UHGV virus genome: UHGV-0373904
Length of the DNA stretch: 64,000 nucleotides
Direction: 5' to 3' (one strand)
DNA from: a virus
Shown: in pieces, positions 1-64,000 of the stretch
Numbering within the stretch: position 1 is the first letter of the stretch
Layout: every line of letters begins with the position of its first letter
The notes under the pieces: model-generated
Database searches by the model: none
Told to the model about the DNA's origin: nothing
What the model saw: the letters and a program-made list of their open reading frames with translations, nothing else
Program-made: the position numbers and the translations under genes

Positions 1-9
1 AGTAAAGCT

Positions 10-237
10 GTGAGTCATGTAGCAAAAGTTGACAGCAAGATTGAAGAACTTGAGCGCATTCTTGCAAATGCCAGAGAGTCAATAATTAAAGAGGTTGAAG
101 CTGTTGAATCTCAAATGCAGCACCTAATGCTTAAACGTCAAGAGCTACGTGAACATCTGGAATATATTGAAACACGAGAGCTAAAGGTTAACAGATATTT
201 TAAGGAGTCCAAATGTTTAACTCAAGAGAATCAGTAA
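10..237 (+). CDS. hypothetical protein (charged, helical)
   Basis: ORF track; GTG start; overlaps next gene start by 25 nt; no recognisable motif. Confidence 0.3.
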   Translation: MSHVAKVDSKIEELERILANARESIIKEVEAVESQMQHLMLKRQELREHLEYIETRELKVNRYFKESKCLTQENQ

Positions 238-968
238 AAAACTGGAATCTTCGTTGTGGAAACACTCAAAAGCAACCTTACAGTGATGAGTATTGGGAGT
301 CTTTGAAATCTCAATCTCTATGTATGCTTGAAGAAGCAAAAGAGCTTGTAAAAGCAATTGAAGAGAAAGACCCCATTGAGACACTGGATGCTCAGGCAGA
401 TTTGCAATATGTTCTTGACGGTCTGATTTATCTGTCACAGCATGACCACAATGGCGCTATGGAAGCCGTTTGCCATAATAATGACCTGAAGTACACAGAC
501 GACTATGAAGAAGCTTTAAAACGTCTTGCAGATATTGAGAAGCGTACTGGTCAAGAGTGTATCATCAGAATGTCAGTAGTTGATGGTAAAGAGTGGTATG
601 CAATTGTTCGCGCAGCCGATGGGAAGGTTATGAAGCAATCTAATCTCCCTAAAGTTCAGCTTGGTGAATACATTGTAGAACTTGAAAGCCAAGAACTTTT
701 TGTGGTAGTATCTGACACATGCGTTATCTGCAAAGGTATTGTATGTAGCTTAAAGGATTTGGGTGTAGATGGTTTTGTAGAAGTTAATCCAATTACCTCT
801 AAAGCAGATAAAGACTTCTGTAAAGAGAATGGACTATGGATTGCAGATATTGTCTACTATGATGGTGAGCAGTTCCATGTAACCTCATACCCGAAACTGA
901 ATTATGATGCTAATAACCTGAAGTGCTGGTTAAAAGGGGTTGGTTATAATGGATTCACAGAACATTAA
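213..968 (+). CDS. MazG-like nucleoside triphosphate pyrophosphohydrolase domain protein
   Basis: RBS taaggag upstream of ATG 213; N-terminal LEEAKELVKAIEE..DAQADLQYVLDGL resembles the all-alpha NTP-PPase metal-binding helix pair. Confidence 0.4.
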   Translation: MFNSRESVKNWNLRCGNTQKQPYSDEYWESLKSQSLCMLEEAKELVKAIEEKDPIETLDAQADLQYVLDGLIYLSQHDHNGAMEAVCHNNDLKYTDDYEEALKRLADIEKRTGQECIIRMSVVDGKEWYAIVRAADGKVMKQSNLPKVQLGEYIVELESQELFVVVSDTCVICKGIVCSLKDLGVDGFVEVNPITSKADKDFCKENGLWIADIVYYDGEQFHVTSYPKLNYDANNLKCWLKGVGYNGFTEH

Positions 969-1272
969 TAAAGAAGGTGTGGCTCAGAAGAGCCACTTCT
1001 CAAACTACAATATCTCTATGACGGTGTTTATGAATGACCCGTTACTTGAGAAGTATGGTGAGACTCCAGATACACTTCTGGATAATGAACAAGTTTTAAA
1101 AGCAGTCCTGTACAAATACGGGATTGATATTGAGAAAGAGTATTCTTTTGAAATCTGTCAACACAGGAATACTTTTGGTAAAGTTGTAATGGCTCCACTC
1201 TTCATGGGTGTAGAAAGAACTGACTATGGTTGGTTATATCTAAAAAGAAACTTGGAGAAATACCGTGTCTAA
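949..1272 (+). CDS. hypothetical protein
   Basis: ORF track (track start 940 is TTG; first ATG at 949 follows a G-rich RBS). Confidence 0.35.
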   Translation: MDSQNINKEGVAQKSHFSNYNISMTVFMNDPLLEKYGETPDTLLDNEQVLKAVLYKYGIDIEKEYSFEICQHRNTFGKVVMAPLFMGVERTDYGWLYLKRNLEKYRV

Positions 1273-1600
1273 AGCAAAAAAGCTATCTTATGATGACATT
1301 ATCTCAGGTGCTAAATTAGGTGTTGATAGTATCGGACAAGATGTTAAGCACGGAGACACAGTTATGTACTGTGACGACAGAAGAGGCAGAAGTGCAATCT
1401 TGTTTGGAAGAATTGTTTGCAAGATGCGAGGCAATTACGTTGTTGCAGACATGGATGTGAATGTCACACAAAAACTTGAAACAATTATGGATGCTAGTAC
1501 ACCGTCATGGTTCCTAAATTGTATGCACGCCTCTTCAGTCACAAAAGTAAGTGATAAGTTTTACGATATGTGGCAGAATGAGCAAATTTTCAAGATTTAA
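1265..1600 (+). CDS. hypothetical protein
   Basis: ORF track; GTG start overlapping upstream stop; followed by terminator. Confidence 0.3.
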   Translation: MSKAKKLSYDDIISGAKLGVDSIGQDVKHGDTVMYCDDRRGRSAILFGRIVCKMRGNYVVADMDVNVTQKLETIMDASTPSWFLNCMHASSVTKVSDKFYDMWQNEQIFKI

Positions 1601-1604
1601 ACTA

Positions 1605-1629
1605 GGGAGCCTCTTCGGAGGCTCTTTTC
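1605..1629 (+). terminator. intrinsic terminator candidate
   Basis: hairpin GGGAGCCTCTTCGGAGGCTC followed by TTTT. Confidence 0.6.
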
Positions 1630-1646
1630 ATCTGTAGGATTCAAAA

Positions 1647-3881
1647 ATGATTAAGACAATTAAAAAATCAAACGGTACAGTAGTAAGCTTTGACCCAGAA
1701 AGACTGAATAAGTGGGCATCATGGGCAGATAAGCGCGGAATCATCTGGTCAGAAGTCACTATGGAAGCCATGAAACGTGTCTATGAAGGTTGCACTACAA
1801 AAGAGATGCACCAAGCCATGATTGATGTTTGTGTTGATAAACAAACTCAAGAGTACTCAGATATGGCTGGACGGCTACTTCTGGGAATTATCTACAAAGA
1901 AGCCTTTGGAGGTTTTACTAAGGTTCCTACGCTGGTTACCTTCGTTAAAAATATGGAGAGAGCAGGACTTTGGGAGAAGATGGACTATTCTCAGGAAGAG
2001 CTTGAATACCTGCAAGGGTACATTGTGCACTCAAAAGATATCTCTTATGGTTATGCAGTCCTGAAACAGTTCAGAGACAAGTATGGTATCCGTGATATTA
2101 AAACGGGAAGACTTTTTGAGTCACCACAATTTATGTTTATGGGTATGGCTATGAAAGCCTTTGAGAAGCAACCAAAGCACCGTAGACTGCAAGATGTTAT
2201 CAAGCTGTACACTTACCTATCTGACCTGAAGATTAACGCTCCTACTCCTTACCTGAATGGTTTAAGAGCCACTAAATCAGGTTATGCGTCATGCTGTTTG
2301 ATTAAGGCGAATGATACCGCTGAATCTCTCGGTATTGCTGCAAAGGTTGCTTATGATATGACTACAAAGCAAGCTGGTATCGGGATGCTGATGGAGACTC
2401 GCACTATTGGTGATGGTATCCGTCAAAATACTATTGAACACATGGGTAAGCTACCTTATTACAAGCTTGTACGTTCATCTGTAGAGGCAAACAAACAGAA
2501 GAGTCGTGGTGGTTCAGCTAACAACTTCTATACTGCTCTAGACCCGCAGATTGAAGATTTACTGCGTTTGAAGCACCCTACAACGGTTCCTTCGAAACGT
2601 ATTAACGAGATGGACTACTCATTTGGTACAAATGATTATTTCTGGCAGTGTGTTCAATATGATACAGACTGGTTGCTATTCTCTTACAAGGATGCACCAA
2701 AACTCTATGACATGTTCTACACAGCATCTGCTGATGAGTTTGCTATGGCAGTTGGTCACGCAGTGCATTCAGGAGTTAAGCACAGACGAGTAAAGGCTCG
2801 TGAAATTGCCAAGCTGTTTATTCAACAGCGTTATGCTACAGGTCGTGTGTATCCATTCTTCACTAACAATGCGAACACACATACACCATTTAAAGAACCA
2901 TTGAAGATGTCAAATCTTTGTATGGAAATTGTGTTGCCAGTGTATGGTTTTGAGAAAGAGACAGACCTTTACAGAGACGATGCTGTGAAAGAGGATGGTG
3001 AGGTGGCTCTTTGCTTCCTAGCTAGTTTGGTTGCAGGGAGAATTTCAGAAGATGAATACGCTGACGTTGCTTATTATGCTCTTGCAATGGTTGACTCCGT
3101 TATTGACCTTATGGATTATCCGTATCCGTCGATGCGTAACCATGTTCAGAAGCGTCGTTCTGTTGGGATTGGCCTTACAAATGTGGCTCATTACCTTGCG
3201 AAGAACTACGTGAACTACTCTTCACGAGCAGGTAAAACGAAACTTCATGAACTGGCAGAGATGCACTCTTACTATCTGCATGAAGCCTCTCTGAGACTTG
3301 CTAAAGAGCGTGGCGTTCCAGAATACATGAAGTTCACTAAGTATCCTGAAGGCTGGGTTCCTCCAAAGACAGCTAACAAGAAGATTGATGAAAAGCATGA
3401 TGCAAAACTACGATATGATTGGGATGACTTAGCACAACGTATCAAAGAAAATGGTGGAATCCGAAACTCTGTATTAGAAGCTTACATGCCTAATGAGAGT
3501 TCTTCACTGGCAACCAATACGACAAATGGCTTGTATCCAATTCGTGACTTTATTTTAACTAAAAAGTCTGCAACTGGTAACGTACTGTTTATTGTTCCAG
3601 ATTATGAAGAGTTGAAGTATGTATATGAAATTGCTTGGGGTATTGACACCTTTGATATGATTGATTGTTATGCAATTGTTCAAAAGTTCACTGGTCAAGC
3701 TATCTCTTCAGACTTCTATGTTGACTATGCAAAGTCTAAGAAGGTATCATTGGCTCAAGCTCTGAAGTACATGATTTATGCCAACTCGGTAGGTATGAAA
3801 ACCATGTACTATCTGAACAGCCGTATCGGTGTAGGTAAATCTGCACTGCAAGATGCTTATTGCGAGGGTTGTGGTGTTTAG
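1647..3881 (+). CDS. nrdA: ribonucleoside-diphosphate reductase alpha subunit (class Ia)
   Basis: 744 aa; N-terminal ATP-cone-like region; active-site NLCMEI motif; C-terminal CEGCG cysteine pair. Confidence 0.9.
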   Translation: MIKTIKKSNGTVVSFDPERLNKWASWADKRGIIWSEVTMEAMKRVYEGCTTKEMHQAMIDVCVDKQTQEYSDMAGRLLLGIIYKEAFGGFTKVPTLVTFVKNMERAGLWEKMDYSQEELEYLQGYIVHSKDISYGYAVLKQFRDKYGIRDIKTGRLFESPQFMFMGMAMKAFEKQPKHRRLQDVIKLYTYLSDLKINAPTPYLNGLRATKSGYASCCLIKANDTAESLGIAAKVAYDMTTKQAGIGMLMETRTIGDGIRQNTIEHMGKLPYYKLVRSSVEANKQKSRGGSANNFYTALDPQIEDLLRLKHPTTVPSKRINEMDYSFGTNDYFWQCVQYDTDWLLFSYKDAPKLYDMFYTASADEFAMAVGHAVHSGVKHRRVKAREIAKLFIQQRYATGRVYPFFTNNANTHTPFKEPLKMSNLCMEIVLPVYGFEKETDLYRDDAVKEDGEVALCFLASLVAGRISEDEYADVAYYALAMVDSVIDLMDYPYPSMRNHVQKRRSVGIGLTNVAHYLAKNYVNYSSRAGKTKLHELAEMHSYYLHEASLRLAKERGVPEYMKFTKYPEGWVPPKTANKKIDEKHDAKLRYDWDDLAQRIKENGGIRNSVLEAYMPNESSSLATNTTNGLYPIRDFILTKKSATGNVLFIVPDYEELKYVYEIAWGIDTFDMIDCYAIVQKFTGQAISSDFYVDYAKSKKVSLAQALKYMIYANSVGMKTMYYLNSRIGVGKSALQDAYCEGCGV

Positions 3882-3936
3882 TTTTAACAACTATGAGGGT
3901 CGTAAAAGACCCTCTAAAAATAACTTTGGAGAGAGT

Positions 3937-4194
3937 ATGAAGGACTTAATAGCAAATCATGAGTGGCCAATTTATCTGCTCTACAAACCTCGGAAAACGT
4001 TGTACTATGTAAGTAGTACAGATATGATGATAAAACAAAATGATGACTCATGGGTCGATGGTGTGTCATACATCTCTACAGCAGATGGTAAAATCTATGC
4101 AAGACCATATGAGATGTTCAATGAAGAAAATTGGGAAGTTCTAGACCGAAAACAAGCCTTAGAAATGATAAAGAAAGGAGAAATCACACTATGA
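3937..4194 (+). CDS. hypothetical protein
   Basis: ORF track frame; start moved to ATG 3937 after RBS ggagagag; 3' end overlaps nrdB start. Confidence 0.4.
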   Translation: MKDLIANHEWPIYLLYKPRKTLYYVSSTDMMIKQNDDSWVDGVSYISTADGKIYARPYEMFNEENWEVLDRKQALEMIKKGEITL

Positions 4195-5264
4195 TTAACC
4201 AACACCCAATCTTTTTAGGTGGTGAGAGAAAGACATTTGACTCACTTAATAAACACTACCCAAAAATCTTTGAGCTTTATAAACAACAAAAAGCACAAGA
4301 TTGGTCAGAAGATGAGTTCCCTTTTGAACAATCACGTCTTGATTTTGAGAGTGTCCCAGCATCAATGTCAGGTGTAATGCTTGAGATTCTTAAGTGGCAG
4401 TGGGAAGCAGATACCCAAGTTGCTAAGAGCTTGGCATTCGCCTTTGCACCATTCATCTCTGATGACATCTATGCAACTGCAATTATGAAGCAGTCTGAGA
4501 TTGAAAACCTACATGCTCTTACTTACTCAGAGATTGTAAGGCAATGTATTAAAAACCCTGAAACAATCTTAGATGAGATTAACCAGAATGTTGCTGTGCA
4601 AGACCGATTAAAAACTGTGAATCGTGTTCTTGAAGAATTACTGGATGAAGGCATAAACTATCGTCTCAGTTATGTGCGTGACTCACTTCTGGACAAAGAC
4701 CCATTACACTTCCATAAAGTGATTCTAAAAGGTCTATTTGCAGTGACTGCACTTGAAGGTATTTCCTTCATGGCATCCTTTGCATGTACCTTTGCACTTG
4801 ATGCTCAGGATAAATTTCAGGGTATTGCTCAAGCTGTCCAGAAAATTATGCTTGATGAAATCCTTCACACCAAGATTGATATTGAAGTTTTAAAAGAAAC
4901 TTTAAGAGATGATGAGTGGCAGAAAGCTTTTCAACAAATTCTTCCAGAGATTAAAGTAATCTTAGATGAAGTAGTTGAAAGTGAAGAGAAATGGTCGTAT
5001 TATATCTTCTCCGAAGGACGTGCTGTAGTTGGCTTAAATACAAAACTTCTTCATGAGTGGGTTTACTATAATGCTGCCCCACTGTATGATATGTTTGGCA
5101 TTCCCAGAGATTTTGTAGCTCCTAAAGAACCACCTTTGAAGTATATGATTAAGAAGATGGAAATTGATAAAGAGCAGAATGCTAATCAGGAGCAACAGAA
5201 CGGTGCGTACCTGTTGAATACTGTTGTAGATGATTTGAATAGTGGATTTTTAGAGGTTCCTTAA
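4191..5264 (+). CDS. nrdB: ribonucleoside-diphosphate reductase beta subunit
   Basis: directly downstream of nrdA; start set to ATG 4191 with aaggag RBS; ~357 aa acidic helical protein typical of R2. Confidence 0.85.
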   Translation: MINQHPIFLGGERKTFDSLNKHYPKIFELYKQQKAQDWSEDEFPFEQSRLDFESVPASMSGVMLEILKWQWEADTQVAKSLAFAFAPFISDDIYATAIMKQSEIENLHALTYSEIVRQCIKNPETILDEINQNVAVQDRLKTVNRVLEELLDEGINYRLSYVRDSLLDKDPLHFHKVILKGLFAVTALEGISFMASFACTFALDAQDKFQGIAQAVQKIMLDEILHTKIDIEVLKETLRDDEWQKAFQQILPEIKVILDEVVESEEKWSYYIFSEGRAVVGLNTKLLHEWVYYNAAPLYDMFGIPRDFVAPKEPPLKYMIKKMEIDKEQNANQEQQNGAYLLNTVVDDLNSGFLEVP

Positions 5265-5506
5265 TGACTTATGTGATTTACTCCAAAACTGGATGCCCTC
5301 AGTGTGAGACTGCAAAGAATTTTGCAAAAGCTCGTGGTATTGACCATGTTGTGAGAATGTTAGGGCAGGACTATGAACTGTCAGACCTGATGGATATTGC
5401 ACAGATGCCAGTTCGTCAGATGCCATTCATCATGAAAACTGATGGACAAAACCTAAAACCTGTTGGGACGCTACAGAATTTTATGGCAGAGGTGAATAAT
5501 GCTTAA
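5264..5506 (+). CDS. glutaredoxin/NrdH-like redoxin
   Basis: 80 aa; CPQC redox motif near N-terminus; start overlaps nrdB stop (TAATG). Confidence 0.7.
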   Translation: MTYVIYSKTGCPQCETAKNFAKARGIDHVVRMLGQDYELSDLMDIAQMPVRQMPFIMKTDGQNLKPVGTLQNFMAEVNNA

Positions 5507-5705
5507 ACGCATTTGGGAAGGTTTGGTTGTCGATGCACCAGCTATTGTGATTGGTATGCTGATTGTTAACCTATTTACTGATTTTGAACAAGGTTCATTG
5601 TTTGGGGCCATGTTACTATGGGTTATCTTTGAAATATTAGAGATACAGCTAGGCATCACTGAAAAACTGAGAAAACTCGTTTCTAAGTTTTCTAAAAAGA
5701 TTTAA
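5499..5705 (+). CDS. small membrane protein
   Basis: 68 aa, two hydrophobic segments; overlaps upstream stop. Confidence 0.35.
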   Translation: MLKRIWEGLVVDAPAIVIGMLIVNLFTDFEQGSLFGAMLLWVIFEILEIQLGITEKLRKLVSKFSKKI

Positions 5706-5709
5706 AATG

Positions 5710-5735
5710 AAAGGGTCTCTTCGGAGACCTTTTTA
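5710..5735 (+). terminator. intrinsic terminator candidate
   Basis: hairpin AAGGGTCTCTTCGGAGACCTTT followed by T-run. Confidence 0.6.
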
Positions 5736-5753
5736 GCATGTAAAGGGGCAATA

Positions 5754-7898
5754 ATGAACAAAGTACAGATTATTAAAAAGAATGGCTCACTTGAAGAACC
5801 TGATATCAAAAAAGTTTTAGCAGCAGTCACAAAGTCAGCTAACAGAGTTGGTTATAAAGAGCTTCCACCAGATGTTACTCAAGCTCTTGAGTCAGCATTT
5901 ATGAGGATTCTGGTAAAGTCCACCAAGCAGAATAATTTGCTAATTTCGGTAAATGATATTCACAGTATTGTTGAGGGTGCTTTGGCAGAAGTCAATCACG
6001 AGATTTATGAGTCTTACTCAACATATAGAAATTACCGTAAAGAGGTTGCTCAAAATTGGGATGAACTCTACCAGAAGACTAAAGATACACTCTTCTTAGG
6101 TGACCGTGAAAATGCTAACTTTGACAGCAGTTTAATTTCTACGAAAGGTTCAATTATCCGTGGTTACCTGACTAAAGAAATCTTTAAACAGTATCATCTA
6201 ACACCAGAGGAACTTGAAGCCATTGAGAAAGGCTTTGTCTATATCCATGATTTAAGAGACCTGATTTTTGGTGGTATTAACTGTTGCCTGTTTGACATTG
6301 GTAAAGTCCTGAAAGGTGGCTTTGAAATGTCCGGCATTGAGTACTGTGAACCTAAATCTGTACTGTCAGCGTTGCAGGTTATTGGTGACGTAGTACTTTC
6401 AGCAACTGCACAGCAATTTGGTGGTTTTACTTTAGCAGAGATTGATAAGGTACTTGTACCGTATGCTAAGAAGTCTCTACGCTATCATGCTGAGAAAGCA
6501 TCATCTTATGGTATTCCTAAAGAGCATTACCACAATTATGTAATGGAGCAGTTACAAATTGAATTAACTCAAGGTTTTCAGTCACTTGAAATGAAACTGA
6601 ACACTGTACCTTGTAGCCGTGGTGATTTCGCATTCACAACTTTAACATTTGGTTTACTTGACTCAGACATGTCTAATGAAGACAACCGGCTACAATACAT
6701 GATTGCAAACACCATTCTTGATGTTCGCATGAATGGACAAGGTAAGAGTAAGAAGCCTGTTGTATTCCCTAAACTGGTTTATATTCATGACCAGAAGAGA
6801 CACGATGAGAATATCTGTCAAGGCCAACTGTACAGTAAAGCTATTGAGTGTTGCTCTAAAGCAATGTATCCAGATTTCTTAAGCGTATCTGGTCATGGTG
6901 CTGTAGCAGAGGCTTTTGAGCGTTCTGGCAAGGTAATTTCACCGATGGGTTGCAGAGCTTTCTTATCCCCATATCTTAACGAGAATGGAGAAGAGTTCTA
7001 CGTTGGTCGTGCTAACATTGGTGCTGTGTCTTTGAACTTACCAATGATTTACCAGTATTCTAAAGAGAATGGTTTAGATTTCTGGAAAGAGCTTGACAAG
7101 TACCTAGAGATGATTCGCAGCTTCCACAAGAAACGCTACGAAATGATTGCTAATATGCCAGCAAGCTCTAACCCTCTTGCATTCACACAAGGTGGTCTGT
7201 ACAAAGGGACCAAGAAACCTACTGACAAGGTTGGTTGGGATATCGTGAAGTCTTTCACAGCTTCTTTTGGGGTTACTGCGCTTGATGAGTTATCTGTTCT
7301 TGCTGAAGGTAAACGGCTGCATGAAGTTGGGAGCTATAGTTTTGCATACGATGTTCTGGCATACATTAACATGAAAACTGAAGAGTTTAAAAATGAAGAT
7401 GGCTTCTTATATGCTGTCTATGGTACTCCAGCAGAATCACTTTGTGGAACTCAGCTAAAACAGTTCAGAGAAATGTTTGGTGTTATCAAAGGTGTTTCTG
7501 ACAAGGAATACTTTACAAACAGTTTCCATATGAATGTTGCAGCAGACATCTCACCATTTGAGAAGCAGGACTTAGAAGAGCCATTCTTCCATATCTGTAG
7601 AGGTGGCAGAATCCAGTATGTCAGGGTAGCTAACCCAGAAAACTTACCAGCACTTAAAAGCTGTATTACCAGAGGGATGTTGAAAGGTTTCTATCAGGGA
7701 CTTAACTTTGACTTAGCAATCTGTGAACATTGTGGTAACAGACCAAAATCAGATGTTGAAGAGTGTGAAGTTTGTCACTCACATGATATCTCTGTGATTA
7801 ACAGGGTGTGTGGTTATCTTGGATGGACTAAGATTAAAGGTGAATCACGAATGAATGATGCAAAAATCGCTGAGATTCGTGACAGAGTTTCTATGTAA
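5754..7898 (+). CDS. nrdD: anaerobic ribonucleoside-triphosphate reductase (class III)
   Basis: 714 aa; ATP-cone-like N-terminus; C-terminal Cys4 zinc ribbon CEHCG..CEVC and glycyl-radical motif RVCGYL. Confidence 0.9.
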   Translation: MNKVQIIKKNGSLEEPDIKKVLAAVTKSANRVGYKELPPDVTQALESAFMRILVKSTKQNNLLISVNDIHSIVEGALAEVNHEIYESYSTYRNYRKEVAQNWDELYQKTKDTLFLGDRENANFDSSLISTKGSIIRGYLTKEIFKQYHLTPEELEAIEKGFVYIHDLRDLIFGGINCCLFDIGKVLKGGFEMSGIEYCEPKSVLSALQVIGDVVLSATAQQFGGFTLAEIDKVLVPYAKKSLRYHAEKASSYGIPKEHYHNYVMEQLQIELTQGFQSLEMKLNTVPCSRGDFAFTTLTFGLLDSDMSNEDNRLQYMIANTILDVRMNGQGKSKKPVVFPKLVYIHDQKRHDENICQGQLYSKAIECCSKAMYPDFLSVSGHGAVAEAFERSGKVISPMGCRAFLSPYLNENGEEFYVGRANIGAVSLNLPMIYQYSKENGLDFWKELDKYLEMIRSFHKKRYEMIANMPASSNPLAFTQGGLYKGTKKPTDKVGWDIVKSFTASFGVTALDELSVLAEGKRLHEVGSYSFAYDVLAYINMKTEEFKNEDGFLYAVYGTPAESLCGTQLKQFREMFGVIKGVSDKEYFTNSFHMNVAADISPFEKQDLEEPFFHICRGGRIQYVRVANPENLPALKSCITRGMLKGFYQGLNFDLAICEHCGNRPKSDVEECEVCHSHDISVINRVCGYLGWTKIKGESRMNDAKIAEIRDRVSM

Positions 7899-7910
7899 AA
7901 CTTGACATGG

Positions 7911-7946
7911 TGGTGTGAGTCTTGATAGGCTTACATCACCTTTTTT
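7911..7946 (+). terminator. intrinsic terminator candidate
   Basis: imperfect hairpin GGTGGTGTGAG..CTTACATCACC followed by TTTTTT. Confidence 0.45.
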
Positions 7947-8052
7947 ATTGGATGTTAGATATGGCAGAGAGTATTATTGGGTTGTTCATAGGTTCTGTCT
8001 TACTAGGGTTCTTTTTAGGACTCTCTTATTGTGAATTAAGAGGCAAGTTAAA

Positions 8053-8253
8053 ATGTTTAAAATATCAAAAGCGTTGATATACATTCTCCACATTCTAATC
8101 TTCTTCTTTGGGGTTAGTGTTATGGTATGGGGTTTTTCAGACCCACAATGGAGTTTCGCATATCAGGGTCAGATGGATTTATGGTCATGCTTCAAACCAT
8201 TTTTAGGGTTAGTCATAGCATTCAGTGCATTGCCAACTAAGGTGAAATTATGA
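8053..8253 (+). CDS. small membrane protein
   Basis: 66 aa; hydrophobic segments. Confidence 0.35.
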   Translation: MFKISKALIYILHILIFFFGVSVMVWGFSDPQWSFAYQGQMDLWSCFKPFLGLVIAFSALPTKVKL

Positions 8254-8645
8254 TTAAGTTGAACAAAAAACAGTTAGAGTGGATTAAAGATTATGCCTCA
8301 GAGTGTGGCTCTTGCGAAAAGAATCACGTAAGATATTCAACATTCCATACGACCTTCACATTGTACCTCAGCGACAACGTTCTAAGTGATTCCGTAGAAG
8401 ATGGTGTAGCGTTACCTAATGAATTGCTTGACAAATTAGCTGTAGTCTCTGGAACTTGGTCTGAAGAAGACGGTCATGAATTATCTAACGATGTTGTCTT
8501 CTACACTCTTGAAAACATTATGAATCCAGAGTACATTATACTAATGACTTGTGCACAAGATTGTGTGCCATTACAAAACTTCATTAAAGAACACTGCGAA
8601 GAATTTATTACTAAACAGGTTCCTTGTCAGGTGGTGTTTGAATGA
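8250..8645 (+). CDS. hypothetical protein
   Basis: ORF track; ATGA overlap with upstream gene. Confidence 0.4.
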   Translation: MIKLNKKQLEWIKDYASECGSCEKNHVRYSTFHTTFTLYLSDNVLSDSVEDGVALPNELLDKLAVVSGTWSEEDGHELSNDVVFYTLENIMNPEYIILMTCAQDCVPLQNFIKEHCEEFITKQVPCQVVFE

Positions 8646-8941
8646 GTAAAACAATTCGAAGAAAAGGTTTAAAGAACGTTCATGGACTCTATGAGTGGAG
8701 AAATGAGGTACGTAACAGAGAAAATGCTTCAGATGTCTACTTCCATTCTGATATGATGTCCAGAAAAGGTGGCTCTTACGACTTCACAAGCCAGCCTTGT
8801 AGAGAGATTAAGAAGGCCACTAAACGTCTTACAAGAACACAAATAAGGCAGCTTTCTAAGACATCCTTCTTAGATGAAGATTTTGATATTGATAGCAAGT
8901 CTCCAAAGAAAGCCGCTAAGAACACTTATATGTATTGGTGA
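8642..8941 (+). CDS. hypothetical protein
   Basis: ORF track; ATGA overlap with upstream gene. Confidence 0.4.
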   Translation: MSKTIRRKGLKNVHGLYEWRNEVRNRENASDVYFHSDMMSRKGGSYDFTSQPCREIKKATKRLTRTQIRQLSKTSFLDEDFDIDSKSPKKAAKNTYMYW

Positions 8942-8950
8942 GGTAACTAG

Positions 8951-9436
8951 ATGAATTACATGGAGATTCGACCATTTGACACAGCTAATGGTGAAGGGGT
9001 TCGTGTAAGCCTCTTCGTAGCTGGTTGTAAGCATCACTGTGAAGGTTGCTTTAATAAGGAATCTTGGAAGTTTAATGCTGGTAAAGAGTTCACTTATGCA
9101 AACCTTTATGGCATCATTAAGTTAATGGATGATAATGCCATCAGTGGGCTGTCAATACTTGGTGGAGAACCTCTGGATGATAGAAACATTCAAGAGGTTA
9201 CCAACATATGCAAACGTATTAAAACCGTTTACCCAGAAAAATCTATCTGGCTCTGGACAGGTTTTCAGTTACATGAAAAAATTCACCTTGATGTGATGAA
9301 ATATGTTGACGTGGTGATTGATGGTAAGTATGATTCATCTAAACCAACAGTTAAACCGTATCGTGGTTCAGATAACCAAAACCTCTGGAGAAAAGAGTAC
9401 GGATGGCAAGGTGATTGTCAGTGGAGAGCAGAGTGA
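8951..9436 (+). CDS. nrdG: anaerobic ribonucleotide reductase activating protein (radical SAM)
   Basis: 161 aa; CKHHCEGC (CxxxCxxC) radical-SAM cluster motif; linked to nrdD. Confidence 0.8.
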   Translation: MNYMEIRPFDTANGEGVRVSLFVAGCKHHCEGCFNKESWKFNAGKEFTYANLYGIIKLMDDNAISGLSILGGEPLDDRNIQEVTNICKRIKTVYPEKSIWLWTGFQLHEKIHLDVMKYVDVVIDGKYDSSKPTVKPYRGSDNQNLWRKEYGWQGDCQWRAE

Positions 9437-9532
9437 TTATTCTGGCAAATGGACTAAGGTATAACTCCAATTGGTATCACTGAAGAAGAACTTCATAAGT
9501 TCTGTATTAAACTTTAATGAGAGAGACTAAAA

Positions 9533-9799
9533 ATGGGAATTTTAGGTAATATGAAAGCTGGATTCTTGAAGGCACTGGAAAAAGCAGCAGCAATTGTTTC
9601 TATGACTGGAAAGCAGGTCGGTGTAGATGCTTCAGCGGTTGCACAGGTTCTTGCAAGCCAAATTGAACAGCAGCCTTACATCTACGTAGGACGTGGTAAA
9701 GGTGGTAAGAAACAAGCCCACCGCCAATCTGGTGCAGCAGCTATTAAACGAGCAGCTAAGAAAGCTCGTAACCGTAAACGTAACAAGAAGGTTAAATAA
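9533..9799 (+). CDS. hypothetical protein, basic C-terminus
   Basis: ORF track; Lys/Arg-rich tail KKARNRKRNKKVK. Confidence 0.4.
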   Translation: MGILGNMKAGFLKALEKAAAIVSMTGKQVGVDASAVAQVLASQIEQQPYIYVGRGKGGKKQAHRQSGAAAIKRAAKKARNRKRNKKVK

Positions 9800-9801
9800 C
9801 C

Positions 9802-10122
9802 ATGAGCAAAGTTTATAACACTCGTAAATTACAGATTTTCGTACTGTGCCAGTTTATGGCTAAAGAATACAACTTCTACTATTGTGGTACAGGTTTTATT
9901 AGCGATGATGATGGCTCATACCTCCCATTCAAAGAAGCTGTAAAACTCTTTAATGAAGAGAAAAGCTCTAAGAAAGATATTGAAAAGGTTAAGCTAACCT
10001 ACAGCAAGAAAGATAAGAAGATTATCTGCCTAGATAACTTTGTGAAAGTTACTGGAGAAGCAAAAGAGTTTATGGATGAGAGTGATATTTCATTCACAAG
10101 CATCTTGAAAGTAGCTCAGTAA
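9802..10122 (+). CDS. hypothetical protein
   Basis: ORF track. Confidence 0.4.
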   Translation: MSKVYNTRKLQIFVLCQFMAKEYNFYYCGTGFISDDDGSYLPFKEAVKLFNEEKSSKKDIEKVKLTYSKKDKKIICLDNFVKVTGEAKEFMDESDISFTSILKVAQ

Positions 10123-10173
10123 ACAGATACTATAAGGGGACTGTAAAGGTTCCCTTTTTATTTTGGAGGTAAA

Positions 10174-10689
10174 ATGTATCTGTCAAACCTGAAACGTTCG
10201 GTTGCAATGTCAGTTCTAAGACTCAGCTTTGATGAGCGTCAAGAGTTTATAGACTCCCACAAATATGACCCTTCAAATTCTAATCACATGGTTCTTTGGA
10301 ATCGTGATAACTTCCGTGAAAGAGCACTTGTCCGTTATTACCCACACTACACAATAGATAACCTGTATGAATGGTGTGTTGTGAAGAACACCATTGCAAC
10401 ACTGAACAATCTTTGCAGGTATACGGGTAAGCAAACATTTACATTAGGTCATCACAAACCTGTTACAAAAGGTGGTGAACATCACTGTGCAAACTGGTTT
10501 ATCCAAACTAAAACTGATAACCAGAAGCAAGGAGATAGCCTCCTAAGTATCCCTAAGATGACCTATGAAGAGCAAGAGAAATATATCAAAAATAATATGC
10601 CAGATGTGCTTGACAACAACTATACAGATTTGGCAATATCTCTCCTGTTGAAGTTCGAGACAGTTTATAGGGCAACTTATAATGGCTAA
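10174..10689 (+). CDS. HNH endonuclease-like protein
   Basis: GHHKPVTKGGEHHCANWFIQTKTDNQKQG matches the HNH beta-beta-alpha metal-finger pattern (H-H..N..N). Confidence 0.5.
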   Translation: MYLSNLKRSVAMSVLRLSFDERQEFIDSHKYDPSNSNHMVLWNRDNFRERALVRYYPHYTIDNLYEWCVVKNTIATLNNLCRYTGKQTFTLGHHKPVTKGGEHHCANWFIQTKTDNQKQGDSLLSIPKMTYEEQEKYIKNNMPDVLDNNYTDLAISLLLKFETVYRATYNG

Positions 10690-10960
10690 AGAAAAGTGGG
10701 AGATTTTACCATTAGTCAGTGAAGGAGGTAATGGTTGTGAAATGTACATGATACGTGGTCATGTTCCAGAGCCAATTGCACTTGAGATGGTAAACAACTT
10801 TACAGATGGTTCTTACAAAGACTTAGGCGAACCAACTGTCAAGCAACAATGGGTTAAACCTGTACCAGACAGCACAGGTAACTGTAGTGTACTTTATCAC
10901 GTTGTAGACCCTGCAAAATGCAAATCTGCAATGGCAGTAACAAACGTAACTTTTGATTGA
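10682..10960 (+). CDS. hypothetical protein
   Basis: ORF track. Confidence 0.4.
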   Translation: MAKEKWEILPLVSEGGNGCEMYMIRGHVPEPIALEMVNNFTDGSYKDLGEPTVKQQWVKPVPDSTGNCSVLYHVVDPAKCKSAMAVTNVTFD

Positions 10961-10971
10961 GAGAGAAAACT

Positions 10972-11853
10972 ATGAAAACATCTATCCGTGTTACAGTTCA
11001 TTCACCAACTAAAGGAACTCATGAAGAAGAGTTTAACATCATCCAATTTCCTTCTGGTGAGATTGGTGGACACTTTTCTCCAGAGTTTGTTGATTTCACT
11101 GCTTATGCAGCATCATCCATCAACAATGTGATTATGATTGTAAAAGGTTATGATAAGGATACATTGTTTGCTGTGGCACTTGCTAAAGAAGCAATTGATG
11201 ATTTAATTCCTCATGATTATGCTTTAAAGACTGTCATCTTTTACTACTTACCAAATGCACGTTATGACCGTCACATGTTTAAAGGCGACGCAGCAGCTTT
11301 AAAGGTTTTTGCTAAACAGGTAAATGCAATGGGATTTGGTGCAGTCTGTGCAGTTGACCCTCACAGTTACGTTCCAGATAACCTGTTTAACTGCTTCCAG
11401 AGTATTCCTCAAAAGGAGATTGCAGTTCACTACGCAAATGACCCACTGATTGATTACTTAGTAGCCCCAGATGCAGGTGCTGCTAAGAAGATTGCAGAGA
11501 CTGCTAAAGAGGTGGATAAACCATACATCACAATGTCTAAGGTGCGTAACCTTAAGACTGGTGAAATTACTGGTATGCGAATCCTTGACGATGTTGATTT
11601 GACAGATAAAACTGTCATGATTCTGGATGATATTTGTGATGGAGGTCGAACCTTCATAGAAGCAGCCAAACATCTTCGTGAAGCAGGTGCAAAACGTGTG
11701 GAACTCTATGTAACTCATGGTATTTTCTCTAAAGATGTTGAAAACTTGCTTGACAATGGTATTGACCATATCTACACTACAAACTCTTTAGGGGAAGCTA
11801 AAGACCGTGGCTTAACACATTATAGCCAAGTTACTGTAGCAAACCTTGATTAA
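10972..11853 (+). CDS. ribose-phosphate pyrophosphokinase (Prs) homolog; candidate ADP-ribose pyrophosphokinase (Adps-like)
   Basis: start moved from track TTG 10957 to ATG 10972; PRPP-binding loop VMILDDICDGGRTF; phosphoribosyltransferase fold length; sits immediately upstream of the NAMPT-like gene. Confidence 0.75.
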   Translation: MKTSIRVTVHSPTKGTHEEEFNIIQFPSGEIGGHFSPEFVDFTAYAASSINNVIMIVKGYDKDTLFAVALAKEAIDDLIPHDYALKTVIFYYLPNARYDRHMFKGDAAALKVFAKQVNAMGFGAVCAVDPHSYVPDNLFNCFQSIPQKEIAVHYANDPLIDYLVAPDAGAAKKIAETAKEVDKPYITMSKVRNLKTGEITGMRILDDVDLTDKTVMILDDICDGGRTFIEAAKHLREAGAKRVELYVTHGIFSKDVENLLDNGIDHIYTTNSLGEAKDRGLTHYSQVTVANLD

Positions 11854-11863
11854 AACTTTATAG

Positions 11864-11885
11864 GGGCTTCCAAGCCCCATTTTGA
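11864..11885 (+). terminator. hairpin / weak terminator
   Basis: GGGGCTTCCAAGCCCC followed by ATTTTG. Confidence 0.4.
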
Positions 11886-11898
11886 GAGAGATTAAAAG

Positions 11899-13680
11899 AT
11901 GACTAAATCACTTTATGCAGTACCAGCAGGTTTAAATGCAGATGCTTACAAATCTGGTCATGTTTACCAGTATCCTAGCGCAACAGAGTACTTGATGTTC
12001 AATCTGACACCACGTAGCGACAAATGGTTTAACAGCCCCTTAGCAATTGACGGTGTAGTGGCTTTTGGTATTCAACGTTTTGTTAAAGATTACTTGATAG
12101 ACCACTGGAATGCCACTTTCTTTGAACGTGATAAAAAAGAAGCCATTGATGAAATCTTAGAAGTCATGAATGGTGTTCTGGGTAAAGATGCTATCGGTCG
12201 AGAGCATTGGGAAGCACTTCACGACTTAGGTTATCTACCAGTTGAAGTATACGCTGTAGAAGAAGGCACAGTTGTTCCAATGCGTGTCCCGATGATTGTC
12301 TTTCAGAACACTGTTTCAGGTTTTCATTGGGTAGCAGGTTATCTGGAAGATGCTTTCTCTGCTGAAATTTGGAAGGCTTGCACCATTGCAACTATTGCAT
12401 TGCATTACAAACGCATCTGTAAGAAGTGGGCTGACCTTACTTGTGACAATGACTTACATTTACCTTATCAGTGCCATGATTTTGCTATGCGTGGTATGTC
12501 CGGCTTTACTGATGACGCATTTAACGCTGTAGGTCACTTAACCAGCTTTAAAGGGACTGATAGCTTCCCTGCTGTATACACGGCTAAACGAATCTATGGA
12601 CAGTCCTACCCAATCTCTGATATTGGTAGTTCTGTACCAGCCACTGAGCACTCTGTAATGTGTGCAAACATTGCTTGGGAAGGTGGTAATGAGTTGATTG
12701 AAGATGAAAGACGCTTTAAAGGTGAGTTACAAACCTTTCGTCGTTTCTTAACAGAAACTTACCCAACTGGTATTGCAAGTGTTGTTTCAGACACTTATAA
12801 CTTCTGGAGAACTGTGTCAGAAATCTTACCAGCACTCCGTAAAGAAATTATGGAACGTGATGGCAAACTGGTAATTCGCCCTGACTCTGGAGACCCTGTA
12901 CATATTGTCACAGGTTATAAAGCAATCCACTTAGAGTGTGCTAAGAAGGCTTATTACGAGCACCTTAGCAAGCTGGAAGCCAGCGACACAATGTTGAATG
13001 CTGTTCTGAACATGAAGCTTGAAAACATCAATTATGGTATTGCTGGATGGCTACTGTCAGAAGGCTACGAAATGGTTGTTGACAGAGAAGACTTTGAAGT
13101 TGCTGATACAGTGCTGTTGAAAAACGCTTATATGGTTGGTTCTGCAAACGTTGTAACACGTCCTGTAGCTGAGATTGATGGAGCTATTAAGACACTGCAC
13201 AACATCTTTGGAGGAACTATTAACTCTAAAGGTTTTAAGGTACTGGATGAGCACATTGGCCTTATCTATGGCGACTCTATCACGCTGGAACGTGCAAACG
13301 AAATCCTGAAGCGTCTGTATGAAATGGGTTTTGCAAGCTCTAACGTAGTGTTTGGCGTAGGCTCTTACACTTACCAGTACATGACTCGTGACACCTTTGC
13401 ATTTGCTGTTAAAGCAACTCTTGCAAGCATTGGTGGTAAAGAGATTATGCTTGCAAAAGACCCTAAAACAGATAGTGGTGTTAAGAAGTCTGCTTTTGGT
13501 GGTGTAGCACCTATGTGGGATGGCGAAAAGCTGAAAGCTGTAGATGGCTATGGATTCCAGAGTTTTGCAGATGCACTTGACCATCCAGCTTGTGCTTTAC
13601 GCTTAGTCTTTAGCGACTCTGAGCAGTTTGGTTACACAACTCTTGGTGATATTCGAAATAATATTGACAAGCAGCTTTAA
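11899..13680 (+). CDS. nicotinamide phosphoribosyltransferase family protein (NadV/NAMPT-like; candidate Namat)
   Basis: 593 aa; NAMPT-family length and motifs recognised by eye; co-directional, 45 nt after the Prs-like gene. Confidence 0.8.
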   Translation: MTKSLYAVPAGLNADAYKSGHVYQYPSATEYLMFNLTPRSDKWFNSPLAIDGVVAFGIQRFVKDYLIDHWNATFFERDKKEAIDEILEVMNGVLGKDAIGREHWEALHDLGYLPVEVYAVEEGTVVPMRVPMIVFQNTVSGFHWVAGYLEDAFSAEIWKACTIATIALHYKRICKKWADLTCDNDLHLPYQCHDFAMRGMSGFTDDAFNAVGHLTSFKGTDSFPAVYTAKRIYGQSYPISDIGSSVPATEHSVMCANIAWEGGNELIEDERRFKGELQTFRRFLTETYPTGIASVVSDTYNFWRTVSEILPALRKEIMERDGKLVIRPDSGDPVHIVTGYKAIHLECAKKAYYEHLSKLEASDTMLNAVLNMKLENINYGIAGWLLSEGYEMVVDREDFEVADTVLLKNAYMVGSANVVTRPVAEIDGAIKTLHNIFGGTINSKGFKVLDEHIGLIYGDSITLERANEILKRLYEMGFASSNVVFGVGSYTYQYMTRDTFAFAVKATLASIGGKEIMLAKDPKTDSGVKKSAFGGVAPMWDGEKLKAVDGYGFQSFADALDHPACALRLVFSDSEQFGYTTLGDIRNNIDKQL

Positions 13681-13693
13681 AAGTATATGATAA

Positions 13694-13717
13694 GAGGCTC
13701 CTACGGGAGCCTTTTTA
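13694..13717 (+). terminator. intrinsic terminator candidate
   Basis: hairpin AGGCTCCTACGGGAGCCT followed by TTTTT. Confidence 0.6.
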
Positions 13718-13733
13718 ATTTCTGGAGAAGATT

Positions 13734-14069
13734 ATGAAAATCAAAGAGATGAACATCAACATCGTCTTAGAGGAACGTTGGGAGAACATCAAGAAACCTG
13801 AAAATGGTCATAAGTTCCTTAACAAAATTTTAGTATCAGCTAAAGAAGAACTGACTGGTAAGATTGCAGCAGCAATCACAATAAAGGTCTGTGTAAAAGG
13901 TCTTCCAGACAATCACCAATTTGCACTTGACGAGTTTAAAGAAAGCTTCTACAATCCAAATAAACAGATGCTTGAAAGTAACTTTGCAGTATCTACAAGT
14001 ATCGTCCATGACAGAAGCTTTATCCTTTACAAGAATATGAGAGGTGAGTCATGCAAGCATATTGGATAG
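13734..14069 (+). CDS. hypothetical protein
   Basis: ORF track. Confidence 0.4.
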   Translation: MKIKEMNINIVLEERWENIKKPENGHKFLNKILVSAKEELTGKIAAAITIKVCVKGLPDNHQFALDEFKESFYNPNKQMLESNFAVSTSIVHDRSFILYKNMRGESCKHIG

Positions 14070-14227
14070 AAATTTTACTGTCACTTGGTGGCGTAGCAGT
14101 GTTTGTTTACCTTCTTTGTAAGTACTATGCAGAGCACAAAAAATGTGACTACTGTAATGGGGAAGGTTATACAAGAGTAGGTTGTTGCCCTATGTGTGGT
14201 GGTTCTGGTAAAATGTTTAACAAGTAA
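14051..14227 (+). CDS. small membrane-anchored zinc-ribbon protein (58 aa, below ORF-track cutoff)
   Basis: ATG 14051; translated by eye: N-terminal hydrophobic helix then CDYCNGEGY..CCPMCGGSGK (CxxC..CxxC). Confidence 0.3.
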   Translation: MQAYWIEILLSLGGVAVFVYLLCKYYAEHKKCDYCNGEGYTRVGCCPMCGGSGKMFNK

Positions 14228-14255
14228 TTTAACAGTAAACTAAGAGGAAAGTATT

Positions 14256-16622
14256 ATGCGCATGGTAAATGACCACGCAGAAGTGATTAAGAGTTCAACT
14301 TCTTTGGAGACATCTCAAGCACAGATTACAATGACACCTGAAATGTTCAGCCTTCTGAGTTCTGGTGTATACACATTTAAAGAAAGGGCAGTGATTCGTG
14401 AACTGTCATGTAATGCAGTAGATGCTCAGAAAGAAGCTGGAAAAGAGAACATCCCGTTCCATGTGCATTTGCCTACTCGATTTGAGCCTTACTTTGAAGT
14501 CCGTGACTTTGGAACTGGTTTAACCCATGACAAAGTAATGAGTTTGTATCTGAACTACGGGGCTTCTACGAAGAATGACTCTAATGATTACATTGGTGCA
14601 ATGGGTATCGGCTCAAAATCCCCATTTGCAATTGCTCAGTCATTCACAGTATCTAGCTATGTTGATGGTGTTGTTAATAAGTACTCTGTTTACCTTGAGA
14701 ATGGTATCCCTCAAGTAACTAAGCTCACTACTAACCAAACAAATGAACCTAATGGTTTAGCTGTACGTGTGGCAGTTGCTGACCACCGTATTTCAAAGTT
14801 CTTTGAAGAGGCTGGTAATGTATACTCATACTTTGCTGTAAAACCAGAGAGTAATGTGGAGTATAATGATATATTGGCAGATATGGATGTGATTGCTCGT
14901 GAAGAAGGTGTCTATGATGCCATGACTCATAAGCATAGCTGGCGTTCAAGCAGCAATAGAACAGAGTTTAACGTGGTTATGGGTAATATTGCCTATCCAG
15001 TTAATATGGAGGCATTACTTGGTGATGATTTCTTCAAAGTATTACCAGAATTTTTCCGCAGGAGCGTAGACCTTGTAAACATCTACATGCCCATTGGTTC
15101 AGTTGCTATTGCAGCTTCTCGTGAAGCATTGCAGATGAATGACACGACAAAAAATGTTATCATTGAGGCTACTAAAAAGATAACTGAAGCCATTACAAAG
15201 GATGTTATCAAGAAAGTTAATAGCCAACCTACACTCATGGATGCTGCACAGGCTTATGCTGAGTTACGTTTGAACTCACGAGAGATGTTTAATGCTGTGT
15301 GTCCAAAGCTAGAGTGGGGTGGTGTTAAGCTTGATTCTCTGGAAGAAGAATTACTAAACATTCGTCGTGGAATTATCTACGCAGAAGACGGCTCAGTCAT
15401 TTATGAACGTGACGGTAAAGGTAATATTAAGGTTGATAGGAACGGGAACAATATACCTAAAGTAGATTATCTTTATGACCCAGTTGCTTATGTCAAGTTC
15501 AACTCTTTAGAGAGTAAGATTCGTGCAACATCGCTTTCCTACACTCAAGAGGCAAGTATGTTCAATATCTTTGGCGCAATGCGTAAAAGCCAAATTGAAC
15601 AGTTTTTGTTTGTTATAAATGACCGTCGCAATAAAAATGGTACTGAGAAAACTGTAGGACGCAATCAAATCTTGCGTGGTGCATGTCGAGACTATGCCAG
15701 TGAGTCTAGTCTGTTTCACAGATACAATGGTATTGTCTTTGTATTCTCGACTGAAAAAGAGTTAGACGACCTAATCAATCTGCACAAACTTGATAAAAGC
15801 TTGTTAAAGATTGTGAAGATGTCTGATAAGGAACACCATTATCAGCGTAAAGAAGCTGTAAGAGGTGTTGTAAAACTCTGGAAAGCTGTTCCAGCAGAAG
15901 GTGTAGCTTCCTATAAAGAGGTTTCAGAGGACTTTGATACAATTGAAGAACCTCAGCTTTACATTAAGGCAGTTGGTGACACAGTTGATGGCGAATGTTT
16001 TTGCTCATCTCCAGAAGATGTAGCTAAGTCAGTTGCTAATGTTACAGGTAAGACAGTCTATGTTTTCCGAAAAGCAAATTGGAAAAAGATACCAGAAGAC
16101 TGGATTGAAGTAGATGAGAAGCTCTTGAACGACAGCTTAACTGATGTTCATTGGATTAATCATAACAGGTATATGACACGTATCTATATGAATGGTGTCC
16201 TCGACCTTACAAGCAGTTGGATTATTGCCAGAAACTTTACGTTCAATAACAGGAAGATTTCTCGTGGCTATTGTTATTCACGGGATACAAACAAAACTAT
16301 CTTCTTAGAAGGCAATGAAGATGCTGTAGAGGCAATGTTTGGTAAAATCCAATACGTTGCTGCACCGTTTGCATATACTTACACTATTAGTAGGTTGCAA
16401 ACTTTGAAAGACTGCCTTGACAATGATACAAAGCTGTACAAGAAAATTAAGAAAGCTGGTGACCGTATGGTCATTAAGGTGACAAACTACCTTTCAAAAA
16501 GAAAACAAGAAAACTTCTTGCTTTCTCATTTAGATTGGAATAAAGTGTCACCCATCGAAGTGAGTAAGTTCTTAGGCTTTGATGTGAAGTGTGTTCCAGA
16601 AGGGACTACAATTTACGATTAA
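14256..16622 (+). CDS. rIIA-like protein (GHKL-type ATPase domain)
   Basis: 788 aa; RBS aagagga; N-terminal ELSCNAVDA and DFGTG boxes resemble the histidine-kinase-like ATPase fold of phage rIIA. Confidence 0.55.
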   Translation: MRMVNDHAEVIKSSTSLETSQAQITMTPEMFSLLSSGVYTFKERAVIRELSCNAVDAQKEAGKENIPFHVHLPTRFEPYFEVRDFGTGLTHDKVMSLYLNYGASTKNDSNDYIGAMGIGSKSPFAIAQSFTVSSYVDGVVNKYSVYLENGIPQVTKLTTNQTNEPNGLAVRVAVADHRISKFFEEAGNVYSYFAVKPESNVEYNDILADMDVIAREEGVYDAMTHKHSWRSSSNRTEFNVVMGNIAYPVNMEALLGDDFFKVLPEFFRRSVDLVNIYMPIGSVAIAASREALQMNDTTKNVIIEATKKITEAITKDVIKKVNSQPTLMDAAQAYAELRLNSREMFNAVCPKLEWGGVKLDSLEEELLNIRRGIIYAEDGSVIYERDGKGNIKVDRNGNNIPKVDYLYDPVAYVKFNSLESKIRATSLSYTQEASMFNIFGAMRKSQIEQFLFVINDRRNKNGTEKTVGRNQILRGACRDYASESSLFHRYNGIVFVFSTEKELDDLINLHKLDKSLLKIVKMSDKEHHYQRKEAVRGVVKLWKAVPAEGVASYKEVSEDFDTIEEPQLYIKAVGDTVDGECFCSSPEDVAKSVANVTGKTVYVFRKANWKKIPEDWIEVDEKLLNDSLTDVHWINHNRYMTRIYMNGVLDLTSSWIIARNFTFNNRKISRGYCYSRDTNKTIFLEGNEDAVEAMFGKIQYVAAPFAYTYTISRLQTLKDCLDNDTKLYKKIKKAGDRMVIKVTNYLSKRKQENFLLSHLDWNKVSPIEVSKFLGFDVKCVPEGTTIYD

Positions 16623-16701
16623 AGTGTTTGACAAGGGGCTTTGAAGCCCCTTAGAATAGCATTACAAAATGATTTATTAACTAACAAGAGAGAGTAATAA
16701 G

Positions 16702-17811
16702 ATGACTACTAAAACTAAAGCACAGATTGACGCAGAAATTTACGAACTGGTTAAAGAAGGTAAGCTGACTAAAACAGCTATCGCACAGAAGTTCAATACT
16801 TCAACCCGTTCAGTTGGTCGTGCTGTAGAGCGTCATGAAGCAACCTTAAAAGGTAAGAAAAAGGCAACTTCTAAGCCAGCTAAGAAGACCCTAAAGCAAG
16901 TTGCTAAGTCAGTTAAAAAGAAAACTGGCAAACCAGTTGAAAAGGTTGTTAAAGAGGCTGTACAGAAAGCTCCAGTAAATAAACTGCATGAAGCTATGCA
17001 GAAAGATGACAAGATTGAGTACATGATTACTGGTGATTCTGTAATTATGACTTATGGTTCAGAATCTGAAATTGTTGAGTCTACTCATCCGAACTATCAA
17101 GAGATTGTAGTTCATGTTGTGAAAGGTGAGTTCAAGAAAGCATTTGAACTGATGAACATTCGTAAGTCTATCGAAAACTTCACTCAGGGTGCTATCACAA
17201 TCAAAGGCGACAAGCTATTCTACGGTGCTGTTGAGATGCGTTCTACTCTGGTTGACCGTATTCTTCACATGATGAAAACTGGCGATAAAGGTTTTGAACG
17301 ACTTGTAATGTTCTTCGAAAAACTGATGGAAAACCCATCTAAAGATTCTGTAGAACAACTTTGGGGATTTGTATCTCACCTTGATGTTGAAATTGATGAA
17401 GAAGGCTACATCATTGGTTGGAAGAAAGTCTCTACTCGTGAAGGCAAGCTGGTTGACTCTCACACCTACAAAGTGCCTAATGATTTGGGTAACATTGTAG
17501 AAATGCCACGTTGGATGGTTGATAATAACCGTAACGTAACTTGCTCTCAAGGTCTTCATGTTGGTGCTTGGGATTATGTTCGTTGCTTCTCAGGTGATAC
17601 AATCCTGAAGGTTCGCGTACATCCACGAGATGTTGTATCTGTTCCAACTGATTACAACGATATGAAGATGCGTTCCTCTCGTTATGAAGTTGCAGCAATC
17701 GTTGATAATCAGCGTAAAGTGCTGAAAGCGTGGGATGGTAAGACTGAAGCTTTGCATGTCATCGTTGGCACTGCTGGTGAACTCATCTCTCAACGTAAAC
17801 GTGAAATCTAA
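16702..17811 (+). CDS. rIIB-like protein (putative)
   Basis: 369 aa directly downstream of the rIIA-like gene; basic Lys-rich N-terminal region; assignment by synteny only. Confidence 0.4.
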   Translation: MTTKTKAQIDAEIYELVKEGKLTKTAIAQKFNTSTRSVGRAVERHEATLKGKKKATSKPAKKTLKQVAKSVKKKTGKPVEKVVKEAVQKAPVNKLHEAMQKDDKIEYMITGDSVIMTYGSESEIVESTHPNYQEIVVHVVKGEFKKAFELMNIRKSIENFTQGAITIKGDKLFYGAVEMRSTLVDRILHMMKTGDKGFERLVMFFEKLMENPSKDSVEQLWGFVSHLDVEIDEEGYIIGWKKVSTREGKLVDSHTYKVPNDLGNIVEMPRWMVDNNRNVTCSQGLHVGAWDYVRCFSGDTILKVRVHPRDVVSVPTDYNDMKMRSSRYEVAAIVDNQRKVLKAWDGKTEALHVIVGTAGELISQRKREI

Positions 17812-17825
17812 TAAGTAATTCCTTA

Positions 17826-17850
17826 AAAGGCTGCTCCGGCGGCCTTTTTT
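17826..17850 (+). terminator. intrinsic terminator candidate
   Basis: GC-rich hairpin GGCTGCTCCGGCGGCC followed by TTTTTT. Confidence 0.5.
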
Positions 17851-17852
17851 AT

Positions 17853-17880
17853 TTGTATTTTGTGCAGAGTGCTGTATAAT
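17853..17880 (+). promoter_or_regulatory. sigma70-like promoter candidate
   Basis: -35 TTGTAT, 16-nt spacer, -10 TATAAT ending 17880; about 30 nt upstream of gene 17912. Confidence 0.4.
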
Positions 17881-17911
17881 TGTTGTCACGATAAACTAAA
17901 CAGGAGAACCA

Positions 17912-18460
17912 ATGAAGAAATTGATTCTAGGTTTGTGCTTAATGTTTACAGCACAATTATCTTATGCAGTTGACTGCCCAGAGCTATCAATTAGCCAAAA
18001 AGTAAACATGTTAAAAGCTTACCAGTATGGTGAGAACAACATGGGTAAAGGTTGGGGTATTACTCTAGCTGCTATAGCCTTACAAGAGTCAGAGTTAGGT
18101 CTAAAGGTAGAGAATAAAAAGACCCATGACTATGGTATTTTCCAGAATCACTTGAAGACTGTTGTAAAGCGTAACAAAATCAGTCCTAATGTGGCTAAAA
18201 AGAAGCTCTTAAAAGATTTTGATTATGCCGCTAAAGAAACACATAAAGAGCTTGAGTTTTGGACAAAGGTGCATGGTCAGCCAAAGTCAAAGAAGACTTT
18301 ACAAAAAGTTTTAGCATCATATAATGCTGGGTATTCGTACAAAATCCCTAAAGCTAAGAAATATTCTCAAGATGTCTATAACAACATGAAAGTTATTGCT
18401 CAATGTGAATTTGCAACAAACATTTCTAAGGTAAACCATGAAAAAATTAAGAAAGTCTGA
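17912..18460 (+). CDS. secreted lytic transglycosylase-like protein
   Basis: signal peptide MKKLILGLCLMFTAQLSYA; AIALQESELG...YGIFQNH resembles the SLT-domain catalytic E-S ... G-L/I-M/F-Q pattern. Confidence 0.45.
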   Translation: MKKLILGLCLMFTAQLSYAVDCPELSISQKVNMLKAYQYGENNMGKGWGITLAAIALQESELGLKVENKKTHDYGIFQNHLKTVVKRNKISPNVAKKKLLKDFDYAAKETHKELEFWTKVHGQPKSKKTLQKVLASYNAGYSYKIPKAKKYSQDVYNNMKVIAQCEFATNISKVNHEKIKKV

Positions 18461-19133
18461 TGAAGTACTGTGCCATGCTTACGACTTGCACCCTCATGAG
18501 TTAGGTCTTGATTCCTGTGTATGGACTCCAGAACAGTGCAGGGATTTTGAAGATACTGCAAGAGAAGTTGTATGTTCACTTGAAGAGTTCCACACATCAG
18601 AACCAATTGTGAGCGTTGTGGACAAAGAGACTGGACAAACTGTAGGTGTAAGGCGTGACAGCTTAGTCATAGTCAATAAAGACCTTGTAGAAAAAGGTAA
18701 CCTTATCTTAGCAGACATTGATGGTGTTCTTACAAATTTTAATCACGAAGATTACTCAACGGAATTGATTGATGGGTCATTTTCACAGTACACTAATTTG
18801 CTTGACTCTGTAAGAGCAAAACCAACGTATGTTTTTAGTATTATTGATGCAATTGCTAATCATGCTGCCATTGGACTCTTGACAGCGAGAGGTGAATCTC
18901 AGAGAATACCTACTGAGATGTTTTTAAGGCATAACATAGAGCATGACTACATGCTTTTTATGCGTGGTTTTGGAACTAACTCTATAAGTGCAGAAAGTTT
19001 GAAAGTGAGGATGATTCAGTCTTGCATCCTGCCTTACTTTAATATAGTATGTTTTATAGAAGACACAGAGAAGAATGTGCAGAAGGTGAACAGAATCCTT
19101 CCACACATTAAAACCATGTTAGTTAAACATTGA
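18438..19133 (+). CDS. HAD-superfamily hydrolase-like protein
   Basis: ILADIDGVLTNF matches HAD motif I (DxDG[TV]L). Confidence 0.4.
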   Translation: MKKLRKSDEVLCHAYDLHPHELGLDSCVWTPEQCRDFEDTAREVVCSLEEFHTSEPIVSVVDKETGQTVGVRRDSLVIVNKDLVEKGNLILADIDGVLTNFNHEDYSTELIDGSFSQYTNLLDSVRAKPTYVFSIIDAIANHAAIGLLTARGESQRIPTEMFLRHNIEHDYMLFMRGFGTNSISAESLKVRMIQSCILPYFNIVCFIEDTEKNVQKVNRILPHIKTMLVKH

Positions 19134-19143
19134 GAGAAAACTT

Positions 19144-19608
19144 ATGAACAATATCATTACGGTAGCACTGGACGATACGGTAAACAAATCTGCAATAGTT
19201 CGTAAAATGATTCAAGGTAACTTTGAAGGTAAAATTTTTCGTGCTGTTAATGTAAAAGCTGATGGCAGCATTCGTGAATATCGTGCATTATTGAATGTTA
19301 AAAAACACGTAAAAGGTGCTGGTTCAACTACTGCACACAAAGAAAACCTGATGACTATCTATGATATGGGCAAGGCTTCAGAGTTAGGTGCTGAAGGTAT
19401 CGTTAAAGAAGGTGCTCCGTATCGCTCTTTCAATCTGGAAACTACTCTTATGCTTTCCTTTACAAGTGGTTCTAAAACAATCACTTATCTCTTTACTGAT
19501 GCTGCAACGGTATCTGCTATTAAGGATAGCACTGTCAAAGCTGGCGTAGTTGCTGCTGCAAAAGCTTCTTCGATGGCTGCGAATATCCTTGCTAAAGTCC
19601 TCGGTTAA
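19144..19608 (+). CDS. hypothetical protein
   Basis: ORF track. Confidence 0.4.
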   Translation: MNNIITVALDDTVNKSAIVRKMIQGNFEGKIFRAVNVKADGSIREYRALLNVKKHVKGAGSTTAHKENLMTIYDMGKASELGAEGIVKEGAPYRSFNLETTLMLSFTSGSKTITYLFTDAATVSAIKDSTVKAGVVAAAKASSMAANILAKVLG

Positions 19609-19619
19609 GGTTAAGATAC

Positions 19620-19645
19620 AGGCTCCTTCGGGAGCCTTTTTCATT
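19620..19645 (+). terminator. intrinsic terminator candidate
   Basis: hairpin AGGCTCCTTCGGGAGCCT followed by TTTTCATTTT. Confidence 0.6.
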
Positions 19646-19660
19646 TTAGGAGATTGTTAA

Positions 19661-20008
19661 ATGACATTTAAAGAGTTCTGTCAAGCTACTTTCATAATTG
19701 TTTTCTTAGTTGGTGCAGGTGTCTGGGGAGGATACTCTTACAGAGACTACCAAGTTGCTGAAACTGAGCTAAATAATGAGAAACTAATAAGTGTTGCCAA
19801 AGATGCTTATCAGGAAGGTTTAGCCACACTCAGCACCAATTACAAAAATGATTTGAAAGATGTGCTTGCTAAGAATAAGCACACAAAAGAGGTACTAACG
19901 TATGAAAAAACTAAGCCAGAGTTTTATAATGTTTGTGTTACTGATAACTATGTCAGGGTGTTCAACGAACAAAGTGAGCAGTACATTCAAAAACTCCCAA
20001 GTAAGTGA
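19661..20008 (+). CDS. N-terminally membrane-anchored protein (i-spanin-like candidate)
   Basis: RBS aggag; single N-terminal TM helix FIIVFLVGAGVWGG; 3' end overlapped by the lipoprotein gene in another frame. Confidence 0.35.
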   Translation: MTFKEFCQATFIIVFLVGAGVWGGYSYRDYQVAETELNNEKLISVAKDAYQEGLATLSTNYKNDLKDVLAKNKHTKEVLTYEKTKPEFYNVCVTDNYVRVFNEQSEQYIQKLPSK

Positions 20009-20171
20009 GGGTGATAAGTACACCCAAGAAGAATCACGGTATATCATCAAAGGCAACACAGGCAGCGATGTAGCAGCAGCCCTTGAGTTCTATCGTGACG
20101 GCTTTTACCAGTGCACAATCAAAGCTAACAACCTTATTGACATGATTTTATTAGGGAATAAGCAGCAATGA
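19902..20171 (+). CDS. lipoprotein (o-spanin-like or exclusion lipoprotein candidate)
   Basis: signal peptide with lipobox LITMSG-C; RBS agagg; begins inside the upstream ORF in a different frame. Confidence 0.45.
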   Translation: MKKLSQSFIMFVLLITMSGCSTNKVSSTFKNSQVSEGDKYTQEESRYIIKGNTGSDVAAALEFYRDGFYQCTIKANNLIDMILLGNKQQ

Positions 20172-20437
20172 CAGAGAATCAAGATACTTTTTACGTAGAA
20201 GGGTACTTACTGTTACCACGACCAAAAGAGACTTATATGCGAATTGATTTCTCACCAACCATTATGGATAATGTGATGTGCCATATCTTTATGCAAGGTG
20301 TCACAGCACAGCTTAAACATGTTGGTAAAGAGTGCAAAATAAAGGTTGACACTCATCCAGAAATCAAAGAGAATCACTACACATGGTTCTTACCAGATTC
20401 TAAAGAAATCTTAGCAGTTCTTAAAACGAGGAAGTAA
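20168..20437 (+). CDS. hypothetical protein
   Basis: ORF track; ATGA overlap. Confidence 0.4.
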   Translation: MTENQDTFYVEGYLLLPRPKETYMRIDFSPTIMDNVMCHIFMQGVTAQLKHVGKECKIKVDTHPEIKENHYTWFLPDSKEILAVLKTRK

Positions 20438-20439
20438 CT

Positions 20440-20766
20440 ATGCAGATTAATGGAAGAGACTTTGTAGCCGTTTACTATGAGAAAGGTAAAGAAGTTGGCG
20501 TAGCACAAGTATCTTATGGCAATGGTAAGTGGCTATATGGAACAATCGCAGTAGTAGGAACAAGGAGTGATACAAAAACCTTTAAAGATTGTGTTGACCT
20601 TCTTGAAGAATCCATCCAGAATCATTGGTGTCTGATATGGATGACTGATAACGAAGTGATAGAACGCTTCAAAAAGATTGATATCAACATTGATAGTATT
20701 GAGCATGTTGATTTATATGAGCTAACTGAGAAGGTAAATTATGAGAGTAATTCTAGCCAGAGATAA
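20440..20766 (+). CDS. hypothetical protein
   Basis: ORF track. Confidence 0.4.
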   Translation: MQINGRDFVAVYYEKGKEVGVAQVSYGNGKWLYGTIAVVGTRSDTKTFKDCVDLLEESIQNHWCLIWMTDNEVIERFKKIDINIDSIEHVDLYELTEKVNYESNSSQR

Positions 20767-20968
20767 AAAGACACGGAAACTCATCCGGTCAGCAGTATTC
20801 ATTGGAAGAAATGAAGTCATCCCGTTTACAGCAAACGATGTGATAGCCTACAGGAAAAACTTAGTATTTAGTGATTGCTTGCGTGGCTTCATCTCCCAAC
20901 CATTGGAAGACTTTAAAAGCCGTTGTGGTAAAGGTATCATCATTCAAGAGGTAATTATCAATGGCTGA
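20741..20968 (+). CDS. hypothetical protein
   Basis: ORF track; overlaps neighbours, start uncertain. Confidence 0.3.
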   Translation: MRVILARDKKTRKLIRSAVFIGRNEVIPFTANDVIAYRKNLVFSDCLRGFISQPLEDFKSRCGKGIIIQEVIING

Positions 20969-21161
20969 CTTCTGCAAAGACTGTTCTATAGAAATGTTTG
21001 GACGTGATACAGGTGACTTAAAAGGTCTTATCACTGAAGATGACTTTAAAGCTGGTTATGCAATGCCAGTAATCTGTGAAGGTTGTGGATGTATCTGGGT
21101 AGACCATGAGGGGCAACGTGTAAAACCTTCAGAAGATAAAGAATCTTGGGAGAGATGTTAA
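20961..21161 (+). CDS. small zinc-ribbon protein
   Basis: 66 aa with CKDC ... CEGCGC cysteine pairs. Confidence 0.35.
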   Translation: MADFCKDCSIEMFGRDTGDLKGLITEDDFKAGYAMPVICEGCGCIWVDHEGQRVKPSEDKESWERC

Positions 21162-21947
21162 ATGGGTATTGTAAAAATAATCAATGGTGATATCTTTGCC
21201 GCATTTGATAAAGGTAAGTTTGACATCATCGGTCACGGTTGCAACTGTATGAATTTAATGGGTGCAGGTATCGCTGACAAGATTTCTAAACTTTACCCAA
21301 AAGCATATGAGACCGATACAGAAGTTTATCTATATGCAGGTGGTATAGGACACAAACCCTGTGAAAATTTACTGGGTAATTTCTCTGTAGCACGTTTAAA
21401 ACAAGGTCGTATAGCTAACCTTTACACTCAGCTTAAGACTGGTAAAGATGCCCGATACAGTGCTTTAGAGTCATCTTTGAAACAGCTTAACAGATACTGT
21501 GAAGTCAATCAGTTGAAGAAAGTCGGGTTACCTATGATTGGTGCAGGTATCGGTGGGCTAGACCCTCAAGCCGTCACAGTTATCATTAATCAGGTGATGA
21601 AGAGTGTAGATGTTTATCTATATGTCTATGAAGGAGAGATGTACCACAAGTTACGCTCAGGTTGGAAGAACTACTGTGAACCAGAATACTTTGCAGGTGT
21701 AGTTGTGTTCACGGATAATGCAGTTACCCTCTTCAGACGAAGAAAAGGTAAGATACATCAAAGTAACCCTCCGGTTGAAAAGATGTCTCTAAGTAACGCT
21801 CTAGTTACCCACCTGTCAAAGAGCAATCACAGAATTGCTGTAACATTTGGTAGTGATGCAGAAGCTTATATCTATGCAAGAACTGATGAGGATATCGAGG
21901 CAATCTTCTCTTCACCAGAAGTTACCTTCTTAGACGCAAAGAACTAA
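21162..21947 (+). CDS. macro-domain (ADP-ribose binding/processing) protein
   Basis: GDIF..DIIGHGCNCMNLMGAGIA and LPMIGAGIGG resemble macro-domain signature segments. Confidence 0.5.
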   Translation: MGIVKIINGDIFAAFDKGKFDIIGHGCNCMNLMGAGIADKISKLYPKAYETDTEVYLYAGGIGHKPCENLLGNFSVARLKQGRIANLYTQLKTGKDARYSALESSLKQLNRYCEVNQLKKVGLPMIGAGIGGLDPQAVTVIINQVMKSVDVYLYVYEGEMYHKLRSGWKNYCEPEYFAGVVVFTDNAVTLFRRRKGKIHQSNPPVEKMSLSNALVTHLSKSNHRIAVTFGSDAEAYIYARTDEDIEAIFSSPEVTFLDAKN

Positions 21948-22016
21948 GAAACTCTGTAGGATATTCACAATAGCCTAAGCCTTTCTTATCTGGTAAATTT
22001 TTCAGGTAAGGAGGGC

Positions 22017-22200
22017 TTTTTCATTTCAGAATTGTGCAGGTAGAGTTCTGTAGAGAAATCTGTAGAGAGAATTTTGAACTCCAAAGAGAAAATTCATTTT
22101 CAAACTGTGCAGGTAATCTCCAAAGAGCTTTTTCATTTTCAAAACGTGCAGACTCCGCTCAGGTCGGGCAAGAAAAATCATTTTAGAATTGTGCAGGTAG
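22017..22200 (+). repeat. four direct repeats of a ~22-nt motif TCATTTYMRAAYTGTGCAGGTA
   Basis: copies at ~22017-22042, 22091-22116, 22129-22153 and 22175-22200, followed by a C-rich tract CTCCCCCTCTTACTCCCCCTCTCCCC. Confidence 0.7.
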
Positions 22201-22375
22201 GTTTTTATAGACAGCCAGCCCAACACCTCTCCCCCTCTTACTCCCCCTCTCCCCAAAAGTCAATAGAAAAATTTGTAGCGGATTGAAAAATAATTCTTGA
22301 TTTGCGTTCTGTTTTGTGGTAGTCGTGCGCACCCGTTTCATTACAGTTTTGCCAAAAATATTTTTAAAATTTTTA

Positions 22376-22404
22376 TTGACTCTTTGAACGTGGTTATCTA
22401 ATAT
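22376..22404 (+). promoter_or_regulatory. sigma70-like promoter candidate for the small-gene array
   Basis: -35 TTGACT, 17-nt spacer, -10 TAATAT; followed by leader hairpin and first array gene. Confidence 0.45.
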
Positions 22405-22414
22405 TTACATCAAC

Positions 22415-22435
22415 GGGGAGGGAATGACCTTCCCC
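22415..22435 (+). promoter_or_regulatory. 5' leader hairpin, class A (copy 1)
   Basis: GGGGAGGGAATGACCTTCCCC then conserved ACTAAATAAA..CTAAACTGGAGATTCAAAAATG. Confidence 0.6.
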
Positions 22436-22467
22436 ACTAAATAAAATCCTAAACTGGAGATTCAAAA

Positions 22468-22656
22468 ATGGCATCAAGAAAAATTAAAGTTGGCGATGAG
22501 GTTAACATTAAGCACGAATACTCTTACAAAATGCTAACTATACGCTCTTATAAGGTTTATCAGGTGGAAGCTATCCACAAGGATAATACTTTTTCCTTAA
22601 AAGGGTATAGCGAACGTTTCCCTGCTGAACTCTTTGAGAAATGGAGCGCGAAATAA
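22468..22656 (+). CDS. hypothetical small protein (array gene 1)
   Basis: ATG 8 nt after conserved GGAGA RBS of the standard leader. Confidence 0.5.
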   Translation: MASRKIKVGDEVNIKHEYSYKMLTIRSYKVYQVEAIHKDNTFSLKGYSERFPAELFEKWSAK

Positions 22657-22862
22657 TGCTTTACAGTCGTGAATTGATGGTTACAACTAACGTTAACACA
22701 AAGGTAAAACGTTTTTACATGCAAATTTGTGGCGTATGGTCCAGAATATCAGAAGCCGACTATTGCAACTATGTAGAAACGGCTATTAATTCTAATTGCT
22801 ACCTTACAAGAAACACTAAGAAATTTACAAGGCAGACAGCGATTTACTACTACGACAAATAA
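22656..22862 (+). CDS. hypothetical small protein (array gene 2)
   Basis: start chosen at ATG overlapping upstream stop (TAATG); track ORF begins at 22641. Confidence 0.4.
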   Translation: MLYSRELMVTTNVNTKVKRFYMQICGVWSRISEADYCNYVETAINSNCYLTRNTKKFTRQTAIYYYDK

Positions 22863-22873
22863 AGTACTTTACA

Positions 22874-22903
22874 GGGGGCTTAAAAGCTGATATCTTAAGC
22901 CCC
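22874..22903 (+). promoter_or_regulatory. intercistronic hairpin, class B (copy 1)
   Basis: GGGGCTTAA-loop-TTAAGCCCC (9-bp stem) followed by conserved AGATAAAGAGCTTTAC..CTAAACTAGGAGATTCAAAAATG. Confidence 0.6.
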
Positions 22904-22950
22904 AGATAAAGAGCTTTACTAAATTAACCCTTAAACTAGGAGATTCAAAA

Positions 22951-23334
22951 ATGGCTTATCGTGCACCGAAATTCATCAACAAAGACAACTTTCGCAACGC
23001 ACTGGAGAAGTCACTTGATGAAAATTTTAAAGGTAACATTATCATTGTTCACGCATTCAATTTTAAGTATGATGTAAACGGGAATAGAATCAACCATTAC
23101 ACGGCAACCATGTTAGATGGTACTCTTTCAAGTGAAAAAGCCATTTTACATGCACTTGCTGGACGTGGTAAAAACCTGATAAAATGTGATAAGAGACGTT
23201 ATCAGGGTGGCGCATATGGTTATGATGATGCTGTTTATCATCTTGAAAATATGGGCTATAAAGTAGAAAAAGCTGGAGTGTCTCAAATAATCGGTAGTGA
23301 TGGTTATGTAACTACCTTCAAAATTAACAAATAA
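22951..23334 (+). CDS. hypothetical protein (array gene 3)
   Basis: ATG after standard leader; C-terminus KINK inside the repeated module. Confidence 0.5.
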   Translation: MAYRAPKFINKDNFRNALEKSLDENFKGNIIIVHAFNFKYDVNGNRINHYTATMLDGTLSSEKAILHALAGRGKNLIKCDKRRYQGGAYGYDDAVYHLENMGYKVEKAGVSQIIGSDGYVTTFKINK

Positions 23335-23356
23335 AGTACTTTACAAGGGGCTTATA

Positions 23357-23385
23357 GTTCGATAAAGTAAGCCCCAGATAAAGAG
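23357..23385 (+). promoter_or_regulatory. intercistronic hairpin, class B (copy 2)
   Basis: GGGGCTTATAGTTCGATAAAGTAAGCCCC; part of a ~95-bp near-identical direct repeat (23321-23420 vs 23701-23800). Confidence 0.6.
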
Positions 23386-23420
23386 CTTTACCACTAAATC
23401 CTAAATTGGAGAACTTAAAA

Positions 23421-23714
23421 ATGGCTATTATCAAAAACGTTGTAATTACCGCAAAGACTCGTGATGACGCTCGTATCATGGCTAAAAAGTTATGCGGGAA
23501 AGTGGTTGACAACGGAAAACAATCTGCTGTAAGGTGGGGCGTGAAGGTTGATAAACAGTTGAAGTTAAAAAATTCACCGATAAACCTTTTTACATGTGTA
23601 AACACTATCGGGAAGACAACTGTATACACGAAAAAGGCATACATTAGACGCGTAGCATTAACATCCCCCATTCGTACAATGAGAAGTTATGCAAAGCTGA
23701 AAATTAACAAATAA
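23421..23714 (+). CDS. hypothetical basic protein (array gene 4)
   Basis: track start 23406 is TTG inside the repeat; ATG 23421 follows the conserved RBS. Confidence 0.45.
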   Translation: MAIIKNVVITAKTRDDARIMAKKLCGKVVDNGKQSAVRWGVKVDKQLKLKNSPINLFTCVNTIGKTTVYTKKAYIRRVALTSPIRTMRSYAKLKINK

Positions 23715-23726
23715 AGTACTTTACAA

Positions 23727-23755
23727 GGGGCTTATAGTTCGATAAAGTAAGCCCC
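23727..23755 (+). promoter_or_regulatory. intercistronic hairpin, class B (copy 3)
   Basis: identical to copy 2. Confidence 0.6.
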
Positions 23756-23801
23756 AGATAAAGAGCTTTACCACTAAATCCTTAAACTAGGAGATTCAAA
23801 A

Positions 23802-24314
23802 ATGAAAACTGTAGACGCTACCTTTGAAGTTGTAAAAGAAAAATTTTCCATCATTTACGAAGCTGTTAATTGCTACGAAGCAAGCCATAATCTTGATAAT
23901 TGGAAGTTTACAGATGACCATCAAGGCGGCGTGACTGTTAAAAATCCTAACTGTCAGCGTAATGAATTTAAATATGCAATCCCTTTACATTACAGCCTTA
24001 AACAGCTTTCAAGTGACTATGCAAAACAAGGCCGTGAGAATCCATCGAAAGAGGCTTACACAAGCTTACAGAAAGAATTAGAAAGAGATTTAGAGGCTTC
24101 AGAATACAACCTTGCCGCGAAAGTTGTCGATGCAAATGGTCAAACAATTTTAGACAGTTTTTATATTGGTTACGCTTTCGATTGGTGCTATAGTGACGGC
24201 GATGATTTAGATGACAGACTAAAAGAAGAAGTGAACAACTCAGACGCAGAATCTGAAGTATTAGAACGTTTGGAATCATTAAAAGACTCAGTGATGAATA
24301 TCTTTAAGAACTAA
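23802..24314 (+). CDS. hypothetical acidic protein (array gene 5)
   Basis: 170 aa, strongly Asp/Glu-rich. Confidence 0.5.
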   Translation: MKTVDATFEVVKEKFSIIYEAVNCYEASHNLDNWKFTDDHQGGVTVKNPNCQRNEFKYAIPLHYSLKQLSSDYAKQGRENPSKEAYTSLQKELERDLEASEYNLAAKVVDANGQTILDSFYIGYAFDWCYSDGDDLDDRLKEEVNNSDAESEVLERLESLKDSVMNIFKN

Positions 24315-24330
24315 ATAGACCTCTTTACAC

Positions 24331-24358
24331 GGGGCTAACAAGCTGATATGATAGCCCC
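24331..24358 (+). promoter_or_regulatory. intercistronic hairpin, class B (copy 4)
   Basis: GGGGCTAACAAGCTGATATGATAGCCCC. Confidence 0.55.
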
Positions 24359-24404
24359 AGATAAAGAGCTTTATCAAATTAACCCCTAAACTGGAGATTC
24401 TAAA

Positions 24405-24701
24405 ATGAAATTATCGAATAAAGTTCGTGAAAATCTAAGCAAGTTACTCAACAAAATTGATTTTATCGAGACATCAAGAAATAGTCATGATGTTATGGAA
24501 TGGTTACACGGCAAAATAAAAGGCCGTCGTGTAGTGATTTGCTTATGGAATAGTTGCAGGGAATATAAAAAACCTGTATTGCAAGTTAATATTTATGATG
24601 ATACTTTTAAAAGTCCTGTAAAGTCTAAAAGCGATTTATTAGAATCCTATGAGATAACTGTAAATGGCAAAGTATCACGTAAAGAGGAAACACCATGTTA
24701 A
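24405..24701 (+). CDS. hypothetical protein (array gene 6)
   Basis: ATG after standard leader. Confidence 0.5.
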   Translation: MKLSNKVRENLSKLLNKIDFIETSRNSHDVMEWLHGKIKGRRVVICLWNSCREYKKPVLQVNIYDDTFKSPVKSKSDLLESYEITVNGKVSRKEETPC

Positions 24702-25027
24702 TGACTGGTATCACTGCAATCATTGCCATTTTCGCGCTATATAAGGCATATAAAGCCTATAATCTAGCAAATAAGGCAATCACACAGCAGGTCAGCAATA
24801 ACCTTGTAATGAGCTTTCTAGAGCGTTTAAGTGATGAACAATTAAAACGGTTAGAAATGAGCTTCAGATTCAGGGCAAGAACTTACCAAATCAGTGACAT
24901 TTTCAAAGATGATTTTCAATTAGTCGATGATTATAATTCTCTGATAAATGCTTTAAATATTAGTGACTTAAAAGATTATCACGCTGTAATTGTTCAAGAA
25001 TTGAGCAAACGAAAACAAAACTGTTGA
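24695..25027 (+). CDS. hypothetical protein with N-terminal TM helix (array gene 7)
   Basis: start overlaps upstream stop; hydrophobic ITAIIAIFALY. Confidence 0.45.
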   Translation: MLMTGITAIIAIFALYKAYKAYNLANKAITQQVSNNLVMSFLERLSDEQLKRLEMSFRFRARTYQISDIFKDDFQLVDDYNSLINALNISDLKDYHAVIVQELSKRKQNC

Positions 25028-25052
25028 CACTGATTTTTAGATAGATTAAATT
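25024..25052 (+). promoter_or_regulatory. sigma70-like promoter candidate
   Basis: -35 TTGACA, 17-nt spacer, -10 TAAATT; the same promoter-leader unit recurs at 25896. Confidence 0.45.
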
Positions 25053-25062
25053 ACACATCAAC

Positions 25063-25083
25063 GGGGAGGGAATGACCTCCCCC
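25063..25083 (+). promoter_or_regulatory. 5' leader hairpin, class A (copy 2)
   Basis: GGGGAGGGAATGACCTCCCCC. Confidence 0.6.
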
Positions 25084-25117
25084 ACTAAGTAAAGTCCTTA
25101 AACTAGGAGATTCTAAA

Positions 25118-25390
25118 ATGTATACTACTAACAACGGTCGTACTTTGAACGTAACACTGCGTCACTATGTGAATGGTGTAATGTGCTTTGATGATTTACA
25201 AGCTGAGCAACATATCTTAAATTGGCAAGTTGCAGGACTCCAAAAAACTGCTACAGGATACGGGAAAAAGATTCCAACTAGCTGGAAAGTACACTATGAA
25301 GGCCGTTTGCGCAGAATTTATCAAGATGTATGTAGTAATAGCGCATCAAGTTACATCATAGTAAAAGGTAAAAAACTGCATTTAGTATAA
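25118..25390 (+). CDS. hypothetical protein (array gene 8)
   Basis: ATG after standard leader. Confidence 0.5.
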   Translation: MYTTNNGRTLNVTLRHYVNGVMCFDDLQAEQHILNWQVAGLQKTATGYGKKIPTSWKVHYEGRLRRIYQDVCSNSASSYIIVKGKKLHLV

Positions 25391-25402
25391 AGTACTTTAC
25401 AA

Positions 25403-25431
25403 GGGGCTTATAGTTCGATAAAGTAAGCCCC
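25403..25431 (+). promoter_or_regulatory. intercistronic hairpin, class B (copy 5)
   Basis: GGGGCTTATAGTTCGATAAAGTAAGCCCC. Confidence 0.6.
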
Positions 25432-25476
25432 AGATAAAGAGCTTTACCACTAAATCCTAAATTGGAGAACTTAAAA

Positions 25477-25881
25477 ATGGCTATTAATAATCGTGAATTA
25501 TCAATCTTAAAAGCACGTTTGACCGTTAACCGGATTAATGTCATCACGTCATCAGCACCAGATGAAACACTGCAAAACATTATTGGAAAGATTCAAAGTG
25601 TTATCTTAGACGTTGAAAGTGTAAAAAACTCATTGGCTGACGTTGCAGCAGGTATCACGCTAGACGGTGCACAACATGAGATGTCCGACATGTTAGGCAA
25701 ATCAAAGGTAATGAATAAAGAATTAGACTTGAAGATGTTTAGATTTGCTGTTAAAGTGTGGCTATCCGTCGAGTATGACGCCAATTTTGCAATTGCTGAT
25801 TTCTTTGCCACTTGGTTACAACGTAATTTGACAAATCATGATTTTCGTGATATCTGTGATGCAATTTATGCAGAACTCTAA
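25477..25881 (+). CDS. hypothetical protein (array gene 9)
   Basis: track start 25462 is TTG in the repeat; ATG 25477 follows RBS; stop runs into a 13-nt A tract. Confidence 0.45.
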   Translation: MAINNRELSILKARLTVNRINVITSSAPDETLQNIIGKIQSVILDVESVKNSLADVAAGITLDGAQHEMSDMLGKSKVMNKELDLKMFRFAVKVWLSVEYDANFAIADFFATWLQRNLTNHDFRDICDAIYAEL

Positions 25882-25895
25882 AAAAAAAAAAACTG

Positions 25896-25924
25896 TTGAC
25901 ACTGATTTTTAGATAGATTAAATT
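25896..25924 (+). promoter_or_regulatory. sigma70-like promoter candidate
   Basis: TTGACACTGATTTTTAGATAGATTAAATT, near-identical to the unit at 25024. Confidence 0.45.
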
Positions 25925-25934
25925 ACACATCAAC

Positions 25935-25952
25935 GGGAGGCAATAACCTCCC
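25935..25952 (+). promoter_or_regulatory. 5' leader hairpin, class A (copy 3, variant)
   Basis: GGGAGGCAATAACCTCCC. Confidence 0.55.
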
Positions 25953-25987
25953 TACTAAGTAAAGTCCTTAAACTAGGAGATTCTAAA

Positions 25988-26185
25988 ATGGCTATTATTA
26001 ACGGCTTAACCATTGAAACAACACATATCAAAGACATCAAAGTTGGTGATGTAGTCCTTTCCCACGGCGTAGAGAAAACTGTCACTGCAAAGGATATCAA
26101 AGAGGATTCTTTCATGGGTAGGACTCTCTTCGGTGATTCTTATTGCTTAGGTTATCTTGCAGTTTTAAAAGTTGTCAAAAATTAA
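25988..26185 (+). CDS. hypothetical small protein (array gene 10)
   Basis: ATG after standard leader. Confidence 0.5.
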   Translation: MAIINGLTIETTHIKDIKVGDVVLSHGVEKTVTAKDIKEDSFMGRTLFGDSYCLGYLAVLKVVKN

Positions 26186-26203
26186 ATAAAAAGTACTTTA
26201 CAA

Positions 26204-26232
26204 GGGGCTTATAAGTCTGTACAGTAAGCCCC
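26204..26232 (+). promoter_or_regulatory. intercistronic hairpin, class B (copy 6)
   Basis: GGGGCTTATAAGTCTGTACAGTAAGCCCC. Confidence 0.55.
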
Positions 26233-26275
26233 AGATAAAGAGCTTTACACAATCCTTAAACTAGGAGATTAAAAA

Positions 26276-26527
26276 ATGATGAACTATCTCAATATCCCTG
26301 ATACCTGCCGACTGTTGACACGAGAAGAAAACTTGGGTAAACCTTTTCTTTACCACATGCCAGACAACACACCAAAAACTTATAGTTACAATGTCAACCG
26401 TTTTACCGCATACGCTGCAAAGAACGGTTATAAGTTGGTCACTCAAAAAGTAATGCTGGTTACAATCGCTGACGAGATTCCTACGGTTGCAGTTAAACTA
26501 ATTTTCTCAAAAAAAAAAAAAAGTTAA
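26276..26527 (+). CDS. hypothetical protein ending in poly-Lys (array gene 11)
   Basis: 3' end contains a 14-nt A tract encoding KKKK. Confidence 0.45.
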   Translation: MMNYLNIPDTCRLLTREENLGKPFLYHMPDNTPKTYSYNVNRFTAYAAKNGYKLVTQKVMLVTIADEIPTVAVKLIFSKKKKS

Positions 26528-26543
26528 ATAAAGTACTTTACAA

Positions 26544-26572
26544 GGGGCTTATAGTTCGATAAAGTAAGCCCC
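26544..26572 (+). promoter_or_regulatory. intercistronic hairpin, class B (copy 7)
   Basis: GGGGCTTATAGTTCGATAAAGTAAGCCCC. Confidence 0.6.
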
Positions 26573-26616
26573 AGATAAAGAGCTTTACCACTAAATCCTA
26601 AACTGGAGATTCAAAA

Positions 26617-27180
26617 ATGAAATGCTATCACGGAACTACCCTCAAAAACTTTGTAAACCTGCTGAATGGTGGCGACAAGCCGGAAGGAATCTGGAACTGC
26701 TCATACATGGATGATTGTTTCTACGTTTACCCAATGAACAAGATTATCAAAACGGAATGTCTGGAAGATGAGGAAGATTCTTACATTCGTGAACGCTGCA
26801 TTCAAAACGCTTTAGAATCTGGGCTTATTACGGCAGCTTTCCAAATGGAAACGCAGGACGTAATTGTCATTGAGATGGATATCCCAGAGGAAGAGCTAGA
26901 GGATGATTATTCTTGTGACAACATGAGCGATATCGCCAGCTTTACCGGACACTTTGATAAAGGTTGGGTTATTGGCCTTCACTCGACGAAATTTAGTGCG
27001 ATGTATGCACCTTTCTTTGTACCAGATGCAACTAACCGCAATTTAGGTTATGTTGACGATGATTTGTTAAGTATGGCGAAAATTGTACAGAATAGCGGTG
27101 ATAGTTCCGTGTTTTGTGACCTGCTGGATAAAATTACCAATAATCTCACAGAGCGCAATTTAAAAGACTTTTTAGGTTAA
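26617..27180 (+). CDS. hypothetical acidic protein (array gene 12)
   Basis: 187 aa, Asp/Glu-rich with several Cys. Confidence 0.5.
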   Translation: MKCYHGTTLKNFVNLLNGGDKPEGIWNCSYMDDCFYVYPMNKIIKTECLEDEEDSYIRERCIQNALESGLITAAFQMETQDVIVIEMDIPEEELEDDYSCDNMSDIASFTGHFDKGWVIGLHSTKFSAMYAPFFVPDATNRNLGYVDDDLLSMAKIVQNSGDSSVFCDLLDKITNNLTERNLKDFLG

Positions 27181-27243
27181 TCAGTACAAAGACACCAACT
27201 TCCAACTTAAGGCCCATACAGGGCCATTTAAAGGGCTTAAATC

Positions 27244-27486
27244 ATGCTTACAACCGTTTATCTTATCCTTTCTATTTGTAATGGTCATTCATGTGATTTT
27301 AAAGGGCTTGAGGAGTTTACAGGGAGTAAAGAAAATGCTATTCAAGTTTGCCAGATAGCAAGACAAGACTATCCCGCCAGTGATGATATTCAATGCTACT
27401 TTAAGACAGAAGATGAAGACGGCGTCTATTTTGACAGTGTCGATGGTCAATATGAAATTATCATTGAAAAGACTAGACAAGCCTGA
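27244..27486 (+). CDS. hypothetical small protein (array gene 13)
   Basis: preceded by hairpin GGCCCATACAGGGCC. Confidence 0.45.
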   Translation: MLTTVYLILSICNGHSCDFKGLEEFTGSKENAIQVCQIARQDYPASDDIQCYFKTEDEDGVYFDSVDGQYEIIIEKTRQA

Positions 27487-27512
27487 TAAAAGTCTGTAAA
27501 TTGTCAATCAAC

Positions 27513-27533
27513 GGGGAGGGAATGACCTTCCCC
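27513..27533 (+). promoter_or_regulatory. 5' leader hairpin, class A (copy 4)
   Basis: GGGGAGGGAATGACCTTCCCC. Confidence 0.6.
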
Positions 27534-27567
27534 ACTAAATAAAGTCCTTAAACTAGGAGATTCTAAA

Positions 27568-44770: not shown

Positions 44771-45324
44771 GATACTTAAAATATGTTTCATGGATTTTCT
44801 TAGCTTTGTTAGAACCATTTGCAGCAACCCTAGCAGTCATCTTAGCACCTTTCGTAGTTCCATTCTACAGTGAGAAGAAAGGGCATCTACCTTTTGGATT
44901 CAGATGGACGGAGACCTATGACAACCCTATTGATGGTGACAAAGGCCACGTTGAGAGATGGGCTAAGATTAGAAAGATTGGTAAGCTTGGTGTCTACATG
45001 CAGAGAGTTGGATGGCTCTGGAGAAACAAAGCTTATAACTTCTCTTACCATGTATTAGGAAGAGATGTAAAAGACGTTACTAAGTGGAAAGGTAATATCA
45101 ACGTAAGTTCTAACCCTGAAGATAATCAAACAGGTTATCTCCTAATGTGGAACAGTAATGCTTGGGGATTATTCGCTTTTATCCCATCAATTAAAATCTT
45201 TGGTAAACAGTTTTACTGGAGAATTTATATTGGATGGAAACTTAAAAGTGTTGTCCCAGAAGAAAGAGCATTCTCAAGGGAAAGAGTTATGTTGGCATTC
45301 TTTATTCATCCACTGAGAAAGTAA
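44767..45324 (+). CDS. membrane protein (embedded in tRNA array)
   Basis: ATGA overlap with upstream gene; N-terminal TM helices WIFLALLEPFAATLAVILAPFVV. Confidence 0.45.
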   Translation: MRYLKYVSWIFLALLEPFAATLAVILAPFVVPFYSEKKGHLPFGFRWTETYDNPIDGDKGHVERWAKIRKIGKLGVYMQRVGWLWRNKAYNFSYHVLGRDVKDVTKWKGNINVSSNPEDNQTGYLLMWNSNAWGLFAFIPSIKIFGKQFYWRIYIGWKLKSVVPEERAFSRERVMLAFFIHPLRK

Positions 45325-45332
45325 AGATTTAA

Positions 45333-45408
45333 AGGGGATTAGTTTACAAGGTTAAAACCTCGGTCTTTGAAATCGAAGAAGTTGGTTCAATTCCAACATC
45401 CCCCGCCA
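45333..45408 (+). tRNA. tRNA-Gln(TTG)
   Basis: acceptor AGGGGAT/ATCCCCC with unpaired 1:72 (A/C), discriminator G, loop CTTTGAA, T-arm GTTGG-TTCAATT-CCAAC, CCA. Confidence 0.65.
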
Positions 45409-45410
45409 AT

Positions 45411-45489
45411 GCTCCATTACTCCAATTGGCAGAGAGGCCAGACTTAAAATCTGTGTTATGTATCGGTTCGAATCCGATATGGAGTACCA
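45411..45489 (+). tRNA. tRNA with Leu anticodon (TAA), short variable arm
   Basis: acceptor GCTCCAT/ATGGAGT, loop CTTAAAA, T-arm ATCGG-TTCGAAT-CCGAT, discriminator A, CCA; 79 nt. Confidence 0.55.
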
Positions 45490-45494
45490 AATTT

Positions 45495-45570
45495 AGCGGT
45501 ATAGCATAACTGGCAATGCAACAGTCTCTGAAGCTGTCCTATTAAGGTTCAAATCCTTATGCCGCTGCCA
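45495..45570 (+). tRNA. tRNA-Gln(CTG)
   Basis: acceptor AGCGGTA/TGCCGCT, anticodon stem ACAGT/GCTGT, loop CTCTGAA, T-arm TAAGG-TTCAAAT-CCTTA, discriminator G, CCA. Confidence 0.65.
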
Positions 45571-45601
45571 CTTCTAAGGATTCTTACGAGAGTCCTTAAA
45601 T

Positions 45602-45677
45602 GTGGCCTTATCATAAAAGGTAATGACCCATGCTGTGAACATGGTCTATACGGGTTCAAATCCCGTAGGTCACCCCA
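45602..45677 (+). tRNA. tRNA-His(GTG)
   Basis: acceptor GTGGCCT/AGGTCAC, anticodon stem CCATG/CATGG, loop CTGTGAA, T-arm ACGGG-TTCAAAT-CCCGT, discriminator C, CCA. Confidence 0.7.
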
Positions 45678-45682
45678 ATTTA

Positions 45683-45760
45683 TAGTCCAAGTAGCTTATA
45701 TGGTTAAAGCGCGTGTCTGAAAAACATGAGAAGAGGGTTCAAATCCCACTGGACTACCAA
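45683..45760 (+). tRNA. tRNA-Phe(GAA)
   Basis: perfect acceptor TAGTCCA/TGGACTA, anticodon stem CGTGT/ACATG, loop CTGAAAA, T-loop TTCAAAT, CCA. Confidence 0.7.
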
Positions 45761-45775
45761 TTTCAAAGGTGCTTA

Positions 45776-46510
45776 ATGAAAGAGATGACAGAACAAGGTA
45801 AGGAGATTTTTAATCTCTTAAAAACTGGTAAAGGGTTTTCTAACCCCCTTATTACTGGTGCAGCAGTTCTCGGTGGAACCGTAGCTGCCTCTACATCACT
45901 TGTAAGCTCTATTAGCTCTGTATCAGACCCTACAGTAAAGGATAAGCTTGTTGCTGCTGGACTTACAACAGTTCTGCTTAACAGCTTTACCACGAGTCTG
46001 ACAAGCACTACATCAACTACCAAAACACTAACAGATTACGGTCAAAAGTCCATTGATGAGTTTTCATCACGTATGCAGGTAGCAAAAGGTTACTCTAATG
46101 TTATGGGTGCAGCAGGTGAACAAGTTGGCTGTACACCGTTTAGTGGTATTATGGGCGTTGCTACAGAATATGGTCAAAAAGCTATTGACACAATTAACAG
46201 TGCACTAGATGTCGTTAATGATGTATTAAGTGACTTACAAGATGCTATTGACAAAGGTCTTGATACTATTTCTGATTTAGCTAACCAAGCTGTTAGTAAG
46301 ATTAATGAAGGTATTTCGAAGATTACAGCTTATGCAGATGAAGTTGTGCAGATGATTGAAGAAGAAGCTGCTCTTATTGCAGAGTACCTTAAAACGAATA
46401 TCAATGGGTTCTTAGCAGGTATCTTACCAGACTGGTTTGATGATGCTTGTAAAACTGGTGTGATTGACACTATTGCAACACCAGAAATGAAGAACGCATT
46501 ACAGAAATAA
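45776..46510 (+). CDS. hypothetical Ser/Thr-rich protein
   Basis: track ORF starts at GTG 45713 inside tRNA-Phe; ATG 45776 is the first start downstream of the tRNA. Confidence 0.45.
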   Translation: MKEMTEQGKEIFNLLKTGKGFSNPLITGAAVLGGTVAASTSLVSSISSVSDPTVKDKLVAAGLTTVLLNSFTTSLTSTTSTTKTLTDYGQKSIDEFSSRMQVAKGYSNVMGAAGEQVGCTPFSGIMGVATEYGQKAIDTINSALDVVNDVLSDLQDAIDKGLDTISDLANQAVSKINEGISKITAYADEVVQMIEEEAALIAEYLKTNINGFLAGILPDWFDDACKTGVIDTIATPEMKNALQK

Positions 46511-46511
46511 T

Positions 46512-46604
46512 GGAAGATTAACCCTAAAAGGTAAGGGAGCAGTTTGCTAAACTGCCAGTAGCTGAGAAATCGGTGTACCAGTTCAAGTCTGGTATCTTCC
46601 TCCA
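46512..46604 (+). tRNA. tRNA-Ser(GCT), long variable arm
   Basis: acceptor GGAAGAT/ATCTTCC, anticodon stem GCAGT/ACTGC, loop TTGCTAA, long variable arm, T-arm ACCAG-TTCAAGT-CTGGT, CCA. Confidence 0.7.
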
Positions 46605-46608
46605 ATTT

Positions 46609-46684
46609 GAATCCGTGACAGAAATGGCTATGTGCCTGTCTGCAAAACAGGTTTATAAGGGTTCGAGTCCCTTCGGATTCTCCA
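46609..46684 (+). tRNA. tRNA-Cys(GCA)
   Basis: acceptor GAATCCG/CGGATTC, anticodon stem CCTGT/ACAGG, loop CTGCAAA, T-arm AAGGG-TTCGAGT-CCCTT, CCA. Confidence 0.7.
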
Positions 46685-46721
46685 AGTTATTTTACTCTCT
46701 CTCAATTAAAATAATAATAAT

Positions 46722-46781
46722 GCCCTGCTATAAGTATTCTTCCTTTCGCTACCGAAGAGTATTTTTAGACAGGGCTTTTTT
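46722..46781 (+). terminator. compound hairpin terminator after the tRNA array
   Basis: GCCCTG ... CAGGGC enclosing an inner hairpin, followed by TTTTTT. Confidence 0.5.
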
Positions 46782-46847
46782 ACAGAGCTATACTTTATAA
46801 GAAGACTTATACAGTATGTCTCTGACGTACATTGTGGTTTCTCCTTG

Positions 46848-46871
46848 ACGGTCTCTGTGCCGTCTTTTTTA
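46848..46871 (+). terminator. intrinsic terminator candidate
   Basis: hairpin GACGGTCTCTGTGCCGTC followed by TTTTTT. Confidence 0.6.
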
Positions 46872-46906
46872 AGGGGAAACATGGTTAATTATTTGGAGAA
46901 AACATA

Positions 46907-47107
46907 ATGAGCGAGACCGTTTATAAAGAACTTTATGAAGCTAACAAGAAGCTAGAATTTATGCAGAATACTATCATGGCAATTGCAGACAGATTATCTG
47001 TAGCAACAGGCATTGATATTAAAGAAGCATCTATGGATGCACTTCTTGATGCTGTTGATGCAAAGTTCGAAGTTAAGAAAGAAGAGACTGCTACAGACTC
47101 TGAATAA
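46907..47107 (+). CDS. hypothetical small acidic protein upstream of terminase
   Basis: RBS ggagaaaa; 66 aa; position compatible with a small terminase-associated factor, no motif support. Confidence 0.4.
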   Translation: MSETVYKELYEANKKLEFMQNTIMAIADRLSVATGIDIKEASMDALLDAVDAKFEVKKEETATDSE

Positions 47108-47128
47108 TTCTATTTGCGGAGGTGCTTA

Positions 47129-48730
47129 ATGGACTTAAATGCTGTTAAGCAGAAGCGAGTGGAAGATGTTAGGAAAGTCCTAGCTGGAGAGTTGGGGCTT
47201 TCTGATGAAGTAAAAGAAATTATCAAATCATTCGGTAAAGACCCCTCTAAATTCCTTCCAACTCAAATTCTGACTTTATTAAGATACACACCAGACCAAG
47301 TTCGCCTTATCTTTAAATTGATGACTGATAAGAACTATGTAGCCCCTCAGCCGGGTTCTCAAGAGGTCTTTTTAAATACTAATGCTGACTTGGTTCTTTA
47401 TGGTGGTGCTGCTGGTGCTGGTAAAACTGCTGCATTGTTAATGGACTCTTTAAGATTTATTGAAGACCCTAACTATAATGCTGTATATTTCCGTCGAAAT
47501 ACAACACAGTTACAAGGTGGTTTATGGCCTGCTGCAAAGAAACTATTTGGTAAGTTTGGTGGGATTCCTCACGAGCAGAAAATGACTATTACATTCCCTT
47601 CTGGGGCAACTATTAAGTTTACCTACCTAGAACTTGAAAAGCACGCTGAAGGTCATCAGGGTATTGAATACTCAGCTATTTACTTTGACGAAGGTACACA
47701 TTTCTCTGCTTCACAGATTTCATACCTACAAACACGTCTACGTTCTGGTGCTGAAGGTGATTCATACATGAAGATTTCCATGAACCCAGACAGAGACCAC
47801 TTTATTTACGATTGGGTAGAACCATTCTTAGATGAAGAAGGTTATCCAGACCCTGAAAAGTGTGGTCGTATTCGTTGGTATGTAATGAATGACGGTGTGA
47901 TGGTTTCTGATTGGGAGAGAGACAAGATTCTTGAAATGTTCCCTCTTGAGATTCCTCAAACATACACCTTTATCTCTGGTACGATTGATGATAACCCAAT
48001 CCTTGACTTCTTAGAGCCTAAGTACCGTGGTAAGTTGGAAAACAACACCCCTGTAAACGTTGCAAGACTTCGTTTCGGTAACTGGAAGGCTCGTGCAGAA
48101 GGTTCAAACTATTGGCAAAGACAATGGTGTGAGATTGTTGATTCACTCCCAGAAGATGTATTCGATGTTAGAGCATGGGACTTAGCAGCAACTTTACCAT
48201 CTGAGGTTAACCCTAATCCAGACTGGACAGCAGGTGTTAAGATGGGTAAATCTAAAAAAGACGGTTGCTATTATATCATTGATGTAGTAAGATTTAGAGA
48301 TAGACCCTCTGGAGTCGAAACACAAATTAATTTGACTGCTGAAAGTGATGGTAAGCGAACTGGTATTTTTATCCCTCAAGACCCAGGCGCTGCTGGTAAA
48401 TCCTACGCAACATCCCTCATCAGGAAACTTGCCGAGAAAGGCTATCGTGCAAGAGCTAAACCAACAAATAAAGATAAAGTTACCCGATTTGCGGGGTTTT
48501 CTGCTGCTTCTGAAGCTGGACTTGTAAAAGTCTTGAGAGGTAGTTGGAATGAAGCTTACTTTCAAGAGCTTGAAGGCTTTTGTGGTGATGGCAAAACTAA
48601 AGATGACCAAGTGGATGCTACCAGTGATGCTTTCAACAGTCTTAACGAAGTTAAATTATTCAAGCCACCATCAATGGGTGCTCACACAGACTTAGTGAGA
48701 GGAAACCCATATGAGGGGCTTAGACGTTGA
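47129..48730 (+). CDS. terminase large subunit
   Basis: track start 47114 is TTG; ATG 47129 follows RBS ggagg; Walker A VLYGGAAGAGKTAAL; ~530 aa. Confidence 0.85.
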   Translation: MDLNAVKQKRVEDVRKVLAGELGLSDEVKEIIKSFGKDPSKFLPTQILTLLRYTPDQVRLIFKLMTDKNYVAPQPGSQEVFLNTNADLVLYGGAAGAGKTAALLMDSLRFIEDPNYNAVYFRRNTTQLQGGLWPAAKKLFGKFGGIPHEQKMTITFPSGATIKFTYLELEKHAEGHQGIEYSAIYFDEGTHFSASQISYLQTRLRSGAEGDSYMKISMNPDRDHFIYDWVEPFLDEEGYPDPEKCGRIRWYVMNDGVMVSDWERDKILEMFPLEIPQTYTFISGTIDDNPILDFLEPKYRGKLENNTPVNVARLRFGNWKARAEGSNYWQRQWCEIVDSLPEDVFDVRAWDLAATLPSEVNPNPDWTAGVKMGKSKKDGCYYIIDVVRFRDRPSGVETQINLTAESDGKRTGIFIPQDPGAAGKSYATSLIRKLAEKGYRARAKPTNKDKVTRFAGFSAASEAGLVKVLRGSWNEAYFQELEGFCGDGKTKDDQVDATSDAFNSLNEVKLFKPPSMGAHTDLVRGNPYEGLRR

Positions 48731-48746
48731 TAGCTAGGTGAGAAGA

Positions 48747-50213
48747 ATGGCAGAAATTACAGAAACACAAGAAAGCTTACCACCATTTAGAATGGGTGAA
48801 GTAGGTTCTTTGGGTCTGAAGGTTAAGAATGGAAGAATCTATGAAGAACCTCGTCAGGCACTAAGGTTCCCTGAAAGTATTAAAACTTTCCAATTAATGA
48901 TGCGTGACCCTGCTGTAGCAGCATCTGTGAATATTATTAAGATGTTTGTCAGAAAAGTCAACTGGAGATTCGTACCTCCAAAGGGAAAAGAGCAAGACCC
49001 TAAAATGCTTGAAAGAGCAGACTTCTTTAATTCTTTAATGGATGACATGGAGCATGATTGGGCAGATTTTATTAACTCTGTAATGTCATTCTGCACTTAT
49101 GGGTTCTGTGTTAACGAAAAGGTTTATAAGAAACGTCAGGGTAAAAAAGGAAAGTACCAGTCAAAATTTGATGATGGTCTAATTGGGTGGGCTAAATTAC
49201 CAATCAGAAACCAGTCAACACTTGATAAGTGGTATTTTGACGAAGACTTTAGGAAAGTTACTGGTGTTAGACAGAATCTGAGAAATGTTTCACATATTGC
49301 TGGAGCAATTAATCTTGGAGAAAGACCTCTAACAAGAAAACTTCCACGAGCTAAATTCATGCTGTTTAAGTATGACGATGAATATGGAAATCCAGAAGGT
49401 CGTTCACCACTACTTAATGCTTATGTACCGTGGAAATATAAAGTACAGATTGAAGAGTATGAGGCTGTTGGCGTTTCAAGAGACTTAGTAGGTATGCCAA
49501 AGATTGGTTTACCACCAGACTATCTAGATGAAAATGCAGAACCTGAAAAGAAAGCTTTCGTACAATACTGCAAAACTGTTGTTAACGATATGATTGCTAA
49601 TGATAGAGCAGGTTTAATCTGGCCTAGATATATCGACCCAGATACTAAAGAGGATATTTTTGAGTTCTCATTAGTTTCTAGACAGGGTGCTAAAGCATAC
49701 GATACAGGTTCTATTATTGACAGATATTCCAAGCAGATTATGATGGCATTTATGTCAGATGTTCTTGCTATGGGTCAGTCAAAATATGGTTCATTCTCTC
49801 TTGCAGATTCTAAGACGAGTTTACTAGCAATGTCAGTAGATATTCTGCTGAAGCAAATTAAGAACGTAATTAACCGTGATTTAGTTGCACAGACTTATGC
49901 TCTTAATATGTGGGATGATGAAGAACATGTACAAATCACATATGATGATATCGAAACTCCAGACCTTGAAGCAATTGGTTCTTATATTCAGAAGACTGTT
50001 GCAGTAGGTGCTTTGGAAGTTGACAAAGAGCTATCTAACAAACTTAGAGAGCATATTGGTCTCCCTCCTGCTGATGAGTCTCAGCCAGTATCTGAAAAGC
50101 TTTCTCCAAATAGCCAAAGCCGCTCAGGAGATGGTTATAAGACCGCTGGAGAAGGTACTGCAAAGACACCTTCAGCGAAAGACCCAAGCACAGCAAATAA
50201 GGCAAATAAATAA
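48747..50213 (+). CDS. portal protein (putative)
   Basis: ~490 aa immediately after terminase; start moved from GTG 48738 to ATG 48747; assignment by position and size. Confidence 0.65.
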   Translation: MAEITETQESLPPFRMGEVGSLGLKVKNGRIYEEPRQALRFPESIKTFQLMMRDPAVAASVNIIKMFVRKVNWRFVPPKGKEQDPKMLERADFFNSLMDDMEHDWADFINSVMSFCTYGFCVNEKVYKKRQGKKGKYQSKFDDGLIGWAKLPIRNQSTLDKWYFDEDFRKVTGVRQNLRNVSHIAGAINLGERPLTRKLPRAKFMLFKYDDEYGNPEGRSPLLNAYVPWKYKVQIEEYEAVGVSRDLVGMPKIGLPPDYLDENAEPEKKAFVQYCKTVVNDMIANDRAGLIWPRYIDPDTKEDIFEFSLVSRQGAKAYDTGSIIDRYSKQIMMAFMSDVLAMGQSKYGSFSLADSKTSLLAMSVDILLKQIKNVINRDLVAQTYALNMWDDEEHVQITYDDIETPDLEAIGSYIQKTVAVGALEVDKELSNKLREHIGLPPADESQPVSEKLSPNSQSRSGDGYKTAGEGTAKTPSAKDPSTANKANK

Positions 50214-50713
50214 TGGCTGAAGTTATCTCTATTTCAAATGCTACACGAGTGCATTCGTATAGGGGTGTCCTTATCATTACTGCCAAGTTATCTGTAGAGG
50301 CTGGCTCAAGGGTCAGTCTTTCAGGTTATGTAAGTGATGGTGGAACCTCTGACGTTTTCACTATTTGCAGGTTACTTGATGCACCAATGAGTGGAAAACC
50401 GTTTATTTTAGGAAATTGTAGTGAAATTGTTAAAATTCCATTTGACAGTTCATGCCTTTTGGGTGTAAAGTTATATAACTGCGAGAATAAACGTATCAAT
50501 GTTAATAGCATTGAAGCCGCTTTCATTACCCTCGACACTGCATTTCAATCTCCAATGACAGTTAATAAAGAAACAAACAGACTTGAATACATTTTTTCAC
50601 AAAATGATTACAAAGTACTTGTCAAAGGTAAAGTATATGCTATGATTGTAAATGTGGTAGATGAATCTGGTAACCATTCAACAGTCCTTAAACAAAAAGT
50701 AAGGTTTAATTAA
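50213..50713 (+). CDS. hypothetical head-module protein
   Basis: ORF track; ATGA-type coupling to portal gene. Confidence 0.4.
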   Translation: MAEVISISNATRVHSYRGVLIITAKLSVEAGSRVSLSGYVSDGGTSDVFTICRLLDAPMSGKPFILGNCSEIVKIPFDSSCLLGVKLYNCENKRINVNSIEAAFITLDTAFQSPMTVNKETNRLEYIFSQNDYKVLVKGKVYAMIVNVVDESGNHSTVLKQKVRFN

Positions 50714-51045
50714 TGGGAACATTAACTATTGATGGTAAGAATAAAATCCTCGCCACGCTAAACCCAACGACTATTATTTTACACAATGTAGACCCAACGG
50801 CAGACCCTACAGCAAATAAGGTTACTCAGCCAGTGGCTATTTATTTTTCTGAACCGGATAATGGCTTAATTGCCTCAGAAGACACAGTTAATATTACTGT
50901 TCCAGCTTCTGCAACGGTCTCACACTATAGCTTGTGGGATGCTAACGATAAATGCGTGGCAACTGGTGCTCTTAGCAAACCTCAATTCTTTGCTGAAGAA
51001 GGTATCTATGTTATCTCTTCAGTCTCTGTAGATTTAAACAAATAG
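50713..51045 (+). CDS. hypothetical head-module protein
   Basis: ORF track; overlapping start/stop. Confidence 0.4.
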   Translation: MGTLTIDGKNKILATLNPTTIILHNVDPTADPTANKVTQPVAIYFSEPDNGLIASEDTVNITVPASATVSHYSLWDANDKCVATGALSKPQFFAEEGIYVISSVSVDLNK

Positions 51046-51056
51046 GGTGAGTAAAA

Positions 51057-52403
51057 ATGAGTTCGAATATCTTCAGACTTGCTGATAGATTATTCAACCA
51101 ACCTTTACTAGCCACTGAATCATTAGCTCACTCAGCAGCAACTTATGTGAATAACAGATTGCTGGGTGATGTCCAAGCAGCAGTAAACTTTGATAAACCC
51201 AAAGGTGATGCAAGAAGTCTTTTAAAAGTAAAAGATGACATTGCTATTATCCCTATTATGGGTGGTTTAACCCATCGTATGACATTCATTGATGCAATGT
51301 GTACAGGTGGATTAAGCTCTTATGAAGGTTTACGTAGAGGCTTTGATGAAGCTTTAGCAGATGAGTCAATTAAGACTATTGTTCTGCATATTGATTCTGG
51401 TGGTGGTGAAGCTTCAGGTTGCTTTGAATTAGCACGTCACATCATGGCTTCAAGAGGCCAAAAGAAAATTATTGCTTATGTAGATGAGTTCGCTTGTTCC
51501 GCTGCATATGCTCTTGCATCTTCTGCTGAAGAAATTATTGCATCACCAGATGCAGATGTTGGTTCTATTGGTGTAATCATGGTTCATCAGGAATTAACTA
51601 AGGCATTTGAAAAGAATGGCGTAACAATTAACGTCATCAAAGCTGGTGAGTTTAAAGGTATGGGTTCACCATTCCAAGCACTTTCAGAAGAAAGCAAAGA
51701 AAGACTTCAAAAGAGAATTAATGATACCTACTCAACCTTTACAGGCTTTGTAGCTGAATCGCGTAATCTCTCTGAAGAAGCTGTAAAGAATACTGAGGCG
51801 AATGTTTATTCTGCTCAGGAAGCTCTTGAACTTGGTTTAATTAACTCAATCATGTCTCAAGATGATTTCTTAAATTACTTACAAGGTTCTGAAGAGGCTC
51901 CTGTAAGTTTAAACGTTAACAATTCAGGTGAAGAAATGACTGAACAAGAAAAGCAAGAACTAGAAGCTTTGCGTCTTCAGGTTGCTCAAATGAAAGCTAA
52001 AGAACAGGAAGCTGCTTTGTCAGATTTGACTAATAAGATTTCTGCTTCTGCTGAAGCTTTTGGGTTTGATGCAAAAGAAGCTGCAACGACTATTTTAGGT
52101 GCTGGTCTTGATAACCCTCTGAGCGTTCTGTTTATGAATGCTATGGAAGGTGCTAACCAGAAACTTAATGAAACTATCGCGTCCCATGCTTCTGCAATGG
52201 AAGAAAAAGAATCAGAAATTACCAAGCTGAAAGAAACTGCTGGTGCTGTTCTTGAACATTCTAATGCTATGGAAGAAATGGGTAATGACGGCGAAGCTGA
52301 TTTGGTTGAAGAAGAAAAAGAACCAGCTAAGAATGCTTCCGAAGACACCGCTGAACAACGCAAACTGGCTCTCCAGAATGCTCTAAAATCTCTTATCAAA
52401 TAA
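51057..52403 (+). CDS. prohead protease (S49/ClpP-like) fused to scaffold-like C-terminal region
   Basis: IAIIPIMGGL ... VLHIDSGGGEASG ... YVDEFACSAAYALAS matches the S49 protease core; C-terminal ~150 aa Glu/Ala/Lys-rich helical. Confidence 0.7.
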   Translation: MSSNIFRLADRLFNQPLLATESLAHSAATYVNNRLLGDVQAAVNFDKPKGDARSLLKVKDDIAIIPIMGGLTHRMTFIDAMCTGGLSSYEGLRRGFDEALADESIKTIVLHIDSGGGEASGCFELARHIMASRGQKKIIAYVDEFACSAAYALASSAEEIIASPDADVGSIGVIMVHQELTKAFEKNGVTINVIKAGEFKGMGSPFQALSEESKERLQKRINDTYSTFTGFVAESRNLSEEAVKNTEANVYSAQEALELGLINSIMSQDDFLNYLQGSEEAPVSLNVNNSGEEMTEQEKQELEALRLQVAQMKAKEQEAALSDLTNKISASAEAFGFDAKEAATTILGAGLDNPLSVLFMNAMEGANQKLNETIASHASAMEEKESEITKLKETAGAVLEHSNAMEEMGNDGEADLVEEEKEPAKNASEDTAEQRKLALQNALKSLIK

Positions 52404-52414
52404 GGAACACAATA

Positions 52415-52792
52415 ATGGCATATGAAGGTTTTACTCACTTAGGTAAAAGAGAACCTCTGAATGATATCATTCTTTGGGAACAGGTTACCCCAACAGGTCA
52501 CTCTCGCAAAGAGTACACTCCAGTTGCTTCAACAGAATACCGTGTAGGTGAAGTCCTGAAAGCAGATGGTACTAAAGTTGCAGCAGGGGAAGAAGCTCAG
52601 GCTGATTCTGTATGTATCGTTAACTTTTATGCAGACCTGCAACTGTCTTACCACGGTCAGTTGAAAGTCGTTGGTATTTACCGCGACGCAGAACTGAAAG
52701 ACATGCTTACTCTTGAGTCTGGTGTTAATGCTGAGAACGTCAAGAAAGCTCTGGCTGCTAAAGGTATTGATTTCGTACCAACTGGCCTGTAA
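52415..52792 (+). CDS. head decoration protein (putative)
   Basis: 125 aa between protease/scaffold and major capsid gene, as in lambda-type head modules. Confidence 0.5.
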   Translation: MAYEGFTHLGKREPLNDIILWEQVTPTGHSRKEYTPVASTEYRVGEVLKADGTKVAAGEEAQADSVCIVNFYADLQLSYHGQLKVVGIYRDAELKDMLTLESGVNAENVKKALAAKGIDFVPTGL

Positions 52793-52825
52793 TAACAATA
52801 ATAAGACATTCTGGAGAATTTTACA

Positions 52826-53938
52826 ATGTTGACTAATTCTGAAAAAAGCAGATTTTTCCTTGCTGACCTGACTGGTGAAGTCCAGTCTATCCCAAATACT
52901 TATGGGTATATTTCCAACTTAGGTCTGTTCCGTTCAGCACCAATCACCCAAACTACTTTCCTTATGGACTTGACTGATTGGGATGTTAGCTTGCTTGATG
53001 CGGTAGACCGTGATAGCCGTAAAGCAGAGACTAGCGCACCTGAGCGTGTCCGTCAAATCAGCTTCCCAATGATGTACTTCAAAGAAGTTGAAAGCATTAC
53101 TCCTGATGAGATTCAGGGTGTACGTCAGCCAGGCACTGCAAACGAACTGACTACTGAAGCTGTAGTACGTGCTAAGAAGCTGATGAAGATTCGTACCAAG
53201 TTCGATATTACTCGTGAGTTCTTGTTTATGCAAGCTCTGAAGGGTAAAGTTGTTGATGCTCGTGGTACTCTGTATGCTGACCTGTACAAGCAGTTCGACG
53301 TTGAGAAGAAGACTGTTTACTTCGACCTTGACAACCCTAATGCTGACATCGACGCTTCTATTGAAGAACTGCGTATGCACATGGAAGACGAAGCTAAGAC
53401 TGGCACTGTAATCAACGGTGAAGAAATTCACGTAGTTGTTGACCGTGTGTTCTTCAGCAAACTGGTTAAGCATCCTAAGATTCGTGACGCTTATCTTGCA
53501 CAGCAGACTCCACTGGCTTGGCAGCAGATTACTGGTTCTCTGAGAACTGGTGGTACTGACGGCGTTCAGGCCCACATGAACACTTTCTACTACGGTGGTG
53601 TTAAGTTTGTCCAGTACAACGGTAAGTTCAAAGACAAGCGTGGTAAAGTTCACACTCTGGTTAGCATTGATGGTGTTACTCAGGATGGAACTGTAGGTGT
53701 AGGACATGCTTTCCCTAACGTTTCTATGCTGGGTGAAGCAAACAACATCTTCGAAGTGGCATATGGCCCATGTCCTAAGATGGGTTATGCGAATACACTT
53801 GGTCAGGAACTATACGTATTCGAATACGAAAAAGACCGTGACGAAGGTATTGACTTTGAAGCTCACTCTTACATGCTGCCATACTGCACACGTCCTCAGT
53901 TGCTGGTAGACGTTCGTTCTGACGCTAAACCAGACTAA
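52826..53938 (+). CDS. major capsid protein
   Basis: 370 aa; RBS ggaga; follows decoration gene. Confidence 0.7.
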   Translation: MLTNSEKSRFFLADLTGEVQSIPNTYGYISNLGLFRSAPITQTTFLMDLTDWDVSLLDAVDRDSRKAETSAPERVRQISFPMMYFKEVESITPDEIQGVRQPGTANELTTEAVVRAKKLMKIRTKFDITREFLFMQALKGKVVDARGTLYADLYKQFDVEKKTVYFDLDNPNADIDASIEELRMHMEDEAKTGTVINGEEIHVVVDRVFFSKLVKHPKIRDAYLAQQTPLAWQQITGSLRTGGTDGVQAHMNTFYYGGVKFVQYNGKFKDKRGKVHTLVSIDGVTQDGTVGVGHAFPNVSMLGEANNIFEVAYGPCPKMGYANTLGQELYVFEYEKDRDEGIDFEAHSYMLPYCTRPQLLVDVRSDAKPD

Positions 53939-53959
53939 TATTCTTAAGGAGGGTTATGA

Positions 53960-64000: not shown

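What the first reader, a model, noticed from the sequence alone, without database searches (positions are those of the whole stretch)
10972..13680. Adjacent Prs-like and NAMPT-like genes match a two-enzyme NAD+ reconstitution (NARP1-type) anti-defence module
Seen in sequence: a ~293-aa Prs homolog with PRPP-binding loop DDICDGGRTF sits 45 nt upstream of a 593-aa NAMPT-family gene, co-directional and closed by a terminator. Established knowledge: phages encode Prs-like ADP-ribose pyrophosphokinase (Adps) plus NAMPT-like Namat, which rebuild NAD+ from ADP-ribose and nicotinamide and counter NAD-depleting immunity (Thoeris, DSR, SIR2/TIR systems). Inference: this pair is that module rather than ordinary PRPP/NMN salvage; no NMN adenylyltransferase gene is visible in this window.
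Basis: partly seen in the sequence, partly recalled or inferred. Interest (0 to 1): 0.8.

Follow-up and report, generated by a model that had tools for sequence, protein, structure and literature searches.

The report
Known phage NAD+ rebuilding gene pair (NARP1)
The two adjacent genes are real and are the already published NARP1 anti-defence module (Adps plus Namat) of FelixO1-like E. coli phages, which rebuilds NAD+ from the pieces left by bacterial NAD+-destroying immune systems, so the reading is right but not new.

Summary
A 293-aa Prs-like ORF (10972-11853) lies 45 nt upstream of a 593-aa NAMPT-like ORF (11899-13680). They are co-directional and end at a strong terminator hairpin (13692-13715).

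The window is a Felixounavirus genome, 99% identical to phage KhF3 across this locus. The Prs-like protein is 293/293 identical to KhF3 Adps, which the paper that defined NARP1 lists by sequence. It is 78% identical to Bas63 gp79. The NAMPT-like protein is 98% identical to Bas63 gp80. Bas63 genes 79-80 are the pair in which NARP1 was discovered.

The defining sequence features are present:
- the Namat adenine-clamp motif GSYTYQYMTRD and the K42-W43 loop;
- the Nampt-like catalytic core;
- the Adps catalytic lysine (K190) and the DDICD donor loop.

The Prs-like protein fails every NCBIfam Prs equivalog cut-off. No NMNAT, PnuC/NadR, Macro or RyR gene sits in or beside the operon.

Side leads: a Poa1p/TARG1-like Macro-domain gene 7.5 kb downstream, an Ounavirinae-specific ~77-aa insertion in Namat, and a recombinant N-terminal half of Adps.

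The parts
10972..11853 (+). adps: ADP-ribose pyrophosphate synthetase (Prs-like), 293 aa. Catalytic Lys K190 is at nt 11539-11541. The PP/donor loop DDICDGGRTF (aa 219-228) is at nt 11626-11655.
   Evidence: ORF. It is 293/293 identical to KhF3 Adps, which is listed in the supplementary table of Osterman et al., and 78% identical to Bas63_0079. It is 33% identical to the structurally solved ICP1 Adps. ICP1 residues F18, R87, H121, D161, K185, D212, D213, I214, C215, D216 and F221 map to identical residues F26, R97, H131, D167, K190, D219, D220, I221, C222, D223 and F228. It fails the NCBIfam Prs equivalog cut-offs.
11863..11878 (+). Intergenic hairpin GGGGCTT-CC-AAGCCCC followed by ATTTT, between adps and namat. 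It may be a weak attenuator or an RNA-stability element.
   Evidence: Sequence. The predicted fold is -12.6 kcal/mol for the whole 49-nt spacer, which forms this hairpin plus a second small stem. The stem is identical in Bas63 while the two loop bases differ (CC versus GA). The terminator scan did not call it, because it has only 4 T. Its function is inferred only.
11899..13680 (+). namat: nicotinamide ADP-ribose transferase (NAMPT-like), 593 aa. The SCL loop PRSDKWF (aa 38-44) is at nt 12010-12030. The SCH motif GSYTYQYMTRD (aa 488-498) is at nt 13360-13392. The lineage-specific insertion (aa ~351-427) is at nt 12949-13179.
   Evidence: ORF. It is 98% identical to Bas63_0080 and 586/593 identical to KhF3 Namat. 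The best solved relative is SpbetaL1 Namat 9w5w/9w5x at E = 1e-127, against Xcc Nampt at 4.5e-52 and mammalian (mouse, rat, human) NAMPT entries at about 4e-41 or weaker. Motif comparison is and motif positions are.
13692..13715 (+). Intrinsic terminator closing the operon.
   Evidence: 10-bp stem, T-run. (-16.6 kcal/mol, identical in Bas63).
10134..10156 (+). Upstream terminator-like hairpin. Together with 13692-13715 it brackets a four-gene unit (10174-13680).
   Evidence: It is conserved in Bas63 apart from one T. That the four genes form a transcription unit is an inference.
10174..10689 (+). Context, not part of NARP1: 171-aa HNH-like protein, the ortholog of Bas63 gp77.
   Evidence: 89% identical to Bas63_0077. 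It matches phrog_3500 and gives a weak HNH endonuclease hit at 2.2e-6. Bas63 gp77 is reported as a counter to retron Ec67.
10682..10960 (+). Context, not part of NARP1: 92-aa protein of unknown function directly upstream of adps.
   Evidence: No Pfam hit. It matches phrog_4726 of unknown function. Homologues occur only in 231 records, nearly all enterobacterial FelixO1-type phages.
21162..21947 (+). Possible distal accessory (unproven): 261-aa Macro-domain protein of the Poa1p/TARG1/DarG-like class, with a ~100-aa C-terminal extension.
   Evidence: Pfam Macro 1e-7. It is 98% identical to Bas63_0095 'putative phosphatase'. It is 27% identical (E = 4e-13) to the Macro protein that sits between Adps and Namat in Vibrio phage Pontus. 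tblastn also hits the Vibrio phage Gary locus at E = 6e-6. The window protein and the Pontus protein share the same top solved-structure matches. The best NCBIfam hit is the DarG macro domain at 1.2e-12, below the cut-off.

Best explanation
This is the NARP1 (NAD+ reconstitution pathway 1) operon of a FelixO1-like myophage. An NAD+-depleting host defence, such as SIR2-HerA/Nezha, DSR, type I Thoeris, SEFIR or Kongming, cleaves NAD+ into ADP-ribose and nicotinamide. Adps (10972-11853) then transfers the beta-gamma pyrophosphate of ATP to the 1'' hydroxyl of ADP-ribose, making ADPR-PP. Namat (11899-13680) replaces that pyrophosphate with nicotinamide and regenerates NAD+ directly, with no NMN intermediate and no adenylyltransferase. 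The phage thereby escapes abortive infection.

Shown here: gene anatomy, orthology and conservation of the diagnostic residues. Shown in the literature for close orthologues: the chemistry (SpbetaL1 and ICP1 enzymes) and the phenotype (Bas63 deletion of genes 79-80). Inferred: that this particular phage's proteins do the same.
For: Orthology:
- The window is a Felixounavirus. Its best DNA match is KhF3 at 99.0% over 2851 nt, and 235 phage records cover at least 80% of the locus.
- Adps is 293/293 identical to KhF3 KT184315_00110, listed as an Adps cluster representative in the NARP1 paper's table.
- Namat is 583/593 identical to Bas63_0080. Adps is 230/293 identical to Bas63_0079, with identical lengths and spacer.

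Published phenotype and chemistry:
- Deleting genes 79-80 sensitises Bas63 to SIR2-HerA.
- ADPR-PP appears only in wild-type infection of defence-carrying cells.
- Protection persists in a host lacking pncC and nadR.
- An independent screen found a 10^4 to 10^6 drop in plating for either single deletion.

Namat features:
- The SCH motif GSYTYQYMTRD matches the Namat consensus. SpbetaL1 Namat has GSFTYQYNTRD and Xcc Nampt has GGALLQKVDRD.
- The SCL loop K42-W43 fits the Lys-then-stacking-residue variant described for Bas63.
- Counting through the alignment, the core residues D15, Y17, F195, R198, D221, H251 and R327 correspond to SpbetaL1 D13, Y15, F189, R192, D215, the catalytic His and R306.

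Adps features:
- K190 corresponds to ICP1 K185, and the DDICD loop is conserved.
- The best NCBIfam Prs equivalog score is 103.7 bits against a 296-bit cut-off. E. coli Prs scores 532.6 bits on its best model, a subfamily-type Prs model with a 297-bit cut-off.
- Pfam does not detect the Prs N-terminal domain PF13793.

Absences:
- No NMNAT, Nudix, PnuC or NadR family hit in 28 other ORFs scanned.
Against: No enzyme from a Felixounavirus has been assayed in vitro, because the Bas63 Adps did not purify well and SpbetaL1 proteins were used instead.

The N-terminal 180 aa of this Adps allele are only 68% identical to Bas63's, so the Adps half of the phenotype transfer rests on a divergent allele. 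Three ICP1 ligand-contact positions differ: F92 becomes M102, A218/A219/S220 become G225/R226/T227, and F223 becomes E230. The same residues are present in Bas63, however.

Namat-type enzymes also make NMN from PRPP in vitro, so some ordinary salvage activity is not excluded. HMM libraries cannot separate Namat from Nampt: NF006629 is passed at 469 bits against a 405-bit cut-off.
Confidence: 0.95

Rival explanations
1. Ordinary salvage, the pre-2024 annotation. In this view the first enzyme is a true PRPP synthetase and the second a true Nampt (NadV) that makes NMN. Host NadR or PncC then converts NMN to NAD+ to boost NAD+ during infection.
For: GenBank annotations of all close relatives say 'ribose-phosphate pyrophosphokinase' and 'nicotinamide phosphoribosyltransferase'. 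The first protein just passes the broad TIGR01251 subfamily cut-off (123.5 against 113 bits), and the second passes NF006629. Namat can make NMN from PRPP in vitro.
Against: Bas63 still overcame SIR2-HerA in a host lacking pncC and nadR. The SpbetaL1 homologue gave no product in the Prs-type control reaction but made ADPR-PP from ADP-ribose. Namat made only NAD+ when both donors were offered. The first protein fails every Prs equivalog threshold. In the alignment with E. coli Prs its C-terminus is shorter, which is the region where published Adps homologues lack helices alpha11-alpha12. The SCH adenine clamp is of the Namat type, not the Nampt type.
Confidence: 0.03
2. A nucleotide-supply module. 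The Prs-like enzyme would raise PRPP for nucleotide synthesis alongside the neighbouring ribonucleotide reductase genes, and the link to NAD+ defence would be incidental.
For: The pair lies just downstream of the nrdA, nrdB, nrdD and nrdG cluster.
Against: 97% of Adps-clade genes have a Namat neighbour, which argues for a dedicated two-step pathway. ADPR-PP appeared only when a defence system was present. Two terminator-like hairpins separate the unit from the nrd genes. One of the two genes that share this unit with the pair is itself the ortholog of a reported anti-retron counter-defence gene.
Confidence: 0.02
3. An extended pathway. NARP1 would work together with the Macro-domain protein at 21162-21947 as a split version of NARP1-AP. 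The Macro protein would convert ADPR-1''-phosphate, or other ADP-ribose conjugates, to ADP-ribose and so feed Adps.
For: The Macro protein is homologous to the operon-embedded Macro phosphatase of Thalassavirus phages: 27% identity and E = 4e-13 to Pontus, and a tblastn hit on the Gary locus. The two proteins share the same top solved-structure matches, OARD1/TARG1, DarG and Poa1p. Several unrelated phages with an Adps-family match also carry such a Macro gene elsewhere in the genome, for example Salmonella phage 7-11, vB_Eco_PATM and Chewbecca.
Against: The gene is about 7.5 kb from Namat and outside the operon. The family is very broad, with 2849 phage records, many of them ~165-170-kb enterobacterial phages in which the gene sits next to a valyl-tRNA synthetase modifier and carries names such as Tk.4 protein. 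I did not check whether those phages carry NARP1. The best curated hit is the DarG macro domain, which suggests removal of ADP-ribose from DNA instead. No experiment links it to NARP1.
Confidence: 0.15

Closest known systems
NARP1 of Escherichia phage JohannRWettstein (Bas63), genes bas63_0079 and bas63_0080 (Osterman et al., bioRxiv 10.1101/2024.02.11.579819; later published in Nature, from memory)
   Same: Same genus, same gene order, same lengths (293 and 593 aa) and the same 45-nt spacer with a hairpin and terminator. Namat is 98% identical and Adps is 78% identical. The flanking genes (gp77-like, gp78-like, gp82-like, rIIA, rIIB) are also shared.
   Different: The N-terminal 180 aa of Adps belong to a different allele: 68% amino-acid identity and dS of about 1.9, against about 0.19 in Namat. 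Bas63 carries an extra 114-aa gene (bas63_0081) right after the terminator, which the window lacks.
KhF3, KhF2 and wV8 Felixounavirus entries in the NARP1 supplementary tables
   Same: Adps is 293/293 identical to KhF3 and KhF2. Namat is 586/593 identical to KhF3.
   Different: Essentially nothing. The window is another isolate of the same phage group.
SpbetaL1 NARP1, the biochemically characterised Adps and Namat (Namat structures 9w5w and 9w5x)
   Same: The Namat core, the catalytic residues and the SCH aromatic clamp are shared. The match has E = 1e-127.
   Different: The window Namat has a ~77-aa insertion after the RPDSGDP strand (aa ~351-427) and a ~15-aa insertion near aa 258-272. Its SCL uses K42-W43 instead of R40.
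Vibrio phage ICP1 Adps (structures described in PMC13586617)
   Same: 33% identity. The acceptor groove residues, the catalytic Lys and the DDICD loop are conserved.
   Different: The tail of the PP loop is GGRT rather than GAAS. F92 becomes M102 and F223 becomes E230. The window protein also has a longer C-terminus.
NARP1-AP (Adps-Adpp-Namat, Vibrio phage Gary and Pontus) and RyDEP-containing NARP1 (mycobacteriophage DyoEdafos)
   Same: The core Adps and Namat pair.
   Different: The window has no Macro or RyR-domain gene within the operon or in the two genes on either side. A Macro gene exists only 7.5 kb away.
NARP2 (Nampt + Nmnat, KVP40) and NARP3 (PnuC + NadR-like, Bas30)
   Same: The same strategic goal of restoring NAD+.
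   Different: Different chemistry and genes. No Nmnat, PnuC or NadR homologue was found among the scanned ORFs.

Membership tests
NARP1 (Adps + Namat) | A Prs-like protein that belongs to the phage Adps clade rather than to cellular Prs. | tested here: met
   It is 100% identical to a sequence listed as Adps in the defining paper and 78% identical to Bas63 gp79. It is only 24% identical to E. coli Prs. It fails all Prs equivalog cut-offs.
NARP1 (Adps + Namat) | Adps catalytic and acceptor residues: the beta-hairpin Lys, the DD-I-C-D PP loop, and the Arg, His and Asp of the acceptor groove. | tested here: met
   K190, D219, D220, I221, C222, D223, R97, H131, D167, F26 and F228 align with ICP1 K185, D212, D213, I214, C215, D216, R87, H121, D161, F18 and F221. 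Three peripheral contact positions differ.
NARP1 (Adps + Namat) | [quoted passage not shown] | tested here: met
   GSYTYQYMTRD lies at aa 488-498, with Y490 and Y494. Xcc Nampt has GGALLQKVDRD at the same place.
NARP1 (Adps + Namat) | A Namat SCL loop that supplies an adenine-stacking residue: Arg at the third position, or Lys or Tyr followed by the stacking residue. | tested here: met
   The loop PRSDKWF contains K42-W43 and is identical to Bas63, the example named in the paper.
NARP1 (Adps + Namat) | adps and namat are adjacent and co-oriented (Namat within 10 genes of Adps). | tested here: met
   The gap is 45 nt, the strand is the same, and a terminator follows namat.
NARP1 (Adps + Namat) | Chemistry: ADPR + ATP gives ADPR-PP, then ADPR-PP + nicotinamide gives NAD+. 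| not testable with these tools
   Shown for the SpbetaL1 and ICP1 enzymes, and in vivo for Bas63. It is inferred here by orthology.
NARP1 (Adps + Namat) | The module relieves NAD+-depleting defence. | not testable with these tools
   Shown for Bas63 deletions of genes 79-80 and for single deletions.
Canonical PRPP synthetase (Prs, class I) | The protein scores as a Prs equivalog, with the Prs N-terminal domain, the DxxDTxGT ribose-5-phosphate loop and the C-terminal regulatory helices. | tested here: not met
   The best equivalog score is 103.7 bits against a 296-bit cut-off. Only the broad subfamily model is passed, at 123.5 against 113 bits. PF13793 is not detected. The loop is DDICDGGRT, against DDMIDTGGT in E. 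coli, and the C-terminus is shorter.
Canonical Nampt / NadV | The NAMPT-family fold and catalytic core. | tested here: met
   NF006629 scores 469 bits against a 405-bit cut-off, and the protein matches PF04095 and PF18127. This places it in the superfamily only. The specificity clamp is of the Namat type.
NARP2 (Nampt + Nmnat) | An NMN adenylyltransferase gene in the same phage. | tested here: not met
   No PF01467, NadR or Nudix hit among 28 non-structural ORFs scanned. None is annotated in the parts of KhF3 and Bas63 that I read. About 24 kb of the genome lies outside the window and was not scanned.
NARP1-AP | A Macro-domain ADPR-1''-phosphate phosphatase (Adpp) within two genes of NARP1. 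| tested here: not met
   The neighbouring genes have no Macro domain. A homologous Macro gene lies about 7.5 kb downstream, and its role is untested.
NARP1 with RyDEP | A RyR-domain (PF02026) glycosidase in the operon. | tested here: not met
   No PF02026 hit in the flanking ORFs.
NARP3 | A PnuC-like transporter plus a NadR-like bifunctional enzyme. | tested here: not met
   No such Pfam hits among the scanned ORFs. The definition is taken from PMC13464706.

The most novel reading that the evidence does not exclude
FelixO1-like phages may run a split, extended NARP1. In this reading the Poa1p/TARG1-like Macro-domain protein at 21162-21947 is encoded outside the operon and so was missed by the published 'within two genes' survey. 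It would convert ADPR-1''-phosphate (the aRES product) or ADP-ribosylated targets into free ADP-ribose for Adps, widening the range of NAD+-directed defences that the phage escapes. A lesser variant of the idea is that the Ounavirinae-specific ~77-aa insertion in Namat adds a regulatory or partner-binding function.
Probability: 0.15. Interest if true: 0.4.

Novelty: already known. Interest (0 to 1): 0.12.

Why it matters
It matters little as a discovery. NARP1 was defined in 2024 in Bas63, a phage of the same genus, and this exact Adps sequence is printed in that paper's table.

The practical value lies in annotation. Public records of these phages still call the genes 'ribose-phosphate pyrophosphokinase' and 'nicotinamide phosphoribosyltransferase', and the general HMM libraries used here cannot tell Namat from Nampt. 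The sequence rules applied here can be used to re-annotate them: the SCH aromatic motif, the K-W loop, the DDICD loop and failure of the Prs equivalog models.

For phage therapy or host-range prediction, the module predicts escape from SIR2-, TIR- and DSR-type NAD+ depletion. By published data it does not predict escape from aRES, unless the distal Macro protein compensates.

Tried and rejected
1. I guessed accession MZ501111 for Bas63, which turned out to be phage WalterGehring. The right accession, MZ501086, came from the PhageMaP preprint.
2. AlphaFold2 on the Namat insertion alone (aa 334-433, single sequence) gave a mean pLDDT of 55.5, too poor for a fold search. Only a helical start is suggested.
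3. Pfam, PHROGs and NCBIfam have no Adps- or Namat-specific models, so a profile-HMM vote between Namat and Nampt is impossible. I used motif and residue tests from the structure papers instead.
4. I asked whether the small flanking genes (92 aa upstream, 111 aa downstream) are NARP1 accessories. Their homologues occur only in FelixO1-type (Ounavirinae) phages, with no association to NARP1 in other lineages, so I rejected the idea.
5. I asked whether the divergent N-terminal half of Adps reflects diversifying selection. dN/dS is 0.12 with dS of about 1.9, so it is an old allele brought in by recombination under purifying selection.
6. The promoter scan gave nothing I trust. The best hit, 13664-13691, lies at the end of namat, and counts are only modestly above the shuffles.
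7. The terminator count for the region is not above chance (3 found against 3.3 expected). I rely on hairpin strength and conservation instead.
Full report
**Observation**

The ORF table shows a 293-aa ORF from the ATG at 10972 to the stop at 11853. An in-frame TTG at 10957 would add 5 codons. A 593-aa ORF runs from 11899 to 13680. Both are on the + strand and are separated by 45 nt. The string DDICDGGRTF is at aa 219-228 of the first protein. Each start codon is preceded by GAGAGAG. A 10-bp GC-rich hairpin with a T-run follows the second gene at 13692-13715 (-16.6 kcal/mol). Family matches are unambiguous: Pfam Pribosyltran 1.2e-11 and NAPRTase 9.2e-35, and PHROG families at 4.6e-97 and 1.5e-201.

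**Where the window comes from**

The locus is 99.0% identical over 2851 nt to Enterobacteria phage KhF3, and 235 phage records cover at least 80% of it. Nearly all are Felixounavirus phages of Escherichia, Salmonella, Shigella and Citrobacter. Gene order around the locus matches KhF3 and Bas63: nrdA, nrdB, nrdD, nrdG, small genes, the Prs-like gene, the NAMPT-like gene, rIIA, rIIB, a tRNA block and the structural genes.

**Identity with the founding NARP1 operon**

NARP1 was discovered by deleting genes 79-80 of the BASEL phage Bas63 (JohannRWettstein), a Felixounavirus. Bas63 is MZ501086. Its bas63_0079 and bas63_0080 have the same lengths (293 and 593 aa) and the same 45-nt spacer as the window genes. 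The window Namat is 583/593 identical to bas63_0080, and the window Adps is 230/293 identical to bas63_0079.

The supplementary tables of that paper print the KhF3 Adps sequence (KT184315_00110, a cluster representative). They also label the KhF3, KhF2 and wV8 Namat entries 'Adps-associated'. The window Adps is 293/293 identical to that printed sequence, and the window Namat is 586/593 identical to the KhF3 Namat. So the module is not merely similar to NARP1. It is one of the catalogued instances.

**What is known about how it works (literature)**

- In Bas63 infection of SIR2-HerA cells, ADPR-PP (m/z 720.01) appears only when genes 79-80 are present. NAD+ is restored, and protection persists in a host lacking pncC and nadR.
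- The SpbetaL1 Adps makes ADPR-PP from ADP-ribose + ATP but gave no product in the Prs-type control reaction.
- The SpbetaL1 Namat makes NAD+ from ADPR-PP + nicotinamide and prefers ADPR-PP over PRPP.
- An independent knockout screen found a 10^4 to 10^6-fold loss of plating on Sir2-HerA for either single deletion.
- Structures exist for SpbetaL1 Namat (PMC12774641) and ICP1 Adps (PMC13586617).

**Residue-level membership tests**

For Namat, the best solved relative is SpbetaL1 Namat (9w5w and 9w5x, E = 1e-127). Xcc Nampt scores 4.5e-52, and the mammalian (mouse, rat, human) NAMPT entries score about 4e-41 or weaker. Counting through that alignment gives the following correspondences:

- Nicotinamide and NMN contacts: SpbetaL1 D13, Y15, F189, R192, D215 and R306 correspond to window D15, Y17, F195, R198, D221 and R327, and the catalytic His is H251.
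- Other product contacts: G360, D361, G390, S391, T398, R399 and D400 correspond to G458, D459, G488, S489, T496, R497 and D498.

[quoted passage not shown] The window has GSYTYQYMTRD at aa 488-498. SpbetaL1 Namat has GSFTYQYNTRD, and Xcc Nampt has GGALLQKVDRD at the same place. The SCL loop reads PRSDKWF. K42-W43 is the 'Lys, then the next residue stacks' variant that the paper describes for Bas63, and this stretch is identical in Bas63.

For Adps, I aligned the window protein with Bas63, ICP1, Pontus and E. coli Prs (alignment A1) and mapped the residues.

- Conserved: ICP1 F18, R87, H121, D161, K185, D212, D213, I214, C215, D216 and F221 map to identical residues F26, R97, H131, D167, K190, D219, D220, I221, C222, D223 and F228.
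- Different: F92 becomes M102, A218/A219/S220 become G225/R226/T227, and F223 becomes E230. Bas63 shares all three differences.
- E. coli Prs has DDMIDTGGT in the loop and a longer C-terminus.

NCBIfam gives a clean negative for 'true Prs'. The window protein's best equivalog score is 103.7 bits against a 296-bit cut-off, and it passes only the broad TIGR01251 subfamily model (123.5 against 113 bits) through residues 87-292. E. coli Prs scores 532.6 bits on its best model, a subfamily-type Prs model with a 297-bit cut-off, and 422.7 bits on TIGR01251. Pfam does not detect the Prs N-terminal domain.

**Other NAD+ pathways excluded**

I scanned the eight genes flanking the pair and twenty further ORFs of 131-471 aa, all lying outside the structural module, against Pfam. 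None hit an NMN adenylyltransferase, Nudix, PnuC, NadR or RyR family. None is annotated in the parts of KhF3 and Bas63 that I read. NARP2 (Nampt + Nmnat), NARP3 (PnuC + NadR-like), the operon-embedded NARP1-AP and the RyDEP variant are therefore not what is here. About 24 kb of the phage genome lies outside the window and was not examined.

**Surroundings**

A terminator-like hairpin at 10134-10156 and the one at 13692-13715 bracket four co-directional genes, and both hairpins are conserved in Bas63. The four genes are:

- a 171-aa HNH-like protein at 10174-10689, 89% identical to Bas63 gp77, which is reported to counter retron Ec67;
- a 92-aa protein of unknown function at 10682-10960;
- adps;
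- namat.

Downstream lie a 111-aa unknown, a small membrane protein, and rIIA and rIIB, whose Bas63 orthologues are reported as counters of QatABCD. The two small flanking genes occur only in FelixO1-type (Ounavirinae) phages and show no link to NARP1 elsewhere. The spacer between adps and namat holds a hairpin at 11863-11878. Its stem is identical in Bas63 while the two loop bases differ. It has too few T residues to be called a terminator, so its role is an inference.

**Things off the main line**

1. Mosaic Adps. Against a background of about 95% nucleotide identity with Bas63, nt ~10950-11500 drop to 61-79%. This corresponds to 68% amino-acid identity in residues 1-180 against 95% in residues 181-293. 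dS is about 1.9 there, against 0.36 in the C-terminal half and 0.19 in Namat, with dN/dS between 0.04 and 0.12 throughout. This is an old allele exchanged by recombination and kept under purifying selection. Across phage records, about 155 carry the window-type allele (at least 90% identity) and about 91 carry a 60-80% type.

2. Namat insertion. Relative to SpbetaL1 Namat the window protein has about 77 extra residues (aa ~351-427) after the RPDSGDP strand, plus about 15 near aa 258-272. ICP1 Namat lacks the large insertion. Pontus has an unrelated insertion at the same site. The window-type insertion is found only in 254 FelixO1-type (Ounavirinae) records. A single-sequence structure prediction was too poor to use.

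3. Macro-domain protein at 21162-21947.
   - It is 261 aa, with Pfam Macro at 1e-7, and is 98% identical to Bas63_0095 'putative phosphatase'.
   - It is 27% identical (E = 4e-13) to the Macro protein that lies between Adps and Namat in Vibrio phage Pontus. tblastn also hits the corresponding locus of Vibrio phage Gary, whose Adpp is the published ADPR-1''-phosphate phosphatase.
   - The window protein and the Pontus protein share the same top solved matches, OARD1/TARG1, DarG and Poa1p.
   - Against a link to NARP1, the family is very broad, with 2849 phage records. Many are ~165-170-kb enterobacterial phages where the gene sits next to a valyl-tRNA synthetase modifier. I did not check whether those carry NARP1. 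The best curated hit is the DarG macro domain.

   A role feeding NARP1 is therefore only a lead. I give it about 15%.

**Verdict**

The module is NARP1 in the very phage genus where NARP1 was found, with this exact Adps sequence already listed in the defining paper. It is already known and of low interest as a finding. Its main use is in correcting legacy annotations. The residual novelty lies in the distal Macro protein and in the lineage-specific Namat insertion.

Noticed in passing
window 21162-21947 (+): A 261-aa Macro-domain protein of the Poa1p/TARG1/DarG-like class with a ~100-aa C-terminal extension specific to FelixO1-type phages. It is homologous (27% identity, E = 4e-13) to the Macro phosphatase embedded in Thalassavirus NARP1-AP operons but lies 7.5 kb from NARP1. 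It could be an ADPR-1''-phosphate phosphatase, an anti-DarT glycohydrolase or an RNA-repair enzyme.
   Followed up: partly
window 10950-11500 (Adps codons 1-180): A recombinant patch that is only 61-79% identical in nucleotides to Bas63, in a background of about 95%. dS is about 1.9 and dN/dS is 0.12. Two Adps N-terminal alleles circulate among FelixO1-type phages.
   Followed up: yes
window 12949-13179 (Namat aa ~351-427): A ~77-aa insertion in Namat that is absent from the SpbetaL1 and ICP1 Namat proteins. It is found only in 254 FelixO1-type (Ounavirinae) phage records. Vibrio phage Pontus has an unrelated insertion at the same site. The single-sequence AlphaFold model was poor, with pLDDT 55.5.
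   Followed up: partly
window 11863-11878: A conserved 7-bp GC-rich hairpin followed by ATTTT in the 45-nt adps-namat spacer. The stem is identical in Bas63 while the loop bases differ. It may be an attenuator or an mRNA-stability element.
   Followed up: partly
window 10174-10689 (+): The ortholog (89% identity) of Bas63 gp77, which is reported to counter retron Ec67. The preprint calls it GIY-YIG, but the only family signal here is a weak HNH endonuclease match (phrog_2214, 2.2e-6), and the sequence contains an HH...N...H-like stretch.
   Followed up: partly
window ~13733 versus L003:25509-25853: Bas63 has an extra 114-aa gene (bas63_0081, phrog_20372, function unknown) inserted immediately after the NARP1 terminator, and the window lacks it. 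This looks like a variable slot next to the operon.
   Followed up: partly
window 41381-46684 (+): A block of 26 tRNA genes, typical of FelixO1-like phages. ARAGORN reads the 46512-46604 gene as tRNA-Ser(gct), whereas the KhF3 record labels the corresponding gene tRNA-Cys.
   Followed up: no
window 5754-7898 (+): nrdD is a single intact 714-aa ORF here. In Bas63, nrdD is annotated as joined from two pieces around a homing-endonuclease gene (bas63_0068).
   Followed up: no
window 14256-16622 and 16702-17811 (+): rIIA and rIIB homologues lie directly downstream. Their Bas63 orthologues (g84, g85) are reported as counters of the QatABCD defence, so this early region is rich in counter-defence genes.
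   Followed up: no
window 213-968 (+): A 251-aa protein with a MazG/PRA-PH-like pyrophosphohydrolase domain (PF01503, 6.7e-6).
   Followed up: no
window 36589-37722 (-): A 377-aa protein with three immunoglobulin-like domains (Ig_3, 6.6e-33). Its position next to the endolysin gene matches Bas63_0124, annotated 'immunoglobulin-like domain protein'.
   Followed up: no
phage records hit: Records named 'Campylobacter phage A126/A132' and 'Staphylococcus phage SA1' carry near-identical FelixO1-like sequence. They are probably contaminants or mislabelled hosts in the public collection.
   Followed up: no

What the first reader, a model, noticed from the sequence alone, without database searches (positions are those of the whole stretch)
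22017..22254. Four direct repeats of a 22-nt motif plus a C-rich tract upstream of the small-gene array promoter
TCATTTYMRAAYTGTGCAGGTA occurs four times within 185 nt at irregular spacing, followed by CTCCCCCTCTTACTCCCCCTCTCCCC and then a TTGACT-N17-TAATAT promoter. This looks like a binding-site array for a regulator or an iteron-type origin. The two ORFs the track predicts here are probably artefacts of the repeats.
Basis: seen in the sequence. Interest (0 to 1): 0.5.

Follow-up and report, generated by a model that had tools for sequence, protein, structure and literature searches.

The report
Conserved non-coding repeat array, Felix-O1-like phage
In front of the early small-gene block of a Felix-O1-type phage lies a non-coding array of four copies of one 18-base motif, kept across four phage genera and found nowhere else in the genome, so it is most likely a docking site for a DNA-binding protein whose identity and role are still unknown.

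Summary
The window is a Felixounavirus genome (100% identical to phage KhF3 across the region). The repeats are real. All share the bipartite core TCATTT-N7-GTGCA.

The array lies in a 520-bp gap. Upstream are the macro-domain gene and its terminator. Downstream is the first sigma-70-type promoter of about 20 small genes of unknown function.

Three to five copies, in the same order and orientation, occur in Felixounavirus, Mooglevirus, Suspvirus, Kolesnikvirus and a more distant metagenomic phage, although the flanking DNA has diverged. The motif occurs nowhere else in about 88 kb of genome. Nothing similar was found in bacterial genomes, E. coli genomes or plasmids.

Spacing differs by 2 bp between lineages, which breaks every ORF laid over the repeats. 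No RNA family matches and no conserved RNA fold was found apart from the terminator.

The array is not the terminal repeat, which lies about 8 kb downstream.

The best reading is a cis-acting array of protein-binding sites on DNA. Whether it acts as a regulator or insulator, a replication origin or a DNA-entry checkpoint is unresolved. The features of a classical iteron origin are mostly not met. The C-rich tract looks like a Rho-loading site.

The parts
21162..21947 (+). Macro-domain protein gene (261 aa), the conserved left neighbour of the array
   Evidence: Pfam Macro domain, E=1e-7. PHROG 335, E=3e-113. It is the left neighbour in every relative examined.
21977..22018 (+). Intrinsic terminator hairpin (17 pairs, 8-nt loop). 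Its T-tail runs into repeat 1.
   Evidence: Terminator scan. Annotated as a terminator in wV8, ASO1A and KhF3. Compensatory changes at two stem pairs across relatives.
22021..22042 (+). Repeat 1, TCATTTCAGAATTGTGCAGGTA
Evidence: Weight-matrix score 45.5 bits.
22043..22093 (+). Double-length spacer between repeats 1 and 2. It holds two copies of TCTGTAGAGA 12 nt apart (CTGTAGAG starts at 22048 and 22060) and then CTCCAAAGAG.
   Evidence: Sequence, motif positions. The gap is 73-77 nt in the enterobacterial lineages, whereas Erwinia phages have a repeat copy there, 37 nt after repeat 1.
22094..22115 (+). Repeat 2, TCATTTTCAAACTGTGCAGGTA
   Evidence: 38.2 bits. Absent from the three-copy variants Wec177 and BPS17L1.
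22133..22154 (+). Repeat 3, the diverged copy TCATTTTCAAAACGTGCAGACT
   Evidence: 33.7 bits. Orthologous copies in relatives.
22178..22199 (+). Repeat 4, TCATTTTAGAATTGTGCAGGTA
   Evidence: 39.3 bits. With its left flank GGTCGGGCAAGAAAAATCATTTT it lies in the only stretch (window 22093-22195) that BLAST still aligns to Erwinia phages.
22212..22254 (+). C-rich, G-poor tract (63% C, 5% G); candidate Rho-loading (rut) site
   Evidence: Most extreme C-over-G 45-mer in the window. Present in Felixounavirus, Mooglevirus and Suspvirus, shorter in Erwinia phages, absent from Wec177.
22255..22375 (+). Conserved non-coding block. It holds a weak promoter-like site, TTGATT-N17-TAGTCG with TG before the second hexamer (22297-22325), and an A/T-only run (22350-22375) just upstream of the main promoter.
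   Evidence: Alignment of 9 relatives. The 40-bp window starting at 22336 is in the least stable 0.3% of the window. The promoter-like site was read from the sequence and is not verified.
22376..22404 (+). First sigma-70-type promoter of the small-gene block, TTGACT-N17-TAATAT
   Evidence: Promoter scan. Annotated as a promoter in ASO1A. TTGACT is invariant in all 9 aligned relatives.
22415..22435 (+). Hairpin in the 5' leader (GGGGAGGG...CCTTCCCC), followed by the GGAG ribosome-binding site and the ATG at 22468
   Evidence: Sequence. Part of a promoter-hairpin-RBS cassette that recurs between the small genes (D1, D7, D8).

Best explanation
The four repeats are a cis-acting DNA element: an array of binding sites for one sequence-specific DNA-binding protein.

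Each site is asymmetric and bipartite. Two constant blocks, TCATTT and GTGCA, flank seven A/T-rich bases. That is the footprint expected of a protein that contacts two successive major grooves. Because all copies point the same way, the bound proteins would form an oriented complex.

The array sits at the head of the early small-gene block near the right end of the genome. It follows the terminator of the long transcription unit that ends with the macro-domain gene. It lies upstream of the C-rich tract and of the first early promoter.

My preferred role (inferred, not shown) is a control or insulator region. On this reading the intrinsic terminator, the protein array and the C-rich Rho-loading tract together keep transcription from the upstream unit out of the early block, or set the activity of its first promoter.

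The binder is more likely a conserved phage protein than a host factor, because I could match no host consensus. That comparison was made from memory, not with a tool.

Shown: the anatomy, the conservation, the uniqueness in the genome, the lack of coding constraint, and the absence of a conserved RNA fold. Inferred: protein binding, the identity of the binder, and the functional outcome.
For: 1. The core is kept in 3-5 copies, in the same order, orientation and position (after the macro-domain gene and terminator, before the first early promoter). This holds in Felixounavirus, Mooglevirus, Suspvirus and Kolesnikvirus, and in a divergent 88-kb IMG/VR contig.
2. Erwinia phages are so diverged that BLAST aligns only window 22093-22195, the stretch spanning repeats 2-4.
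3. In a 9-genome alignment the TCATTT and GTGCA columns are 90% identical, against 67-69% for the rest of the gap. The alignment misplaces some Erwinia copies, so the contrast is an underestimate.
4. The locus is unique. The four sites score 34-45 bits. Nothing scores above 10.6 bits elsewhere in the window, or above 2.1 bits in the remaining 24 kb of the KhF3 genome.
5. The region is non-coding. Spacings of 39/41, 43/45 and 73/75/77 nt between lineages, plus stops, break every ORF over the repeats.
6. No RNA evidence. Nothing in Rfam approaches a family threshold: three chance-level matches, E 8-10, none to ToxI. The fold is not more stable than shuffles (z = -1.2 on +, +1.7 on -). Only the terminator stem shows compensatory changes. 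The array starts at the terminator's T-tail, so little upstream transcription should reach it.
7. It is not mimicry of host DNA. There was no related array in one genome from each of 185,579 bacterial and archaeal species, no match in 5,426 complete E. coli genomes and none in 72,556 plasmids.
8. For the C-tract as a Rho site: it is the most C-over-G stretch in the window, and the second most extreme one (29357) also follows a terminator-like hairpin and T-run (read from the sequence) after the last ORF of the block.
Against: No binding protein has been identified. The only recognisable DNA-binding protein found is a 99-aa Xre-type helix-turn-helix protein, and that type normally binds palindromes. 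These sites are not palindromic.

The array ends about 175 bp upstream of the -35 hexamer, which is unusually far for a repressor or activator. The roughly 20 other early promoters of the block carry no copy, so the array cannot be the general early switch.

A function on RNA or in replication is not excluded. Nothing here measures binding, transcription or replication.
Confidence: 0.6

Rival explanations
1. Iteron-type replication origin. An initiator protein binds the four direct repeats, opens the nearby A/T-rich DNA (22350-22375), and loads the phage's T7-type primase-helicase. Early transcription from the adjacent promoter may help the opening.
For: Four direct, asymmetric sites of about 20 bp at one locus in the genome. 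An A/T-only run and a promoter lie within 200 bp. A strongly strand-asymmetric C/G tract lies beside the repeats. The origin of this phage group is not described in the papers I could search.
Against: No Rep-, O- or DnaA-like protein among the 20 neighbouring proteins scanned; the whole genome was not scanned. Spacing is 37-45 bp and shifts by 2 bp between lineages, unlike the phased 11/22-bp iterons. The A/T-rich stretch is 150 bp from the repeats and is unremarkable at 100-200 bp scale; the least stable DNA of the window lies at 30.0-30.9 kb. There are no consensus DnaA boxes in the gap. GC skew shows no reversal here; it only falls to a lower positive level across the small-gene block. From general knowledge, phages with T7- or T4-type replisomes usually start replication from promoters, not from iterons.
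Confidence: 0.2
2. DNA-entry checkpoint like the phage T5 injection stop signal. The right genome end enters first, carrying the early block. Entry pauses at the repeat array until early proteins are made.
For: The array is an untranslated repeat region at the inner edge of the early block. It lies 8.15-8.33 kb from the right physical end, about 9% of this genome and about 7.7% in Pr103Blw. T5's first-step transfer covers 7.9% of its genome and ends in a conserved untranslated repeat region (bioRxiv 10.1101/866236). In Erwinia phages each copy reads CTATGCACA or TTATGCACG on the minus strand, one mismatch from a DnaA box.
Against: Two-step entry has not been reported for this phage group, and it is unknown which end enters first. 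T5's element consists of inverted repeats and paired DnaA boxes inside a 10-kb terminal repeat. Here there are only direct repeats, outside a terminal repeat of about 580 bp. The copies in this E. coli phage have 3 mismatches to a DnaA box, and no consensus box lies in the gap. I did not search this genome specifically for homologues of the T5 A1 and A2 genes; the 20 neighbouring proteins scanned matched only PHROG families of unknown function, apart from the macro-domain protein.
Confidence: 0.07
3. RNA-level element. The repeats act in a transcript, made by terminator readthrough or by an antisense RNA from the weak minus-strand site TTGACT-N17-TAAGAG (22263 down to 22235). Possible roles are a protein sponge, a processing signal, or a mimic of a type III antitoxin (a ToxI-like tandem array).
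For: Unit length of 37-45 nt and tandem direct arrangement resemble type III antitoxin arrays; this is recalled knowledge, not a test. All copies share one orientation. A promoter-like site on the minus strand is conserved in the enterobacterial lineages (read).
Against: No ToxI or other Rfam family match approaching a threshold. Similarity to my recalled ToxI unit is not significant (14% of shuffles score as well). No toxin gene follows the array. A terminator precedes the array rather than following it. No host or plasmid counterpart exists. No stable or covarying structure. The minus-strand -10 hexamer lacks the final T and is absent from Wec177.
Confidence: 0.08
4. Non-functional remnant of tandem duplications of the terminator-proximal sequence.
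For: Copy number varies between three and five. Repeat 2 is deleted or mutated in some isolates. The T-run of repeats 1 and 3 resembles a terminator tail.
Against: The 11 core positions stay constant in orthologous copies across four genera while the spacers and flanks diverge beyond BLAST detection. Neutral remnants would not survive that.
Confidence: 0.05

Closest known systems
Iteron arrays of phage lambda ori and of plasmid origins (F, P1, R6K, pSC101)
   Same: Several direct copies of an asymmetric site of about 20 bp at one locus, near A/T-rich DNA and a promoter.
   Different: No cognate initiator gene next to the array. Spacing is 37-45 bp and not helically phased. No prominent unwinding element or DnaA or IHF sites. 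The motif is conserved across genera instead of co-diverging with an initiator.
Phage T5 injection stop signal region (Repeat Region 3 of the left terminal repeat)
   Same: A conserved untranslated repeat region at the inner border of the first-expressed gene block, 8-9% of the genome length from a physical end.
   Different: The T5 region is built of inverted repeats, palindromes and paired DnaA boxes, and lies inside a 10-kb terminal repeat. Here there are four direct repeats outside a terminal repeat of about 580 bp. Two-step entry is not known for this group.
Asymmetric operator sets of phage repressors (for example the P1 C1 operators)
   Same: A non-palindromic site of about 17-20 bp recognised in one orientation.
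   Different: P1 operators are scattered over many promoters and overlap them. Here all copies lie at one locus, well upstream of the promoter. This comparison rests on recalled knowledge.
Type III toxin-antitoxin antitoxin arrays (ToxI) and phage pseudo-ToxI
   Same: Tandem non-coding direct repeats with a unit of about 36-45 nt in phages of Enterobacterales.
   Different: No sequence or covariance-model match. Irregular spacing. The terminator is on the wrong side. No toxin partner and no host counterpart.
Rho-dependent terminator loading (rut) sites, for the C-rich tract only
   Same: An untranslated stretch that is C-rich and G-poor, downstream of an intrinsic terminator.
   Different: The tract is 43 nt long, shorter than typical rut regions. 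It is missing in at least one relative (Wec177). Rho dependence is untested.

Membership tests
Iteron-type replication origin | Three or more direct repeats of a 17-22-bp initiator site | tested here: met
   Four copies here and 3-5 in relatives.
Iteron-type replication origin | Cognate initiator (Rep/O-type) gene adjacent to or overlapping the repeats | tested here: not met
   The neighbours are a macro-domain protein and small proteins of unknown PHROG families. None of the 20 proteins scanned gave an initiator hit. The whole genome was not scanned.
Iteron-type replication origin | Regular, helically phased spacing (about 11 or 22 bp) | tested here: not met
   Spacing is 73/39/45 here, 37/37/39 in Erwinia phages and 75/41/45 in Moogle.
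Iteron-type replication origin | Adjacent A/T-rich DNA-unwinding element | tested here: inconclusive
   The 40-bp window starting at 22336 is in the least stable 0.3% of the window. It lies 150 bp from the repeats and is unremarkable at 100-200 bp scale. The minimum of the window lies at 30.0-30.9 kb.
Iteron-type replication origin | Supports initiator-dependent replication | not testable with these tools
   Needs marker-frequency analysis or a plasmid replication assay.
T5-type injection stop signal | Untranslated repeat region at the inner edge of the first-entering, first-expressed block, about 8% from the end | tested here: inconclusive
   The position fits: 8.15-8.33 kb from the right end as inferred from the terminal-repeat homologue at 29771-30350. 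Which end enters first is unknown.
T5-type injection stop signal | Inverted repeats or palindromes with paired DnaA boxes | tested here: not met
   Only direct repeats. No consensus DnaA box in 21948-22467. The repeat 9-mers have 3 mismatches to the box.
T5-type injection stop signal | Located within the long terminal repeat | tested here: not met
   The terminal repeat is about 580-608 bp and lies about 7.6 kb downstream of the array.
Direct terminal repeat / packaging site | Coincides with the physical genome ends | tested here: not met
   The PhageTerm-defined repeat of Pr103Blw, annotated at both ends of its record, maps to window 29771-30350. The UAB_Phi87 termini determined with Bal31 and SpeI fall in a SpeI fragment that excludes the array.
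Type III antitoxin RNA array (ToxI-like) | Match to the ToxI family, or significant similarity to its repeat unit | tested here: not met
   No ToxI match in Rfam at E up to 10. Local alignment to the recalled ToxI unit gives p about 0.14.
Type III antitoxin RNA array (ToxI-like) | Promoter upstream, terminator and endoribonuclease toxin gene downstream, or a host array to mimic | tested here: not met
   The terminator lies upstream. The downstream genes belong to unknown PHROG families. No similar array in bacterial genomes, E. coli genomes or plasmids.
Protein-coding gene | Reading frame preserved among relatives | tested here: not met
   Frameshifts and stops in the three ORFs that overlap the repeats. 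Annotations disagree between records.
Structured non-coding RNA | Rfam match, or a stable fold with covariation | tested here: not met
   Only the terminator stem covaries.
Rho-dependent terminator (C-rich tract) | C-rich, G-poor, untranslated RNA segment downstream of a transcription unit | tested here: met
   27 C and 2 G in 45 nt, the extreme of the window. A second such tract follows the last ORF of the small-gene block and a terminator-like hairpin.
Rho-dependent terminator (C-rich tract) | Termination depends on Rho | not testable with these tools
   Needs 3'-end mapping with and without bicyclomycin.

The most novel reading that the evidence does not exclude
The array is the cis-acting stop or checkpoint of a two-step DNA entry in Felix-O1-type phages. 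The right-terminal ~8 kb, which carries ~20 small host-takeover genes with their own host-type promoters, would enter and be expressed first. A protein bound to the four oriented sites would hold back the remaining ~80 kb. That would be a second, sequence-defined example of the T5 phenomenon, built from different parts.
Probability: 0.07. Interest if true: 0.75.

Novelty: new member of a known kind. Interest (0 to 1): 0.42.

Why it matters
Felix-O1-type phages are classic Salmonella and E. coli typing, biocontrol and therapy phages. The papers I could search still state that their temporal control is unknown, and none that I found describes their replication origin.

This is a short, sharply defined motif that occurs at one locus and is conserved across the subfamily, at the head of the early gene block. 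It gives a concrete handle: a bait to fish for the binding protein, a small target for deletion in engineerable relatives such as Bas63, and a landmark for annotation, where pipelines currently call spurious ORFs.

If it proves to be the origin or an entry checkpoint, it would fill a real gap. If it is an insulator, it is a tidy but ordinary piece of phage regulation.

Tried and rejected
1. Terminal repeat or packaging site. The large non-coding gap and an assembly that breaks here (Andreotti) suggested it. Rejected: the PhageTerm-annotated 581-bp repeat of Pr103Blw maps to window 29771-30350, and the SpeI/Bal31 data for UAB_Phi87 agree.

2. DnaA boxes. Erwinia-phage copies are one mismatch from the box, but the copies in this window have three, and no consensus box lies in the gap.

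3. ToxI-like antitoxin mimic. No Rfam hit, no significant alignment, no host counterpart.

4. CRISPR-like mini-array. The stretches between cores are only 5-17 nt of partly conserved sequence, and no bacterial counterpart exists.

5. Tandem promoters (sigma-70, sigma-E, sigma-54, sigma-32) within the units. I checked by eye; spacings or key bases do not fit, and the promoter scan finds none in 22019-22200.

6. Host transcription-factor consensus sites (IHF, Fis, CRP, OmpR, MarA/Rob, TyrR, Lrp, MlrA). I compared from memory only. There was no convincing match, and this is not a formal test.

7. GC-skew evidence for an origin. Skew follows the direction of transcription and does not reverse at 22 kb; it only falls to a lower positive level across the small-gene block.

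8. A weak fifth site at 17842 (10.1 bits). It is within shuffle range and overlaps an unrelated terminator and promoter-like site.

9. Literature. The Felix O1 genome paper, the UAB_Phi87 paper and the Bas63 gene-essentiality preprint do not mention this array. One search with loose settings returned only irrelevant papers.

Full report
IDENTITY AND SETTING
The 571 bases around the finding are 100% identical to Enterobacteria phage KhF3. They are 72-99% identical to 289 records, nearly all of the subfamily Ounavirinae: Felixounavirus, Mooglevirus, Suspvirus and Kolesnikvirus. The finding lies in a 520-bp gap (21948-22467) with no conserved ORF. To the left is a macro-domain gene (21162-21947; Pfam Macro). 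To the right is the first of about 20 small plus-strand genes. All of those scanned fall in PHROG families of unknown function, and most intergenic spaces between them hold a sigma-70-like promoter.

THE OBSERVATION
None of 100 shuffles reaches three matches. The copy at 22133 has five mismatches to that consensus but keeps the core TCATTT-N7-GTGCA. It scores 33.7 bits on a weight matrix built from relatives, against 10.6 bits or less anywhere else in the window and 12.7 for the best shuffle. An intrinsic terminator hairpin lies at 21977-22018, and its T-tail runs directly into repeat 1. Two of its stem pairs show compensatory changes among relatives.

CONSERVATION
The same arrangement recurs in wV8, Pr103Blw, ESh21, Moogle, SUSP1, three Erwinia/Kolesnikvirus phages, about 30 IMG/VR contigs, and a divergent 88-kb metagenomic contig (L037). 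In L037 the macro-domain protein is only 148 aa. The arrangement is: macro-domain gene, terminator, three to five copies in one orientation, usually a C-rich stretch, then the first early promoter.

Erwinia phages are so diverged that BLAST aligns only window 22093-22195, the stretch spanning repeats 2-4. Individual copies are orthologous between genera. For example, GGCAAGAAAAATCATTTT precedes repeat 4 here and repeat 3 in Erwinia phages. The array therefore predates the split of the genera.

In a 9-genome alignment the two constant blocks are 90% identical, against 67-69% for the rest of the gap. The seven middle bases stay A/T-rich but vary. Three-copy variants exist (Wec177, BPS17L1).

WHAT THE ARRAY IS NOT
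- Not coding. Spacing changes by 2 nt between lineages (39/41, 43/45, 73/75/77), and the three ORFs over the repeats acquire frameshifts and stops. Different records annotate different strands and frames here.
- Not a described or structured RNA. Rfam gives only three chance-level matches (E 8-10, far below each family's threshold). Folding energies are no better than shuffles on either strand. Only the terminator stem covaries.
- Not the terminal repeat. Felixounaviruses have direct terminal repeats of 581-608 bp (PMC4837284 and PMC8303462). The repeat annotated at both ends of the Pr103Blw record maps to window 29771-30350. An in-silico SpeI digest of UAB_Phi87 places its experimentally degraded end fragments around the same locus and excludes the array. 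The array therefore lies 8.15-8.33 kb inside the right physical end.
- Not a copy of host DNA. The two-copy pattern found no related array in one genome from each of 185,579 bacterial and archaeal species. BLAST found nothing in 5,426 complete E. coli genomes or 72,556 plasmids.
- Not repeated elsewhere in the phage. The remaining 24 kb of the KhF3 genome holds no site above 2.1 bits. A short stretch between the window's end and the part of KhF3 that I fetched may not have been scanned.

MOST LIKELY MECHANISM
The features are: a bipartite, non-palindromic site of 18-22 bp with two constant blocks about 12 bp apart centre to centre, an A/T-rich middle, several copies in one orientation, and one locus per genome. 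Together they are the signature of a cis-acting array bound by one sequence-specific protein. That part I hold at about 0.6.

Its position suggests a control or insulator region. The array follows a terminator and precedes the most C-rich, G-poor stretch of the window. The second most C-rich stretch (29357) also follows a terminator-like hairpin after the last ORF of the small-gene block. That favours reading both C-tracts as Rho-loading back-up terminators.

Weaknesses of this reading:
- The array ends about 175 bp upstream of the promoter's -35 hexamer.
- The other early promoters carry no copy.
- The only recognisable DNA-binding protein I found, a 99-aa Xre-type protein, would be expected to bind palindromes.

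RIVAL READINGS
Iteron origin (about 0.2). The repeats fit. However, no initiator gene is nearby, the spacing is not phased, the A/T-rich run is modest and 150 bp away, there are no DnaA boxes, and GC skew shows no reversal here, only a drop to a lower positive level across the small-gene block.

T5-like entry checkpoint (about 0.07). The position fits well: 8-9% of the genome from an end, at the inner edge of the early block. T5's signal is likewise an untranslated repeat region (bioRxiv 10.1101/866236). But the architecture differs, DnaA-box similarity exists only in Erwinia phages, and two-step entry is unknown in this group.

RNA-level function, including an antitoxin mimic (about 0.08), has no positive evidence. 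Neutral duplication debris (about 0.05) is contradicted by the conservation.

NOVELTY
The Felix O1 genome paper lists other direct repeats and states that temporal control is unknown (PMC3185647). The wV8 record annotates nine repeat families, but none covers this array. The Bas63 essentiality preprint reports no data for this gap in the text I read. As far as the searchable literature goes, the array is undescribed. As a kind of element it is familiar: a direct-repeat protein-binding array in a phage control region. I therefore rate it a new member of a known kind, of moderate interest.

Noticed in passing
window 29280-30950 (terminal-repeat homologue at 29771-30350): A 1.67-kb stretch with no ORF of 60 aa or more between the convergent small-gene block and the minus-strand genes. 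It holds the homologue of the 581-bp direct terminal repeat of Pr103Blw (92% identity). It is packed with YTGTTAR copies, often 11 bp apart: 13 fall in 30001-30500, against 2 or fewer in any 500-bp bin outside 29501-31000. It also contains the least stable DNA of the window. It is a candidate terminase-recognition or origin region.
   Followed up: partly
window 29357-29401: The second most C-over-G stretch of the window (19 C, 1 G in 45 nt). It follows the last ORF of the small-gene block and a terminator-like hairpin with a T-run (read from the sequence). It parallels the C-tract of the finding and suggests Rho-dependent back-up terminators.
   Followed up: partly
window 22183-22341, minus strand: A 52-aa ORF that stays free of stops in the enterobacterial relatives, although two have frameshifts and Wec177 lacks the start codon. 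It has no visible ribosome-binding site and is broken in Erwinia phages. Some records annotate it (for example Pr103Blw_00144). It most likely reflects DNA-level conservation of the block 22255-22340.
   Followed up: partly
window 22297-22325 (+) and 22263-22235 (-): Two weak promoter-like sites conserved in the enterobacterial lineages. One is TTGATT-N17-TAGTCG with TG before the second hexamer, 80 bp upstream of the main promoter. The other, on the minus strand, is TTGACT-N17-TAAGAG and would read through the G-rich complement of the C-tract into the repeats. Both lack the final T of the -10 hexamer.
   Followed up: no
L037 (IMG/VR contig 3300045988_063805), positions 1010-640 read on the minus strand: A divergent relative with five motif copies, one of them degenerate, split 2+3 by an insertion of about 110 bp. 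They are followed by about a dozen TTAACA/TAACA copies roughly 10-12 bp apart. TTAACA is the reverse complement of the TGTTAA motif that fills the terminal-repeat region of the window.
   Followed up: partly
window 22855-22919, 23327-23391 and further intergenic spaces up to about 28.6 kb: Recurrent cassettes between the small genes, made of a promoter (TTTACA-N17-TAAAGT), a hairpin and a ribosome-binding site. They correspond to the DR families annotated in wV8 and to the 57-bp repeats noted in the Felix O1 paper.
   Followed up: partly
JN225449.1 (UAB_Phi87), record positions 1-542 and 87062-87603: The GenBank record repeats its first 542 bp at its end, inside the tRNA region. This is not the 608-bp physical terminal repeat, whose homologue lies at about 15152-15765 of the record. 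It looks like an assembly overlap.
   Followed up: yes
window 17812-17911: The gap after the rIIB-like gene holds a terminator followed by TTTGTA-N17-TATAAT. It contains the best motif-like site on the plus strand outside the array (10.1 bits), which is within chance range.
   Followed up: yes
window 41381-46684: A cluster of 26 tRNA genes on the plus strand.
   Followed up: no
window 22048-22069: Two copies of TCTGTAGAGA 12 nt apart fill the double-length gap between repeats 1 and 2. Related YTRTAGA words recur after repeat 4 (22205) and at 22272-22279 (TTTGTAGC).
   Followed up: no
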